This document shows positions 1-64,000 of a stretch of DNA of 64,000 nt, one piece after another. Within the stretch, counting starts at the first letter, position 1. Each line of letters opens with the position of its first letter. The notes under the pieces are model-generated. The model saw nothing but the letters and a program-made list of their open reading frames with translations. It was not told the origin of the DNA and searched no databases. The translations under genes were made by a program, and so were the position numbers. The DNA comes from Gonapodya sp. JEL0774 (taxonomy: Eukaryota): assembly GCA_027604505.1 (NCBI GenBank), contig JADIIX010000027.1, forward strand, positions 124,001 through 188,000, read 5' to 3'.

Positions 1-546
1 AGCAGGGTGGTCACATCGTCATCTCAATTAAGGTGAGGAGCGTTCCCCATAATCGATTGGCGCTCGAATCTGACCCCCATTGACCGCGTAATCGGAACAT
101 ACACTTATAGGCTAACTGCATTGATTCGACCGTAGACGCCGCCACTGTGTTTGCACGTGAAGTTAAGAAGCTACAAGAGGAAAAGATCAAACCTCGTGAG
201 CAGCTGACTCTGGAACCTTATGAGCGGGATCACGCCATTGTGGTTGGAGAGTACAGGTCTCAGAAGAAGAAGGACAAATGAATGATTGGAAGGTAACGGG
301 CATTACATGGCGGTATACGTGCACTTTGCTAGTCTTTTGGAATTTGGAGCCTTCGGGCGTTTGTATCAATTGCAATCATTTTAGAAAATGATCCATTTGT
401 CCGTGACCCTCGAGGATACCGAGTATGACAAAGGAACAACTGCCACCTTGGCTGCAGTGCCTGATCGATTGGCGGCCTCACCTGCACAAATCCACAATCC
501 CACTGCCACTGCTGGATGCTCAGCAGCCTCAGATTGTCTTATTGAT

Positions 547-3108
547 ATGGGTAACCTTCTTGGGAAGGAAGAGGAAATCGATTACGAAGGAGAAGGTAAG
601 ACTTCAGTCCCATGGTGGAATCTGGGACGGGACTGCCCCTGGGGTTGGGAACTTCCGATCATCCATGAAATCAAGCGAATTATTGAATGCGCCTCGCATC
701 TGAAAGCGATAATAAGACAGTGATTGGTGCTTGCATGGTCTGGGACTCACCCCACAAGTTTTCCCTTTGTGGTCTTGCTGATATCCCCTCTTCACCAAAA
801 CTTCTCGACCATCAAATGTTTCACGTCATTTGGGATTCGACGCATTACTACCTGTCTAGTCGATTTAAACTGGTTCAATCTGCTGCGATGTGTCGGGAAG
901 GGTGCGTTTGGGAAGGTGAGCAACGAACTCGGATGTTCACACACTGGAAGAGGTGGCGCCGTGCGAACTCGCTGAAAAGGTTCTGGTTCAGCGAATTTCA
1001 CGCTGATGTATGAACAGCTTCTTCGGCGTGCCAACCTTCGGGTCTTCCTATTCGTGGGGAAGGCTGCAAAAGTTGACTGAACTTGATGTTCGTTGTTGGC
1101 ACCGAAATATCTCAACCAGGTCCGAATCGTGGAACGTCGAGACACAAAGCAAATCTACGCGCTCAAGTACATCAACAAATATCAATGCATCAAAATGAAA
1201 GCAGTTCATAACATTCTGCGAGAGCGGGCGCTTCTCGAAGAACTCCAACATCCGTTCCTCGTCAACCTTCGCTACGCATTCCAGGACGATGAAAATATGT
1301 TCATGGTGATCGATCTCATGATGGGAGGAGACTTGCGTTTCCACCTTGATCGGACTGGGGGTTTTACAGAGGCGCAGCTTCGCTTTTACGCTGCCGAAAT
1401 CAGTCTTGTGCTTGCTTACATGCACAAACGGAGAATTGTGCACAGGGACCTGAAGCCAGACAATCGTAAGTCTGTTCGCGTGAGGGTGAACCTTGGGTGG
1501 TGTTGTCATCCGTGGTTTTCCCGAAGTCTTATTGGATGAGCGTGGACATTGCCACATAACGGACTTCAACATAGCTGCTCAATTTGATGAGAGCAAGTTG
1601 CTTAAATCACATAGTGGTACCCTGGCTTATATGGGTAAGTGGGCGTACCTGTCTCTCACTTTTTCATTGCTCTCATACCAACATATCGCTGAACTTGTCA
1701 AGCCCCAGAAGTGTTTGAGTCAAACGGCTATACCTACACAGTAGATTGGTGGAGCTTAGGCGCCTCTTTATATGAATGCTTATACGGACGGGTATGTTTA
1801 GTCCGACCGTATTTGGGCGAAAGCAGCTTATCCCCATGTTCTTCAATGTTAGCGACCATTCCATGGAGTTACCAACGAAGAGCTGACGAACAACATCCGT
1901 ACCAAAACCCTAGAGTTCCCCACCCACAACTTGGTAACGAAAAAATCCCTGAACGTGTCCAAGGACTGCATATCGTTTGTGCAAGGCCTGTTAGAACGCG
2001 ATATTCGAAAGCGAATGGGCTGCACTACCGGTAGAGGAAACCTAGATGACGTCACAACACACCCATGGTTTTCTGGAATCGATTTTGATCGACTGGGAAA
2101 GAAAGAGTACACTGCACCATTTATACCGGACGTTAGCATCGATGGTGAAAAGTCCTTCATTTGGGAGTTCGCACCGCTGATGCTCGTCATTACCTTCAGG
2201 CCAACCACTCGAACTTCGACGCCATGCATGATCTCGAGGAATTGTTACTCGAAGAAAACCCTCTGACACATCGACCTCGAAAAAAGAAGCCGGAGCAAAA
2301 ACCGGGGGAGAATGGGACCAACTCCACTAGTCCTGCTTCACCTACCACTCCGGATGGATCCCCCACTGACGAAAGCACAAACCAGGAAACCGTTGAAAAG
2401 AAAAAGAAGTCTAGAACAGAACAAGAGTTGGAGTTCATTGATACCAACTTCGCGGTCTTCGATTATCACAAGTCTGAGCGCTATAAAGGTAAGCGATTCA
2501 ACGGCAGACCACCGATTCAATGCTTATGAGCCACTAAATAATTGCTTGCAGATGAGGTGGCTGCTGAGCAGCTAGCAGCTGCAGCCAAAGTGAATCAGTC
2601 GCATGAAGGTTCTCGGCGGGCGTCCAAAGGTTCCAAGAGTTCGAAAAGTTCTCCAGCCTCTGTTGTTGCACCCGCCACATTGGCGGCACTTCCTTTACCT
2701 CCTTTGCCGTCCGACCTGTACGAGGGACCACCCGGAAGTACGCCCACCGGACCGCAGGTTCCAGCCAACGTGAGCGTGGGCGTAGGATTCAGGAGACTCG
2801 GGAGGGACTCTGAATTCCACGCAGTCGAATCCGAAATTTCTCAGCCTGTGCGTTCCGTTTCCCTCTCTGATCGAGGCCAAAAGTTGCGGAAAGAATCTGA
2901 AAAGCCTAGAGCGAAGAGCGCGGCGGCGGTGCATCCGCAGATTGCCTGCGGGGCCGGTCAACCTTCGAGTTCTGAGAATCGGAAGAAGAGCATATTTGGC
3001 GGCGTCCGTCTGTTCAAGAAGAGCAACAAAGATAGGGCCAAAGAGAGTGACCCTACTACAGTTGTTTCATCAAGACCCGTTATGGGCACATTATCTCCGG
3101 ACATGTAG
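547..3108 (+). CDS. STK32: YANK/STK32-family Ser/Thr protein kinase (multi-exon)
   Basis: Spliced reading: MGNLLGKEEEIDYEGE|VDLNWFNLLRCVGKGAFGK|VRIV..YALKYINK..HRDLKPDN|..TDFNIA..GTLAYM|APEV..VDWWSLG. The DFN variant and the C-tail NFDAMHDLEELLLEENPL are typical of YANK kinases. The N-terminal MG is a possible myristoylation site. Confidence 0.9.
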
Positions 3109-3453
3109 TCTGCGAATGGTTTTGGAGGGTTCTGATAGTCGTTGTACAGGAGCCTTTAATTTAATGTGGCATCCAGATTACGCCTTGTTGAAATTGAAAT
3201 GAATGCTGACACTCCATGATCAAGGGATGTAACCTCAATAATGTCGCTGATTATGTGTATCCGATTGCGGGGCCAGACCAACAGTGAGAAGCGAATTAAT
3301 CCGAACCCCATAAGGCATTGCAAACATTATCTCCCGAGTGCAACAGGGGCATTCAATCATATTGCTAGGTAGGGCCCTACAGCGATATCTGGCAAGCTCG
3401 ATTTCAAACTGCGGCTTAGAATGCCGCATGAGTAGTTAAGCGTCCATAAGCGT

Positions 3454-4159
3454 CTAAATGTCCGCGACCTTCATTCCTGCCGTCCGCTTCGCTTTCTGGA
3501 ACAACTCCTTGTTGTCATCATCCACGAACACAAGGCCGGGTGTCACGTATCGTTTAGTGTGATACACTGGCTCCGCAGAACCTTCGGCAAACTTCCCATC
3601 CTTGGTAAGACCAGGCACTGGGTCATGGAGCGACCCTGGAACAAAGCCTTCCACTCCTTGCATCACTTCTGCCTCACGGGTGGCGAGTGCATCAAGTCGG
3701 CGAACAGTATCGCGGTCGGTCTCTGCCTGCAGAAGAGGGACCAGGTGAACTCTCGACCACGTTTTCTCGCGACGGAGCTCCCTGCGACGCGAGGGCGCCG
3801 CAGCGAGGCCAATGAAGTAGATTATAGCACATTGTGCGAGGTTAAATGGGGAGAGAAATGGTCATCAACGTGCAAATGGGAAATCGATGGCGAGCGACGA
3901 GGAATTGCCGTCACGATCCGGATCGACGGTCAACCGTCAGCTGCAATCTTGACACTACTTTCTCCAAAACATGCGCGTGAGCAACGCACCTCCTCTCGGC
4001 ATTAAGCTCTCCTACTTTTGAGAATCCCCAAGCACTGACAAGGGCTCCAGTGACGAACAGGAAAGCTCCAGACGGACCCTTCTTGGGCAGATGACGCGCA
4101 AAGCGGACGGGCGCAAAGCCGCCAGGTGGCGGAAGATCCTGGCGGGGTGGTGCGGCCAT
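3454..4159 (-). CDS. NDUFA13: NADH:ubiquinone oxidoreductase subunit A13 (GRIM-19/B16.6)
   Basis: MAAPPRQDLPPPGGFAPVRFARHLPKKGPSG + TM helix, one intron, then a second exon containing VHLVPLLQAETDRD and PVYHTKRY. These are conserved GRIM-19 motifs. Confidence 0.92.
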
Positions 4160-4268
4160 TGGAACAAATGTGGTGAGAGACTCTACAAAATGACTGATGC
4201 ACAAATAATGTGTTGGGGTTGTTTTTAAAAAGTGTCCCATTTCGACTTATAACCAAATATTTTGCCTC

Positions 4269-4770
4269 ATGTCCTCAAAGGACTCAACGCTTCTTGCCGT
4301 GAATGGCACTTTGATGCGGGGACTCGAGCTGAACCCGAATCTCACGTCGATCGGCTCCCAATTTGTACGGGAAACCACAACTGAGCCCACATATCGCCTT
4401 TGGTCTATAGAAGATGTACATCCTGCTATGCAGCGGGTGCAATCGGGTGGTACCTCCGTTGTTGTAGAGGTTTGGGACGTTCCAAACGTAGGCTTGGCCT
4501 CTCTATTGCTCAAAGAGCCGCCTGGTAGGTGATAAGCTGATCGCCAATGTTGTATGATCAATTCATAGACTCTAACGATATGTATGCACGCTTTTTTTGT
4601 CACGACTGTGCTGGTCTTGTCATCAAGGGCTCACGATTGGCAAGGTGAAGCTCTGTGATGGCGAAGAAGTTCTGGGCGTTCTGGGCGAGGCTATTCTTTG
4701 TGAGCAAAAGGGAACAGAGATAACCAAATTTCGTGGCTGGAAAGCTTATATCGCATCTCGGGTTGCCTGA
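4269..4770 (+). CDS. Stand-alone allophanate hydrolase C-terminal / gamma-glutamylcyclotransferase-like protein (2 exons)
   Basis: LLAVNGTLMRGLELNPNL..YRLWSI..HPAM..VEVWDVP..LLLKEPPG|LTIGKVKLCDGEEVLGVLGE..EITKFRGWKAYIA*. This matches the motif pattern of the AtzF/Dur1,2 amidase C-terminal (GGCT-fold) domain. Confidence 0.8.
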
Positions 4771-5002
4771 GCTAGTGTCAGTTTCACGAATGAACTCACT
4801 CAGACTTCAACATTTTCCTCAAGAAAGGTGTTCTCAAGAGAAACGCAGTATATATGATATGTCAATATCTTCAATTATGATTTTCGCGATGTATGAACAA
4901 TTCGGGACTTCTCCACATCTTTATCGGTGGAGTCTGAAGAATCTCCGAAGCAGGGACGAGAGGGGACCTATTGTCCTGATCGTCTGCTAACACTTGATCG
5001 CA

Positions 5003-7120
5003 ATGATTCCAACGCTCTATTCCCCAATCAAACGGCTATTCTTGGTGGCTTTCGCTGTTGTAGCGGCGTTCAGTGCTGCTGGATGCATTTATGGGTGAGA
5101 AAGTTTCTCCGATCACCTTTCAAGGATTTCGCGGCCAGATGTCTCACCACAGACATTTTCCTTTCTGTGGGCCTCAATCGTGATGGTTTGTCATGATAAT
5201 TTATACTTTGCCTCTGGTTTCTGTCCATCGCAGATTCGCGGGACTGAAAGAAGTGTTGCTTGCGGAAGGGGTTTACTCTGAGCTGTGTGGGGAAACCGAT
5301 CCGAAACCCTGCACTCCACAATGTAGGCTTCCGTTTTCTTGAATGTTTCTACCAAGCTTACCTCAGGCTTCAGTACTTAGGTTGGCACTGATGTTCAGTG
5401 CCTCGGCACTAGCATCTGCTTGCTTCCAGGTGAGGCCGGGCATACGAAATTTAAGTTCTCTGTCGTGAAACTGACGTACTTGTGGGGATTCGTCGTCATA
5501 GTTTCCGTCCGGCATCATTCTTGATGCAATCGGACCTCGGCGAGCGTTCACTCTCGCAGCCATATTATTTAGCGGTGGCACTTTGCTCATGTCGTCGTCG
5601 AGTCTTGGTGAGAAATGCTTCTCTTCACTCTTTGAAGACATAATCACTGCACAATTCGCTCGCAGACTTTGACGGCTTCACACCGGGCTTTGTTCTCCTT
5701 GGAATTTCCGGACTTCTGATGTACATGTCAATTATTCATATCTCTGTGTCGTTCCCTTCTCGCGCTGGTCTGCTCTTGGCAATGATTTCTGGGGCATTCG
5801 ACGCGAGTGGTATTGTATTCCCCGCGTACGAATGGGTCTATGAGGCTTTTGGCTGGAAGCCAACTGACTTTTTCCGCACCTACACAAGCGTTCCACTCTT
5901 GTTACTCATTGGTAAGTAGAAAAAATGTTTTGCAACAGAGGTACGATTCCAACAATTCTCTTGCGTCGACAAGCCGGCATCCTGCTTCAACCATCAGAGT
6001 CATTTGAGTGGGCAAGCGATGATCCTTTACCGATCGAGTCAACTGGCTCTGTAGCTGTGGAAGACGAGTTCACTCAATCACTCCACAAAGTCCACTCGGA
6101 CGATACGATCACCCCGCAGCTGTACGCATCTTCTTCTTCTGAAAGGACGCCTCTTTTGGATGAGGAGTCTCAAGTGCAACCACCAGGACATGGGAGCGGC
6201 CCCAGTCGTCTTTCGCAACGAGAGATGTTTGTCCAGTCCATGACAGTCATGGAGCAACTCAGAACACCCGAGTTTGTTCTTAACGCCACATGGATCTTTC
6301 TCACGACTGTAAGGATCAATTTTTACATTGCGACTCTTGGCGAGCAACTCGGAGAAAAGCAAGCTCCCGGAGAAGAAGCCATGAGGGACTCAATTGTTGC
6401 AGTTTTCAACATTGCCAACTCCATCGGAGCCGTTGCAATGATCGTGCCAATGGGGTAGTAAGTTGATCTGTTCGGTGCTGATGATGACTCGGCCTCAGTG
6501 ATCACGTTCATTAGTTTGATTGATACATACCCACTGTACTTGAACTTTCTCGTTCAATACTTTGCTTTTGCATTTCCGTTCGCTATCCTAGGGTGAGTTC
6601 TCGGAGTTATTAGAGAACATCCCGAGATATTCCTTTGAGCTCTTTACAGGTTGCTTCCGAGTCTAAAAGCTCAGTTCGCTACCGCAATTCTTGGTGGCCT
6701 GATACGACCATTCAGTGAGTTGCTTCGAAGTTTCCGCACGAATCAAATTACAAGAATCCCCAATATGTTTGATTGTTTCCCAGTGTATACCACGACCATT
6801 CAATTTGCATCTCAGACTTTCGGTTTCAAGACCTTTGGTCGTGTGTTCGGCCTCCAGATGTTTATCGCGTCTCTCTGTAACCTTCTGCAGGTGGGATGAA
6901 GCTATGTAATACTCAATTTCTTTCATCCTAATCACTACGTTCATCCAACGCACAGTATTTTCTCTCTTGGGTGGCGCTCGATGTCATGGGCGGCCATTTC
7001 TTTTGGGTGAATGTTTTTCTGTCTGTGCTGCAGGTGATGGTTCTCGCGCTTCCCATTTACTTATACGAGGTGGGGAAGCAAGAACACGATCAGCAAATCA
7101 CGAATGGAAAGATGACTTGA
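5003..7120 (+). CDS. MFS transporter, FMP42/SLC43 (LAT3/4)-like
   Basis: Multi-exon hydrophobic protein: FSAAGCIYG|FAGLKEVLLAEGVYSELC, ISGAFDASGIVF, QLRTPEF..RINFYIATL, QTFGFKTFGRVFG. Ends QITNGKMT*. Confidence 0.8.
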
Positions 7121-7344
7121 ACTGTACTGTGTGTTATCAAAGAGGTAGAACTATTCAATCCAGAGTATTTTTGATTGTGTCCCGACAAAACGAAGACGTG
7201 GAAGAATCAGGTCACGTGACATGCCCTGATTTGAGAATCCGTCACCGTCTCTCTGCGAAACTCCTCCGATTCTCATAATCATCAACTGCTTACCCGTTTT
7301 CCGCTCTGGTTCGCATTTTACGAGGTTCTGTTTGACGCATAAAG

Positions 7345-9344
7345 ATGCTTTCCGATCAGAAGGCCAATCGAGTATCCCAGCAGAGCGGGAGGGATGGGAC
7401 ATTGTCCAACACTGTTCAGAAAAGTCGAACGACGTTCATCAAGAAGGGTACCAGCGAGATTAAAGGGTTATCCAAGTTGGCCCAACCTCCGAGGCAGAAT
7501 CTTCAGCCTAGTCAAACACAAAAGGTCCAGTCACTTCAGGAACAAGGACGAGGGCTTAAACGTTTTCGGGGTGACGGAACAGCTGATCTGGACTCGGATT
7601 CAGATCTATCGGCTCCGGACAACTCAAGAGGCTTGATTGGGGCACACAGCGGAAAGAACAAGGTTGCCCGGATGGACTCAGGCCCTCATCAGCGATACCA
7701 AAACGGTACTCAGAGAAATGCCACATTCCAGTCGCAGACAGTGAGCCAACAACCGACGAGTTCTAAACAGCAAGTGTCCGGGGTCAACCACAACACTAGG
7801 GTCTCTCAAGCGCCCCGCGCGGCTTTTCAGCAACCCTCAACGAGATATACACAAGATGAGGATGAATTTATGGAGGAGACAGAGTGTGAGGTGCGTTTTT
7901 GAGAATGGAACTAGTATCACTCAGGGCATGTGACAAGGAGTCAAACTGCTTCTAATGACAACTGAGGAGTCAAGAAAGTTGGCTTCAAAATACTGCCTCT
8001 TTGTGTCGATGTCATTTGGATCTGAAATGACGGTTAATGAACCGAGATCTCACATCAATTGGACTGAAGTTCTGTCGTTTTGTAAGATGGATAAGCTTCA
8101 CCCTTTTCGCCTCATTCACCGGCTCTTGTTTCCAGGAAAGCGACTTCCAGGAGACCAACTATTCTTTGACAGAGAACCCGATGAGCAGCTATCGCAAGCA
8201 CTCTGATCTCAGCAGAGACATCGACGGGGACGCAAGCTACCACCCAGATACTGGTGAAGAGGCAAGCTACCACCCTGATACTGGTGAAGACACCGACGCC
8301 CAAGACGAAGATGAAATGTTAGAGGGTGATCTCGAGGAAGAAGATGACCATGATCTCGAGGATGCACAAGACGAGAACGAGCAGCACGAGGTTCCCGCAC
8401 CACAATACTCCGTTGACCAACACCAAGGCGCCAATCTGGCATCGGCGATGATGTATTCCGGTGAAATTGATGAAGCTATAGACTCAGACACTGGTATTAA
8501 CGACTTCGGAAACTACAACAACCCAACCCAGTCGCAGCACGTTCAATCTTTCCCATACAACTTGGATCAAAAGCTCGGATCCACCACAATTATTGGTGAT
8601 GACGTTAGCCGAGGTGGTGAGACTGACACGGAGTCAGAAGTGCCATCAGCAGTCTCTGCAACAGGAGGCGAAACCGAGGAAGTACATAACCATCCCCGTC
8701 CACAGTCAGCCATTGCGTCCCGTGAGGTTGATATTGAAGGTGAAGGAGGAAGCGAAGAAGTGGAGGAAGAATACACACAGGAACAAGCGGCATACATGTT
8801 TGAAGGTGTCGTGGTTGCGGGCCACACGCAAGGGTCTGCGGATAGACAAATGGATGCGGGCTCATTGTTTGACGCTGGACGCCCACTATTTCCCCCTGAG
8901 GACAGAGTGATGATTCCGAAATCATCAGAGGAAGCGGAGACAATGATTGAGTGTGAGTAGGATCTTCCATGGCGGGTACTGTTTGTCTTTCTCCTTGTAC
9001 AATTAAACCTGCAAACGCGGATACCTCAGCGTTTAAGGTCTCTCTGTCGACTTCGCTGGCACGTTCACTTTCATCGATTCGGTAAGAGAACTGGAGGCTC
9101 ACGTTCCACTCTGATCTCCACTAAGATCAACGTGCAAATCTCAGGAATCTCCCACAAACTTCATTCGCATGTCAGAGGCATCTTTCCGTTCGGCAGGATG
9201 TACTGCGTTCCCGCGAAGACGCTGCTTTACGGTACGAATCTGAATTAAAGCAAGGAAAATTGCTTTTTGAGCCGGGCAAGAGATCTGGAGGAGCCAAAGG
9301 TCCTCAAGGGGGCGAGATTTTGCAACTCAAAGATGATTCTTTGA
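7345..9344 (+). CDS. Uncharacterised protein, long Q/S-rich and acidic disordered region with short helical C-terminus
   Basis: ORFs 7345-7902 and 8037-8960 end at GT donors. Two further exons give AFKVSLSTSLARSLSSIR|NLPQTSFACQRHLSVRQDVLRSREDAALRYESELKQG..DDSL*. Internal exon boundaries are approximate. Confidence 0.6.
8232..8291 (+). repeat. 30-bp in-frame tandem duplication (ASYHPDTGEE/ASYHPDTGED)
   Basis: gcaagctaccacccagatactggtgaaga is followed directly by gcaagctaccaccctgatactggtgaaga. Confidence 0.9.
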
Positions 9345-9746
9345 GAGAGCAATCGAGGAGTTGAAGGGAGTAGGAGGGAGAAAGAACATTTTCGAGTGTG
9401 ATGGTTCGTTCGATTAGCTTGGCAGACAAAGAGGGGGGTAGTTGTTCGGAACTTGTGGAATTTCAGCAGTTGATTCAGCTCTCGTACCCAAATCATGATG
9501 GGTTTATGATTGTTAGGTGCACATGTTGAACTGTTGGCATTATTTCAGTCTACGTGCCGGGAAAGTCTTAAAACCGGCGAGAACATACGACGACCACCTG
9601 CCATCCAACTTTCACCCGTTATCGCGCCAAACCTCGATAAACACACACTCACCAAGGGCTGACGATCTGAACAAACGAAATTCGTCGTGCCACTCGGATC
9701 GTACTTGAGACCTCAGCAGCGTTGAACAGTGCGAGTGATACAAGGA

Positions 9747-12700
9747 ATGACCATCTTCGCTTTCGTAGTCGACAACTCTCCAGGGATGTCAGCCCACTTC
9801 GATCGAGGTTTGACACTCCTGGAAGCAGCGAAAAGTGCTATTGAGACATTTATACGGGCAAGTCTACTGCGAAGAGTCACGATTTGCTGGATTATGCATT
9901 TCAACCATGGTTTTCTGCATTCAGCTTGCTGAGAGTCATAGAAGCCTCACCCCCCTCGACAAGCTCATGCTCGTGTCTTACGATGAGGGCAATAATTTGA
10001 AGTCTTCGCTGCTGGATTCTAAGGAACATTTACTCTCAAAGATCAAAACTATGAAACCGACAGCCGCCTTTGCGGACGCAGACATGGCACTCTGGACTGT
10101 GTTTGACCACTTAAATCTGTACTGGGCCAAATATTTCACGAGCATGCGGTTCGTGAGTCTCTTTGTTGGGTGCGAGGGTAGCATCCCATATTCATTGGGA
10201 ACGCGGCTTTGAGCTCTTCGGCAATAGTACATCTTAATGGTCATGGATGGATGAGCTTACTTGAAATCTGGGAAAGCAAGCCTTGACCTTTGAACTTGGC
10301 TTCCAGGGACGATATACCACCTCAAGCGAGCAAACATTCATACTTTGGTTCACGAACTGTGGCCCTATGAACAGTCGTCGTGATGCGAACGTTCAAGTGG
10401 TGGGCATGGGATCGGCTTTGCATCGATTATTGAGCGGTTATTGACAGGAGTAACAGCTCAGCATCCCTCCCTTGTCTACCCCGGGCGCCACGGCTTTTCA
10501 CGAACCCTTTCGCTGGGATCAGCGTCTTTATACATTTTGTTTGATTGGCGAGGCTCTGAACGAGGAGCTCATTGGTGCACCTCGTCCAGAGCCCCTCCAC
10601 CCCTTGTATGAACAAGCTAAATTAATGGCGGAGGCAACAGGTGGTTCAAGGTACACTTTTAGATCCTGGGTTGAGTTGCTCCGCAACCTGGACAACTTCT
10701 CCGGAAGGAGTGACTTTTGGCCTGGACTTGAGGTGTCAATGAAGGAAGTTCTCAAAGTGGGAGTGACAGCGAAGTGGGAGGAGGTGGATGGTACGTGCAG
10801 TGGTTTCTGAGCTTAAAAGTTCCCGAAAATGGAATGGGTGCACTGTCCCGCACAGGCGAGGGCCGCATAGTCAGTCCATTGGCAATGTCGCTCATCCTAC
10901 GGGACCGGAATCGCACGACTTCTGACATTTACCCCATCCCGGAACCTTTTTGGGTTGGAGAGGGATTGAAAGAACCAGTGAGTAGTCATCTATACCATGT
11001 GTTACCTGCTTTGGATACTCGTTCAAACACGTCCATCGCTCAAGCCCACGGTTGCCACGCACCCAACCATATCCGTCTGCTCGGTACCACTGGATCCTTC
11101 TCAAGTACCTCCTGAGCATTTTCCTAGTGCCAAGCATGTTGTCGAAAGCAACACAGTCCTTGATCGAATTTTGCATGCCACTGATGGGACAGGAGGGGAG
11201 GAACGGAAGTTCCCGATTTACGTTCGGGGCTCCGGATTCAAGGGAGTTTCAAGTGGCTCGTCGAATCTCGGGTTAATGTTCGGATTCCTGAGTGTGAGAA
11301 AGGGGGATGCCAGAAAGAATCGTTTCATGATGGAGATATTACCCTACAACTTCCCCAAGTTCCAAGAGCTCGTTGGTGAGCGAATCCGTCGAAACGAAAA
11401 TAGAGTTGCTTGTTGGGATGGCCTCAAAACTTTATCACTCTGGGCTCTCTCTAGCTGCCTCACGCAGATTGCTCACAACAAGTTCGGATCGCACATCGAA
11501 GGAACGCGCTCTAGCCACCCGATTCCGTGATTACTTCAAAAGTATCCCAGCGTATTATTGGCTGGTGGGTTGCGCTTCGGAATGACACTTCTTCAACTGC
11601 ACCTTCTATTGTATAACTCATCACTGGTTTAGCGGCTCAAAGAGATCTTGCCAACACGAGCCAAAGTCCCTCTGTCCTTATTGCCGACTGATCTCACAGA
11701 TTCTGTACCGAAATTCAGCAGCATTATTCGTCTTAACGAGATCCAAGAGCAAGCAAATTCTGTTTTCAGTGCATTTCCAAAACGTCAGGACATATCGGAG
11801 GTAACTCGCTCCGTAAAATCACATGGTTATTTTCACCGCTCATCAATCAGAATATCAACCCAAGCCACCTAATCGCTTAGCCCCACTTCCATCCCCTCTC
11901 GACATTCGCCAGATTCCTCGTGATCAACTTCAATCCCAAATCAGTTCCTATTTCTCACTGCTCCGTCCTCATCTGGGCCTCCCAAGTCGCTTTCGTCGCC
12001 AGCTCGTCCCTTCTTCTCCGAACGCGGATCCACTCCGCGATTCCAATCAAACGTACACAGAAGTAAACAAGGACGAGGCATATGCGATTGCGCGGCTCAT
12101 GCGTGGGGATCCCCTGGTGCTCAGAAATGCGCGTATGTCGGTGGAAGAAGAGTTTCGGCTGGCTCGCGTTCACTTTGGGAGCCCATATCGGCGGAACCGT
12201 TCCGGTTCGGCCGAGGAGGGTATGCAGACCCTGAACCAGACGGAGGAGATGCCCGCAGTTGAGGGTCCAGGTCGTACCGAGCGGATGACAATCGGTCGTG
12301 CGCGAACCTTGAGCGGCCGCCCGATTGTCGCGAAGGGCAGGGCAGTGCTGGAGGCTCGGGCACCGTCGTTGGTGCATGTTTGGGGTGACGCTGCCGCGAG
12401 GTTTCTGGTCCTTCCTTCTGCCGAATGGAGATTGCGCGACTTAGTCTCAGGGGATATACAGAGAGAAATCAAGCAAACTAGGCTGGATGCGGAGAGACGG
12501 TTGGTTTCGGGAGTGAAACCAATGTCTTTGGCTAGCGCAACAATGGAACATAGCTCTGACGAGTGGAAGTTAGCAAAGGACATCGACGATGCACAGAAGC
12601 TTTTAGGCCACGACGTTGATAGGGCAGACACGCCGGCACCATGGGACGGCGAAGGTAGCCCAGTGGATAGAGAAGACGATGATGAAGAGGCAACGATTGT

Positions 12701-13169
12701 CAACAGAGACGATGATATGCAACTGGATTGGGTGAATATCGACTCCAGCAGATCTCAACCAAGAACTTCCGATCGCGAAAAGATAACAGAGCTGTCGAGC
12801 TCCGACAATTCGGACATGATTGGTGAACTTGTGGGGAGTGCATTTGATGGCGGCGGCTTGATTGAGGAATTACCACACGGGAGTGGTGAAGATCACGACC
12901 CCAAGACGCGTGGGTCGTCCCCTCTCTTGTTACCCCTTCCCATTCCTCTAGACTTTTTCTCGTTGCGGGAGCATCTCACACGTCTCATACGCGCCCCTCC
13001 GCGGCACTACCAGGCGGATTTGGTAATAATGTCATTGAAAGAGGGCTTACGAGAACTTTCACAAACCGAAAAACTGGCAGATTGGGAAAAAAATGCTCTT
13101 TTGAAGCACGTGAAGAGCTTGTCTGTCGGCATGAGGCGATACCTCGAATTGGAACATGAGTTGTTGTGA
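9747..13169 (+). CDS. INTS6: Integrator complex subunit 6 homologue (VWA + INTS6 C-terminal domain)
   Basis: MTIFAFVVDNSPGMSAHFDRGLTLLEAAKSAIETFIR resembles the INTS6 VWA start. Also present are the diagnostic PG...EPFRWDQRL, YPIPEPFW, LPYNFP, HFGSPYR and a C-terminal LIRAPPRHY helical domain. Confidence 0.85.
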
Positions 13170-13313
13170 TTGTGACACCATAACATATGCACATAATAAT
13201 ATATCATTGCACTCACATTTCACCCTTCCTCTAACTCTGGCGTTAGTTCGCGACCATACACTGCCACGAATCCGGAATCGTCCGAGTTGGGGAATCCAGT
13301 CCAGGATCCGGAG

Positions 13314-14947
13314 ATGCTGAGAATCAGCGGGAAAACTTCACCTGATATTCCAATCGAGGACAACTCCGAGAACCCCGAACTGGACACCACGGAGGGGTCT
13401 ATTTCCTCGGCAGATGCAGATTTTTTCCCCACCGGGTCTGCACTTTTGACGCTCTCGAATGTTTTTCCCGAATGCTTGTCGGACAAACTCAGTGGTCTTG
13501 GACGAAGTCCTCGAACGCTTCCTGAGCTCGTTTGGAAGAAGATTTGCCGTTCGACTGAAGATGAGCGAGATCTAGCCAGCCTGGCAAGCGTGTGGTATGT
13601 CACCGCACGGAATGGTTGTGCGAGCACTGTCGGTCCTCACTTTCCGCGGTTTTGTCTCCCACTGATTTCACGAAGCAAAGTCTCGTGGCGGCCGGCAATT
13701 GAGACTCTCTGGAAACACGGACAGTGGCGTATTGATGATACACCTAAGGGAAGGAAGCGACTGCAGTGTTTTTATGATATGGATTCCGCAACCAAACGTT
13801 TAATTCGACCGCCTTGGGTGTTTGTTGGGCGTCTACCGGAACCTATGACTTCTGTCCTCGTTGAGCTGCTCTCTCAGTTTGTAGCACACGTGGAATGTTG
13901 GGATATTGAGACTGCCCCCAACGAGGTGTTGGTTTCGTTGGCTGCCACAATGCTCCCTCCGGAGAACGTCACTCAACTCTGGATTAGCGAAAACGATGGT
14001 CGTTCGTCACGATGGGTGAACATTGTACTTAGAAAATGTCCCAAGCTTCGCGAGCTGCAGGTGTATAACGCAACGGTGAGTGTTGTAATTCTGTCGTTGG
14101 CACAGATCCGGTTCAACTCTCAGCCAACTGTCCATTCCCACTGCGCTCCTAGAGAGCGCTGGATCTGCCACCATTGGAGAATCTAGAGGATCTTGCTCTG
14201 ACTGTGGGAACTGCATGGCTCCGCAAAGAGATATACACACGGATAAAGGGTTTTGAAAAACTCGAGAGACTCATGATTCAGGGGGACGTTTATGAACCCG
14301 CTGACGGAAAAGTATGCACTGTTGGATTTCTATGGAAGTGTCCATGACGGACGTCAAACACATCGTATCTGTTTGCTTCTCTTATTGAAACAGATTGAGG
14401 CTCTTCACTCGTTAACCCGTCTGAAAACTCTCATTCTGGGGCCAAATCCCTCTCTATCTATGGCACCAGACCGGATATGGTGAGCTCTTCGCCTCCAGCA
14501 ATTGCATAGTAGACTCAGTCATGGACAAAGCCACCTCAACACACTTCATTTGCAACCGTTAGGCCTCTTCTCGAATGCGTCGGTCCGAATCTCACCACCC
14601 TCGGCCTGTCTTGTATATCTCTCGGCGGTTTCCACGGCACGTTTGACGACTGCGCTCGCCTTCGTAACCTCTGCCCGCAAGTACGGGTCCTCACACTCGA
14701 TAGTGCCTCCATAAAATGGCTATCTGTTGCCGTGGAGATTCTTCTTCGATTTGAGCATCTCCGTGCTCTATCAGTATTGGGTTCAGTGATGCCATATAAT
14801 GCGGCAGAGCGACGTGTGTTTGAGGAGGTGGTCAAGGGAAAGCCACTCAGAGAGTTCTATTATAGGTGGAACAGCAGTGAGCAGGTGGCGGGCTACGTGA
14901 GCGGACGCATGTGGTATTGGCTGAACTGGGACTTGAAATCCAAGTAA
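13314..14947 (+). CDS. F-box-like / leucine-rich-repeat (RNI-like) protein
   Basis: TLPELVWKKIC..DLASLASVW is an F-box-like segment. Repeated LRR-like units follow (CPKLRELQV, LTRLKTLILG, FEHLRALSV). Multi-exon. Confidence 0.6.
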
Positions 14948-15028
14948 CGATATTGGGACTGTCCCTCCTCTGATGCATAGCATTCTCAAAATCATGGCAT
15001 ATGTATATAGTGTGAATTTAATCATTTG

Positions 15029-16251
15029 TCACAACTTATTTGTTCGCTCTGTTTCTAATACTGATGCCAAAAATCCTCCAATCCCCTCCAGTGCGTCACT
15101 TCGAATTTGGTGTCCGAGTCGTGGATACACCTGTGAAAGATCATTAGCAATGCAATACCAAGAGTGAGTGACTCCATAGGGAGTGATACTATAGTGGGAT
15201 TTCAATCTATCGCACCTTCACAGAGAGGTTCTGGAATCCCGATTGACGGAGGACGTTCTCCGTGGTTTGAACGCCTTGATCCACCGAGATGACATGGTCT
15301 GCGTCTCCTTGCAGAATAAAGTAAGGGGTATTGCTGTTGGTTTTTGTGGAAACCTGACACAGTCACGTTGAAATGATGCGCCGCCACAAAATGGATTGGA
15401 CGGTGAGACCAACCAATATTGTAAGCACCATCCGTTTGTCCTCAGGGTGGACCCAAACACCACCAACAGCGTACCTCCAGTGTTCTTGCGGCGGTCAACG
15501 GTGTTCTCCCAGAATATGCTATCACTCCTCCCAGTTTCCCGACTCCACCGTCAGTTCTTTCACGAGCGGTGAGGGAGATGAACAAACTGAGGGCGCAACC
15601 CTGTGAGAAACCACCCAGGATAATGCGGGACGGTGGGATACCGTGCTGCTCCGTTTCAGCGAGGATAAGCGGAAGGACTACGAGGATCGGATTTGAGCGT
15701 CACAGACAACGACCATCTTGTCTACCGGTCGAAAGCTTACCATTCTGCGCTCCTATTTCAATGCAATTTTCTTGCTTCATCGCATTATCACCCACTGATT
15801 TCCAAGAGATAATGTCGTACCCTGTGTTCGATAATCAGGGATTGTGAGTGCTGGGAAACATGAAAAGCTCTCTGGTTCAATCCTCCCCAAAACTCACATG
15901 CGTGCGACCTCATTCCATTCTGAGCAGTTATTGGTATTACAGGTGCGTGGGGGAAGATCCATTTTACGTATGGAAAGCGTTCTCCAAGCTGGTCGGAGAG
16001 CATTTGCCTTTTGCTTCGAGGTAAGGAGGACGCTCTGGGGAAATTGACGCAGAAGCCCTCTCACCATCCCATACCGGTGTCCTGTGATGATGAAAATGTG
16101 TGGGAGGAGGAATGAGTCACGGGGTGAGAGCCGATTTTGTCCATCCAAACGAAAACGTCGCACGCACCCCGAATCCATGGAGAAATATTACAGTAGCTGA
16201 GTGTTTGTGACCATCAAGGGGTGGAATCGTGAGAGCTTTGAGGGCTGGCAT
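15029..16251 (-). CDS. Acyl-protein thioesterase / phospholipase-carboxylesterase (APT1-like)
   Basis: Spliced: MPALKALTIPPLDGHKHSATVIFLHGFG|DTGMGW|..VKWIFPHAP..GIPPSRIILGGFSQG (nucleophile motif)..|VYPRLGHQI (catalytic His). Confidence 0.88.
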
Positions 16252-16487
16252 GATTGCCGGATCTCACGCGTGGAAGTAGGCACCCCCGACCGCGCTCACA
16301 AGTTCCGGGAGATCTTCTAGTTTCACAGAAAAGTGCTATACATTATCAAATTTTTTGAATGATACATAGGAAATATTCATGAGGAATTGCGGGTGCAAAG
16401 GTCGGGCTAGAAAAATAAGTCAAAACTAAATAAGTAAGATATAACGAGTGTGTGACCGTACAGTGGTAGGTGAGCTCGAATTGTTGC

Positions 16488-19400
16488 TTAGTGTACGAAA
16501 TTGTCATTCCGGTCCGAATCCACACCCGATTCGACACTACTACGATGCTTTTTGTCGCCACACTTTCTTAGACTCTCCACGAGCTGCTCAAGACGCACAG
16601 GTTTGGCTATGTAGCCTATTTGGCACGAAACACGGGCAATTTTGTTAGTTCCGTTTTCTAATATCCGTCGTACTTCGCAACAACCTACCGTCCATCCCTG
16701 CCGCGAAACATGCCTCCCTATCGGAGACAGAGACATTCGCCGTCATAGCGAAGATAAAAGGTTGACTGGTTGCGAGTAATGGATTCGCACGGATCAGGCG
16801 GGTTGCTGAGAGGCCGTCGGTCTCCGGCATCTGCCAACTCTGGGGATCGAATGCAAGAATAAATTGAAGGACATTCGCGGTCTCACCTGGAGATCCATCA
16901 AAACAAGATCATATGGCCGATTCTCGTCGTGAGCACGCTGTTTGACTTTCTGTGCGGCCTCGGATCCGTTCACGGCCAAATCAGCAGTAAAACCCAACTT
17001 TTCGAGGAGGCGAACTACAAAACCAGAACACAATTAAGGTAATCAAAAGACGGCATTTTGAGGCAAGACGCGTACTTATCAGCTTTTGGCTGATCGAAAA
17101 GACGAGAATATGAAATTTGTTGTTAGCATAATCTGACATCCTGCAGGAAGCACCTTACGCACTTCACCAAATTATCCTCTGCAACCAAAATCGACAAAGG
17201 AAGCTCTTTTCCTAGATTGGCAAACTCGCTGGGGGTTCCGTGTCCCATTTTCCTGCGGGAACTTGATTCTCGGCCCCGGGAGGGAGAAGAAGTTGGTGAG
17301 ATTCTCGGAGTCTGCGCGTCCCTGGCGAAACCATTCGTGCGACCGCCCGACGTAGAAGTACTGCCCAAAAGAACCTCCGAGAGATTTTCAAGATCTTTCG
17401 CCAATCCAATATCTTCGTTGCCTGTGCCTTTGAGAGCTCCACCGCATTCCTCGCCAACGTTTGATGCAAGCATACCGAGTTGAACGTCAAATTGGAATGT
17501 TGATCCGACATCAACTTCACTCGTGCAACTGATTTTACCACCCATGAGCTCGACAAGACGACGGGATATCACGAGTCCCAGACCCGTCCCACCATACTTT
17601 CTTGAAGTCGAGGCGTCTACCTGCGAGAAGCTTTGAAACAAGCGATCCATTCTAGAAGGAGATATACCGATGCCCGTGTCCTTGTGTGGCGATGGGTTGT
17701 TTGGTAGATGTACTTTGGCGACTAAACATCACTTGGAGAAAACTCACCGTCACAGAGATCGTTGCGCGGCACCGTTTAACGTTGTTTTTCGTCCATGGCA
17801 CTCTCGCTGCATCGTCGATCCCATTATCAGGTTGTGCCTTCAATTCGTCTTGAATAAACGGTTCGAGCCACCACGCGGAACTCTCTCTGTCCAGTTCCGC
17901 AATAATCTCTTCCGAGCAGCAGATCTTTATTCCCACACGTCCACCTGGTGGCGTAAACTTGATCGCGTTGGCTGTGAGATTTCTAACGTAAATTTTTAGT
18001 TGATCTAGTTGCGGTCATTCTTTCAGACTGGTGTTTCGCTCACATCAGAACTTGTCGCAGCCTTCCCTCATCCCCGAGTACGATATCCGGGACATCCACA
18101 GGTGTATAGGCTACGGGTATGATCGAAGGTGAACCGGGGGTAACAGTAGAAGCCACACGTTCACTGCCCCCAAGTCGGGGAGTAATATTGTCGGGGCCTG
18201 TCTGGATGACATGGATTTCATCCCGGCCATCTTTCCCGCAGATAGACCAGCTCATGGTCAAGTTCCTCTCACGTGCCCGGACACCGAGTAGCTCTAAAAC
18301 GCCACGAACAAGGTCGGGGAGGACAAAGGGTCGAGGGTCGAGCTCGATTTTCCCAGCTTTGTGTGAACAGGTAGGGTGATCAATGTCAGCGACATTAACA
18401 GCGCGATTCAACAGCGCAGAGCAGGAGTGCAACCTTCAATTTTGCTCCAGTCCAACACATCGCTGAGGATTGTATGCAAATCGTCACCACACGTCCTGAT
18501 CGTCCGAACAAGGTCACGCTGGTTGTCATCCAAGGCGGTGTCATGAAGAAGCATAGCGTAACCAAGTATTCCTGTGAGTGGTGTTCGAATTTCGTGACTG
18601 AGAGTGCCAACGTGAGAGTTCGGGGTGTTTGCAAGATACCCGCAACCATTTATTGCTGAAACGACGGAATGTACCTGATATTCGCCAAGAATTCGCTTTT
18701 TGATCGGTTTCCAGCCTCTGCCATTTCCTTGGCCGCGTTTAGCTGTCTCTCTAGCTCCTTTTGCAGAGAGACCTGGAACGTTCTCAGAGTCAGTACATAG
18801 CCAGAAACCTTCCACCAAAGAGTGACGACTTACATCCACCAAATAAACTAGAAATAGGCCCCCGCCGGTGACAGGGTCGTTCATTCGTTTGCCATCCATG
18901 CGAAACCACCTCTCTCCATTAATAGTTCGCAGACGAACTTCGTCTACAAACACACCATTGCGGATAGATGGTGATGAAAGAGCAATACGAGCCCTCTCAG
19001 CATCCCGTTGGTCTACAAACGCAGACCTTAGCAAGTTCGATGAAATTCGTGACTTGACATTGAGGTTCTCAGGCATCGAAACTCACCACAAGTCAAACTG
19101 CGTTCCAAAGAGTGCAACGGTGAGCGAATGCTCGACTAACACTCGATATTCGGGGCTCAAAACGAGAACGCAGTAAGGTGCATGTCGAAAGGACTCCACA
19201 GATCGCTATTGAGCGAAAATGAGCTCTCTTGGATTATTGCCGAGGTAACGCAAACTTTCCTCAACGACTCACTAGAACGTTTGGAGCAACAGTGGCATGG
19301 AGGACGTTGTACGAACTCTTCAGAGGTAGCGTCAGCCTGTTTCCTAGTTGTGTGCCGAAGCTGAGCTTTGCCCGCCGAAAGAGTTGCATCGTTTGCTTTC

Positions 19401-20464
19401 ACCCACCGTCCTCGGACTTCGTAACGGACTGGAGATCATGCTTCCTCCTCTTCTCCTGGGTCCGATTTCCCTCTCTAATCGAATCGGCTTCTTGGTCTAT
19501 TGACCTTCTGCGCTTTGTTCCATGGTTAGTGAGCGAGTCATCAGCAGCGACGTTTTCTCCATATGGGTCATCACTCCCCCTCTCAGTCTCCACAGGATTC
19601 TCAAAAGAATCTTGAGCCACACCAGTTCCGTATGGGGAGATAGTTGCAGCTCGCTCAACACCTTCAATCATGAACATGAGTGCACCAGAAGAGCTGTACA
19701 CCCCAGAGATGCTGCAATCAAAATTGACAGCCTGGGACCACAGGAGTAGTAACACCGAGTGCAAAGCAAGTAGTTCATTGTTCGCTTACCATTCGCTTCC
19801 CTTCTATGTTGCCGGGGTAGAATGTCCACTGGTTGGTGGATGGATAAGATTATCTTGCAGCACTCTGGTTCCACATTGAACACCCCTGTCACATCGGCTC
19901 ACCTGTTCATAGAGTTTCTCGCCCCTCAATAGTGAATCCTCTACCGTGATGTTGAATGGTTGAAAGTGGGTCGGCCCTCCAAAACAGTGAACAGACGATC
20001 CTCACCCATGTGGATGAGCCTTGACTGCGCTGCATCACTCAAGTCACTACGGTAGTCTGTTGACAAAAAATGTTCCAAGTCCCTCTTTCTCCAAGCATTA
20101 ACGCCCGCTTCGTTGGCCCAAACCATTCCAACTTTGTCGAAGTCCCACAACCACACGGGCGTCTGGAAAGACTTCAGCAGAGTCTTCACATTCTCGTCAA
20201 GCACGGGCCACGTCGGCTTCTGAGGTAGTTTAGAGGCACGTTCATGTATGAACTGACGTTGTTGCACGTATGTTGGAGCTGTGATGGGTGTTGAATGCAA
20301 GATTAAGTGGAGCACCATCGTTTGGAAACAACCAGCGTCAGAGAGCCATCAGCCCCCTACATGCACTCACTCCCATAAATTGCAGCGCTCGCGCTGAGGT
20401 TAGTGTGATTATTTGCCGTATGATTGGGTGGAGATATGTCTCCCGAGTCGGCAGAAGGTTGCAT
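16488..20464 (-). CDS. Hybrid sensor histidine kinase (PAS-like x2 - HisKA - HATPase - receiver)
   Basis: H-box [15 protein letters not shown]-boxes [25 protein letters not shown]. Receiver [38 protein letters not shown]. The start at 20464 is tentative, and ORF 20712-21158 might be a further upstream exon. Confidence 0.92.
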
Positions 20465-21493
20465 CGAACTGATCAGGAGGACAACAAGTTCTCGGATACT
20501 GATCGTGAATCTGAGTGCGGAATAGACAAAGTATTGTGTTCTCAATTGTTCCGATCAGATCATCATTTTGTATCCGCTGACTTGTCCCATATTTGTCAAA
20601 GCTGCACCTCTTTGGACCTCTCTGGACCAGTGACTGTCGCGGCTTCCCTCAATTACAACCAGAGTAGCACTCGACAAACACATCATTTGAGTGTGGTCTA
20701 GCAACAGCCCCTCAAGTAATTGCTCCGAGCGACGAGCTTTTCTGCTTCAAGGCATCGCAATTAATTGTATTAGTTATTGGTGTAATATTGGATGCCTTAC
20801 AAGATAACGTGGAAATAAATGCGTTGCCATTCGAAAACTGAAAATGCGTGTCCCCAGTGAGCTTGTTTTCAGGTGCAGTGTTGCGGGTGAGTGGGGTTTG
20901 AAACGGGAGCCTCTGAATTCTTGCGTGACTTTTCTGTCGCCCAGACTCGTTTGACGCGGAGATGGACACGACACTCGAATCATCGATATCTCCAGCAGAA
21001 CATCGAGTAGCAGCGAGCCTGTTTGCGTCCCAGGCTCCTGACTTTTCAGCATTGCCCACATTCCAATCTCCACTGAAACTCTCGCGAAAGAACTCGGTTT
21101 CCGCAGACACCGATGCAACTGAGGATGCAGGAGCACGCTCTGACTCAGACGTGTCCACTTTGGAGTCTAATCCAGACAGGCCGAGTGTAAGGACAAAGAG
21201 AGGTCGCTTTCGGTGTGTACTGATCGTTGTTGCTTGAATGTTGCAATATGGAACCAGAAGACACTTGCAACTCAGGATTTAGGATTGCAGGATGGCTGAT
21301 TGAAAGAGCTCGGCTGGAGTAGCAGCGTCCCCAACAGGAGCGTCGACTTGACAGTTCCTGCCTATGCGTGGATCAACAACCGTGGATTTTCCCTTGCACC
21401 AGCTTGTACCACGTCTAAAAGAAATTTTAGAGCAATGAGAAACAGGATGATGTGGATAAGTGACTGCCGTCGTGGACGTAGGCGCGGTCTACA

Positions 21494-23266
21494 ATGTGCG
21501 GCCCGTCTGACCCGCACTCTCGATGTTCTCCCACTTTCCATATTTGTGACCTTCACCTCGACATCTTCCCGCTTCTCTGCAGTCCAGCGACCGAGTGCGT
21601 CCTCGTTGAGTCCTCCTCGTCTGTCCGAGATCCCTACAACTCCTCCTCCGTGCCTATATACATGACCGCGACATTCAAGCAAACATCGGCAACAGAGATG
21701 GGAGAATATGACTACTCGAGATCCGGGAATCCAACGAGGACTCAGCTTGGTGAGTTGAGCGGACTGGAGATGCTTGAGTCAACAAAGAGCATCCCGTCGG
21801 GACTGGTGATCATGTTGGACAGCTTTGCCGGCGACCACTGCATCCAGTCTAGTCATGTTTGACGAAACTAACTTACATCACCTGTTTTTTACCATCATCT
21901 TTCGAAACCGCGGGATTTAGAGCTCCACCTCGCCAAACTTATGGGGGCACAGCGAGCCTTTGCGTTGACGTCCGGTATGGGCGCACTCGACGTTGTTACG
22001 AGGCTTTTGAAAAGTGGTGATGAGGTCGTTGCAGGGGATGATATTTACGGAGGTGAGTTGTTATCCTAGGGGGTTATTTTCTGCCTCAAAAGTGGTACCG
22101 AAGAGCGCATGTGGAGAATCATCGGGTGCATGGATGGGATATAAGTTATGCTAAAGAAAATGATCGAATTTTGCTGGTTATTGTTGCTGAGTGAAGGGGA
22201 CAATCACCAGCACTGCAAGCTCACTGTCTCACCTCTCTCTATCGAAACCATGGATTTCATTACCACCTGCTAACCCTCGTGTATCTGTGTCAGGCACCCA
22301 ACGCCTCCTCACTTTCCTGGGGACCCACTCGGGCATTCCCGTCCACCACTGCGACACCACGTCCGTTCAGTCTATCATCCCCCACCTCCGTCCCGCCACC
22401 AAGCTCGTCCTGCTGGAAACACCTACGAACCCTTTGCTCAAGATTGTTGATATACGTGGGGTCGTGCAGGCCGTGCGAGACCACGCGCCGAATGCGTTGG
22501 TCGTCGTGGACAATACCATGATGTCTCCTTATTTGCAGAGACCGCTAGAACTGGGTGCGGACGTAGTATATCATTCAGGAACGAAGTATTTATCTGGACA
22601 CCACGATTTGATGGCGGGAGTGGTTGGGGTCAGGACCGAGCAACTGGCAAAGGAGGTCTATTTCGTTATTAACGCGACTGGATGCGGGTTGCCTCCTTTT
22701 GACTGCTTTCTACTCCTCCGTGGGGTAAAGACACTCTCTGTGCGCATGGACCGACAGCAACGCAATGCTGACCGCATCGCGTCGTGGCTTGACGGTCTTC
22801 GGAAGGAGGATGGCAAGCGGGTTATTCCCCGGGTCAACTACCCTGGGTTACCCAACCACCCACGGAGGGAGATTCATGTAGCACAGTCCGAGGGCAGTGG
22901 AGCGGTTCTGAGCTTTACCACGGGCAGCGTGGAGAGGAGTACGAAAGTTGTGGAGGGGACCAAGATCTTTGGTATCAGTGTGAGCTTTGGGTGTGTTAAC
23001 TCACTCATCAGGTGAGTTGCCGAGTCTTCGGTGAATAACTTCGTGTTGGGTGTCGCATGTCACCTGAGAATCATCCCCCCCGAATCGTGTCATCACTGTT
23101 GTGACCCAGCATGCCGTGCCACATGTCCCACGCTTCCATCCCCGCACATATCCGCGCTGAGCGTGAAATGCCCGAGGACTTGATCAGGCTCTGTGTTGGT
23201 ATCGAAGATGTTGAGGATCTCATTGAAGATCTTGAGGCGGCGTTGAGGGGTGCTGGTGTGCTGTGA
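21494..23266 (+). CDS. STR3: Cystathionine beta-lyase (Cys/Met PLP-dependent enzyme)
   Basis: DPYNSSSVPIYMTATFKQ..YDYSRSGNPTR, LLETPTNP, VDNTMMSP, PLP-lysine motif HSGTKYLSGHHD, SVSFGCVNSLI, MSHASIP, LIRLCVGIED. The 5' exon is not resolved. Confidence 0.9.
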
Positions 23267-23551
23267 CAGAGACTGGACGTGTCCTGGCATGCTCGCAGGG
23301 AGTAGAAGACCTATGTTAAGCACTCATGAATGTGGTTTTGCAATGCATTTGATTCAACGTTGCGATGGTGCTGAGATTATAGCCATTTGTGAGTGCGTGA
23401 AAGTACAAATCTTGGAGGTAGATGTCATTGGAGCTACGTAGTAGCACCGTAATGAGTCATTGGCGTGAGTACACTCGCTAAAATAGCTACATATCCGGAG
23501 GACACATTCATTGCTGCAAGAGCAGATTCTACGCTGCGCATCGCGCCATCC

Positions 23552-25172
23552 TCACACAACTCCCCAGCAGTCCTCGAATGCGCCGGTAACCTTTGCACAT
23601 GTGACACTAGCACTCAGGTTGTAGTTACTTATGGAGACTTTGCGGTCCATAGTGCACCCCACCGCCTTCTCAAAGTCATCCGGCCCACGAGCAAACGCGC
23701 CCAAGAAAAACGCTATGGATGAGTCGGGATTCTCCGCGACGAGCTCGTTCGCCAAACGGCCGGATGGGGTGAGATCGCAGTCGGGGGATAGAGCTGCAGC
23801 GGAGCGGCGATCAGGATGTGAGAAATGTGGGACACGTGACCGATGACAATGGTGCCAGATGCTTACATATTTTAACGCACCCGGGCGGAAGGTGGTCCGA
23901 TACAGGATTACGGATGACTTTCATCAGCTTTTCGGGGGAGCTGGTGGAGCGGATAGATAGTTTGTGGAGGAGTTGTACTATGCAAAATACCCGAGGACAA
24001 CGAATTCCGTGAATGAGAGGAGCGAATGTGCGATTGAGTCTCTTCGCAATACGGGGGCTGTGCGGTTGACTCACCCATAAGTCCGGCAAACCGCTTGTAG
24101 GTTCTGGGTATGCGCACTGTCGGGTTGATTTCAATGAGGACGTTGGAAGCAGTTTGAACAAAGACCTGAAGGAGACCCGCTTTGTTCAGCGGAGAGTCGA
24201 GGAGAGTGAGGAGGCACTGGAGGGGTGTTGTTTTCCAGACAGCAAATGAGTTACTAAGTCGCCATATCTGAGAGCGCCATCTTTCTCTTTTCGTTTTGCA
24301 CCAGAAACAGCCCCCCAACAAACATGTGCAGCTCTGCAGGGGGAGCGAACACCACTTACCTGGTGTGCAATGTCAGGCCGATAATCGGCAATGTCCTTGC
24401 CCGTTTTCCTGAGAATATTTTGGTGATCGTCGCAGTTGAGCAGTGTGTAGCGTGCGCTGTCGCTCTTCGGCAGGTCTCCGGCCTTCTTTGATTTCCCACC
24501 CTTTGAGGCACCAGAACCCATTCTAACAACCTCCAGTGTCGCACCACACAAAATTATAATCAGCCTCCGAGAACGCGCGCTGTCGGCCCCCGTTTTTGGA
24601 ATCCGTGGAGGATGAGCGGGCTCGGCAAGATCAGCCGGTGCAAATGCAGGAAGGAATGACATGATTGGCGGCAAGGGGACGGCAGAAGACACGGAAATGG
24701 AAGGTTTGGTGGTCGAATGACCGGTTAGAGCGGTCTCTGTGGGAGCAGGCAGCGGTTGAGCGGATGGGTTGCTGAGTGTTGTAATTCCAGCATCCAAGTT
24801 TTCCCGAACAATATCCCTCCTGTCACTCGACTTGCCAACCGGTGTTTCTTCGTGCGCTTGTTCCTTTTTTCGGGATTTCGTCTTGGCCCCTTCCGGGTTT
24901 GCAGCTCCGTCACCGGATTCGACAATGTGTCTTTTCTTCTTCTTCGCGGGTTCCCCCAGGCTCGCACGACTATCACCCGCAATGTTTTTGGACGATTTGA
25001 CTTTGTCGGGCTCGGACAAGGGGAGTTTCTTAACACTGTCTTGGGGGTTGTTGGCCTGTTGTACCATCCCGGGAGAGCTGAGAGTTGTGTCCACGAACGA
25101 TGGATACTTTCGCTTTCCGCTTCGCATCGCGGGATGTGGGGAAGCCATTGACAGATCGCTCGTGGGGGCCAT
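23552..25172 (-). CDS. EMG1: 18S rRNA pseudouridine N1-methyltransferase Emg1/Nep1 with long N-terminal extension
   Basis: [90 protein letters not shown]. Confidence 0.95.
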
Positions 25173-25367
25173 GAGTGTTGATGAACGTGTCTTGTGCAGG
25201 AAAGAGAAAGTCTGCTGTTATGCAGTGGCTGCGGTCATGATCGGGAGAGGTGGTGCGCGCTTCGAAGCGCCCCCATCCTGAATTCCTTCTAAAACTGGGT
25301 TCTACCATTATATTCAACACGAACACGTTACTACCATCAAATTCACGCCGAGCACACACAACATATC

Positions 25368-26226
25368 TCAGTGCATTTTCCACGCCAACCTCGTTTTCAT
25401 GAGTAAACCGTGAGGAGCCCGTAAAGCTTTCCAAAACTTCCAGGCAGGAGAGAAAGCCCCATAAGACAGAAGCAACAACTCTGCCGTTTCAAGTACGATT
25501 CCAAGGTTAGGGAGAAAAAGCAGGTTAGAACTTCGTTTGTAGAAACGGGGTGGCAAGCGGGTGATCCGCGACTCTCACACTGCCTATGACATGAAGAGTC
25601 GAGCGGGCATCTGATGCATCTACTACATATGCCAGCGTATGTGCTAGTCGAGAAAAAACGTAGGTGGCCATGAAAGAGGACTGGAGACGGGCATCCAGCT
25701 TCAGAGCACACCAAAAGGATCAGTCACACCACTTCGGCGTCATCACCTTGGATTCAACTCACTCCGCAAGACCTTGCCACAAACAGTGCACAAAGAATGT
25801 AAGGAAAGCACTCTAAGCAATTTTCATGTGCCGCGTTCAACCTGGCGGCAAGGCGAATTCTGCTCCATCCGTCAGCTCGCGTTTGCTCAGAGCTTTTTTC
25901 CAATGCAGAGTCGTAATCCCGTTTGTTGGCTGCGAGACGATACAGGGTCGCTGCTTGGCCTCGTGGGAGTCCATTATTGTATCCGGCTGGAAGGGTGGCG
26001 GCTCTTGAAACGACCGAGAAATAGCTTGTGCCAGCTTCAATTACAGATGAGAGCATGCACGAGGAAACAAACAACGAAGACAGAGATCGTACAGTACACA
26101 TAAACAGCATACGCAGAGAGCAAAGCGAGTGGAACCCGATCTGAATCTACGGCACGAGGAATGAGCCGATGGAAACTCGTCGTTCCTTTTGTCAACTGAC
26201 TGACCTCCTCCGGTCGCCCATTCCAC
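25368..26226 (-). CDS. MAPEG-family membrane protein
   Basis: GYNNGLPR..RLNAAHENCLECFP..|..YVFSRLAHTLAYV..RSTLH fits the MAPEG pattern (N-x-PR, R-x2-AAH-x-N-x2-E, R-x2-H-x3-Y). The 5' end is uncertain. Confidence 0.7.
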
Positions 26227-26932
26227 GAACTTGAATAGTCCTATCTTCTCCCAAACTTGAAATTTCTCGAAAAATGCAGTTACTGGGAGGGCAGAGGCGT
26301 AACTGTAATGAATCGCGCGTCTGCGCTCAAGGATCGCTTAAATCAAGTCGCGGGAAAGAAATGAAGTCTCACAGTAATGGGATTCCAGCCGCCAAAAAGC
26401 TGGCCCGCGACTTGGTTTTTTCGTCCAGCATCGGTGAATCGGCGATTGAATGCAGATTCTGCGGAAGTGGTGGGTGACAGGAGCCTCATCATCCGCACGA
26501 ATGAGGGTATCATTTGCAGGAACTGAAACTGAAAATAAGACTGGCAATCTATTTCTGTATATGTATGAGATTGTAAATGAAATGGGACGGACTGATTAGG
26601 AAACCAATTAGCAGAATGGAAGCGGTAGAATAAATAGTTATCATGATGTGGAAGCTAATAGATTGATGAGTCCAACATGCATGCAACCGTCCGAGCGTTG
26701 ATACGACAAAGGTAGAATAACCTTGTGGTGGCGGCTTGGCAAGGCGGCACGTCACGTGAGCCTGTGCATGGAATTCCCTGGTGGCTGTGAAAGCTCCCGC
26801 GCCGCAATGACGGACTTCGATGGAACACACAATCGGTTCTTTTTCCGTTAGCTTTGCCAATATATAACGAGATCCGCTGTTTTGGCCTTCACCACTGAGA
26901 ACCCGCAATACTTTCTGAAAACCAAACCAGCA

Positions 26933-27718
26933 ATGCGCCGCTTCATCCTGTGTCTGCTCATCGCCACACTCGCTCTTGTTCCTCTCCTTGCACGGGCTGA
27001 CGAGGGAGACGCGTGTACCTCGTATGAGTGCGGTCCTCCCACCCAAGTACCCCCACCACCACAAACCCTCGTCAAAAGGCAAGGATCGCCACCCTCGATG
27101 GGAACGTTCGAGTACACGTCACCGATGCGTGGAGGTAGGCACTGTTTCCGTTGTGTTTAGGGTACAGTGCACTAATTGATTTCCACCTCATCAGGACAAT
27201 GTGAGCTCAGCCGATTGTTCTTACTCATCGTGACCACGCTCACCTCTCTGTAATCCCCCCCCTTCCACCTCTTCCCTCTCTCCACTCTTAGACTATGTCT
27301 GCTGCCACCTCCGAATCTCTTGGAGATCTTCTGGCCGGGATACGGACATGGATCTCTGGGATTATTCCCACGATGTGCGTTACCTGTTGGTGGTGCTGAT
27401 CTGAGAGGTCACCGCGTTAACTCATAAGATTGCCAGACCAACTCTTGGAAGAAAATTGATCACGTGCGCAAGGGCGACAAGTCGTATGATTGGAACGTTC
27501 CCGTGAGTGCTTTTCTTGTACCTTCACAATTCTTCCCCCAACACCCGTGGTTTTCAGTGTGACTACAAATCCGGATGGCACATCCTTTGGGTAGGTTTTA
27601 AATGCCTCTTTTTGTGCACTTGCGCGCTTCATGCATTGGTGTACCTTGCTTTGCTTCCCTTCAGAACTCCGCTTCGGCGTCTCTCTCAGACTGGTACTAC
27701 TTGCACGAGAGGGTGTGA
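26933..27718 (+). CDS. Small secreted protein, Kre9/Knh1-like Ig-fold candidate (6 exons, one of 6 nt)
   Basis: Signal peptide MRRFILCLLIATLALVPLLARA and a Kex2-like site VKR. Phase-consistent splicing gives FEYTSPMRG|GQ|YYVCCHLRISWRSS..WDYSHD|TNSWKKIDHVRKGDKSYDWNVP|CDYKSGWHILW|NSAS..ERV*. The last exon is tentative. Confidence 0.55.
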
Positions 27719-28465
27719 GTTCAGTCGTGGGTACTACTTGCACAAAGAGTGTGAATTCGCACGTGAGAAATTGAAAAGAGGCGGAGGGCCGGGTGGTACA
27801 AAACAAAAGAAGATTCTTGCAGTCACCAGTGGTTTAGTTCAGTTTTAACCTTCCAACTTACAATGTGGTCTTTCAAAGCAATAACGAATCTTTTCATACT
27901 TTCTTTTGTATCTGATTCACGGATAACCCCTTTTGGGAAAATGAGAGCGAATAATCCTCTTTCGTTGCACACGTGAGAAATGATGACGCGTTACATTGCA
28001 ATGTGTGTTCGCCGTGGTACCCGTAATATGGAAATCATAGTTCATGTAGTTGCAAGGATTGATCAACTAAGCTTCTGTGACCAATATCTCATGACTGATA
28101 TAGTCCTCGTGAAGCAGTGAAGAGCAGCGAAGCATGTTGTGAATACAGTACCACACTCCAACGATTGTCACAAGGCAGAATCGTACGATTAGAACGTTTT
28201 CAGTTGTGTTTCCCCCTCACCATCCGCCTCGTGGTGACATTCCAACCGGCAAACTGGCCTTGACGAGGGTGATTCCAGATCAGGATGATAGTTCATTCTA
28301 AGCATTCATCGGACTACGCATAAAATGTTAACTTAATCAATTGTGCTTTCCCCTCGTTCATTTCTCATCCGAGTGAGCTATGAATTTCGCAGTTTTGATT
28401 TGTGCTCTAAAAGTCATAGCAAAGATCATCAAAGCGTCCCCCATCGGAAGGGTGAACATCATCTG

Positions 28466-31400
28466 ATGTACCCCAACTACTCACCATCGCTCAATCCACT
28501 AACAGTAAATACAGCTAATGAACTTGCCTCTTCTGGTCCAGAGCAACCATGGCCTGGGAGCGGTGCTAGTCCCGGCAGTATACTCAACCCTCCCACACCA
28601 AAGGAACTGCTGGAGGCACGTACACGGATGGCACAAAGTGGAGCTTCATGGATACTGTACCTGACCAGAGGTTTTCTGATACTGCTTGCAGGTGATTCAC
28701 GTTTCTGCTTAATGAAATCTTGACATTCAACTGGAGCTACGTGTCATCCGTCCGGCAAAAAAAGTATGTGTGCCGCTAGGTCTTGCATCATACTTGCTCG
28801 TGTCAATTTCAAGATCGGGCGGTGCATCGGTCGCGTCCTCGACCGTTTCCAACGCGACCAACACAACCAACACAACCAACAGTTCGGCTTACTCAATAAC
28901 GGCTCCGAACGGCTGGTTGATTAACTCTGGAGATAACAGCACTTCTGATTCGATGTCTCTGAATAGTACCGAGTCCACAACCTCGGGCTCGTCCAATTCT
29001 GCTTCTGCGAGCGACACCACTTCTTCCGCCGCACAATTCTATTGGCGGGATAATTTTACGTTTCCCGTCCGCACGACTTCCGTTCAAATAAACTTCACGG
29101 ATCCCTTTTCTTCACTCGCAAGGCTTGTTGGATCCACAGTAGTTAAGGGGGTCAGCTTTCCGTCCGATGTAGACCTCATTGCCGATATCGGACTGTCATC
29201 TGTCGCGTTCCAGGATAACAACATGGTGGCCACATTACAGACTAGCGTTGGAAAGGATTCTACAGAGCTGTGCTCAGGGTGCAGGTGCGGAGTCAAGCTT
29301 GTTGCGCCGTGGTTGATGCAGTACGGAACCTTCGAGATTGCCGCAGTTTTTCCACCATCTGTATGAGTTTTTTGAAGATATCTTCCTACATACAAGGCTG
29401 CTTACCTGGCTGATTTCTTTGGTAGAACATCTACGGCGGTGTATTTTCTATCACAATCACTTCGGATGATGTTCCGAGCACAGTATCCAATAGTTCCAAT
29501 GTCGATACGATCTCTCTGCACATCGGTAAATTCAGCGTCTGTCGACTTAGCCCGGAAAGTGCATGTCTAATTGTAATGCTGCCGAAAAGTTGACAGTTGT
29601 ACTTCCATTGCAAGTTTCGGTTATGTCGACACTTTGGGCTGGTCCTACACCACTTTTCAAGATGCAGATCCAACAAGTGGCGGTTGTCTAGCAGGCAACA
29701 GCCTGCACAATGTGAATTTTTCTGTTTGAAATTCTACCAACAACCAATTTCCTTACTCATTCCATTGTTAAACTCAGATCCAAATCGCCTGGCAGCCAAC
29801 TACGCTCAGATTTATCATCGATGGAGCAGTTTTACGCTCAGTGCCGATTCCTTCAGCCGCTAAGTGGAAGTTTCCACAGCGGCCATCGCTGGTATCCCTT
29901 CAGCTCTGGGATGGTTCATGCGGGACTCTCCCAATCGCTATGAGGAGTTGGTCAACATCTCAGAAGACAGTGAGAGCCTCTCTTATACCTCCACTTTTGC
30001 CGAACTTTTTATGTTCTTGGTGTTATAGACGGTTACTGACAACACATCTACCGTGGTGATGCAAATCGCGAAGATCGCATATAACCCAAGCACAGAGCTA
30101 GTTCCGATCACGCCTGTTCGGGGCGATCCCAATTACGTACCGTCTTCAATTATATCAGTGACACCGTCCACCATTGCAAAGGATCGCTTGAACCCAAGCA
30201 GCTCGTTCAATGGAGACGTCGATTTTGTTGACTTGATCGTTGAGTCGGGCTTTCGAGGAATAAATCAGGCCAACGGAGCTATAAATGCATCCCTTTTTAA
30301 CATAACCGGGAGTTCACAGCTGCAGTCTTGCTCTGCAGGTGTGATCGGTTGTGGGTGTTCAGTGAAGTTCGCTGCTCCAATCACCGTACAATACGGGACG
30401 GTATCCTTCGGTTTGTACATCCCTCCTATGCCTGGAACTGTCGTCAGCATAGTGTTAGTGTCATCGGCTGTGGATGGGAGCTCGGATGAGATTGATTTCC
30501 ACATTGGTGAGGACCTGCTCACTCCAGCCGGCAGAACTCCATCAGACAAGTCACGTATCCCCTTCCCTCTCTCTTCAGCCGGCGGATCCACTGCAATAAC
30601 AAATTACAATTATGTTGGAAGCCTTTTCCAATCTGCGCTTTCAAGAACCCATTCCCTCGCGGGTTTTAGTGTTGGAAGTGGCAATATGACTACAGTGAGT
30701 GCGATCGTGTTGATAACTTAGAATACCTTGCAAATCAGCTGAGCAATTGATGGCCAGGTTACAATTAACTGGACCCCGCAGAATGTGTCCTGGTCTGTGG
30801 GGGGAACTGTACTACGAACGATCAATGTCCCTGTCTCTGCACCCTTCAAAATTCCACAGAGACCGTTATCAGTGCTCCTCTCTTTCTGGGACGGATCGTG
30901 CCCGTCAAGTGACGCGACGACTCAAGCATGGTCGAACCCAAACGGACAGCGGGTGGTGAGGACTTTCTCTATTGCGTTCGACGTTCCACTGTGTCTCTGA
31001 TCGCTTGCTTAATGTCACGATTCCTAGGCCTTCACATCACCCATTCAGCTTGGTATTGCAAGCATTCAAATCCTCCCAATGACTGGTCCAGTGCCAGCGA
31101 TCGTGTTGTATAATACCACAACGAAACTTGGAACCACCATTGCAAGACCCTTCGATCCAGCCCGAGTCCTATCGGTCGCCAACTTTACGGGGGATGATAG
31201 TTTTGTTGATGTCCTCACGGACAGTCTCACCGCTTCTCAAGTTTTTGTCAACAACAGTAACAGTGGCAATCTCGAGGTGACCTTGCTTGCCCCTGGAAAC
31301 TGTTCTGTCATCACTGCATGCGGGTGTGGTACAACATCAACCTTCCCTTATAGCAACATGCAACTCTTTGGGAACGTCACAGTTAATGCAACGGTCGCAA

Positions 31401-33749
31401 TGGGATCCGGAATCGTGACGGCACTCAGGTTTCAAACAATCGGAACGAATGAAACAATCGAATATGAAATCGCGAACGGCGTCATCCGAACCTTCTTCTA
31501 CACATATGTGGAGGGGTTTCCAGAGCCGAACACGCAAAAGTGGCTGGCGACATTCACAAGGAATACGACGGGGATGCACCAGGTGGGAGTGTGGTTTCGC
31601 TTGCGCGGTAGTTCATTGGTATCATATTGTTTTATCGATGGGCTTCTTCCCTCAGTATGGTATCGCGTGGACTGCAGGTTGCTAGCCGATCGTTTTGAAG
31701 AAGCATTGAAGTAATCCTGACTCGCATTTGTTCTGCCAGATGCAATTTTGTGGACGTATGACGGTGTTAACCTAAGAACGGAGCTGCGAGTAAACCGCGC
31801 CTACTGGAAGTTTCCTGTTCGAAGAAAAACTGTAACATTACAGGTGTACGATGGAGGCTGCCCCGGAAGTCCAGCAACTGTCAGAGCCTGGGCGGGCAAC
31901 TCTGTGGGTGATAGAAGATCGATCTTACTAGGAAAGCTCATCTCGATTGCACTGCATTGATGAATTATGCTATCAGACTTGGAGCAAGCTGCCGGCGGTT
32001 GTTAAGACGGTCGTGTCTATGGTGAACTTCAGTTTCCCAAGTAACATGACACCTTACTCGCCCCCTTCTTACCTGCCCGGTAAATCTACCGTGATGTACG
32101 CTGCGTAATGCGATGGTGGACAGTGGACCTTTTCTTTTCAATTTCAGATGCCAAAGGTGTCTTGGCATACGCACCAGCTTGGCAGTGAGTAAAGATTGGC
32201 TTTGTCCACGTCCTGCTATTCAGCTGAACCAGCTTTTTTAACTAGAGAGATTGCCGACTTTGATTACAGCGGAATTTCTTATATGACTTACTTTGCAATG
32301 AGGTAACAGAGCGATACACTGTCGACCAGCATTCTTCCTTTGAAGTTTGTCTTCTAGCTGCGACTCTTCCGGAAATATCATTAGTCTTTATGATTCTTGG
32401 GCATTAAGAGGAGGGGGATATCTCGCAGCGGACTTTGCACCACTGGTGAGATAAAATGCGTCACCTCCGAACCATTGCGCGTTCCTGAGCACAAATTTCG
32501 ATTTAGCCCATTGGTAGACTCGCACAAACTATATTCCTAAAACGATTCTACCCTGGATTGAAGGTCCTGCTTGGATTTGCTACTGATCTCTCTCCTTGTG
32601 CAACAGCCTCCGTCCGGGGCACCTTTATTCAGAACGGTAAGTGCGTTTTCTTTTCTCTTTCGCTTCTTCAACCCTCAACTTCGTATCAAAAGTGCAAACT
32701 CTTCTTGCTGCGGGCTGGGACGGCATCGATATGGACTGGGAGCATCACCCGAACTCTGATATGGGTGATTCTCGAAGCACGCGCGGAGTGGAGTCGCGTC
32801 GGCACCATATTTACATACGAGCATCCTGTTGGTTTATGTTTAGGTCCGTTTATGTTGGCGGTACGCGCAGCGGTGCCGTCGCCAATGATATTGGCCACTG
32901 ATGTCTTCGGAGGTGTCGGGAACTGGCCAGGTTGGGACACCTTCAAAGCGTCTTTGGACTTTGTGGGTTAACTTTGTGCGGCTCGGCTTCATCATCACCG
33001 CGGAGCTAATCTCAACAACTAGGTCAACGTCATGTCGTATTCCGTAAGCATGATTTGGATGCTTGGATTCATCGAGAGTTATTCCAATACACACATTCTG
33101 TGCAGACAAGCATCGTTAGTACAGGAAGTAGCATTCAATCCTACATCACTAGTCTCGGGAGTCCTAGCAAAGTACGGCCAGGTCAATGGGCGTGAGTATC
33201 GATAAGTCGGAGAATACCCATCAACAATGCTTACACGATACTAATATGTTCAATAGTGCGGCAATCACCAACTGGCCAAGCCTACGCACAACGGGCAAGA
33301 TTGGCCCCCCACCTTTTTTTATCAATTTAACCAGTCCGTACACCTACGACAACGTCACTTATGCAGAGAATATTACCGGAACTGTGTATTGCGGTGAGCG
33401 ATTTGCGAAAGAGGTTGGCTTCGTGCGCAATCGAAAACGCAGTGCATTGCTGTTAGGCTACACGTGCATGGCCGCCAGAGTGCAGTGGCTGAAACAAAAG
33501 GGCTGTGGTGAGTAACGTTTCGGTCGTCACACTTGCATTTTCTGTTGTTAAACGTCCCTGACCGCTCTTCTCGCCTCAGCCGGTTGGATGGTTTTCCACA
33601 TCGGTAATGATTACCAAACCGAGTGGACACAGCAGGTGCGTTTCTCTGAAGTCCGTCCCGCGCCAAAATGGAAATTTGGTTGATTGGTGTTATGGGCTCT
33701 CCACAAGCTCGCCGCACTGACGCGCGACGCATTTCCACAAGGATCATGA
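28466..33749 (+). CDS. Membrane-anchored multidomain glycosidase: TM + S/T/N linker + three Crh-like GH16 domains + GH18 chitinase-like domain
   Basis: Three repeats carry QYGT/LFGN, DTISLH/DEIDFH/ETIEYE, W-K-F/I-P-Q/V-R and LWDGSC/FWDGSC/VYDGGC..W. These are followed by GWDGIDMDWE (GH18 DxxDxDxE), VNVMSY and GWMVFHIG. There are many short exons, and not every junction was verified. Confidence 0.72.
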
Positions 33750-33945
33750 TTGGGGTGCTATTTAAACATTACAAATCCCTGTGTATCTATTTATGCATTG
33801 CACGTGCGTTTCCTTTCCTGGCAACATATGAACATATGTGTACATATATTGATTGACGTCGTTTTATGAATACCCGTTGACGGCATTACTCGACACCTGG
33901 TTCTCCATGTCAAAACCACACATCCGAGTGTAATCCATATTCTCT

Positions 33946-34269
33946 TTACTTGGGAGACCGCTCAGTCTTCTCCCACTCTCTCCATAGCCCTCTACATGCC
34001 TCGCTGTCCTCGCCTTGTGCCCGAACTCGTCGACAGCAGTCATGGAGTGCCCGAACCTTATCTTCGCACTTAGCTTGGTCGTAGTTGGTGTTGACGAGAC
34101 AGGATTGTATGGCGCAGGACTTGGTGGTGCCGGGGGGTGGGGGAAAAGGGTGATGATTAGTCCAACCCCATGCCAATGAAAAGGAGCGAGCGGGTGGGGA
34201 GGATGCGAGACGCACCTCGGCTTGGCAGTTGTAGAGGTATTTTTTCTTTTTATTCTGTGTCGAATTCAT
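33946..34269 (-). CDS. CMC4: Cx9C mitochondrial intermembrane-space protein Cmc4/MTCP1(p8)
   Basis: NCQAE|SCAIQSCLVNTNYDQAKCEDKVRALHDCC..SEAC matches the Cmc4 cysteine pattern, with one intron. Confidence 0.85.
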   Translation of the reverse strand: MNSTQNKKKKYLYNCQAEVRLASSPPARSFSLAWGWTNHHPFPPPPGTTKSCAIQSCLVNTNYDQAKCEDKVRALHDCCRRVRAQGEDSEACRGLWREWEKTERSPK

Positions 34270-34673
34270 TGCGACATGGATCGTGGATGGTGTCGGTCGC
34301 GTGGGTAACTGTTCACAGATTCGTTTTTTCAAAGATCACCTTGTTAGTTGAAAGGTTACTAAAGCCCTCTGTCTGGACGACTGATATTCAAAAGTCTGAG
34401 TCGTTTCATGTATTCACCAAAGGCAGTGACCACCCCACAACGAGAACAATGAAACGAAGCTGTGTGCATTCCTGATCCTGAATACATAAAACTGATGCTC
34501 GCGATCATAGGTGCACATGCAATTGCACATCACACGCGTTACAAGTACAGTACGGTTCCAAACATAAATACACAGCCTCCGATCCGTACCAACCTTCGAC
34601 GTCTTTCCTCGTCCCGCCCTTTCTACCCATGGCAGTCTCCGAGGCTCGCGCATCTCACCCAACCCCGCACCCC

Positions 34674-36185
34674 TTATCTCACCAGCTCTGGCCCACAGAA
34701 GGCACACACCCATATCCTTTCAATCACACTGCTGCCTCTCTCAGACCTCTCCCCGTCACCGCCTGTCGTTCTTGCCATCATCGCTCCAAACGATGAGGTG
34801 AGGTAGAACCCGCCCGCGGCTTCCGTCATGGCGCCGAGGCCGGACGAGGAACTTCGGCCACTTGCGACATGCTGTGTCGGTTGCATCGTCACCGACTGTG
34901 GGTCGGAGGTCGTGCAAAATTGGCAGGGCGCGCGGCAATCGCAGTAGCCACATCGGAGAACTGGGCACCAGGGAGCTGGAGGGGAGCGGAGGGGGTCGGT
35001 TGTAGTCGTGCTGGTGGTGGTTCCACTTCCGAGCTGGGGAGGTGCAGGCTGATTGGGAGTCCCACCACTGACACCAGCAGCACCACCTCCGCCGAACCTT
35101 CTCGCGACCGCCGGAGTACCGACCGCGCGAGGACAGAGGTGATCGTATCTGCCGCAACGGGGGCATTGGTTTTCGTACGGGCCTGCTTCGAGGCCGGGTA
35201 TAGGGCGGGAGCAGAGGCGGCATGGGCGGGGGAGGGAGAGATGGAGGGAGGCGTAGCGAGGTGTGGTGGGTGCCACGGTGGGTGCCACAACGTTGGAAGT
35301 AGCAAACTGAGAACTGGAATAGCCGGAACCAGAACCAGGAGTTCCTTCAGATACGGCGTTTGAAGTGGTGGACAAGGGGCCGGTGTGTTCTAGGTCCGAG
35401 TGTTGGCCCGCCGGGGCAGGTGCAGAAGGAAGAGGCGGGTAGAGGAAAGGGTGGAGGAAGGTGTTGATGTGGTCTTGGCGGTCTGGGTCCATTGGTGGTA
35501 TAGGGACACGCAGTGGCCGTGCGTCAATGACAAAATGGTCGTGTGTGGCCCACGTGGTGCCTGTGTTTGGAGGGCCTGTGGCGGTGCAACCTGTGCAGTC
35601 GAGAACAGGGATAGCGGCAAGGTGGGAGAGGAGGGAGTCGGGATGGAGGTCGAGTGAGATCCAAATTGAGGAACAGAAAGCGAGGTATAGTGCATGGAGA
35701 GTGGTGCGATAAAGGGTTGAGGAAGTAGTAGCTGGATCGGCAGGGCTGCCCGGGACTGAGGGAAGTGTTGTGGACGCCAGAATGGACCAGAGACACTTGG
35801 ATGTGACGGAAAAGCAGTAGTCGAGTCTGACTGTGCGGAGACCGGTTATTCCCCCATGCTTGACAAGCCGAGCGAGGAGTGATTCCACAACAGAATCGGA
35901 GACTTGGTCGAGGCGGAGGCGACCTTGGTTGTCGTGCAGGAACTGAGCAGCATAGAAATCGATCCCGTAGACGGACCAAAGCTGTGAGTCCGAAAAGACA
36001 GCGACCGAGAGAGCGCGGGAAGATGCCGCGACGTTGAGTAGGGAGGGGAGAGACGGGCGGGTGTGCTGGAGCACGAGCGAGAGGAGCTCCGGTGGGAGCG
36101 AAAGCAGCGATGGCGGTGAAGGCGTGGGGCAGTCGATCGATGGGGTCGATGGGATCGATTCGGCGTTTGTGAGTTTTGTCGTCAT
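34674..36185 (-). CDS. F-box protein with LRR-like middle and Cys-rich C-terminus
   Basis: 503-aa ORF with LLSLPPELLSLVLQH..LLNVAASSRAL (F-box), LRTVRLDYCFSVT (LRR-like) and multiple CxxC pairs (CRLC, CPRC, CGYC, CQFC, CAFC). Confidence 0.75.
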   Translation of the reverse strand: MTTKLTNAESIPSTPSIDCPTPSPPSLLSLPPELLSLVLQHTRPSLPSLLNVAASSRALSVAVFSDSQLWSVYGIDFYAAQFLHDNQGRLRLDQVSDSVVESLLARLVKHGGITGLRTVRLDYCFSVTSKCLWSILASTTLPSVPGSPADPATTSSTLYRTTLHALYLAFCSSIWISLDLHPDSLLSHLAAIPVLDCTGCTATGPPNTGTTWATHDHFVIDARPLRVPIPPMDPDRQDHINTFLHPFLYPPLPSAPAPAGQHSDLEHTGPLSTTSNAVSEGTPGSGSGYSSSQFATSNVVAPTVAPTTPRYASLHLSLPRPCRLCSRPIPGLEAGPYENQCPRCGRYDHLCPRAVGTPAVARRFGGGGAAGVSGGTPNQPAPPQLGSGTTTSTTTTDPLRSPPAPWCPVLRCGYCDCRAPCQFCTTSDPQSVTMQPTQHVASGRSSSSGLGAMTEAAGGFYLTSSFGAMMARTTGGDGERSERGSSVIERIWVCAFCGPELVR

Positions 36186-36610
36186 CGACTAAGGAGCGCG
36201 TTTTTGTGGTTGATCGCCCGATTGTGCGGGGAGGTAAATGAAGTGAGAAATGGTCACCAGGAACACGAAACAGCCTCATCGAAGTCCATCCAAAGATATG
36301 ACAAGGTACGTACATACAGAAACGAATAACAGAAAAAAACTCGTATCCTCGCTCTTTCGGCGACTGCTTCCTTTCTGTATAGCTGCTGGGGAGTTGTTGA
36401 GATTAACATGTAATATTGGATTGCCAGATGATCCGTCTGACGGCAATCTCAACAAAGCTTGTTCACTGTTGGGGATCACTTTGCATTCTCAAGTCAATTA
36501 ATTTTATGTATGTACGTGCTTAGCGCATCTGCATTTGAGCGGAGCATGATAAATGTTGAGTTGTTGAGCGCAGAAACCAACAACTTCGAAGACCTTTCAG
36601 AACCGCTTCC

Positions 36611-37937
36611 ATGCACTCCACCGCGAATCCACCGTCCGCTCCTCCTCCGGCCCCGTACTCCCTCCATCCCCACACTGCTACCATACTATCATCGCTTCCT
36701 TGTCGCCCAGTCTCCTCCTTCGAACTCGAAATCGCCCTCAGGAATGCGAAACCCACGACGACCGCACAGAACGTTGTCGGCAGCCAGACCGCGAATGCGA
36801 ACGGGTCTGATGGAGACTACGTGGATTCTTTCATCGCCGAAGCCGTGCGGAATGGCTTACTGTGAGGACTCTTGGACGGGAGCAGAGTGTAAATGCGGTG
36901 GTTTGCCCACAGTCTCCAGATTTGATTCGAGCCCGTTTCCTAAATTTCCCCGCATATATCCCGATGGTCATTTCAACATCACATCACTGTTTCCATAACA
37001 TTTCCGAAACGTGGGGTCCCACGGCTTCCTCCTACTCATACACTTGCTCACTCTTCTCAGCACCTCTTTCGCCAAACGGACCACCACTTTCTATGTCGTC
37101 CACCACCCCACACCACCACCAATAGACTTATCGCCCCCCACCTCGTCCGCCGCTGAACCCCCATTTCCACCTGCACCCACCCAACTTGACATTGCGCCAG
37201 GACCCACCACTCCAAATCCTCCAACACCCCCACCCACCACCATCATCCACACGTCGGACGATCCCGCCACCATTGACTCACTCAAATCCACCCTCGTTGA
37301 CGAGATCGCGGCGCTGAAGGCCCGTCTTGCCGAGTTGAAGGAGGAGGAACGGGAGGTCGGTCGCGGATGGAACCGGTGGGTGAAGAAACGGGTTGCAGCT
37401 CAGATGATTTACGAAATATCACAGAAAGGAGTGGGCTTGTGGGCACGGAGAGAGGTGGAAGTAACTTCCAATCTGGATTCTCACGTTTTAGAAGTGAATC
37501 AGTGGTTGCGGAACTCGATACTGCGGCGTCTCTTATTTCTGTCATTGATGTGACCGGACCGACCCCTTGTACCATCCCCTCTCCCTCCACCGATTTCCAC
37601 CAAACAACGCCCCGCGACCAAAGGCCGAACGACATCGACGCCGCCTTCACATCACGGATCCAGTCTTTACACGACTACAACGAGCTCAAGGATCTCGGGG
37701 TGAGTTTGAGGATTCGAACCGAGTTCATCGCTCTAGCCACCAACCTCCAGCCTGTGCTCCTCCATATCTCACCTGGACTCTGTTTCAAACCGCCTGCCTT
37801 ACATCCTACACTCCCACTAACACACGATAACAATACCTCATTCTTTGCAGCAATCGCTCCTTGGGAAGCTCGCCGAGCTCGAAGGCGTCACCACGCGTGA
37901 CATGTACGCGAGGTACGGAATGGACGTTGACGATTGA
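36611..37937 (+). CDS. SAE3: Swi5/Sae3 recombination mediator homologue with N-terminal extension
   Basis: The C-terminal IQSLHDYNELKDLG|QSLLGKLAELEGVTTRDMYARYGMDVDD* is the Swi5/Sae3 signature. It is preceded by a coiled coil (EIAALKARLAELKEEE) and a Pro-rich exon. Upstream exons are tentative. Confidence 0.82.
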
Positions 37938-38260
37938 GGATTGCAAAAGGCAGATAAACCCGAGAAGATATCGCTGCCTGTCACTCGACCGTGTCTGCGG
38001 TGGTAGGTGGCTGTATGCAATGAGACTTGTGTGCACTATGCAGGTGTCTGCAAGCTGTGTCGGAAATAAATCCGTGAGGCCAGTCTAGCCACTTGACTTT
38101 GAACAACTCCACCGAATGCCTGGGTTTGGTATTATCATGTTATTTGGAGAGTCTACCGGAAACGCGGGTTGAGGAAACAATTTTGTAGTTTATTTCACCC
38201 TTTTCTGTACATCAATGTACAGATATGTCACCAATAAGAAAGTTCCGTCATGGCGGCAAT

Positions 38261-40126
38261 TCATTGAGGGAACAGTGGCTTCTTGAATTCTGGTGATAAT
38301 GGTGCAAGCCCAATGCGTGGGGTGGTCAGTGCTTCGCCGTCTCCCACCCACGCGTTTGTGTCGTAAATCCCTATGAAGTTTTTCAAAAATACCGACCCGA
38401 GTATAAAGTCGTTGCTATTCCAGTCGTTAAAAACCGGCCTGTGATGAAAATCGCTGAGTTGATGCTTCTGCAAAAGGTTTAAATGTAGTTCAATTTTACA
38501 AACCAGCAGTACTTGTCCTCTGTGTAGCCAGGTTTCGCCAGATCACGAGCCGTCAAGGTAAAATCCATTCCTCCGATGGTAAATGTCACCACCGATTTGA
38601 CTGAGGCGAGATCTTCACATAGAGGACGACCACCGGTTTTGAAAAAAGTGTAGTTCAATCCAATAGCGGCGTACAACGACTCCGCAACAGATGCCGGAAC
38701 GCTGGCCAGCCCCGCGCCAGAGTCAAGGATGGCCCTTCCTCCGACGGGTATGGTGATGGTTCCGGATGTGGAGTTTGGCGTAATGAGGCCAGATCGCGTG
38801 ACTCCAACATTGTTCGTGATGCAGGCAGGATCAAAGAAGTACGAAATAGAGTCCATCGATGCCATCCATAGCGTAAAACGGTTTTGGTAGTTGACATCGG
38901 GTGCGACGTTGATCCATGTCAAGGGGGCCAAGGCATACGGTGCGGCGTCCTCTTCTGTCGCACCGAACTGGAGAACACCATTGTTGGGTGGACTGGTGTT
39001 TACATCAAAAGGCTGTCCAGAACTGGTGATTACAAATCACAGTGACAGAAAAGCACACGGGTCAATAAATGTGGGTCGTCGATCAAACGCAGGAAGCGAC
39101 ATCCATGCATACCCGAGATACATCATGAACGTGGGGGCCTTCAATCCCAATGACTCTTTGTATAAATGTAGCTGTATGTTGTTTCCGTAGTTCGCAAGTG
39201 TCGAGAAAGACAAGCCCAGGAATCCCGAAGTGGCTAGAGAGGCCCACGTACTGTACTGAACCTGTAAAAACTGCATCATGCAGAGGTTTGCAGAGGTTTT
39301 CAGAAAGAGGACATCGAGAAATTAGCTCACAGTGATAGTCGCGGCAAGAGACGAAGAGTTTCCGAAAGTAGCGATGTCTTGCCCGACCTGCCCGCTCACA
39401 TAGCCACCAACGTAGCTGAGCGAGTCGTAGTTGGGAGTTGCATTGTAGGAGGAGCTCTTCGTGTTGTCGTAATTCAATCGCGACTTGTTTTTGTCTATGA
39501 AAAGAGGTGATACTCTAGCCAGTTACGTTCTCCCAAATACTGGTGCTCTCACATGCTGTATTGCAGTTCTTATCGCAATAGGGATTGAGTGCCCAGACTC
39601 CATCAGATCCCAAATCGGGGAGTAGACGCACTTCCTGGGGGGGCGTGCCTGTTGGTAGATTCACATGATGCACTCTTAGACTTCGGAATCCCTTCATGCT
39701 TTCCCACGTGGTGTATATCGAAATTGGTCGTCGCTTGTGCTTGAATTGCACAGTGACCACATGATTCCAGCGAACATCCATGCGATGCATCAGTGTGCCG
39801 CTCACCAAGGAACATTGACACAGATGAGTAGGAGCTAATGATGCTGAGAGGGAGTGCGATAGAAGCCATATTCAGTGAATGTATCCGTACGCTGGGCCTT
39901 TTTGTAGAAGGATTGGACCTTTTTGTACAAGGATCGGAAAGGAAGAGGTTCTGGATGCATCCTAAGTGGTTTTTTCTGATCGATCTGAAAATGGAGGGGA
40001 GGAGGGGGTGAGGACCCTCAGACACTACAACACAACAAAAACGGCGACACCAAAAAACAACACCCGGAGCAGCCAAGCAAAAACACAGCGCACGAATGCT
40101 ATCACTACCAAAACACCAGGGGTCAT
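38261..40126 (-). CDS. Pepsin-like (A1) aspartic protease
   Basis: GTPPQEVRLLPDLGSDGVW, YNATPN..LSYVGGYVSG, GFLGLSF, AILDSGA, FILGSVFLKNFIGIYD..RIGLA. The 5' exons are approximate. Confidence 0.85.
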
Positions 40127-40389
40127 GGTATTGCACTTGTCAAATGATCACGTCACATCCATTTCGTCGAACAATACCTGACAATGCTATTCAGATATGC
40201 ACAGTTCTATCTCCAGGTGGCGCATTCAGCAATTATTTGAACAGAGAAAATACATTGTTTGCGTGTGAATAGAGGTCTTGATGGTTTTGATGTTGCTATC
40301 GTGATGTCTTCATGTCGTTAATACCTTTCTGGTTTAAAGTGCCATTTAAAGTGCCACACAGTTATTTGCACCTTCAATTCCTTTGCTTT

Positions 40390-41447
40390 TTAGTTGCTTT
40401 CAGTCGTTGGTATCCTCCTCCGCAGCAGAAGGCAAGATCGACACATGGGGGTCTTCAGCACGTCCATCCGATTACTCTTCGTCTCCGCCCCATAACCGAT
40501 GTCTGCGTAGTCACAGGTGAACTCAGAACCGTCACGAGAAGTCAAAGTGGAATCCACCCCCTCTATCGGTAGTTTCGCAGATGCAAAGTCGGTCGTAGGC
40601 ATCTCGGAAGCTGAGCCACCGAGGTCGACGACTTCAACTTCCGTGGAACGCTCATCCCCGTCTACATCTATAGCTTCATTCTCTGGAGAATGAGTCGACG
40701 TATTTTTGGTGAAGAAGATGATCTGCGCGCCGACGGTGTGGGGACAGAGGAGGCTGATTGCGCCGGAACTCAATGATGAGACTACCAGAAAATGGTTGAA
40801 ATCGCTGTTTCCATCCTAAGCGTACGTAACAATCCACTCAAGTACGTACTTGTGACCCCATTTGTGGCACTGCTGATTGGCATTTATGAACAGATCCGCG
40901 TCTTCGAAGTGGGCGAATTGCTGGAAAAGGCAAGAGACTGAAAATTTAAAGCCACAGCTCGATTCCAACACTTTACGAACCGCGAAGGCATAATTCTCTG
41001 ATGTATATGTAATGCAATGCGCATGTTGGCGAAGCAGTGATGAATGAAATGTCGAATGACCAACAAAGGAAGCGGAAACGGTTGGCGATAACGACGATCA
41101 AGCATGCACGTGACTGTTGTCCAGGAGAAAACTCACCAAGCCATGTGAAATCCACGATCCGACCCCACTCGTGAATCTTGGATGGGGAGGTAGAATCGAT
41201 TGGAACCACAGTTCGAAGTAACAAGTCTCTGAGACAACAATGTCTCGATGGGATAGCAATATTGAGAAGTGCTCACAAAAGACTTCACATCTCTCTGTGA
41301 TGTGGAGATACAATCGATGTTTCCTTTGGGAGAAAGGAAGTGACACCAAGAGTAGCGTGGGAAGACGAATTGGGGAGATACGCCAGCTCTCTGTTCCGCG
41401 AGTGCCAGCTTACCAATGTACACAACAGTGGGCCCTTTCCTCGCCAT
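40390..41447 (-). CDS. Uncharacterised multi-exon protein
   Basis: A series of minus-strand ORFs (MARKGPTVVYIG..; LLRTVVPIDS..; SSGAISLLCPHTVGAQIIFFTKN..) flanked by GT/AG signals. No family recognised. Confidence 0.4.
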
Positions 41448-41643
41448 TAATCAGACATGAATAGGTGAGTGCAGATCAGATTCTCGCTGGTCGACGTCAT
41501 TCATACGAATGACCGAAGCAGAGTAGTTTCTTATGCCTCAGTCCGTTTACCTTTTGTCTACACGAAACATATCGACAACTATGTAACAATTTCTGATGGG
41601 GTAGCCACTTCAGCGTAAGTTTAGGATATCGGAGCATCTCGTT

Positions 41644-43795
41644 TTACACATATGAACGTGCCAAAGTTCGAATCTCTTCTTTGAAGGATTCCGACAGCAA
41701 GTCAAGATTAATGCTGTAGATTGAAGGTAACGAGAATGGTCAAGAAGCCATTCTCTCTCAATTTGACTTGAGGAGGGTTACTCACTCATTGTAATCTGCA
41801 GGTGAAATATGAAGAACGCGATGAGCGGCTTTGCAAGTAGAGCCAATGGTGTCAACTCACCAAGACTAATGACAAAGAAACATCGAAACATTGGTCAGGG
41901 GTCGTTGGTTGTTTCGAGTTATTTTGTCCATTACCATTCCACACCGATCAACTTTGCACGGCACTGCAAAAGGACCACTCACCCGAATGGCATTTCAATA
42001 TTTCGAGCAATCATCTCCACGCCAATCAAGCAATGGGATACTAGGAATACCACAAGTATCTGCGAGGACGGACTCAATAGTTTTGTACACATTAAAAACA
42101 ACGATGCGCAAATACCACGTACCGTCCAGTAGCCCAATAAGTCAACCAGTTGCACAGGTAGAAGAAAGCAATATATAAGGAGAATTTGTCGCAGCAAGAT
42201 ATTGTAGGGTTTGGGACTAAACAAAGCAAACTGCGGTCACGAATCGTTGCCGACAAAAGTCACAGGAACATTACGACCGCGGTCAACCTACACCGGCGTG
42301 CACGCGATTCTCTCCAAGCTGGTGGCCGTCTCTACCGCCTGACTTATCAGATTTTCACAGGAGAACATGAATGGATGGAGTGAGACGACATTGTGTTCAA
42401 CACAAAGCGCAAAGAGACGCGAGAGCGACTGGGCAAGGGCAACTGCGAAATTGTGATGCACGTCATAGTCAGAACGCATGGCGACAACTTTCCTCGCCAA
42501 ACACACACAGGGAAACTTCTCGGGATGCACCGACTCCAACCTCAAAAACCAATCTCTCACAATGGGGCCTCGCGAGTCCGAAAGATCATTCGCAACAGTC
42601 TCTGATATGCTAGGAGCAGGAGTGTTATTCGTCTCCGATATACTAGGAGCAGCAGTGTTATTTGCTAGAGGAATCGGGAGCGTGGAAGGTGGAGTGCGAA
42701 AGTCCGAGCTGACGTAAGACTTCAGATCAAGGGCTTCGGAATAATAGGACTTGTCGGTCCACTGGGACGGTTCAAACTCTGCGAAAAGATCACCTTTGTT
42801 AGTGTTGGGTGAAGTTGAAAGAACCACCCGGAGCCAACTGTGCACTCCCACGGATTCTCCCTTCTAACGAGTTCCATACAGTTCGCTCAAATTTCAGCCA
42901 CTAACTTACCAGCCCTCAAATAATGTTTCACGGAGAACAAAAACGCCACAACAAGCTTGGCGACCTTTTGTGCAGCCTTGTCTCCCAGTTCAGACTTCTG
43001 AACGGTCAGTCCGGTGAAAGCAGCTCGTGCAACATTGCGAAGTTGAGATGTGAGTTGCCCCCAAAGTCGCCGGCCCTCCGAAAAGCGATCGTAAGCTTGA
43101 TTCGAGCGAAATGAAAGCATTAAAGACAGCACAGTGGAAAGCTGTGGTTTTTTGTGTTGGGAGTCGAGTAAGTACGATAAAGGTGACCACAATAGTCTTA
43201 ACATAATGCTTACAAGCGTCACCATCGGCGTTGTTGGTAGCACCACCCTGAAGTCGGACTGCTTGTTCACAATTACCACCAGAGCTGTCCAAACGGTGAC
43301 AATGAGAACGGATGGGAGAGCGTGGAGAATTACGGAGCCTCGGAAGTCAAGCGCAGTGTAGATGATGCTCTACAGGGGCAGATAGTACAGGGGGGGGGGG
43401 GGGGGGGGGGGGGAGACGTGCGCCTGTGGAAAAAATTTCCAGTGGTTCTCAATACANNNNNNNNNNTTCGGGTGACATGGAACCGCGTGAGTTGCTGCTC
43501 CACCTCCACTGCCCCGCGGCCGCCGGGGCGCCCCCGGGCGGGGCGCGGCGCGCGCCGCCCGGCCCCGCCCCGCCGCCCGGCCCCCGCCGCCCGGCGTGCG
43601 CCCGGGGGGGGGGGGCGAGACGTGCAAGAGGTGAAACACTTTCCAATGGTGCTCACTACACATGTCACTCATCCTCGCCGAGCCAGGAACCTCACAAAAA
43701 GCAAGCAGGCTCACCTCCTTCGATTCATGCACGTGTTCCTTAACTGCATCGCGCTTTATTTCTGAGGATTTGCGCGAGAACCACAGCAAATTCAT
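41644..43795 (-). CDS. Bestrophin (RFP-TM/UPF0187) anion channel
   Basis: RGSVIL.., LSLMLSFRSNQAYDRFSEGRRLWG, VKHYLR, LERIACTP, LIYCFLLP, and EMPFG|L|DYN|DINLD rebuilt from micro-exons. The 5' part is interrupted by an N-gap and the start is tentative. Confidence 0.9.
43389..43660. other. Assembly gap (10 N at 43457-43466) with low-quality poly-G/GC-rich and duplicated flanks
   Basis: Long G runs and an N run. Two divergent copies of the same approximately 45-bp sequence occur on either side (gagacgtgcgcctgtggaaaaaatttccagtggttctcaataca vs gagacgtgcaagaggtgaaacactttccaatggtgctcactaca). Confidence 0.85.
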
Positions 43796-44326
43796 TTCCG
43801 TTTGTTTTTGCCAAGAAAGACGGAGGACACAAGAAGCTTGTCGATTCGCTTCCGTGGGGATGAGTTCGACCGCCCAGCTGCGCTCGTTCGGTGTTGATGG
43901 AATTTGTGTGACGGGTATGGAAAGGGAAAGGGTTTCTCCCCCACAGAAGCCTCCCATCTGTGGGCTGTGGCATCTCGGCCCAATTTCAGCACAAGCCTGT
44001 ACACGAAGTTCATAATATTGATTTGGACCTAAACAACGTTGTGTGAGCGAGTGATATATAGTTGGTTTGGCATTCATTCGTGTGTAATTGGTTTCGCTGA
44101 ACCATATGAGCGCACTGTTACTTTGAACTGTGCTAACTTTTCACTTGATTAGATTCAAGTACATGGCGGAATACATTGGGTTACAACATGATAAAAATTA
44201 AAGTGCAAACTACGTTATATCGAAAGAGCACTGCCCCATCGCTCACACGGTCAGGAACCTCCCCGACACAGTGCAGCCGTATTAATACTCCTGGTAAACA
44301 ACCCCGAGAACTGCGCCATCTCTCCC

Positions 44327-47300
44327 TTACACGGACTCCTCCTTGCCGGGAAGAATCGCCTCCTTTGACTCCTCCGCCATGGCCAAATCATTGTCCGAAG
44401 AAGCCGCCTTCTTCTTCTTGAACCGGGGAATAAGTGCAGCGACACCGGCGACGATTCCCCAGTATCCAAAGTAGCTGACAACGGTCGCGACGGTTCCACT
44501 GAGAAATTTCATCAGGCAAATTCAGCAAACACAGTGCATGCCAAACAGAGGGGGGAACGACTCACATTGCTCGCCATCCCATAAATGCATTCATAATTTG
44601 GAAGAAGAAGTTCTGCTCGTGGTCGCAGCAGGCACTCATGTCAAAAATGACCGGGGACATTTCGGGGTATTCGGCGGGCATCTCTTGGGGTCCAAGAGGC
44701 TATCGACGATGATGAAGGTTATGAAAAATAACTCCCGTTTATTTTACGAGGTCATAAACACTCACAGTGGTCCAGACATTCTCCTCCTCGCCTGCCGCGT
44801 TCATAACTTGGTATGAAGTGATCATTCCTGCAGCAATGTGGTCCACGACGTGGCAGTGCAGCATCCAGGTTCCGGCATTGTTGACAGTCATTTCAACAGA
44901 ACGGAAGGTGGCAGGAAGAAGCTCCATCACATCACGACGGTGACCTCCCTCGACGAAGGTGTTGCCGTGCCAATGAGCAGTGTGCAAATCAACCTCATTG
45001 CCTGACACATGGAAAACACTCAATTTACAACCTCTTTACCAATGCCGAGAATCGGCAAAAACACCCACCAATAGCAAACACGTGCCAACGAACCCTCTCC
45101 CCCTTGATGGCAACGTAACCGTCCAAGTTGTTGTAGACACGACCGTTCACGGAGTGCATCTTGTTTGATTCATCGAACTCATCCTTAGCATCGTCACCGA
45201 GGGAGGCATAGTCAATCAATTCAGGGGTGTAGGCAGCGATGTTGACGTCACTGGAAAAAAGTTCATTTTAGCGAACATCCAGTACAGTTACCTTTCTGAT
45301 ACGCACATGTAAGTTGACATGCTCTCGTCAAAGACACCAAACAGGGAAATGAACTCGCGAGCGACATCTGTGGGGAGGTTGGTGGCGTCGTTCAAGAATC
45401 CACGCCTGTAGATGAGGATGGGGCCCACGGAGCCAGCGTAGATGTCGTTGCCCTCAGTCAAGTGTGAGTGGTAACTGGAAACACCAAAGTGTGTAAGGGA
45501 AAAGAAAATGCTCGAAGGTTTCCACCGAGAAACTTACGCCCAGAGGATGGAGTTGGGGTCGTTCACAGCTGGTCCAGATTCCTCGGCAATCGCCCAGTTG
45601 TACTGGTACGTCTCTCCAGTGTTGACTGGCGCGCCCATCATGTTCCACTGGGTGGCAGCACCTTCAGAGTCAGGGCGGTAGATGGAACCGTGGGGGTGGA
45701 TAGAAATGGGTGTCGAGGCCATGTTCTGGAACACAATCTGAACCACGTCGCCAACTTCCGCGCGGATGATGGGACCAAGGAACCCTTGCCAGTCGAACTT
45801 GGCCTTGCGGGTGGTAAAGGTATCGTCGGTGTACTCGTAGTAGAGGGCCTTGATGTACCGGGATCCGATTTTGTTCGGGGCGTGAAGGGTGAACACACCG
45901 GCAGTATCCTTCTCGAGCACCAAGGGGTTGCCAGAAACATGGTCGTATCCGGAAGGAGCTAAAATCCAGAATCGAGTGCGATGGGCATCACTACACGATC
46001 ACGAACGACGACGCACACTGAGACTCACCGTAGTCCCATTCGGTCTCCTCAGCGGCAATGTAGTAAGTGCGAACCTTGCACGTGGTCCTGGCAGTGCCGT
46101 TGAGAGAAGGGCAGTGCACATTCTCGGCATTGAGCTCAATCTTCGGTCCGGAAAGGGGTGCCTCTGCGCGCTTACGGAACGAGTTGGTGGAGACGTGCGA
46201 AGTCTTCTCGGGGTATGTAAGACCCGCATTAGCAAGCTGGAAGGTTTGTCGCAAAAACGCAAAGCAGAAAGATGAGAAAATGATTCCAGCTTCAGACAAA
46301 AAATGATTCCAGCTTCAGACAAATCAGATCGGGAAACACTCACAGCAGTCTTCAGGGAATCCGGGGTAATCGGAGCTGGGTACGAGGCGTAAAGGGTGTT
46401 GTTCTTTGCTTCGGCGCTCTTGATGTAGCCAAATTCCTCAAATTCGTGGGCAGCGTTGGCAGCAAGACCGGCCGAGATGATGAACATGAAGATGGCCGAG
46501 TAGAACAAGAAAGTCTTGAGTTTGAGCTGGGCGAATCCACTGTGGAGGAGCTTGCCGACCAAGATACCGAGGAAAATACCGAGAAGACCGGGAATGATGA
46601 TCGAGTACGGTTCACCTTGACCAACCTTTTGTTGAGAAGTAAAAGTGAGGCTTAAACACAGAATAAATATCGACCAGGAGAAAAGAGATCGGAACTTACA
46701 CCTGTGAGGAAGATCACCGATTCGAGACCTTCACGTAGAACAACAGAGAAAGTGAGGAAAAAGAGCGCCCAGGGTCTGTCAACTTGTTTGCTTTCTTCGG
46801 TGTCTTTGACAACAAAGTCCTTCTTGGTGGAGGCGTCGTCGGAACTGGAGTCCACGACTGTCACAGAGGATTCAGCACGGTTGACTTCAACCTCGGTCTC
46901 GGGTGTTCCAAGGCGTTCCTTGGCAATTTCCTTCTTGGCGGTTTCGGCGAGACCGGCCTTGAGCATCCGGCGTTCCCATTTCGCCTCGAGGTCACCGGCA
47001 TGGAGCATACCGAAACCCATGATGGTGAGGAGAATGCACGCGAGGAACTTGAAAGAGCCCTCCCTGTGAGAAAAGAATAATCACGAGATTGAGCACAGCT
47101 GAGGACTTGGAGAAAAGGGACAGGGACGAAACCCACCACACGGGTTCGAAAGAACCGAAGAGGTCCTTCTTGAGGACATAGAAGACAACTGAGAACGCGA
47201 TTCCTACGAGAATCGAAATAGCCAGTCCGAGTCCAACTCCCAACCAAATCTGCTTCCGCAGGCGCTTGACTAGGGCAGGGTGACGCGAAGCCGTCTTCTG

Positions 47301-47560
47301 GACGAAGTTGAGAAGAACCCCAATGACCACCGCAGCCTCCAGGGCCTCACGGAACAGAATAAACAGAGCACCTGGGAGTTTTGTTGGAAAGAATACGAGG
47401 ATCAGGGAAAACTGAATCACCGGGAGTTCGCGGGCATACTCGTCCCAGCGCGTCCAGCGGATGGATGCTTCCGTCCCACATTTCCGGTAGATATATCATG
47501 GTTCCAGGTCCAAGAAGTGATGTGCCCAGACTCACCAGCGTTGAAAAGATTAGTGGGCAT
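44327..47560 (-). CDS. FTR1: FTR1 iron permease with an inserted two-domain ceruloplasmin-like multicopper ferroxidase (808 aa, 11 exons)
   Basis: Exons: 47560-47536, 47371-47137, 47063-46700, 46625-46344, 46236-46029, 45958-45538, 45474-45307, 45250-45069, 45001-44766, 44699-44566, 44498-44327. All introns are GT-AG and phase-consistent, total 2427 nt. Ftr1 motifs: FREALE, WEG, LREGLE, CC..NAFMGW..SYFGYW. MCO motifs: HPHG, YHSH, HTAHWHG, HCHVVDHIAAGM. Confidence 0.93.
46277..46322. repeat. 23-bp perfect tandem duplication inside the intron joining the FTR1 and oxidase parts
   Basis: aaaatgattccagcttcagacaa x2. Confidence 0.9.
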
Positions 47561-47687
47561 GTTTTAGTGACGGGAGAAAGCAGACTATCGAGAGAGGATT
47601 GACGATGTCTCAGGTACCAGCCGGAGAATGGTTGATATTAAAGTAGGTATGATAATGGGAGAGGGACTAGAGGTGGAACGAGATGGG

Positions 47688-47773
47688 TTTATAAAGGAAA
47701 AAGAGCAGCGGTGGGCGCTTTAGGACGGTGAGGATGCTGAGGGACAGGGGTCCATCGGAGACACGCTGATTGG
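47688..47773 (-). promoter_or_regulatory. Candidate core promoter of the FTR1-MCO gene: TATA box and CCAAT-N12-GAT element
   Basis: Minus-strand TATAAA at 47688-47693 and CCAAT cagcgtgtctcc GAT at 47773-47754, about 130-210 bp upstream of the ATG. Confidence 0.4.
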
Positions 47774-49135
47774 CGGGGAAGCCAGAATCCGAAGATCAAC
47801 AAAGATCGCACATCTCATCAAACTCCAAACTCTGCTTCAATCCCATTCAAAACTTTAGCAACTTCGGATCGTGTCCGCGTTGGAGTTGAAGCGCTTCGCT
47901 TCGGAACCCTCCCTTGGCCTTGTTTTACTCTGGATCAAATTCGGAGTGAATTGTTCCATAGAAAGGCCGAACTACCAAGCCAAACTCGGAAATGAATTTT
48001 ATCTGCTTCGCATGAAAAAGAGCCGCAAAGCATTCCGCTTCCATATGCCGCCACAATGATTCACCGAAATCGAATGTATTGGTGAGGACGAAACACGCTG
48101 GCTGGGAACAGTGAGATATTGCTCACCGCTATGTTTTCAACTTTTCTTCCTGTATAGCTGTTACGACACTCTACGCTGCTTTGGGGTTCAACCCTAGTCT
48201 TTTGCACCGCTCAATACAAAGGCAAGCAGAATACCACAGAACTGGTTGATATACACAAACTAGTTACTGCAAGATTCGAGCTCCAGTTCCCTTCATTATC
48301 TGTACAACTCTGAGCCTGTTGTGTTTATGCAGAGTCTTTTTATGCACCACATAACAAAATACACAGTGTTTCCCTGTGATTGAAACGCCAAAGTATCACA
48401 CGTCGTACAAAAATCGCACTTGAAAATAGCGCGCTATGGTGAATTTCACAATGCTTTCTGAAAGTGGCGTGGTGTTTGGTTTGAGATCGATTGTGATCAT
48501 CTTTGGCTGAATCGAACTTTGGATCTCAGGCAGCAGACCGGGTGGCCAAGATCCACACAAAGCGTTCTTTGCACACGAGAATATCGCACAAGCTTGGACA
48601 ATTGACTAACTCTATAGAGGTGTTCCATCGCTTGTTTCGTCTATGTATCTCCAGTTGTGTATTTCAAACCGAATCGAAAGAACTCGCTCCCTCCTGTGGA
48701 TGAAGCGGTGGAACGACTTCCACCGGCACAACCCGAAACCACTCTTCCGATTGACCCGTCATTGAACGAACTCTGAGTCATTCAAGTGTCTCTTGTTTCC
48801 CCCACCAATCATGTGTCCCTGAGGGAATTTTGCTATGGTGTCTTTCTCCGTCCTCATGAGGGTGGCCAAGGACCCCAGCACCAAACCATAACTTTCCCAT
48901 CTGGGTGGAATCGACGGCATGGACTATGACGGTAAATGAATTAATTGGATGCTCCTGCTCTTTGTGGAACTGTGCAAGTTCTTTGCGAATAAAATATTGG
49001 CAACTGGCAAACAAACTCACTCACAACCGAGAATAGACTAACGTCAAAATTATTGCCACAAAATTATTGCCAATTTGACTTGATGGATAATACAGTGATC
49101 GTGACCCACACCACGCTAGCCAATCACCACCTACG

Positions 49136-52100
49136 CTAATCATATCCTCGATCAACCTCACCCACGTCCACAATCAACACGGTACAGTCATCCCACATCC
49201 TCATCCCTGTCTTACACACCTTGTTTACATTCCGCTCCCGCTCGCACAAGCTCACTGCCGCACCGTCCATCCTTCTCTTCTCGTCAACGTCACCCGCGTT
49301 TCCAGTTTCGTAATTCTTTTCCAACCACTTGCTCACCACCCCCGCAACCACTCGTGCCTGTTCATCGGCTTTGCACACGTCCCGCTCCATGGCGTCCCAC
49401 AGTCCGTCCGTCGCCATGACCACAAGGTACCTCTTTCTGCCGTCCAGGTGACTCCATGTCACATCAGGGTCCACTCGAAACACTCTCGGTTCGAGCTTGA
49501 GCACCAAGTTCCCCATGGCATCTGCCAGATTCAAGTTCTGGTCGGCCTTGAGTCCCAACTCGGCAATGTCCGGGTGTGCAAAACCAGGTGGCCTCTGCAC
49601 CCTCCCTGATCGTAACTTTTCGTAGTGACGATAGACAGGAACCCCACCTTGAGTCGCAGCGAATGCCCTCCCCGCACCACCCACCACCCTCGTCCCAGGT
49701 TCTCTCACATCTTCACCCTTTCTCACCACTTCCTTGCCCCCATTTTTGCCTCCACTGGTCCAGCTGATCTCGGCGCCACCATTCTCCTCTACAATCTGCC
49801 ACGCTTTCACCGGATGGCCAGGATCCATGTCTTCGGAGACAAAGGATACTTCGAACCGGGTTCGAGAGCGGGGCTTGGAGGCTAGCAACACCGTGCGAGT
49901 GTCTCCCAAAGTTACACAAGCCATCCAATCTCCGTTCTTGTCCCAGCTAGTGCTGCTTATAACAATCAGATTAGCAGCAACAGTGCAACCATCGTCTGCA
50001 GGCCTCTCATCCTCCTTCCCTCCCCTTCTCCTCCAATCTAAAAATCTTTCCCTCTGCTCCCGCAAATATTCGACATCCGTTTCCTTCAAAGCTGTCCTTA
50101 TCACCTCCGTGACTTTCTCTCGATCCTCCAAACCGTCCAATGTGCTCAACCCCCGTTCGACACGTTCGGGGAATCGACGGCAGACAAACTGAGCGCACCT
50201 ATTGCCCCCGTGCCCGTCTGCCAGGGTTATGAGGTGGTACAATGTTCCAGATACCCGGTGGATGATTGAGGAGCGCACGGAGTAGACGTCCTCGCAGGTA
50301 GAGTGAGAAGGGACACGAGTTGGTGGCAGGCTGGGATTGGCGGGTGCAACAAGGGAGTAGCCTGGTTGCACGAGAAGAGTGAGAACTTATGAAGCAAAAT
50401 CACTCCCAATTGGAACGCACGACTCACCTGCCTCTTGCGCCGCGCTTACAGCCAATCTACGCCCTCCATCAACACTACTTCCCCTTTGCTGGGTCTCTCC
50501 TCTTTCGGTCCAGGTATCATCTTCTCCGTCCTCCATCCCGACACTTTCCAAAAAAAAGCTTGGGCCGACCCCCAACTCTCTGGCCTCCATCACATCACCT
50601 TCCGTAACACCGGCCCGCTCCGAACCCCTCGATGTCACAGACCGTGACGAGCTGTCAACAACCGCGTCGCACGAAGTGACCCCAGGAGGACTCCCAGCTG
50701 TGGTCTCACCGTGATCGGGTCCCGACAAGGATTCATTTGGAATTGGCAAAGTAGGGATCCGAAAGTCTCCAACGAGTCTCAATGACCCAGTAGACATGAT
50801 TGACCGTGAGAAAGTAGTGCCGATATCCGCTGGGTCGAGCACACCGGGCGGGCTTGGAGGGTTCGAGGGAAACACAGGAGTTGGAGAAGGAACCTTACTC
50901 GGGGAGTGATTCACCAGACCGCCACTGTTGACTCTCAAATCCTCGCCATTCTTCTTAGCCCGGCCTGATTCAATAATATCATCGCGTCTGCTAATTGCAC
51001 CTTCCGCAGTTGAACCCCGTCCGGCTGCTGTACCTACCATTCCCTTCAAAGCCTCATCCACAGGAGGCCAAACTGCGTCAGGTGGCATCACCGGAGTACG
51101 TGCTCGCTTTCGACGGGGAGCAGGGACTGAAGTTGGTGCTGGAGCGACTTGTAAAGGCTGGGCAGGAGACTCGGTCGTTGATTCTGCAAGTTTCAATGAC
51201 ACCGGAGGAACAACGAAGGAGGGTTGGGCGGGCGCTGGGAGGACTTTTTTGAGTGGTGATAATTTGTGCTCCTTTGCCAATTGAGTGACGTGACCAATAG
51301 CTGCGTCAGTTCTAGCATGGTCACTGACAGCAGCCAAGCTGACATCCGTTCCTTGAGTAATGACTGTTGTAGAACGATTCCGTAAAACTCGTGAGGTTGT
51401 GTCGGCCAGCATCTTCGACAGTGAGCCAGAAGCGTCCTTGAGAGGTGGCGAGGTAGCGAGTGAAGGAACAGTGGGCGGTTTGCGTCCAACAGCACGTCGG
51501 GTGAGTCGCGTTTCCGACGCGGATGCAGACAAGTCTATTGGCGACACATTACTGATAGCAATCACAGGGGGGTCTGGCACTTGAGCGATTTGTACCACTT
51601 CCACTCCTCCAACGTAATGTGGCTGGGATTTGCTGAGGGCGCTACCCTTGCGCGGTTTCTTCTGAGCCGTCGATACACCAATAGAACGCTCTGCTTTTGC
51701 CGCCTTGATGGCAGGTTTCCTCGGCGGTAACGCTCTCAGTGTTGGGGACAACTCCTCGTCACTCGTGTCATCAGCTGCAGCATTGTTTTCTTGCGGCACT
51801 TTACCTCCATCTTTGAGAATAGTCCCGTTCTTCAGACTCTGTCCTCGCTTGTTCGTCCATGACTCCCCTGTTATGGGAAAGTCTGTCTGACCTCTTACTT
51901 CCAAGTCCGAAGTGCCTGGGATTCCGTTGTCGATTGGCGTCGCAAATAGGGATTTCTCAGTGCCATACGCAGAATCTGTACCATGTTCCAGTGGCAGGGC
52001 AGCTGTAGGATCTCTGAGTACGGGACGGTGTCGTGGAGGGGTGGGAGGAACTGAGGGCGAAGAAGATGAAACCATCGCCGATGGAGGATAAAGGCAGAGT

Positions 52101-53435
52101 GGAGGCGAAAGTGAACGGGTGTGTGCAGGGAAGAAAGATCGCGGTGAACCGGAGACGCCAGTGGTAGGATGATTGTCATCTTGACCTGAGAGTTCATCCT
52201 TTGCTTCTCGAGAATCGGTACCAGCGACAGGCGCATCGCCTTTATCTTTCCCACCCCCATCAGCGCCATCGTCATGATCATCTTCTGGTACCTCACCACC
52301 ACTGGCAGGTCCTGAACGAGATCCTTGTCTACCGCGACTGTCTTCCCCACCTCCGCTCGCATTTCCCCTTGGACCTTTTCCACCCAGGCTACCCCCAGGA
52401 TCTTCATCACTATCAGTGTTGGGTCGCCGTCTTTTGACATCATTATTATGGGCCTCAGCCCGTCGTGAACCACGCCGACTGGTTGACGGTCCACTGTCCT
52501 CCTCGTTCTGAGGTTCTTTTGCCTCCTCATCTTTCTCTTCGTCATCGATATCATTCCTGTGCATCTGAGCAATTTCCCGTTTCTTCAAAGTGCCTTTGGC
52601 TGGGGCCGTTCGACCTTTTGGAGCTGCCTTGGGTTTCGTAACGGGAAACTTGGCTTTGCCCTTCACAGCAGTAGTTTGCTTAGCACTTCTCTTTTTGGGT
52701 TTGTTGAATGTATCTTGATCCACTGGTTGGGAAAGGGGGAGATCCCAGATGGAGGCAGGGCTGTGTGATAGAAGAACAGGTGAATGCGAAGAAGCGCCGG
52801 CGTCGAACGGAGCGCACGCACCTTGAAGAAACAGCTGGGATTGACGATTTCATTCGATTTTTGAGAGGGTGAGTGGGTGGGAGCGAGCGTGGCGACGATT
52901 TAACGGCGCGAGCGACTGCACCAGACTGCCGAGAACGCGGCGCGTTGGTGGAAGCAATGGGGTGATTCGTTGCAGATGCAGCGTGTCGAGTCCGATTAGG
53001 AGATGACTCAGAGGTGGGCACTAGGGATGTGGCGGTACGGCTGGCGATAGTGGGCGATGGAAGGTTGGAAACCAGTTCGACGGCGGAGATTGGCGAATTG
53101 TTCGCCGCGCTCTGACGCCGGAGCTGGCGCTTTTCCGGTCCAACGGTCTTCGCCTCAGCCTTTTCACGCGTTGCTTCTGTCCTTCTTCTCTTTACACCCT
53201 TGCGGTTAGCCGTTTCCGCTCGATTGCCATTCCCTACTTCTGCGTCGACAGACATCTCATCTGCCGGCTCCTTCTCTTTCTTCCCAGCGCTACCTCCAAA
53301 GTCTGTAGGAAGACGCCTCTTACGTGACCCATATGTTGTGTGGGTGAGTCGGCGCATCGTCAGCGCAGTTGAGAACAAAGGGGCATCTTGAGAGAGCGAC
53401 GACGAATCTCCGGTGGGTGATAATGATGACGCCAT
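49136..53435 (-). CDS. PP2C/PPM-type phosphatase with very long low-complexity N-terminus (3 exons)
   Basis: ORFs 53435-, 52723- and 50371- join in phase via GT-AG introns (..VSS|SPASIWDLPLSQPVDQDT; ..QEA|GYSLV). PPM motifs: LADGHGG, DDGCT, LGDTRTVL, MATDGLWD, WDDCTVLIVD. Confidence 0.8.
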
Positions 53436-53722
53436 CTGGTCAGGTCTGTTCGGCTTTGCTTATTCACTTGGTCTCCCAGATTCAATGTATCGATGTCGCC
53501 AGTTCCCCAAAAGTGGTCTTCGCATCGTGGTTATGTACAGGTGCTCCGACCAGCCCCAGGCCACGAGAACCACACAACGCCTGGACACTTGAAACAGATC
53601 TCAAAATACTTAAGCAATCTCATCGACACTACGGAGGTCTGTTCCCCGACTAACTACGTGCTATAGTGAGAGTGTACCACCGATACGCTGTTCCGAAACA
53701 AAACTACGATCACATCGACACA

Positions 53723-55386
53723 TCAAAGTTGACCGGAGTTAGCAATAACACATGGCTAGTAGAGCCACGTGAATCACGGAGACAGGTGGATGAGGGAAAA
53801 AGATGAGAACAATCGCGTGAAGGTGCCATCCTTAAATGCCCTGTTCTATCAACTCCAACGTTTGCCTGGAACCCACCTTCAGCGGTTTGTCATCCCCGTC
53901 AACCTTCTGCGTCTCAATCTTCGTCACAACGTCCATGCCATCTACAACCTAGAAGTTCACGTTGCCATTTGCCAAGTCCCCAAATTGACGTAAACGTTGG
54001 GCGGACAATCGCGACCATGGTGCGATCGAGATACAAAGGTCATCCCAAAAAGCAACGTCACAAAACTTGGTCAGCACGTTACTTTTGAGCAAACCACTTA
54101 GTTGTCCCAACATCCCACCTTCCCAAAGACGACATGCGCGCCATCCAACCAATCAGTCTTCACGGTGCACAAAAAGAACTGACTGCCGTTTGTGTGTGGT
54201 CCAGCGTTGGCCATGGACAGTATGCCGGGACCAGTGTGTTTGAGCTTGAGTGTCCCGGAACGAAAGGGAGGCACGGTGACCGAATGGAGGCAGACGGTTT
54301 GACAGAAGAAAATAAGATTGAGGATTGTGTGAGCAGTCTGACACAGCACAACAAGCACCTTGAAGTTCTCGTCTGGGAAGGTCTCGCCATAGATTGACTC
54401 CCCACCCGTGCCATCGCCACGGGTGAAGTCACCTCCCTGCCAATTTTTCAGGCATGTGCAGTGTGGAGAAAAGGAGGGATACGTGAGTGATGGATTGGGA
54501 CGATGAGGAGGAAATGGAGGATTAGCGAGAGAGAACACAAGCAGATTAGTGGACGGACGAGGTAGAGGAACAAATCACCAAACAACAATCTGTTGTAGTT
54601 CTGTGGTCGGCAAGGTAACCGTGGCGTGCAGCTTAAGTTGTCAATGACATACAACCTTGGCATCGAACGCACTGTCTTTACGTGATAAGAGTGTCCCCAA
54701 GCCCCCCTCGTCCTCTGTCCCCCCCCCCCCCCCCCACCTCCAACGCACCTGGATCATGAATTCATGAATGACACGGTGGAAAGTGGATCCCTTGAAGTGG
54801 AGAGGTTTGCCGAGTTTGCCCTTGAGGAGGACGACGTTCCGGGGAATGACCATGGCCGAGGACAGACCGTGTTTGGGTGGGACATGATGTAGGACACGCG
54901 TAGGGATCCAATTCTCGGAGAGAAACTTTACAGCTCACCCTGCCTTTCTCTCCGGTGCAGAGGCAACGGAAGTTTTCGGCGGTTCTGTTCGCCGTGATAG
55001 ACTTTGCTTATAGAAATCTGTGTTACTAAGGGTGACGAATCTGACGTACTTGGGGACAACATCGGCATACAGCTCCATGATGATGCGACCTGCGGGGGCA
55101 CCCTTGGAGAATTAAATGTTTTGAAAAGGATGAGTGTACAATGGGTCTGGGGGAACTGAGGAACGACGATCAATAAGCCAAACGTACACCGATTGTGATG
55201 TCAAAAAATACGCGGGGATTCGGCACTGGAGCAGACCGGTTATTATTGGCATAGTTTTCGGTGTTTGGTGTTTGGATAGTTCGGAATTTTTGGAAGGGGG
55301 AGTGAACAAGGTATTGGTGCGGGTTGACGGGAGATTCGCGCGGATGTGGCGATTGGGATCATTGCAATAACAGAGAAAATCTCACT
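53723..55386 (-). CDS. CPR1: Cyclophilin A-type peptidyl-prolyl cis-trans isomerase
   Basis: [93 protein letters not shown], last exon [10 protein letters not shown]. The start is tentative. Confidence 0.95.
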
Positions 55387-56169
55387 TGCGGTATCTGAAT
55401 GAAATCCGGATTGTTGCGATACCAGAGGGGGGAGAAGCACGTGTGTGCACTGCCGGCCACCCGACCACAGCTCACTTCCAAATAAACTCTTCTCTTATAA
55501 GAGTACCATTATGTAACAAAAAAGGCCCGGCAGCAAAATTATTACTACAGGTCCAGAAAGAGTGCGCCGCCAAAATTTTTGTCAGCTGATTTTGTCTTGC
55601 TCCAACACTCCGCGAAAGTTCAACATTTATGTCATCTCTTCCCCATCGCAACAATTCGCTTTCGTTCTCGAGTTATATATTAGGAAATGTGATCAAAGAA
55701 TCACCACAATCCCACCCCCTTGATCTGATCTGGGCTCACAGTCCAGCAGCCCACTCTCGCTTCAAGATTATACGATATCAACGGCAGAAAAAGAAGCACA
55801 AAGGGCTTTTCTTCTTTGTTTCTCTTGAATGAACATGATCATTGATCGTCGCCGACGGGATTCATAGTAATTTTCACATAAAGCAGGCATCCGGTGAAAC
55901 CCTGAGCGGTCAGTCATGTCGCACTCTCAAAACGTAGCACTCAACAATCGTCACCATTCAAATCAATGATATTCAGACTCAGAGAACAACACTCATCTTA
56001 TAACACACTGATTTCACAGAGAACTGCTGCCAAGCGAAGGGTTTTGATCTGGGTTGCCCCATTTGCGGCCACGCGGACTCCTGCGGCGGCTCCCCTGTTC
56101 CTCTGCACGATTTCATTTTTACATCATTCGTGAACCACAAATAGGATTTTATCTGCTTCACCCTCGCAA

Positions 56170-58809
56170 ATGCTCACGCGCTGGGCGCTGCCCTTATGGC
56201 TGGCCACGCTTTGGGCCGCGAACATTGCTGTTTCTGTTACATGGGCGAACCCGACGAACGGTGGAGATATCTGCTCGCTGGCCGACACAACGCAGTGAGT
56301 TGCGATTTTGAAGAGAGTGTGTGGATCTGGGGAGACGTATGGTGGAGGTTAGTCGGATTCGAGAGGCGGACGAAAGCTGACAGTTTTTTTGCCCCACATT
56401 GGGAACGCAATGCGGATCGTCACCCGTGAACCACCAACTCAACGTAATCCTTCCTCCTCCATTCTACCATGAAATTGAAAGATTGGTTGCATCACATGGA
56501 ATGGGAGCTGTCAACGCGGCAGCGTCTCTTGCTGCAAAAATCAACGATGACTACTCTGTATCGATTACCGTGGCGGGCGTACCCACCTTCAGGGGCATCG
56601 GTGCGTGTTCCGATCTCATTGTTGTTTCCCCTCGCCCTTGATTTCTCTCGACGTCCTCTTAACCTCCTCTTCTCGCCTCTTACTGGTTGACAACACCTGT
56701 TCTCTCACTGTATGTGCCAGTCCTCTGGATCCGAGAGCCCCTCAGTTCCGTCCACCTGGGTTCGTGGACCCTCCCCTCGGCTCTCTATCAGTCCAAAGAC
56801 TGTACAGCGGGGACCTCAGGTGCCACGTCGGCCGCATCTACACTGCAACACAACAGCGCGGTGGATAAAACAGACACGGTGTTCACGTGGATACCGAATC
56901 AGGCCGATATGGGGAAGACGGTGATGGTGGAGGGAGTGTGTGAGTGAATTTGAGGATACGCGTGGAACATATCCAGGACTTTTCTCATTGAATCGACAAT
57001 AAACGTGACTTACCAGTCGTGGTCACCACTTCGAACTGGTTTACGCTCGCAGGCAATGTGTGGGCAATGCCGTCTGCAGGTGAGTGTCTTTCCCTTGAGA
57101 GAAGCCCACCCGCGAATGTCCAATGGAAAGGCTTGTGGGGGGGGAGGGGGGAGGAGAATTTGCGAAGATGTCGGATAAACATCCAAACTCTGAATCGGTA
57201 TTGGTACAAAATGCTATAGTGCAGGTTGAGGTCCATGCGTCAGCCTCTGGGACTGTCATAAGTGAGATTCTAACCACTATCCGCACTTTCTTCCACAAAG
57301 CTTTGGCTGCTGCTGCTCCCCTCCCCACAACTTCAGTGGTTGTGCCCATCATGCCAAAACTGCCCATGACCACCAGCGTCATGCCCGTAGTGCCGGCTGC
57401 ACCGACAATGTCCCTGGCCACATCCACTGCCCCAATGGTCATCGCTCCAAAGATGTCCATGACCACACAGGGGACACTTTTGGCCCAGGCGAGGCCCACA
57501 ACGACGGTGGCTGGAGCTGCTGCGAAACCCATCATGGCACCCGTTGTGGCACCACCCGTGCCCACCGTCGCTCCTGTAGCTGCCCCCCCGGTTCCTGCAC
57601 CTGCACCCCAAGCCCCCGTGCTACCCCCAGCATCCACGGGAACGTTCATGCCATCCGCTGCCCAAGCAGCTATCCACACCGGTATCGGATGGTGTGCGAG
57701 GTGGTTCAACGGAACGAGGATGATGTTGGGAATAAGCCAGGGGACTATAATGCACAAGAAGACAACAATGAGTGGCGCAACACATAAGACGAAAGCATCG
57801 GTATCGCACAAGACTACCGCCAGCGGTGCTAAATCCAAAGCCTCGGTTTCTCACAAAACCACGGTGAGCGGTTCAACGGTGAAGGCAGCAAAGACGCACA
57901 TGAGCACACCGAGTGGTGTGGTTCAGAAGTCCGCTGCAACTGCGACGCCGATGGTAATGGCGGCTGCGGGGAGTACTAGTAACGGAAATGGGAATGTCAT
58001 GCGTGCAGGTCACAGTTTTGTGAGTGCTTCAAAAATCCACCCCGTTGTTCGTCGCTCTATTTCTAAGAGCATTGGTTTGCTCCCTTGAAGAAACGCTGGA
58101 TGCCCGACCCAGCAGCTGCACCACTAGCTGCACCTGCCCCTGCACCAGCCTGGTCTCTCTCCGCCCGCGACGGATTCCGCGATGCTCCATACATGGACTA
58201 CGGCACCGAAGACCTTGGTTTTCTTGATTTCTTTCCACCTGGTGCGCAGGCAGCCACCGCCCCGAAGCAAGACATGACACCGGTGACGAACGCACCTCCC
58301 AACGCCGGTTTGACGAGCACTACTACAAACATCAACACAGACATCGGGAGTGACGCTTGGTTCGATCCTTTTACGAAGTCGAAACTGGGATCCTGTGGAA
58401 CAATGTATCGAAGCGATGATTTCGTGGTGGCTATGGTACGTTTCCTGAACAGAGCGTGGTGCAGCGTGGCAAGTGAAACTCACCAAAGGGTGATACGGAT
58501 AGAACGCGATCGATATGGTCAATTTGAACGCATGTGGAGCAAAGGTCTTGGTCACTTCCAAAATGATGGGGATGACCGCCCACGCAACTCTTGTGGACAC
58601 GTGAGTCGGTGACTGCGCTTGGTTCCAAACATCCTACGGATAGTCACTGGCTTTTGTTCTCTAGATGTTTCGCATGTCCCCAAAACTCCCTTCTACTCTC
58701 CAAAGCCCTTTGCCAATTTATGGGTGCGGCCACCGATGTCACGATCGAGTGGGCCGTGGAGAAGGTGACGATGGCGCAACCGAGCAGTATGAACATGATG
58801 GGTCTTTAG
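56170..58809 (+). CDS. Secreted protein: Reeler-like domain + Pro/Thr/Ala/Met-rich linker + RlpA/expansin-like double-psi beta-barrel
   Basis: Signal peptide MLTRWALPLWLATLWAANIAVSVTWA. Reeler-like VAGVPTFRGI..GSW..C..LQHNSAVDKTDTVFTWIP. DPBB-like LGSCG..DDFVVAM|..ACGAKVLVT..ATLVDT|CFACP..LSKAL..IEW. Confidence 0.7.
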
Positions 58810-59473
58810 AATGTCGCAAGTTGACGTTAATGGACGACCGGATAGAGTGGAGGCAGGCTCCCTGGGACTTCAATTTTATATTTATTACCCCAAGATTCTC
58901 TCTTTACCACTGTAATATTGCAATGCCGTTTGAAACAGGTGGTGGGAATGCGAGTGTGCAACTTCTGATACCAGGTGAATACAGAACCATTCGAAACAAG
59001 TCTGGGTGTAATTGCAAGTGTGAGAGCATGTGAGGCACTAAAGGGACTCACTAGGCCACGTCAGATCCACCCTCTGTCCACCTTCTCACCGCAAAAAGCG
59101 AAGCGTTTTGATGCATCGTTTTCAAGGATAATCATTTTCGAGTTCCAATTCAATCTGCGCTAATTCGGTCTTTCCTCATCTTTGTAATCTTGTTGATTCA
59201 AAATGTTCACGAGGGAGACAGTGCGGATAAAGCCCCTTGGCGGTGGCCACGAGATGTCGGCAGTCAGCGCGCATATTCAACCGCCGCGCGGATGATTGTG
59301 AAGCCCAGACCACTCTTATAAAACACCAAGTAAGTGCGAAAATACCGGATTCGAGCGAGGATCCGAACAATCCGTTCTTGCTGGTGGGTGTTCGCAACAA
59401 TCAGTGTATCTGAATTCATTCCTCCTTGCTGTTGCTGACACGAATCGTTAAGACCTTTGAGAGAAGGATGATT

Positions 59474-60724
59474 ATGGCTTCTCACTTGACCTCTTTTGGC
59501 ATCATCCTTGCAATTGCTGCTCTATCCCCCTCAGTCGTCGCCGCTCCACCAGCTGCAGCTGGAGCGACGCAGATTGACTCATCTCTCACCAACTCGTTAA
59601 TTTTTAACGCTCGATATGCACTTGCTCCGTATTGTCAGGTTGGGCGCAACAACAACAATTGGGGCTGCATCTCACAGCTCTGTTCTGGATCGACAGCCGG
59701 GACCCAAGTTCTCGGCTCGCTTGACAACCCTCTCAGGTACGTTGGGAACGAACAAAGATGATTGGATTTCCTTCCCTCTAATAATCTTCGGCGCAGGGCC
59801 AACAACTATGCTGGATATCTCGCAATCGAGGTGCGTTCTGCACACTGAATGCAACCTGGAGCTTCCTCTCTCATACCGAATATTGCTTTTAGCCCGACGG
59901 CACAACAGCCGTCTTTGCTATAGCTGGTTCTCAATCCACCAGTGACTGGCTCCTCGACGCTGCATTGCCGCTCACTTTCGATATTCAATCATACTTCCCG
60001 AATGCTCCACCGCTTTCGTCTGTCCATGTTGGCTTTTGGAAAATATTCAAAGCGGGCTTGCCTTCTATTCAGGTGGGCTTTAACTCGGTTATTACTCTTG
60101 TCGTGGTCAGTTGCATTAAACCATTACTGTTGTTGCAGAACCACATCAACAATACGCTTCCTAAATACCCGAAAGTCAAAACCGTTGTTTTCACTGGCCA
60201 CTCGCTTGGTGCTGTACAACAGAACCTCAATGCAGCATACTTCCAACCCCAGCTCGCGGCACGTGGCTACACCGTTAAGACCTACGCTTACGCACCTGCG
60301 CGTACTGTGAACGACGTCTTTGCCAAGTATCTGTCTCAGCAGCCGGCGTTCGCCGACGATAAGTTTTTCCGGATCGTTGGGCGCCACGACCTCGTTCCAC
60401 GACTCCCCACTCCCTACGCACCCACGTTTTACACCCACGTCGGGACCGAGTACTTCGTTGACGGTCCAGCTGGATCTACAAGTCTCATCTACAAATGCCC
60501 CGCGCCAAGTCTGGGTCAAGAGAACTTGTACTGCATGCAAGCTGTCGCACCGATCGAACTAAGTCTCCTCCCAGGTCACGTAGACTACTTTGGTAAGCTT
60601 TCTAAGCGTTATTCCTCCGTCAATTATAATGTTATTTGAATTGACGGACAACAATTTATGACTTTCAGGTCTGTCGGACTTTATATTGCCGTGCTATGTT
60701 GCGAATTACGGACTCTTGTCGTGA
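59474..60724 (+). CDS. Secreted class 3 lipase (Rhizomucor-type)
   Basis: Signal peptide, YC..WGC..C, VHVGFWK, FTGHSLGA (nucleophile), RIVGRHDLVPRLP (Asp), YTHVGTE, HVDYFG (His). Confidence 0.93.
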
Positions 60725-61986
60725 GAAAGAACAGAATCGAAGGTTTCTTCCTCACTAAGGTTATGTATTGTACAGCAATATCTGTTGAAAAAACCTCGCC
60801 TATGTTATGTACCTGTACAGGATTAGTATCAGTGGAAAAATGTTAAGAATGAGAACTGCTGTCAACATGTGTGCCACGAGCCGCACCCTTACAATGAATA
60901 CCATAAGGGCAAGCAATAAATCTATCTAGTCACGGAAGTAAAACAATTTGTAGATAGTACTTTGTCAACCACTCGCAAAGCAGGAGTGCACACTTGCCAC
61001 CGTGATGGTGCTGGGGCACACAATGCCGTTGCAAGAGGGCAATGTGCCTAGCGGTAAACCATGCGGGAGCCATTGAGCAAGCGTTACGCAAGGCAAAATA
61101 TGAAGACCAAGCAGGCACGACGGTGAGACGGGTGACTGGGGCCCCCCGGCGGCCGCGGCGGGGGGGGGGGTGGCGGGCGGGGGGGGGCGGGGGTTGGCCG
61201 GGCGGTGGGGGACGTGGTGACCGGGAGGGTGTGGTGGGGGGCGGGGGCGGCGAAGGAAGGGGGGGAAGGGGGGGAAGAGGTGGTGGTGGAGGAGCGGCGG
61301 TTGAGTGCAGGGAAAGGGGAGGACAAGTGAAGGAGGACCTCCTTGCGATCAGCTGTCGGTGCGACTCGCTTTCTTGCCGCGGCTGCCATCGTACTAACGG
61401 ACAACGATTCTAATTATGAACCCTCGATCGCTAGCTATAGCTCGTGTACACAAGACATGTTGTTTATCCGGGGGAAAAAAAAAAGGAAAGCTTGATTTTG
61501 GCTGTCTGTGGGAACATGCAGTGCGAAAGCGACATTTCAAGGGGGGTCCGCACAATGACTCATCGGAGTAACAGGCATCTACCAAACGGCGAACGGTGAG
61601 CATGATTTGTGCATGCAATTTGCTGACGAATTTCATATCCAGGTGGCCTGTATGTACCATTCCATTTCATGTTGGCGAAAGAACTGTGCCATCATGCACA
61701 AGAAATGTAATCGATTGCCGGCACCGACCTATGCCAACTCCAACCCTGTCCTCGATGGTTTGGAACTATGGGCGAACCATATGCAGTGCTCGTTGGTATC
61801 CGATGATGAAAGCCGTGAAGCGCTCTGGTGCTGGGGACATATGTAAGTGGCACTGAACCCCTCCGAATTTATTATATTGTAAGGTATCATCCAAAACCCG
61901 TATATGAGAGCTTGAAGGAAGTATATCCAACAGAGCTCCATCAAATCTCTCAAGCACTTGACTTTCGTCTCCCCAAGAATGACTGA

Positions 61987-62208
61987 ATGAGAACGGCAAT
62001 GACCCTCGCGCTCACCTTTGCCCTCGTCGTAGTACTCACCTCGGCGCCGGCGCCAGCTTTTGCTGTGCCCCGGGAGGTAACTTTATCAGCTTGTGCGGCC
62101 GCTATCGATTGTAATATTCGGATGTGCGGCACGAAGGTGTCGAATTTGAAACAGTACGCCAAGGATTGCACAAATGGACTCGGGGCGTACATGTGCGCAA
62201 CTGTTTGA
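61987..62208 (+). CDS. Small secreted cysteine-rich peptide
   Basis: 73-aa single-exon ORF with a hydrophobic signal peptide ending in AFA, followed by about 47 aa containing 5 Cys. Confidence 0.5.
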   Translation: MRTAMTLALTFALVVVLTSAPAPAFAVPREVTLSACAAAIDCNIRMCGTKVSNLKQYAKDCTNGLGAYMCATV

Positions 62209-62913
62209 TCCGTGATGCACTGATGCTGTCGGTTTTGATCTTCTGCTTATTGAACTCTTCATCTGCATTTTGAAAGGGTAAATGTATCTGGTTCCATATA
62301 CATGCCAAAAGCAATCAATGCAATGCACTTCGCGGTGCTCCGCAGATTCCCCGTCCACTGTACCGTAATGACGGTAGGGTCGTGTCGGTAGAGACTTGGC
62401 CTTATAATATCTCGATTGATGAATGATAGTCAAACCCGGGTCTCGTTAAGGGGGTGGAATTGGTCCGTGACAGAGCACTGAATACCTTGACTGGCTCTTG
62501 CCACATCTGTCTTATTTAGTTTATGTTGGTTTTTTTTATGTTGGCGCAGTGTTGTATGCACATTCAATTGGTGTGATCATCCTTGTGTGTTTTTTTCAAA
62601 TTTCTGTCGTGACACACTACGATTCGAATGAAATCTTCACATTTCCACACGCAATCGTGGATTCGATGCTCTGATTGCCGATGGATCTCCCGTTTTGCCC
62701 CGGGGTCCCGGGTTCCGTGTTTGTCTCGGTCCATGTGATCGATCGTGAAAATGAAGCAAAAAGACAGAGGCGGTGGACGGTGGCGGGCCGGCATCTCCAT
62801 CAAGTTTCACTAGAATCCATCGAGACCGTTTTGTCTTACGGGAGGAGGAACCAGGAGAACTCCGTTGACGCCCGCCTGTTGCTTCTGCCCATCGCACCCT
62901 GTACACCACCAAC

Positions 62914-64000
62914 ATGCTGGGGGCAACGTCAGCGCTCGCACCGGACATCAGTCGCCCATCAGCAGGCGATGACTCATCGAACTCACTCCAGTCCATCTCA
63001 ACATCCGCTGCCCCACTCGGCACCCAAGAGACCTCCTCCCCACACCACAGAACCCCCCAATCCCTCCCGTCCCTCCCCCTCGAACTCCTCTCCGCAACCC
63101 TCCGCCACCTCTCCCCTCTCGACCTCCTCCGCATCCGCTTCCTCGACCGCACGTTCGACCGTCTGGCCGTCCACGCCTTGCATCGGAAGATCCGCTCGGT
63201 CCAGACGACTGCCCGCGGTGGGAGAGCCCCAGTGGAAGGGGAGCTCGACCGAGGTGGAGAGGATCAAGGTGGTGCAAGTCGGAGTGACGCTGATGCTGAC
63301 TCGGACACCAACTTTGACGACCCGCCCACTCCGAGCCTGCTCCTCCGCCTTCCCGTGCTCTCGTCCGCATCCACGGCAGGCACCGGCAACGGTACAGCCA
63401 ACGACCAGCTCGTGACCAGTGTTCACTTGGAGTACGCCGGGATGGTGGTGGAGGGTGGGCTGCGGTGGAGGAATATGGTTGCAGGTCCATCCGAGGAGGC
63501 CTCATCCATGAGGCCACCACAGCGCCCGCCCGCCGACTCGCCGGCCTGTACCCACCCCTCGCCCTCGTCGTCGCCGTTGTCGTATCTCACACACCTCACC
63601 TCCCTCACCTCCACGCTCGGGACGGCCGTTTCGGAGCTCGGGTGGGAGTACGAGCGAGATCGTGATCGCGATCACGGGCAAGAGCGAGGGCGACTGCAGG
63701 CGGACGAGTTGGTACGAGAGATGGCGCAGATGGGGATGGGCGGGTGCGAACCGGGAGCGAGACCACAAACGCAGTCATGGGAGAACTGGGACGAGGGCAC
63801 GAGCGGTACCGGCACCTCACCCCTACCCAAACACCTCCTTGACCGTAACCGACTAGCTCCCAGTCGTGGTGAGGAACAAGGTGGTGATGAACGGGGCCGG
63901 GATGGCCGTGAGGGAACATGGTTTGTCTTCAAGCCTCGGGGAACCGCCACGGTCGGGCTGTGGATACCTCGGGTAGGTGGTTCCCTGCTTTCACTTCGTG
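62914..64000 (+). CDS. F-box protein (3' truncated by window end)
   Basis: The frame from ATG 62914 is open to the end of the window, so it is absent from the ORF track. It contains SLPSLPLELLSATLRHLSPLDLLRIRFLDRTFDRLA (F-box). Confidence 0.75.
   Translation, partial: MLGATSALAPDISRPSAGDDSSNSLQSISTSAAPLGTQETSSPHHRTPQSLPSLPLELLSATLRHLSPLDLLRIRFLDRTFDRLAVHALHRKIRSVQTTARGGRAPVEGELDRGGEDQGGASRSDADADSDTNFDDPPTPSLLLRLPVLSSASTAGTGNGTANDQLVTSVHLEYAGMVVEGGLRWRNMVAGPSEEASSMRPPQRPPADSPACTHPSPSSSPLSYLTHLTSLTSTLGTAVSELGWEYERDRDRDHGQERGRLQADELVREMAQMGMGGCEPGARPQTQSWENWDEGTSGTGTSPLPKHLLDRNRLAPSRGEEQGGDERGRDGREGTWFVFKPRGTATVGLWIPRVGGSLLSLR

What the first reader, a model, noticed from the sequence alone, without database searches (positions are those of the whole stretch)
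44327..47560. Single-chain ferroxidase-permease: a multicopper oxidase inserted into extracellular loop 6 of FTR1
Seen: 11 phase-consistent GT-AG exons give one 808-aa ORF. It reads Ftr1 TM1-TM6 (both RExxE iron-channel motifs: REALE, REGLE), then, via a phase-0 intron (46237-46343), a complete multicopper oxidase. A second phase-0 intron (44700-44765) leads to the remainder of Ftr1 (DMSACCDHE..IMNAFMGW..TVVSYFGYW = end of loop 6 plus TM7). The oxidase is therefore nested inside the permease, not appended to it. Established: fungal reductive iron uptake uses two separate proteins, Fet3/FetC and Ftr1/FtrA, and Fe(III) is channelled to Ftr1 through extracellular loop 6. Inference: this gene hard-wires the ferroxidase at that hand-over loop, giving a one-gene Fe(II)-oxidation/Fe(III)-import machine. 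I know of no characterised example, but cannot confirm novelty without a search.
Basis: partly seen in the sequence, partly recalled or inferred. Interest (0 to 1): 0.95.

Follow-up and report, generated by a model that had tools for sequence, protein, structure and literature searches.

The report
Iron oxidase nested inside iron permease
A gene of an aquatic fungus is predicted to make one protein in which a copper oxidase, equal to one third of human ceruloplasmin, sits inside a loop of an iron-import permease; it likely assembles in threes to oxidise and take up iron, a job that yeast does with two separate proteins.

Summary
Confirmed. Eleven GT-AG exons give 808 residues: FTR1 helices 1-6, an oxidase, then the end of loop 6 and helix 7. 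These equal residues 1-808 of Gonapodya sp. JEL0774 KAJ3341544.1, which NCBI extends into a bestrophin gene. Eight protein clusters carry the fusion, including Hyaloraphidium, Cladochytrium and Nowakowskiella (three chytrid classes). Their oxidases group together in a tree.

The insert is not Fet3-like. It has two domains, equal to one third of ceruloplasmin, with all 12 copper ligands and ceruloplasmin's four Fe(II) ligands. Two-domain oxidases work only as trimers, so a ring of three oxidases on three permeases is inferred. A kexin-type site before the oxidase may nick the chain.

Expression, trimer and activity are untested. Ten paper searches found no description of it. The scan had not noted it on other DNA; it had noted a different oxidase-ZIP fusion.

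The parts
44327..47560 (-). Whole gene, 11 exons, 808 aa: FTR1 permease with a two-domain ceruloplasmin-type oxidase nested in loop 6
   Evidence: identical to residues 1-808 of KAJ3341544.1
47536..47560 (-). Exon 1 (aa 1-9), start codon; no signal peptide
   Evidence: first residues align with Hyaloraphidium and Nowakowskiella starts
47137..47371 (-). Exon 2 (aa 9-87): TM1 with REALE (47351-47337), basic loop 1, TM2
   Evidence: (FTR1 E 6e-12)
46700..47063 (-). Exon 3 (aa 87-208): TM3, long charged loop 3, TM4 with REGLE (46735-46721)
   Evidence: FTR1 E 3.6e-10
46344..46625 (-). Exon 4 (aa 209-302): TM5, TM6, start of loop 6 with HEFEE and sequon N283
   Evidence: FTR1 E 1.1e-7; FTR1 profiles stop at position 213-215 of 282-284
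46237..46343 (-). Intron 4, phase 0, 107 nt, 5' junction into the insert; holds no ATG
46168..46179 (-). FRKR (aa 322-325) in the linker, candidate kexin/furin-type cleavage site (inferred)
   Evidence: KR or RR in 7 of 8 fusion linkers, 3.0 expected from shuffles
44802..46113 (-). Two-domain ceruloplasmin-type oxidase (aa 344-695, exons 5-9). Cys344-Cys355 pair. Domain 1: H459, H461, H514, H516. Domain 2: H635, H638, H640, H677, C678, H679, H683, M688. Predicted Fe(II) ligands: E595, H600, D682, E631
44700..44765 (-). Intron 9, phase 0, 66 nt, 3' junction; the spliced join aligns without a gap to Hyaloraphidium
44566..44699 (-). Exon 10 (aa 708-752): rest of loop 6 with E717-x-P-E720 and Cys731-Cys732, both kept in the 3 of 3 fusion records that reach this far
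44327..44498 (-). Exon 11 (aa 752-808): TM7 (about 44497-44429), basic stop-transfer stretch, cytosolic tail, stop codon
   Evidence: (Cladochytrium match E 1.6e-16)

Best explanation
The gene is predicted to make one 808-residue chain in which a two-domain, ceruloplasmin-type copper oxidase lies inside loop 6 of an FTR1 iron permease, and three such chains likely assemble so that the oxidases form a ring outside the membrane that would oxidise Fe(II) and pass Fe(III) to the permeases below. Shown: the exon structure, the order of parts, both RExxE motifs, all 12 copper ligands, the four residues matching ceruloplasmin's Fe(II) site, and conservation in three chytrid classes. From known families: two-domain oxidases form the oxygen-reducing copper cluster between domain 1 of one subunit and domain 2 of the next and are active only as trimers; in ceruloplasmin the fourth Fe(II) ligand also comes from a neighbouring two-domain unit. 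Inferred: Fe(II) binds E595, H600 and D682 plus E631 of the next chain. The electron goes to the type 1 copper (H635, C678, H683, M688) and on to the shared cluster, where O2 is reduced. Fe(III) then moves by acidic loop-6 residues (HEFEE after TM6, E717-x-P-E720 before TM7) to the RExxE channel. Also inferred: the insert came once from a secreted oxidase of zoosporic fungi.
For: Gene model and NCBI's matching model. Eight fusion clusters among the 385 proteins held; four are named: Gonapodya, Hyaloraphidium KAI9022466.1, Nowakowskiella KAJ1533094.1, Cladochytrium KAI8815092.1. Cladochytrium carries TM6, the oxidase, the loop-6 remnant and TM7, and its last part aligns to the C-terminus of a bacterial EfeU (0 of 1000 shuffles as high). 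Copper ligands are present in 119-122 of 122 aligned sequences, with most misses in truncated records. The four Fe-site residues map onto human E597/H602/D684 and E272 in the alignment; residue roles are from PMC11817551. The AlphaFold2 model has block pLDDT above 80 for aa 331-700 except one block at 62, and its best PDB matches are ceruloplasmins (rmsd 2.4-3.8 A over 352-377 columns). The trimer rule is from PMC13151041 and PMC3738974. Seven oxidase rows (six fusions plus the G. prolifera piece) form one side of a branch, SH-aLRT 99, inside a group of eukaryotic stand-alone two-domain oxidases at 94 (quick tree). The Cys344-Cys355 pair is in all 8 fusions and in the two zoosporic-fungal stand-alones, but in 0 of 4 algal or choanoflagellate and 0 of 97 other stand-alones.
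Against: Only one record besides the window's own reaches TM7, and it lacks TM1-5, so no second full-length record was seen. The window's own last part matched EfeU only weakly (61 of 1000 shuffles). Pfam found no FTR1 in the Cladochytrium last part, and the Atlas hit there is a lead only (0.81). The Fe-site residues are family-wide (94-95 of 97 stand-alones), so they point to a metal oxidase and not specifically to coupling with FTR1. No FTR1 gene lay in any of 80 prokaryotic loci of this oxidase family. Loop-6 remnant and TM7 are modelled at low confidence (pLDDT 35-73). A fungal FTR1 from Rhizophagus works without an oxidase (PMC11836134). Skipping exons 5-9 is in frame.
Confidence: 0.68

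Rival explanations
1. The chain is made in one piece but is cut in the Golgi at FRKR (aa 322-325) by a kexin-type protease. That would leave a six-helix permease and an oxidase anchored by TM7, with the topology of Fet3 or hephaestin, held together because TM7 completes the permease. It would be a polyprotein rather than a lasting single chain. This is compatible with the trimer and with iron uptake.
For: KR or RR occurs in 7 of 8 fusion linkers against 3.0 expected from shuffles, P about 0.003 if rows were independent. An xRQ motif lines up in Hyaloraphidium, Cladochytrium, P0122 and P0159. The linker is otherwise poorly conserved (15-24% identity). That kexins cut after KR/RR is recalled knowledge.
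Against: The rows are related, so the P value is too generous. Hyaloraphidium has no KR/RR, only RVR and ERQ. The hit in P0122 lies next to TM6, not at the shared position. The sites could be idle relics of the donor's propeptide.
Confidence: 0.3
2. The two parts are fused but iron is not handed over. The oxidase would oxidise Mn(II), Cu(I) or organic substrates, or protect the cell surface, and the permease would take up iron by itself.
For: The Fe-site residues are shared by almost all stand-alone members. The nearest genes of those members are mixed: in 70 of 132 neighbour ORFs scanned, one Fur, one ZIP, one ferritin and one CbtA, with no recurring partner. RiFTR1 needs no oxidase. A characterised type B two-domain oxidase acts as a laccase.
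Against: The insert sits in the loop that receives Fe(III) from Fet3 in yeast (PMC11817551). Both parts have been kept together across three classes. The nearest solved structures are ferroxidases, not laccases.
Confidence: 0.12
3. The nested oxidase completes its copper and iron sites with separate, secreted two-domain subunits. The oxidase ring would then be a mixed trimer, and the permease need not be trimeric.
For: Stand-alone members with signal peptides exist in Quaeritorhiza and Paraphysoderma, and mixed rings are geometrically possible (inference).
Against: No second Gonapodya oxidase of this family appeared among the 120 listed hits or (only the best 120 of 1141 and of 3349 were listed), and none lies in the window.
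Confidence: 0.07
4. The fusion is an artefact of gene modelling. An oxidase gene lies inside an FTR1 intron, and the true mRNA joins exon 4 to exon 10 to give an ordinary 403-residue FTR1.
For: Both flanking introns are phase 0 and the skip is in frame. NCBI annotates the G. prolifera oxidase as a separate partial protein. NCBI's model of this locus does contain a false read-on elsewhere.
Against: The oxidase has no start of its own: intron 4 holds no ATG and the first Met after TM6 is residue 451, inside domain 1. Three other named fungi have gene models that join the same parts in the same order. Four metagenomic records look like intron-blind calls (retained intron, or a stop at a splice donor) that run from TM1 or TM4 into the oxidase in one frame (inferred, their DNA was not seen).
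Confidence: 0.04

Closest known systems
Yeast Fet3p-Ftr1p ferroxidase-permease complex (FetC-FtrA in moulds)
   Same: Seven-helix FTR1 permease with RExxE motifs in TM1 and TM4; oxidase outside, next to loop 6, where the DASE motif takes Fe(III) from Fet3 (PMC11817551, passages).
   Different: One gene instead of two; oxidase inserted into loop 6; oxidase has two ceruloplasmin-type domains rather than Fet3's three; trimer predicted.
Ceruloplasmin and hephaestin (six-domain ferroxidases)
   Same: Best sequence and fold matches (E 1.8e-214 summed over three units). Domain 1 carries the cluster ligands of ceruloplasmin domain 1; domain 2 carries those of domain 6 and the Fe(II) site.
   Different: One two-domain unit instead of three in tandem; joined to an FTR1 importer, whereas these serve the exporter ferroportin as separate proteins.
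Stand-alone two-domain ceruloplasmin homologues such as Fusarium oxysporum FOYG_17127
   Same: One third of ceruloplasmin, predicted homotrimer, found patchily in fungi, bacteria and archaea (PMC6994591, section 10 read). My searches show many such stand-alones at 43-50% identity. FOYG_17127 itself was not aligned here.
   Different: Secreted and separate; that section reports no link to a permease and no activity test.
Type B two-domain multicopper oxidases (SLAC, CjMCO)
   Same: Type 1 copper in domain 2 only; cluster ligands split between the two domains.
   Different: Only 17-20% identical in structure alignments; soluble laccases; no membrane part.
Chlamydomonas FOX1-FTR1
   Same: An FTR1 permease paired with a copper ferroxidase (PMC3759009, passages).
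   Different: Two genes. That FOX1 is a six-domain ceruloplasmin-like protein is recalled and comes from no call.
Engineered Fet3-Ftr1 chimera in yeast (recalled, about 2006; not seen in any call)
   Same: A single chain that holds both activities.
   Different: Man-made, end-to-end as recalled, three-domain oxidase.

Membership tests
FTR1 iron permease family | Pfam PF03239 above its cut-off | tested here: met
   135.4 bits against 25.3, residues 10-274, profile 4-213 of 284
FTR1 iron permease family | NCBIfam TIGR00145 above its cut-off | tested here: not met
   145.2 bits against 303.8; the match stops at the insert, profile 215 of 282
FTR1 iron permease family | RExxE motifs in TM1 and TM4 | tested here: met
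   R16-E17-E20 and R197-E198-E201, kept in every fusion record that covers them
FTR1 iron permease family | Seven membrane helices, loop 6 outside, C-terminus inside | tested here: met
   Seven hydrophobic segments; basic loop 1 and tail; helices in the model. Predicted, not measured.
FTR1 iron permease family | The helix after the insert is FTR1's own TM7 | tested here: inconclusive
   For: Cladochytrium last part matches EfeU, 0 of 1000 shuffles, matches the window at E 1.6e-16, Atlas top hit an FTR1 cluster at 0.81. Against: window direct 61 of 1000, no Pfam FTR1 hit. No ordinary fungal FTR1 was on hand.
FTR1 iron permease family | Acidic DxxE motif in loop 6 | tested here: inconclusive
   E717-x-P-E720 kept in 3 of 3 records; equivalence to yeast DASE not aligned
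FTR1 iron permease family | Iron transport | not testable with these tools
   needs an uptake assay
Fet3/FetC three-domain ferroxidase | Three cupredoxin domains with the copper cluster inside one chain | tested here: not met
   Two domains in 350 residues; matches one unit of ceruloplasmin; Fet3 only E 8.8e-4
Ceruloplasmin/hephaestin six-domain oxidases | Six cupredoxin domains in one chain | tested here: not met
   One unit aligns three times to ceruloplasmin
Ceruloplasmin/hephaestin six-domain oxidases | Fe(II) site of three acids and one His, the fourth ligand from the neighbouring unit | tested here: met
   E595, H600, D682, E631; residues present, binding not measured
Type B two-domain multicopper oxidase | Type 1 copper ligands in domain 2 only | tested here: met
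   H635, C678, H683, M688; domain 1 has Ser515 in its HxH motif
Type B two-domain multicopper oxidase | Eight His for the trinuclear cluster, four per domain | tested here: met
   H459, H461, H514, H516 and H638, H640, H677, H679
Type B two-domain multicopper oxidase | Homotrimer with the cluster between subunits | not tested
   The complex predictor was not available; inferred

The most novel reading that the evidence does not exclude
A lineage of chytrid fungi has built a one-gene iron importer from the two-domain ancestor-type unit of ceruloplasmin. Three chains form a ceruloplasmin-like ring with three full catalytic and iron sites on top of three FTR1 channels. A Golgi cut may turn the permease's seventh helix into the oxidase's anchor. 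It would be the first natural ferroxidase-in-permease chain and the first two-domain oxidase with a defined role in iron uptake.
Probability: 0.6. Interest if true: 0.9.

Novelty: new variant of a known kind. Interest (0 to 1): 0.8.

Why it matters
A 2025 review states that it found no report of Ftr1 being purified and that no experimental structure exists (PMC11817551), so how Fe(III) passes from oxidase to channel is still inferred from mutants. A natural single-gene version with a large, rigid, predicted three-fold ectodomain would be a direct target for purification and cryo-EM, and one construct could test channelling in yeast. It would also give a function to the two-domain ceruloplasmin-type oxidases, long discussed as evolutionary missing links (title of Nakamura 2003 in the reference list), and show that an FTR1 permease tolerates a 350-residue enzyme in loop 6 and probably a trimeric state. 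Current database records hide the architecture: they are named 'hephaestin-like' or 'Cupredoxin', and are truncated or over-extended.

Tried and rejected
No whole genome is held for this window, so other FTR1, Fet3 or stand-alone oxidase genes of this fungus could not be counted. Sequencing runs: none was listed, so splicing was not checked on reads. The complex predictor was not available, so the trimer was not modelled. The wide VIA fold search was busy and gave no result. A fold without an alignment was useless (mean pLDDT 36). The Atlas gave no usable hit for residues 1-808. A PDB sequence search with exon 2 showed no FTR1 structure, only weak helical matches. The careful tree did not finish; the quick tree is quoted; P0294 and P0365 were left out as too short.

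Rejected: Fet3 type for the insert. Rejected: NCBI's 1061-residue model, whose extra part needs a 1047-nt intron across the N gap where the gene's other introns are 56-164 nt, enters the bestrophin exon in another frame, and has no counterpart in Cladochytrium. Rejected: a recent prokaryotic origin of the insert, since the fusion rows group with eukaryotic stand-alones and the window is an intron-rich fungal neighbourhood. Upstream motif scan: three GATA-type sites on the coding strand and one on the other in 1.5 kb, no Aft-type site, no control run; not used. Lawton 2009 is not held. No paper supplements were opened; gene lists there could mention these proteins.
Full report
Observation. I rebuilt the gene from the window. 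Eleven minus-strand exons from 47560 to 44327, joined at ten GT..AG introns of 56-164 nt, give one open frame of 808 residues. The introns at 46343-46237 and 44765-44700 are phase 0. Hydropathy gives six segments before residue 270 and one at 755-776. REALE (16-20) and REGLE (197-201) fall in the first and fourth segments. Pfam finds FTR1 on exons 2, 3 and 4, Cu-oxidase_3 on exon 6 and Cu-oxidase_2 on exon 9; exons 5, 7, 8, 10 and 11 had no relevant hit as single pieces. Exon 6 is 100% identical to KAJ3341544.1, named by NCBI 'hephaestin-like 1' of Gonapodya sp. JEL0774. That record has the same residues 1-808 and then 253 more. The extra part comes from a separate bestrophin gene at 42291-43369. 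It needs a 1047-nt intron across the N gap and enters the bestrophin exon in another frame, so I treat it as a modelling error.

What the insert is. It is not Fet3. Exon 9 matches ceruloplasmin at E 1.7e-45 and Fet3 at 8.8e-4; exon 6 matches ceruloplasmin at 4.3e-63. Residues 356-696 align three times to ceruloplasmin, once to each two-domain unit. An AlphaFold2 model from a 113-row alignment has block pLDDT above 80 for residues 331-700 except one block at 62; membrane helices 1-6 score 58-80 and the loop-6 remnant with helix 7 scores 35-73. Its top five PDB matches are ceruloplasmins; factors V and VIII follow, then two-domain laccases. Domain 1 has H459, H461, H514 and H516 and no type 1 cysteine. 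Domain 2 has H635, H638, H640, H677, C678, H679, H683 and M688. These are present in 119-122 of 122 aligned sequences. That is the type B two-domain pattern (PMC13151041, passages). The review PMC11817551 (passages) gives ceruloplasmin's Fe(II) sites as E935/H940/D1025 plus E272 from another domain, and E597/H602/D684 plus E971. Counting along the alignment, E595, H600 and D682 match E597, H602 and D684, and E631 matches E272. These four are also in 94-95 of 97 stand-alone relatives, so they mark the family as likely metal oxidases and do not by themselves prove coupling to the permease.

The fusion is conserved. A search with residues 1-300 among proteins of 583-1857 residues gave 4 hits from the 7996 candidates scored: the record itself, Hyaloraphidium curvatum KAI9022466.1, a Logan protein P0122, and a bacterial EfeU, P0123. 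A search with the G. prolifera piece listed 120 of 3349 hits, one of them a further fusion, P0159. A profile search listed 150 of 6785 hits and added four. Testing all 385 held proteins with the FTR1 part gave eight clusters with both parts: the window's, Hyaloraphidium, Nowakowskiella sp. JEL0078 KAJ1533094.1, Cladochytrium replicatum KAI8815092.1, and P0122, P0159, P0294, P0365. Eight is a floor, because only the top of each list was seen. NCBI taxonomy puts Gonapodya, Hyaloraphidium and Cladochytrium in three classes and two phyla. Identity to the window is about 47-62% in the helices, 45-57% in the oxidase, 15-24% in the linker, and 41-43% after the oxidase. All seven other records are incomplete. 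Hyaloraphidium stops before helix 7, Cladochytrium starts at helix 6 and runs through helix 7 to a tail, and the rest stop inside the oxidase. The G. prolifera record is the oxidase alone, 80% identical, marked partial; its context was not seen.

Is it nested or appended? FTR1 profiles stop at position 213-215 of 282-284, so about a quarter of the family model is missing before the insert. The stretch after the oxidase is conserved between the window and Cladochytrium (E 1.6e-16). The Cladochytrium stretch aligns to the last helix of EfeU better than all 1000 shuffles; the window's own stretch was reached by 61 of 1000. The Atlas's top two hits for it are clusters in which 34% and 13% of members carry FTR1, at 0.81 and 0.80, which is a lead only. 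Pfam found no FTR1 there. With no ordinary fungal FTR1 on hand, I rate nesting as likely, not proven by a direct test. Loop 1 (6 Lys/Arg, no acids) and the tail (5 Lys/Arg in 15) are basic, which fits the yeast topology of N outside, C inside and loop 6 outside.

Is it one chain? Skipping exons 5-9 would give an in-frame 403-residue FTR1, so this had to be weighed. The oxidase has no start of its own. Four metagenomic records show marks of intron-blind gene calling: P0159 keeps a 21-residue insert, P0294 breaks off at the same spot, P0365 breaks off where the window has intron 6, and P0122 and P0159 both stop at the same copper motif. Each still runs from helix 1 or 4 through helix 6 and the linker into the oxidase in one frame. 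I infer that the 5' junction needs no splice in those organisms; their DNA was not seen. A skipped isoform in Gonapodya is not excluded.

Origin. Stand-alone two-domain oxidases of this family, mostly 350-420 residues, are common in prokaryotes and occur in Quaeritorhiza, Paraphysoderma, Tribonema and others. In an 89-row quick tree the six fusion oxidases and the G. prolifera piece form one side of a branch (SH-aLRT 99), within a group of mostly eukaryotic stand-alones (94); the root is a midpoint and no clade test was run. A cysteine pair just before domain 1 is shared only by the fusions and the two zoosporic-fungal stand-alones. One insertion from a secreted fungal oxidase is the simplest reading and is inferred. 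None of 80 prokaryotic loci held an FTR1 gene, and 70 of 132 neighbouring ORFs scanned showed no recurring partner.

How it most likely works. Two-domain oxidases are active only as homotrimers (PMC3738974, passage), with the copper cluster between domain 1 of one chain and domain 2 of the next. The fourth iron ligand, E631, would also come from the next chain. So three chains likely form a ceruloplasmin-like ring outside the membrane, each tied by a linker of about 70 residues to helix 6 and by the loop-6 remnant to helix 7. Fe(II) would be oxidised at the ring and Fe(III) passed by acidic loop-6 residues to the RExxE channel, as shown for Fet3 and Ftr1 by mutants and chelator tests. The trimer was not modelled and no activity was measured. 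The linker carries KR or RR in 7 of 8 records against 3.0 expected (rows not independent). A kexin-type cut at FRKR would leave the oxidase anchored by helix 7, with the topology of Fet3; I give this about 0.3.

What is known. The parts are known. FTR1 with a separate Fet3 or FOX1 is textbook. A stand-alone one-third ceruloplasmin was described in Fusarium and predicted to be a trimer (PMC6994591, passages and section 10). A man-made yeast Fet3-Ftr1 chimera is recalled and was not seen in any call. Ten searches of the held library returned no listing that describes a natural FTR1-oxidase chain; 'Gonapodya' with 'multicopper' gave 0 papers. I read passages of seven papers (the five above, PMC3129051 and PMC11836134); the rest were seen as listings only. 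Subscription journals and supplements were not covered. The scan's notes hold no look-alike by sequence and one different case by words, an oxidase-ZIP fusion in a bacterium, which I did not check.

Verdict. The feature is real and conserved. It works like a ferroxidase-permease pair and is an FTR1 by most tests, but its oxidase is neither Fet3 nor a six-domain ceruloplasmin. I class it as a new variant of a known kind, interest 0.8.

Noticed in passing
window 42291-43369 (-): A bestrophin-family gene (PF25539) lies downstream; its 5' end is probably lost at the N gap 43457-43466. NCBI's KAJ3341544.1 joins it to the FTR1-oxidase gene.
   Followed up: partly
window 43470-43620: A very G+C-rich, self-complementary-looking stretch beside the N gap, with C and G runs on the other side; possibly an assembly-breaking hairpin.
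   Followed up: no
window 46237-46343 (intron 4): A direct repeat of about 20 nt occurs twice in tandem inside the intron.
   Followed up: no
P0155 (Paraphysoderma) and P0128 (Quaeritorhiza): Stand-alone two-domain ceruloplasmin-type oxidases with an N-terminal hydrophobic leader and a C-terminal hydrophobic stretch, the topology of Fet3. They may be the unfused partners of FTR1 in those fungi.
   Followed up: partly
L002:4335-4841, L004:3986-4831, L011:6202-6921, L030:1566-2018: Single prokaryotic loci place the two-domain oxidase next to Fur, a ZIP transporter, CbtA or a ferritin-like gene.
   Followed up: no
P0352, P0383, P0178/P0225/P0240: Other fusions of the same oxidase: behind a long helical repeat region (cluster member named TPR protein), behind a DinB-family domain, and before an extra C-terminal domain in archaeal records.
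   Followed up: no
window 1000-64000: Neighbours are ordinary eukaryotic genes: protein kinase, GRIM-19, histidine kinase, Cys/Met enzyme, EMG1, aspartyl protease, PP2C-domain protein, cyclophilin, lipase. No other iron gene among 77 long ORFs scanned.
   Followed up: partly

Follow-up and report, generated by a model that had tools for sequence, protein, structure and literature searches.

The 64000-nucleotide stretch of Gonapodya sp. JEL0774 DNA analysed here (the window) carries on its minus strand, as do all the features described below, a gene at 44327..47560 whose product is an FTR1 permease interrupted by an oxidase. The predicted gene has 11 exons and 808 codons followed by a TAA stop (44327-44329). 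Its coding part (47560..44330) was traced by threading residues 1-808 of the database protein P0002 through the window, and tblastn gave a concordant result. The ten introns are 56-164 nt long and all GT-AG, with the reading frame kept over the 808 codons as far as the stop; homology and these canonical splice sites are the basis of the exon structure. P0002, the public model, is itself too long at the 3' end and continues into a Bestrophin_2 gene. When another 49 ORFs from the window, mostly of at least 140 aa, were analysed with Pfam, no second oxidase, permease or ferric reductase was revealed, although intron-split genes can escape such a scan.

The first part of the permease, containing TM1-TM6 (46383..47560), was delimited by the Pfam FTR1 profile (PF03239; 3.3e-39 over residues 10-274), which was matched by separate exons as well as by the whole protein, and by the helices of an AF2 model. 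Two RExxE motifs are present, REALE at residue 16 in TM1 (47337-47351) and REGLE at residue 197 in TM4 (46721-46735). The model shows six helices N-terminal of the insert (residues 8-38, 40-74, 80-137, 186-207, 215-239 and 244-288) and one C-terminal of it, giving the seven TM helices of an FTR1 permease, with middling confidence for this membrane part (pLDDT 55-78) and few FTR1 sequences behind it. TM6 ends in AHEFEE (46434-46451). The second part of the permease (44330..44609) consists of TM7, a helix from residue 738 in the AF2 model, and a basic cytoplasmic tail (RFKKKK...).

The oxidase module (residues 356-697) lies between TM6 and TM7 in extracellular loop 6. It maps to 44796-46077, so that the range of 44790-46090 given in the original prediction was accurate. 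On its N-side is a linker of residues 290-355 (46078..46382), which contains intron 4 and has low to middling pLDDT values, and on its C-side a linker of residues 698-737 (44610..44795), disordered in the AF2 model. Alignment with the uninserted FTR1 proteins of Quaeritorhiza and Clydaea, whose TM7 aligns with TM7 here, placed the insert of ~430 residues between AHEFEE and a WDAS.CCSE-type motif preceding TM7. The corresponding motif, DMSACCDHE, is found at the end of the C-side linker (44616-44642), where uninserted chytrid FTR1 proteins have WDASGCCSE in the alignment. In yeast Ftr1, loop 6 is described as extracellular, with a DASE motif required for Fet3 contact and iron channelling (PMC11817551). 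The alignment with chytrid FTR1 makes DMSACCDHE the putative equivalent of yeast DASE 246-249.

Copper ligands and class of the oxidase module

The domain 1 exon of the module matched Cu-oxidase_3 (6.6e-8) and the domain 2 exon matched Cu-oxidase_2 (8.2e-10). Domain 1 (residues 356-540) spans 45390..46077 and domain 2 (residues 541-697) spans 44796..45389, the latter aligned residue by residue with human ceruloplasmin (Cp; 1kcw). All of the motifs quoted in the original prediction were found in the minus-strand translation: domain 1 contains RTYYIAAEETEWDY, IGSRYIKALYYEYTDDTF, GFLGPIIRAEVGD, HPHG and YHSH, and domain 2 contains MHSVNG, GNEVDLHTAHWHG and GTWMLHCHVVDHIAAGM. The predicted set of ten histidines, one cysteine and one methionine is likewise complete (H459/H461, H514/H516, H635/H638/H640, H677/H679, H683, C678 and M688). 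The trinuclear-site histidines are H459 and H461 (HPH, 45690-45698) and H514 and H516 (HSH, 45462-45470) in domain 1, conserved in 71/71 rows of alignment A1, together with H638, H640, H677 and H679 in domain 2, which align with Cp 978, 980, 1020 and 1022. The T1 ligands H635, C678, H683 and M688 align with Cp 975, 1021, 1026 and 1031, and the domain 2 motifs HTAHWH and HCHVVDHIAAGM lie at 44967-44984 and 44823-44858 respectively. The T1 site is confined to domain 2, as had been proposed: domain 1 has H514-S515-H516, whereas domain 2 has H677-C678-H679. The 'domain 1' and 'domain 6' half-sites are both on one chain. Seven of the ligands are present in 71/71 rows of the 71-row alignment and the remaining five in 68-70/71, the misses being truncated partial proteins.

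The module contains only two cupredoxin domains, in agreement with the original prediction. A single match was obtained with the module profile, and the AF2 model shows exactly two beta-rich domains with pLDDT values of 90-98, a fold that may simply echo the ceruloplasmin structures of the training set. A third cupredoxin domain hidden in the introns, which would have overturned this reading, is excluded because the introns are too short to hold one.

The assignment of the module to the ceruloplasmin/hephaestin type, and clearly not to the Fet3/laccase type, was borne out by a PDB sequence search, Foldseek and VIA, which all agree. In phmmer searches of the PDB, Cp was matched at 1.9e-65 by the domain 1 exon and 9.9e-48 by the domain 2 exon, whereas two-domain laccases gave ~1e-7. 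Fet3 (1zpu) reached only 1.5e-3 with the domain 2 exon and was absent from the best 60 of 79 matches of the domain 1 exon, which excludes a grouping with Fet3/laccases. Foldseek also retrieved Cp (1.9e-39, 37% identity), and VIA aligned the model on Cp 343-703 (domains 3-4) with a Z of 48.0 and an rmsd of 2.6 Å over 349 residues, the rmsd values on domains 3-4 ranging over 2.1-2.6 Å. Whole SLAC-type protomers (chains of 269-281 residues) superposed with a Z of 24.5-24.7 and an rmsd of 2.1-2.4 Å over 240-246 aligned residues. The single profile match (356-696) sets the protein apart from six-domain ferroxidases: animal hephaestins and ceruloplasmins match the same profile three times, with three matches each in 11 of 15 long (six-domain-type) proteins and fragmented or partial ones in the other four. 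With two domains only, the module is not a three-domain Fet3/laccase. Type-B two-domain multicopper oxidases (2dMCOs) are defined by a T1 site in the C-terminal domain (PMC13151041), and the module has exactly two cupredoxin domains with T1 solely in the C-terminal one.

The iron-site residues of Cp, as given in PMC11817551, comprise E935, H940, D1025 and E272/E971. On alignment with human Cp (1kcw), these correspond to E595 and H600 (45154-45171), D682 (44841-44843) and E631 (44994-44996), all in domain 2. The alignment predicts an Fe(II) site of the ceruloplasmin type, formed by Glu, His and Asp together with a Glu from the neighbouring even domain. These residues are conserved in the family (E595 in 63/71 rows, H600 in 62/71, D682 in 68/71 and E631 in 69/71). 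Since the type-B 2dMCO of Cellvibrio is described as a slow laccase (PMC13151041), we only infer the ferroxidase specificity of the insert, on the basis of the four conserved residues and the permease context.

Distribution and phylogeny

The insertion is conserved in several chytrid lineages, the same form being found in Hyaloraphidium, Cladochytrium, Nowakowskiella (two paralogues) and three metagenome proteins. Public annotations of the fused form read merely 'hephaestin-like 1' or 'Cupredoxin', and the literature searched yielded neither a description of the fused form nor enzymatic data for any member of the subfamily. The five fused-type rows included in the tree (the window's protein, a G. 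prolifera partial protein, the two Nowakowskiella paralogues and the metagenome protein P0084) formed one clade (99/96). Quaeritorhiza has two separate genes, a free oxidase (P0053) and an uninserted FTR1 (P0280). The free homologues P0053 and Paraphysoderma P0080 carry a signal peptide and a C-terminal membrane anchor. A cysteine pair just N-terminal of domain 1 (C344 and C355 in the window's protein) is common to the fused proteins and the free fungal homologues. Stand-alone two-domain relatives number in the thousands and are abundant in bacteria and archaea.

In the unrooted tree, the fungal sequences form a clade separate from the animal triplication and from the prokaryotes that were sampled, and the clade of all animal units (100/99) leaves the window's module outside. 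A clade of fungal and animal sequences was not rejected (p-AU 0.60). The tree is thus compatible with the module being an untriplicated relative of the animal ferroxidases, without settling the matter against horizontal transfer. A recent transfer from the sampled bacteria was considered and rejected, as the fungal clade is not nested in a prokaryotic one, although this is weak evidence because the prokaryotes were the best hits to a fungal query.

The neighbourhoods of prokaryotic relatives were scanned for FTR1 by motif and by profile. Among 437 ORFs of at least 120 aa within 3.5 kb of the relative at 80 loci, none had two RExxE motifs, and four had one such motif with at least three hydrophobic segments. 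Pfam detected FTR1 in 0/123 ORFs at E <= 1e-8 and no recurrent family; these ORFs were the nearest neighbours on either side at 62 loci, with three of the four RExxE candidates added. On the basis of these scans, an ancient operon-level pairing of oxidase and FTR1 was rejected.

Oligomeric state and the proposed assembly

VIA showed that the predicted packing of domain 1 against domain 2 is that of the odd-even pair of Cp and of the SLAC protomer. In neither Cp nor SLAC is the trinuclear site made by the domains packed in this way; another pair of domains or another chain is involved. According to PMC13151041, 2dMCOs form trimers whose protomers have the trinuclear site between them, and all characterised ones are so described. 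Because the domain pair matches both of these units and 2dMCOs are known trimers, the oxidase module is likely to form a homotrimer, a proposal based on the model and on analogy. In hephaestins, adjoining two-domain units are linked by only ~12-15 residues, and the N- and C-termini of a unit must therefore be near each other. Taken together, our results make it probable that the gene encodes an FTR1 permease with a complete ceruloplasmin-type, type-B 2dMCO in loop 6, a predicted built-in ferroxidase that likely acts as a homotrimer.

In such a homotrimer, neighbouring chains would contribute domain 1 and domain 2, respectively, to each trinuclear copper site. They would likewise share the Fe(II) site next to each T1 copper, one chain supplying E595, H600 and D682 and the adjacent chain E631, analogous to E272 and E971 between ceruloplasmin domains. 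Oxidation of Fe(II) would take place at the ring, from which Fe(III) would pass to the presumed acidic motif of loop 6 and the RExxE helices of the permease below. The outcome would be a 3:3 oxidase-permease particle of fixed stoichiometry, in which three permeases are held under one iron-oxidising cap.

The inter-chain site has to be weighed against an oxidase that works within a single chain, either by domains 1 and 2 repacking to form an intramolecular trinuclear site or as a functional monomer. The long flexible linkers (290-355 and 698-737) would allow the module to rearrange relative to the membrane, but the linker between domains 1 and 2 is short, and the packing of the model (pLDDT 90-98), like that of a Cp odd-even pair or SLAC protomer, puts the half-sites on opposite faces. 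Three-domain oxidases bridge their half-sites with a whole extra domain, which is missing here, and the trimeric state described for every characterised 2dMCO (PMC13151041) also argues against a single-chain oxidase, which we regard as very unlikely. Somewhat less remote, but still improbable, is an insert that oxidises another substrate (as a laccase-like, cuprous or Mn oxidase) or serves as a non-catalytic structural cap. Some relatives are labelled at source as 'manganese oxidase' or 'FtsP/CotA-like', the bacterial type-B 2dMCO is reported as a laccase (PMC13151041), the prokaryotic relatives are without an FTR1 neighbour (0/123 nearest ORFs) and in factors V and VIII the ceruloplasmin fold has no catalytic role. 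However, the module keeps 12/12 copper ligands and 4/4 Cp Fe(II)-site residues, it occupies the loop whose yeast counterpart makes contact with Fet3 (PMC11817551), and the fusion is conserved across chytrid orders.

The fusion itself might be a gene-model artefact, in which the annotation pipeline wrongly merged an FTR1 gene with a separate oxidase gene, and the over-extension of P0002 into the Bestrophin_2 gene speaks for it. Against this, the oxidase is flanked by TM6 and TM7 of a single permease instead of lying next to it, and the TM7 that follows aligns with that of uninserted FTR1. The ten short GT-AG introns hold the frame to the stop, and four further named taxa, represented by independent assemblies, show the same arrangement, as do metagenomes. 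We therefore give an artefact almost no weight and retain the reading of a permease with a built-in, likely trimeric ferroxidase.

The coupling of a ferroxidase to a permease is a textbook example of metabolite channelling, with Fet3-Ftr1 as the yeast case and ceruloplasmin/hephaestin with ferroportin as the animal one. Were a single natural chain to combine the two, their stoichiometry would be fixed and the oxidase would sit in exactly the loop implicated in channelling. If the trimer holds, the predicted 3:3 particle would be a favourable target for cryo-EM; we know of no established oligomeric state for FTR1, and the available text of the review PMC11817551 cites no structure of a ferroxidase-permease complex. 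The fused proteins indicate that in early fungi the partner of FTR1 is an enzyme of the ceruloplasmin type and not of the Fet3 type, and a living two-domain relative outside the animal triplication bears on the origin of the six-domain ferroxidases and of the factor V/VIII scaffold. In a wider and distinctly speculative reading, to which we lend only tentative credence, FTR1 would be an obligate trimer with three pores under one ceruloplasmin-like ring, with copper clusters and Fe(II) sites between chains and with oxidation and import coupled across subunits. The fused or paired two-domain system would then be the ancestral opisthokont ferroxidase-permease machine, from which animal ceruloplasmin/hephaestin would have arisen by triplication and which Fet3 would have replaced later in higher fungi.

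Among known systems, ceruloplasmin and hephaestin share with the module 36-38% identity, a fold that superposes with a Z of 43-48 and an rmsd of 1.7-2.9 Å over 343-350 residues, the HxH, HxxHxH and HCHxxxHxxxxM motifs and the Fe(II)-site residues. They differ in having three two-domain units per chain instead of one, and Cp retains only the domain 1/domain 6 half-site pair, whereas each unit here has both trinuclear half-sites. They are also secreted or C-terminally anchored, in contrast with an oxidase embedded in a permease loop. SLAC, Ssl1, SgfSL (Streptomyces) and CjMCO have two cupredoxin domains with a C-terminal T1 site and a protomer fold that superposes on the module. These type-B enzymes are more distant (27-29% identity in structural alignment; E ~1e-7, compared with 1e-65 for Cp), and the Cp iron-site residues present in the module set it against them. 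The trimer with inter-protomer trinuclear sites is described as the rule of their family (PMC13151041), whereas for the module it is a proposal.

The free fungal oxidases P0053 and P0080 belong to the same subfamily and the same eukaryotic clade (95/86) as the window's module and have every ligand and the Cys pair that precedes domain 1, but carry a signal peptide and a C-terminal anchor instead of being inserted in a permease. Fusarium oxysporum FOYG_17127, compared here by its description, is likewise a fungal two-domain ceruloplasmin homologue, secreted, with bacterial and archaeal relatives, and a trimer model of it, based on 1KCW, 3CG8 and 3G5W, is already published (PMC6994591). It differs in being free, encoded on a lineage-specific chromosome and interpreted as horizontally transferred, with no permease link in the available part of that paper (PMC6994591). 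The yeast Fet3p-Ftr1p system, as described in PMC11817551, combines an FTR1 carrying two RExxE motifs with an extracellular copper ferroxidase at the acidic motif of loop 6; here too an FTR1 with two such motifs is paired with an oxidase at loop 6, beside a putative acidic motif. Yeast, however, uses a separate three-domain Fet3 partner, whereas in the present protein a two-domain ceruloplasmin-type oxidase is covalently inserted and the 1:1 ratio per chain is fixed.

Gene structure and site of insertion

The permease is encoded by one gene on the minus strand (47560–44327), and its database protein P0002 ('hephaestin-like 1 [Gonapodya sp. JEL0774]'), whose numbering is used for residues, showed a 100% match to the exons in the window. 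When threaded through the window DNA, residues 1–808 fell into 11 exons and ten GT-AG introns of 56–164 nt each, a probable splice pattern that rests on homology and canonical sites. A TAA stop at 44327–44329 directly follows the codon for residue 808. The public P0002 model continues for 253 further residues beyond this stop, into the downstream Bestrophin_2 gene at 42291–43369. This over-extension (window 42291–43620) crosses an assembly gap (N run 43459–43468) that has long stretches of poly-G and GC-rich low-complexity sequence on either side, and the tail looks like a merged neighbour, the two genes having been joined by annotation. Intron 4 (107 nt), which separates the permease part from the linker exon, contains a ~24-base motif, aaaatgattccagcttcagacaaa, twice in tandem (window ~46278–46325). 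Elsewhere in the window, HisKA and HATPase_c ORFs indicate a histidine kinase gene (17126–19082, minus strand), and other ORFs match a protein kinase, a Cys/Met PLP enzyme, EMG1/NEP1, PP2C, cyclophilin and a class 3 lipase; no relation to iron uptake was found among these Pfam-matched ORFs.

The insertion was defined by aligning the fused proteins with the uninserted chytrid FTR1 proteins of Quaeritorhiza (P0280) and Clydaea (P0291). The insert of ~430 residues lies between the AHEFEE that closes TM6 and a conserved motif preceding TM7 of the type P-E-x-x-P-x-W-D-A-S-x-C-C-S-E, which reads DMSACCDHE in P0002. Loop 6 of the yeast permease is described as extracellular, and its DASE motif as necessary for contact with Fet3 and for channelling of iron (PMC11817551); we infer that the chytrid motif may be equivalent to DASE. 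The Cys-Cys doublet 731–732 in the loop-6 motif is common to uninserted chytrid FTR1 proteins, and a cysteine pair immediately before domain 1 (C344/C355; window ~46078–46113) is kept in every fungal homologue, fused or free; both may form disulfides or metal contacts. The model placed six helices N-terminal and one C-terminal of the insert, and a basic tail after TM7 is consistent with an N-out, C-in topology. Since the joins between units in hephaestins are only ~12–15 residues long and the free fungal homologues carry a membrane anchor at their end, both termini of a two-domain unit should point towards the membrane, so that the placement of such a unit within a loop is plausible in topological terms.

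Class and copper sites of the oxidase module

The module spans window 44796–46077, in agreement with the original prediction (44790–46090), and all the motifs quoted there were found in the translation. Pfam assigned Cu-oxidase_3 and Cu-oxidase_2 to its halves and FTR1 to the flanks. The full set of twelve copper ligands that had been claimed is present (H459, H461, H514, H516, H635, H638, H640, H677, C678, H679, H683 and M688). Seven of them were kept in 71/71 rows of an alignment of relatives and the other five in 68–70/71, the misses being truncated partial proteins. Because domain 1 has H-S-H at the position of the H-C-H of domain 2, the type 1 copper (T1) site is restricted to domain 2, as proposed, and the module is type B by the definition of PMC13151041 (T1 in the C-terminal domain).

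A profile derived from the module gave one match in P0002 (356–696). Of 15 long (six-domain-type) proteins checked with it, 11 had three matches each and four had matches that were fragmented or partial. The AlphaFold2 model contained two beta-rich domains between residues 356 and 697 (pLDDT 90–98), with poorly structured linkers on either side (289–355 and 698–737). The single profile match and the two modelled domains bear out the expectation of only two cupredoxin domains, and none of the introns, at 56–164 nt, is long enough to encode a hidden third.

In a PDB sequence search, the domain-1 exon matched ceruloplasmin (Cp) at 1.9e-65 and SLAC-type two-domain laccases at ~1e-7, with Fet3 (1zpu) absent from the best 60 of 79 matches; the domain-2 exon matched Cp at 9.9e-48 and Fet3 at 1.5e-3, with no SLAC-type laccase among the matches listed. 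Coagulation factors V and VIII ranked after Cp in the sequence searches. Foldseek returned Cp at 1.9e-39 with 37% identity, and SLAC-type laccases with TM 0.72–0.75 per target. VIA-align gave Z 48.0 for Cp (rmsd 2.6 Å, 349 aligned) and Z 24.5–24.7 for SLAC-type laccases (rmsd 2.1–2.4 Å, 240–246 aligned in chains of 269–281), and superposed model residues 340–701 on human Cp 343–703, the domain 3–domain 4 pair. Thus the searches and the structure comparison favour Cp and support a module of ceruloplasmin/hephaestin type in sequence, the class originally preferred to Fet3.

Predicted iron site and oligomeric state

Residue-by-residue alignment with human Cp (1kcw) mapped the Fe(II)-site residues to E595, H600, D682 and E631 of P0002, which were kept in 63, 62, 68 and 69 of the 71 rows of the family alignment respectively. 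As described in PMC11817551, the Cp sites consist of E935, H940 and D1025 in domain 6 with E272 from domain 2, and of E597, H602 and D684 in domain 4 with E971 from domain 6, the fourth residue being supplied by the adjacent even domain. If identical two-domain chains formed a ring, this fourth residue would have to be contributed by the next chain, so that copper cluster and substrate site alike would point to an oligomer.

The predicted packing of domain 1 against domain 2 is that of the SLAC protomer and of the Cp odd–even pair, and in SLAC and Cp the trinuclear site is made with another chain or another domain pair. Both trinuclear half-sites are present on one chain of P0002, the module lacks the bridging domain that three-domain oxidases need, and the literature describes two-domain multicopper oxidases as trimers whose clusters lie between protomers (PMC13151041). 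On these grounds of modelling and analogy a trimer of the module appears well motivated, and the insert quite probably assembles as a homotrimer.

Distribution, descent and known systems

When 1.84 billion representative proteins were searched with exon 4 (TM5–TM6), FTR1 relatives at E <= 1e-3 numbered 54, and the oxidase module was present in six of them. Named carriers are Hyaloraphidium curvatum, Cladochytrium replicatum and Nowakowskiella; three more are metagenomic. In Quaeritorhiza haematococci the two parts are encoded apart, as an ordinary FTR1 and as a two-domain oxidase that carries both a signal peptide and a C-anchor, an arrangement that plausibly pictures the pre-insertion state. 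Its P0280 (uninserted FTR1) and P0053 (oxidase) apparently lie on different contigs (15352 vs 12925 bases).

Stand-alone two-domain relatives (179–573 aa) are very common (3344/3813 candidates at E <= 1e-10). Prokaryote contigs, one genome per species, encode a relative at at least 535 loci (535 of 585 pattern matches listed), from Actinomycetota, Acidobacteriota, Gemmatimonadota, Thaumarchaeota, Nitrosomonas and others. No permease was found beside the prokaryotic relatives, only 4/437 nearby ORFs having even one RExxE with hydrophobic segments, and Pfam (E <= 1e-8) detected FTR1 in 0 of 123 neighbouring ORFs, and no recurring family. In a Rhodothermia MAG (L040:7093-8958), the two-domain relative has another multicopper oxidase gene (with Cu-oxidase_3 and Cu-oxidase_2) as its direct neighbour, the sole such case among these 123 ORFs.

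A tree of 80 rows was built using IQ-TREE under LG+C20 (PMSF), with support given as ultrafast bootstrap/SH-aLRT. It comprised 27 units of 9 animal proteins, 5 units of 2 protist six-domain proteins, and 8 fungal, 2 Tribonema, 6 named prokaryote and 32 metagenome rows; left out were one protist unit and 6 of 38 metagenome candidates, all with fewer than 300 profile positions covered, and four long proteins that had been examined by profile. The five fused-type rows (P0002, a G. prolifera partial protein, two Nowakowskiella paralogues and metagenome P0084) formed one clade (99/96), and fungi grouped with Tribonema (95/86). The animal units formed a single clade (100/99), within which the first, second and third units each made a group of their own (100/96, 100/96 and 99/93), and all but one of the 38 prokaryote and metagenome rows fell into one clade (97/85). 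Deep branching in this unrooted tree, built without an outgroup, was weakly supported (81/73). A fungal, Tribonema and animal clade, picked for the AU test after the tree was seen, was not rejected (p-AU 0.60; log-likelihood 2.9 above the free tree). Our reading of the tree is that the oxidase was probably inserted into FTR1 once, and that the fungal unit is neither a cut-down animal protein nor nested within the bacteria sampled; the tree would also be compatible with its having descended from an opisthokont gene that was never triplicated.

P0075 and P0145, stand-alone two-domain oxidases of the yellow-green alga Tribonema minus, lay within the fungal clade in a nine-row group (97/89), which hints at inter-eukaryote transfer or an old shared gene. 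Units of the protist six-domain proteins P0168 (eukprot g76860) and P0030 (MMETSP1310) grouped with others of the same protein (100/99, and 98/92 on long branches), not with the matching animal units, suggesting independent triplications or concerted evolution.

The idea of a two-domain Cp-like oxidase, hence a trimer, is not new, because a trimer model has already been published for a Fusarium oxysporum two-domain Cp homologue, which is reported to have bacterial and archaeal relatives and was read as horizontally acquired (PMC6994591). Full-text literature searches, with subscription papers outside their scope, turned up no account of an FTR1 protein with an oxidase inside it, and neither did a check of one review. 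The scheme of Nakamura and Go reportedly traces six-domain oxidases back to trimers of two-domain proteins. In Chlamydomonas, FTR1 has the Cp-like FOX1 as its partner. P0002 would be a variant of the ferroxidase–permease system built as a single chain, with a two-domain enzyme of the ceruloplasmin type.
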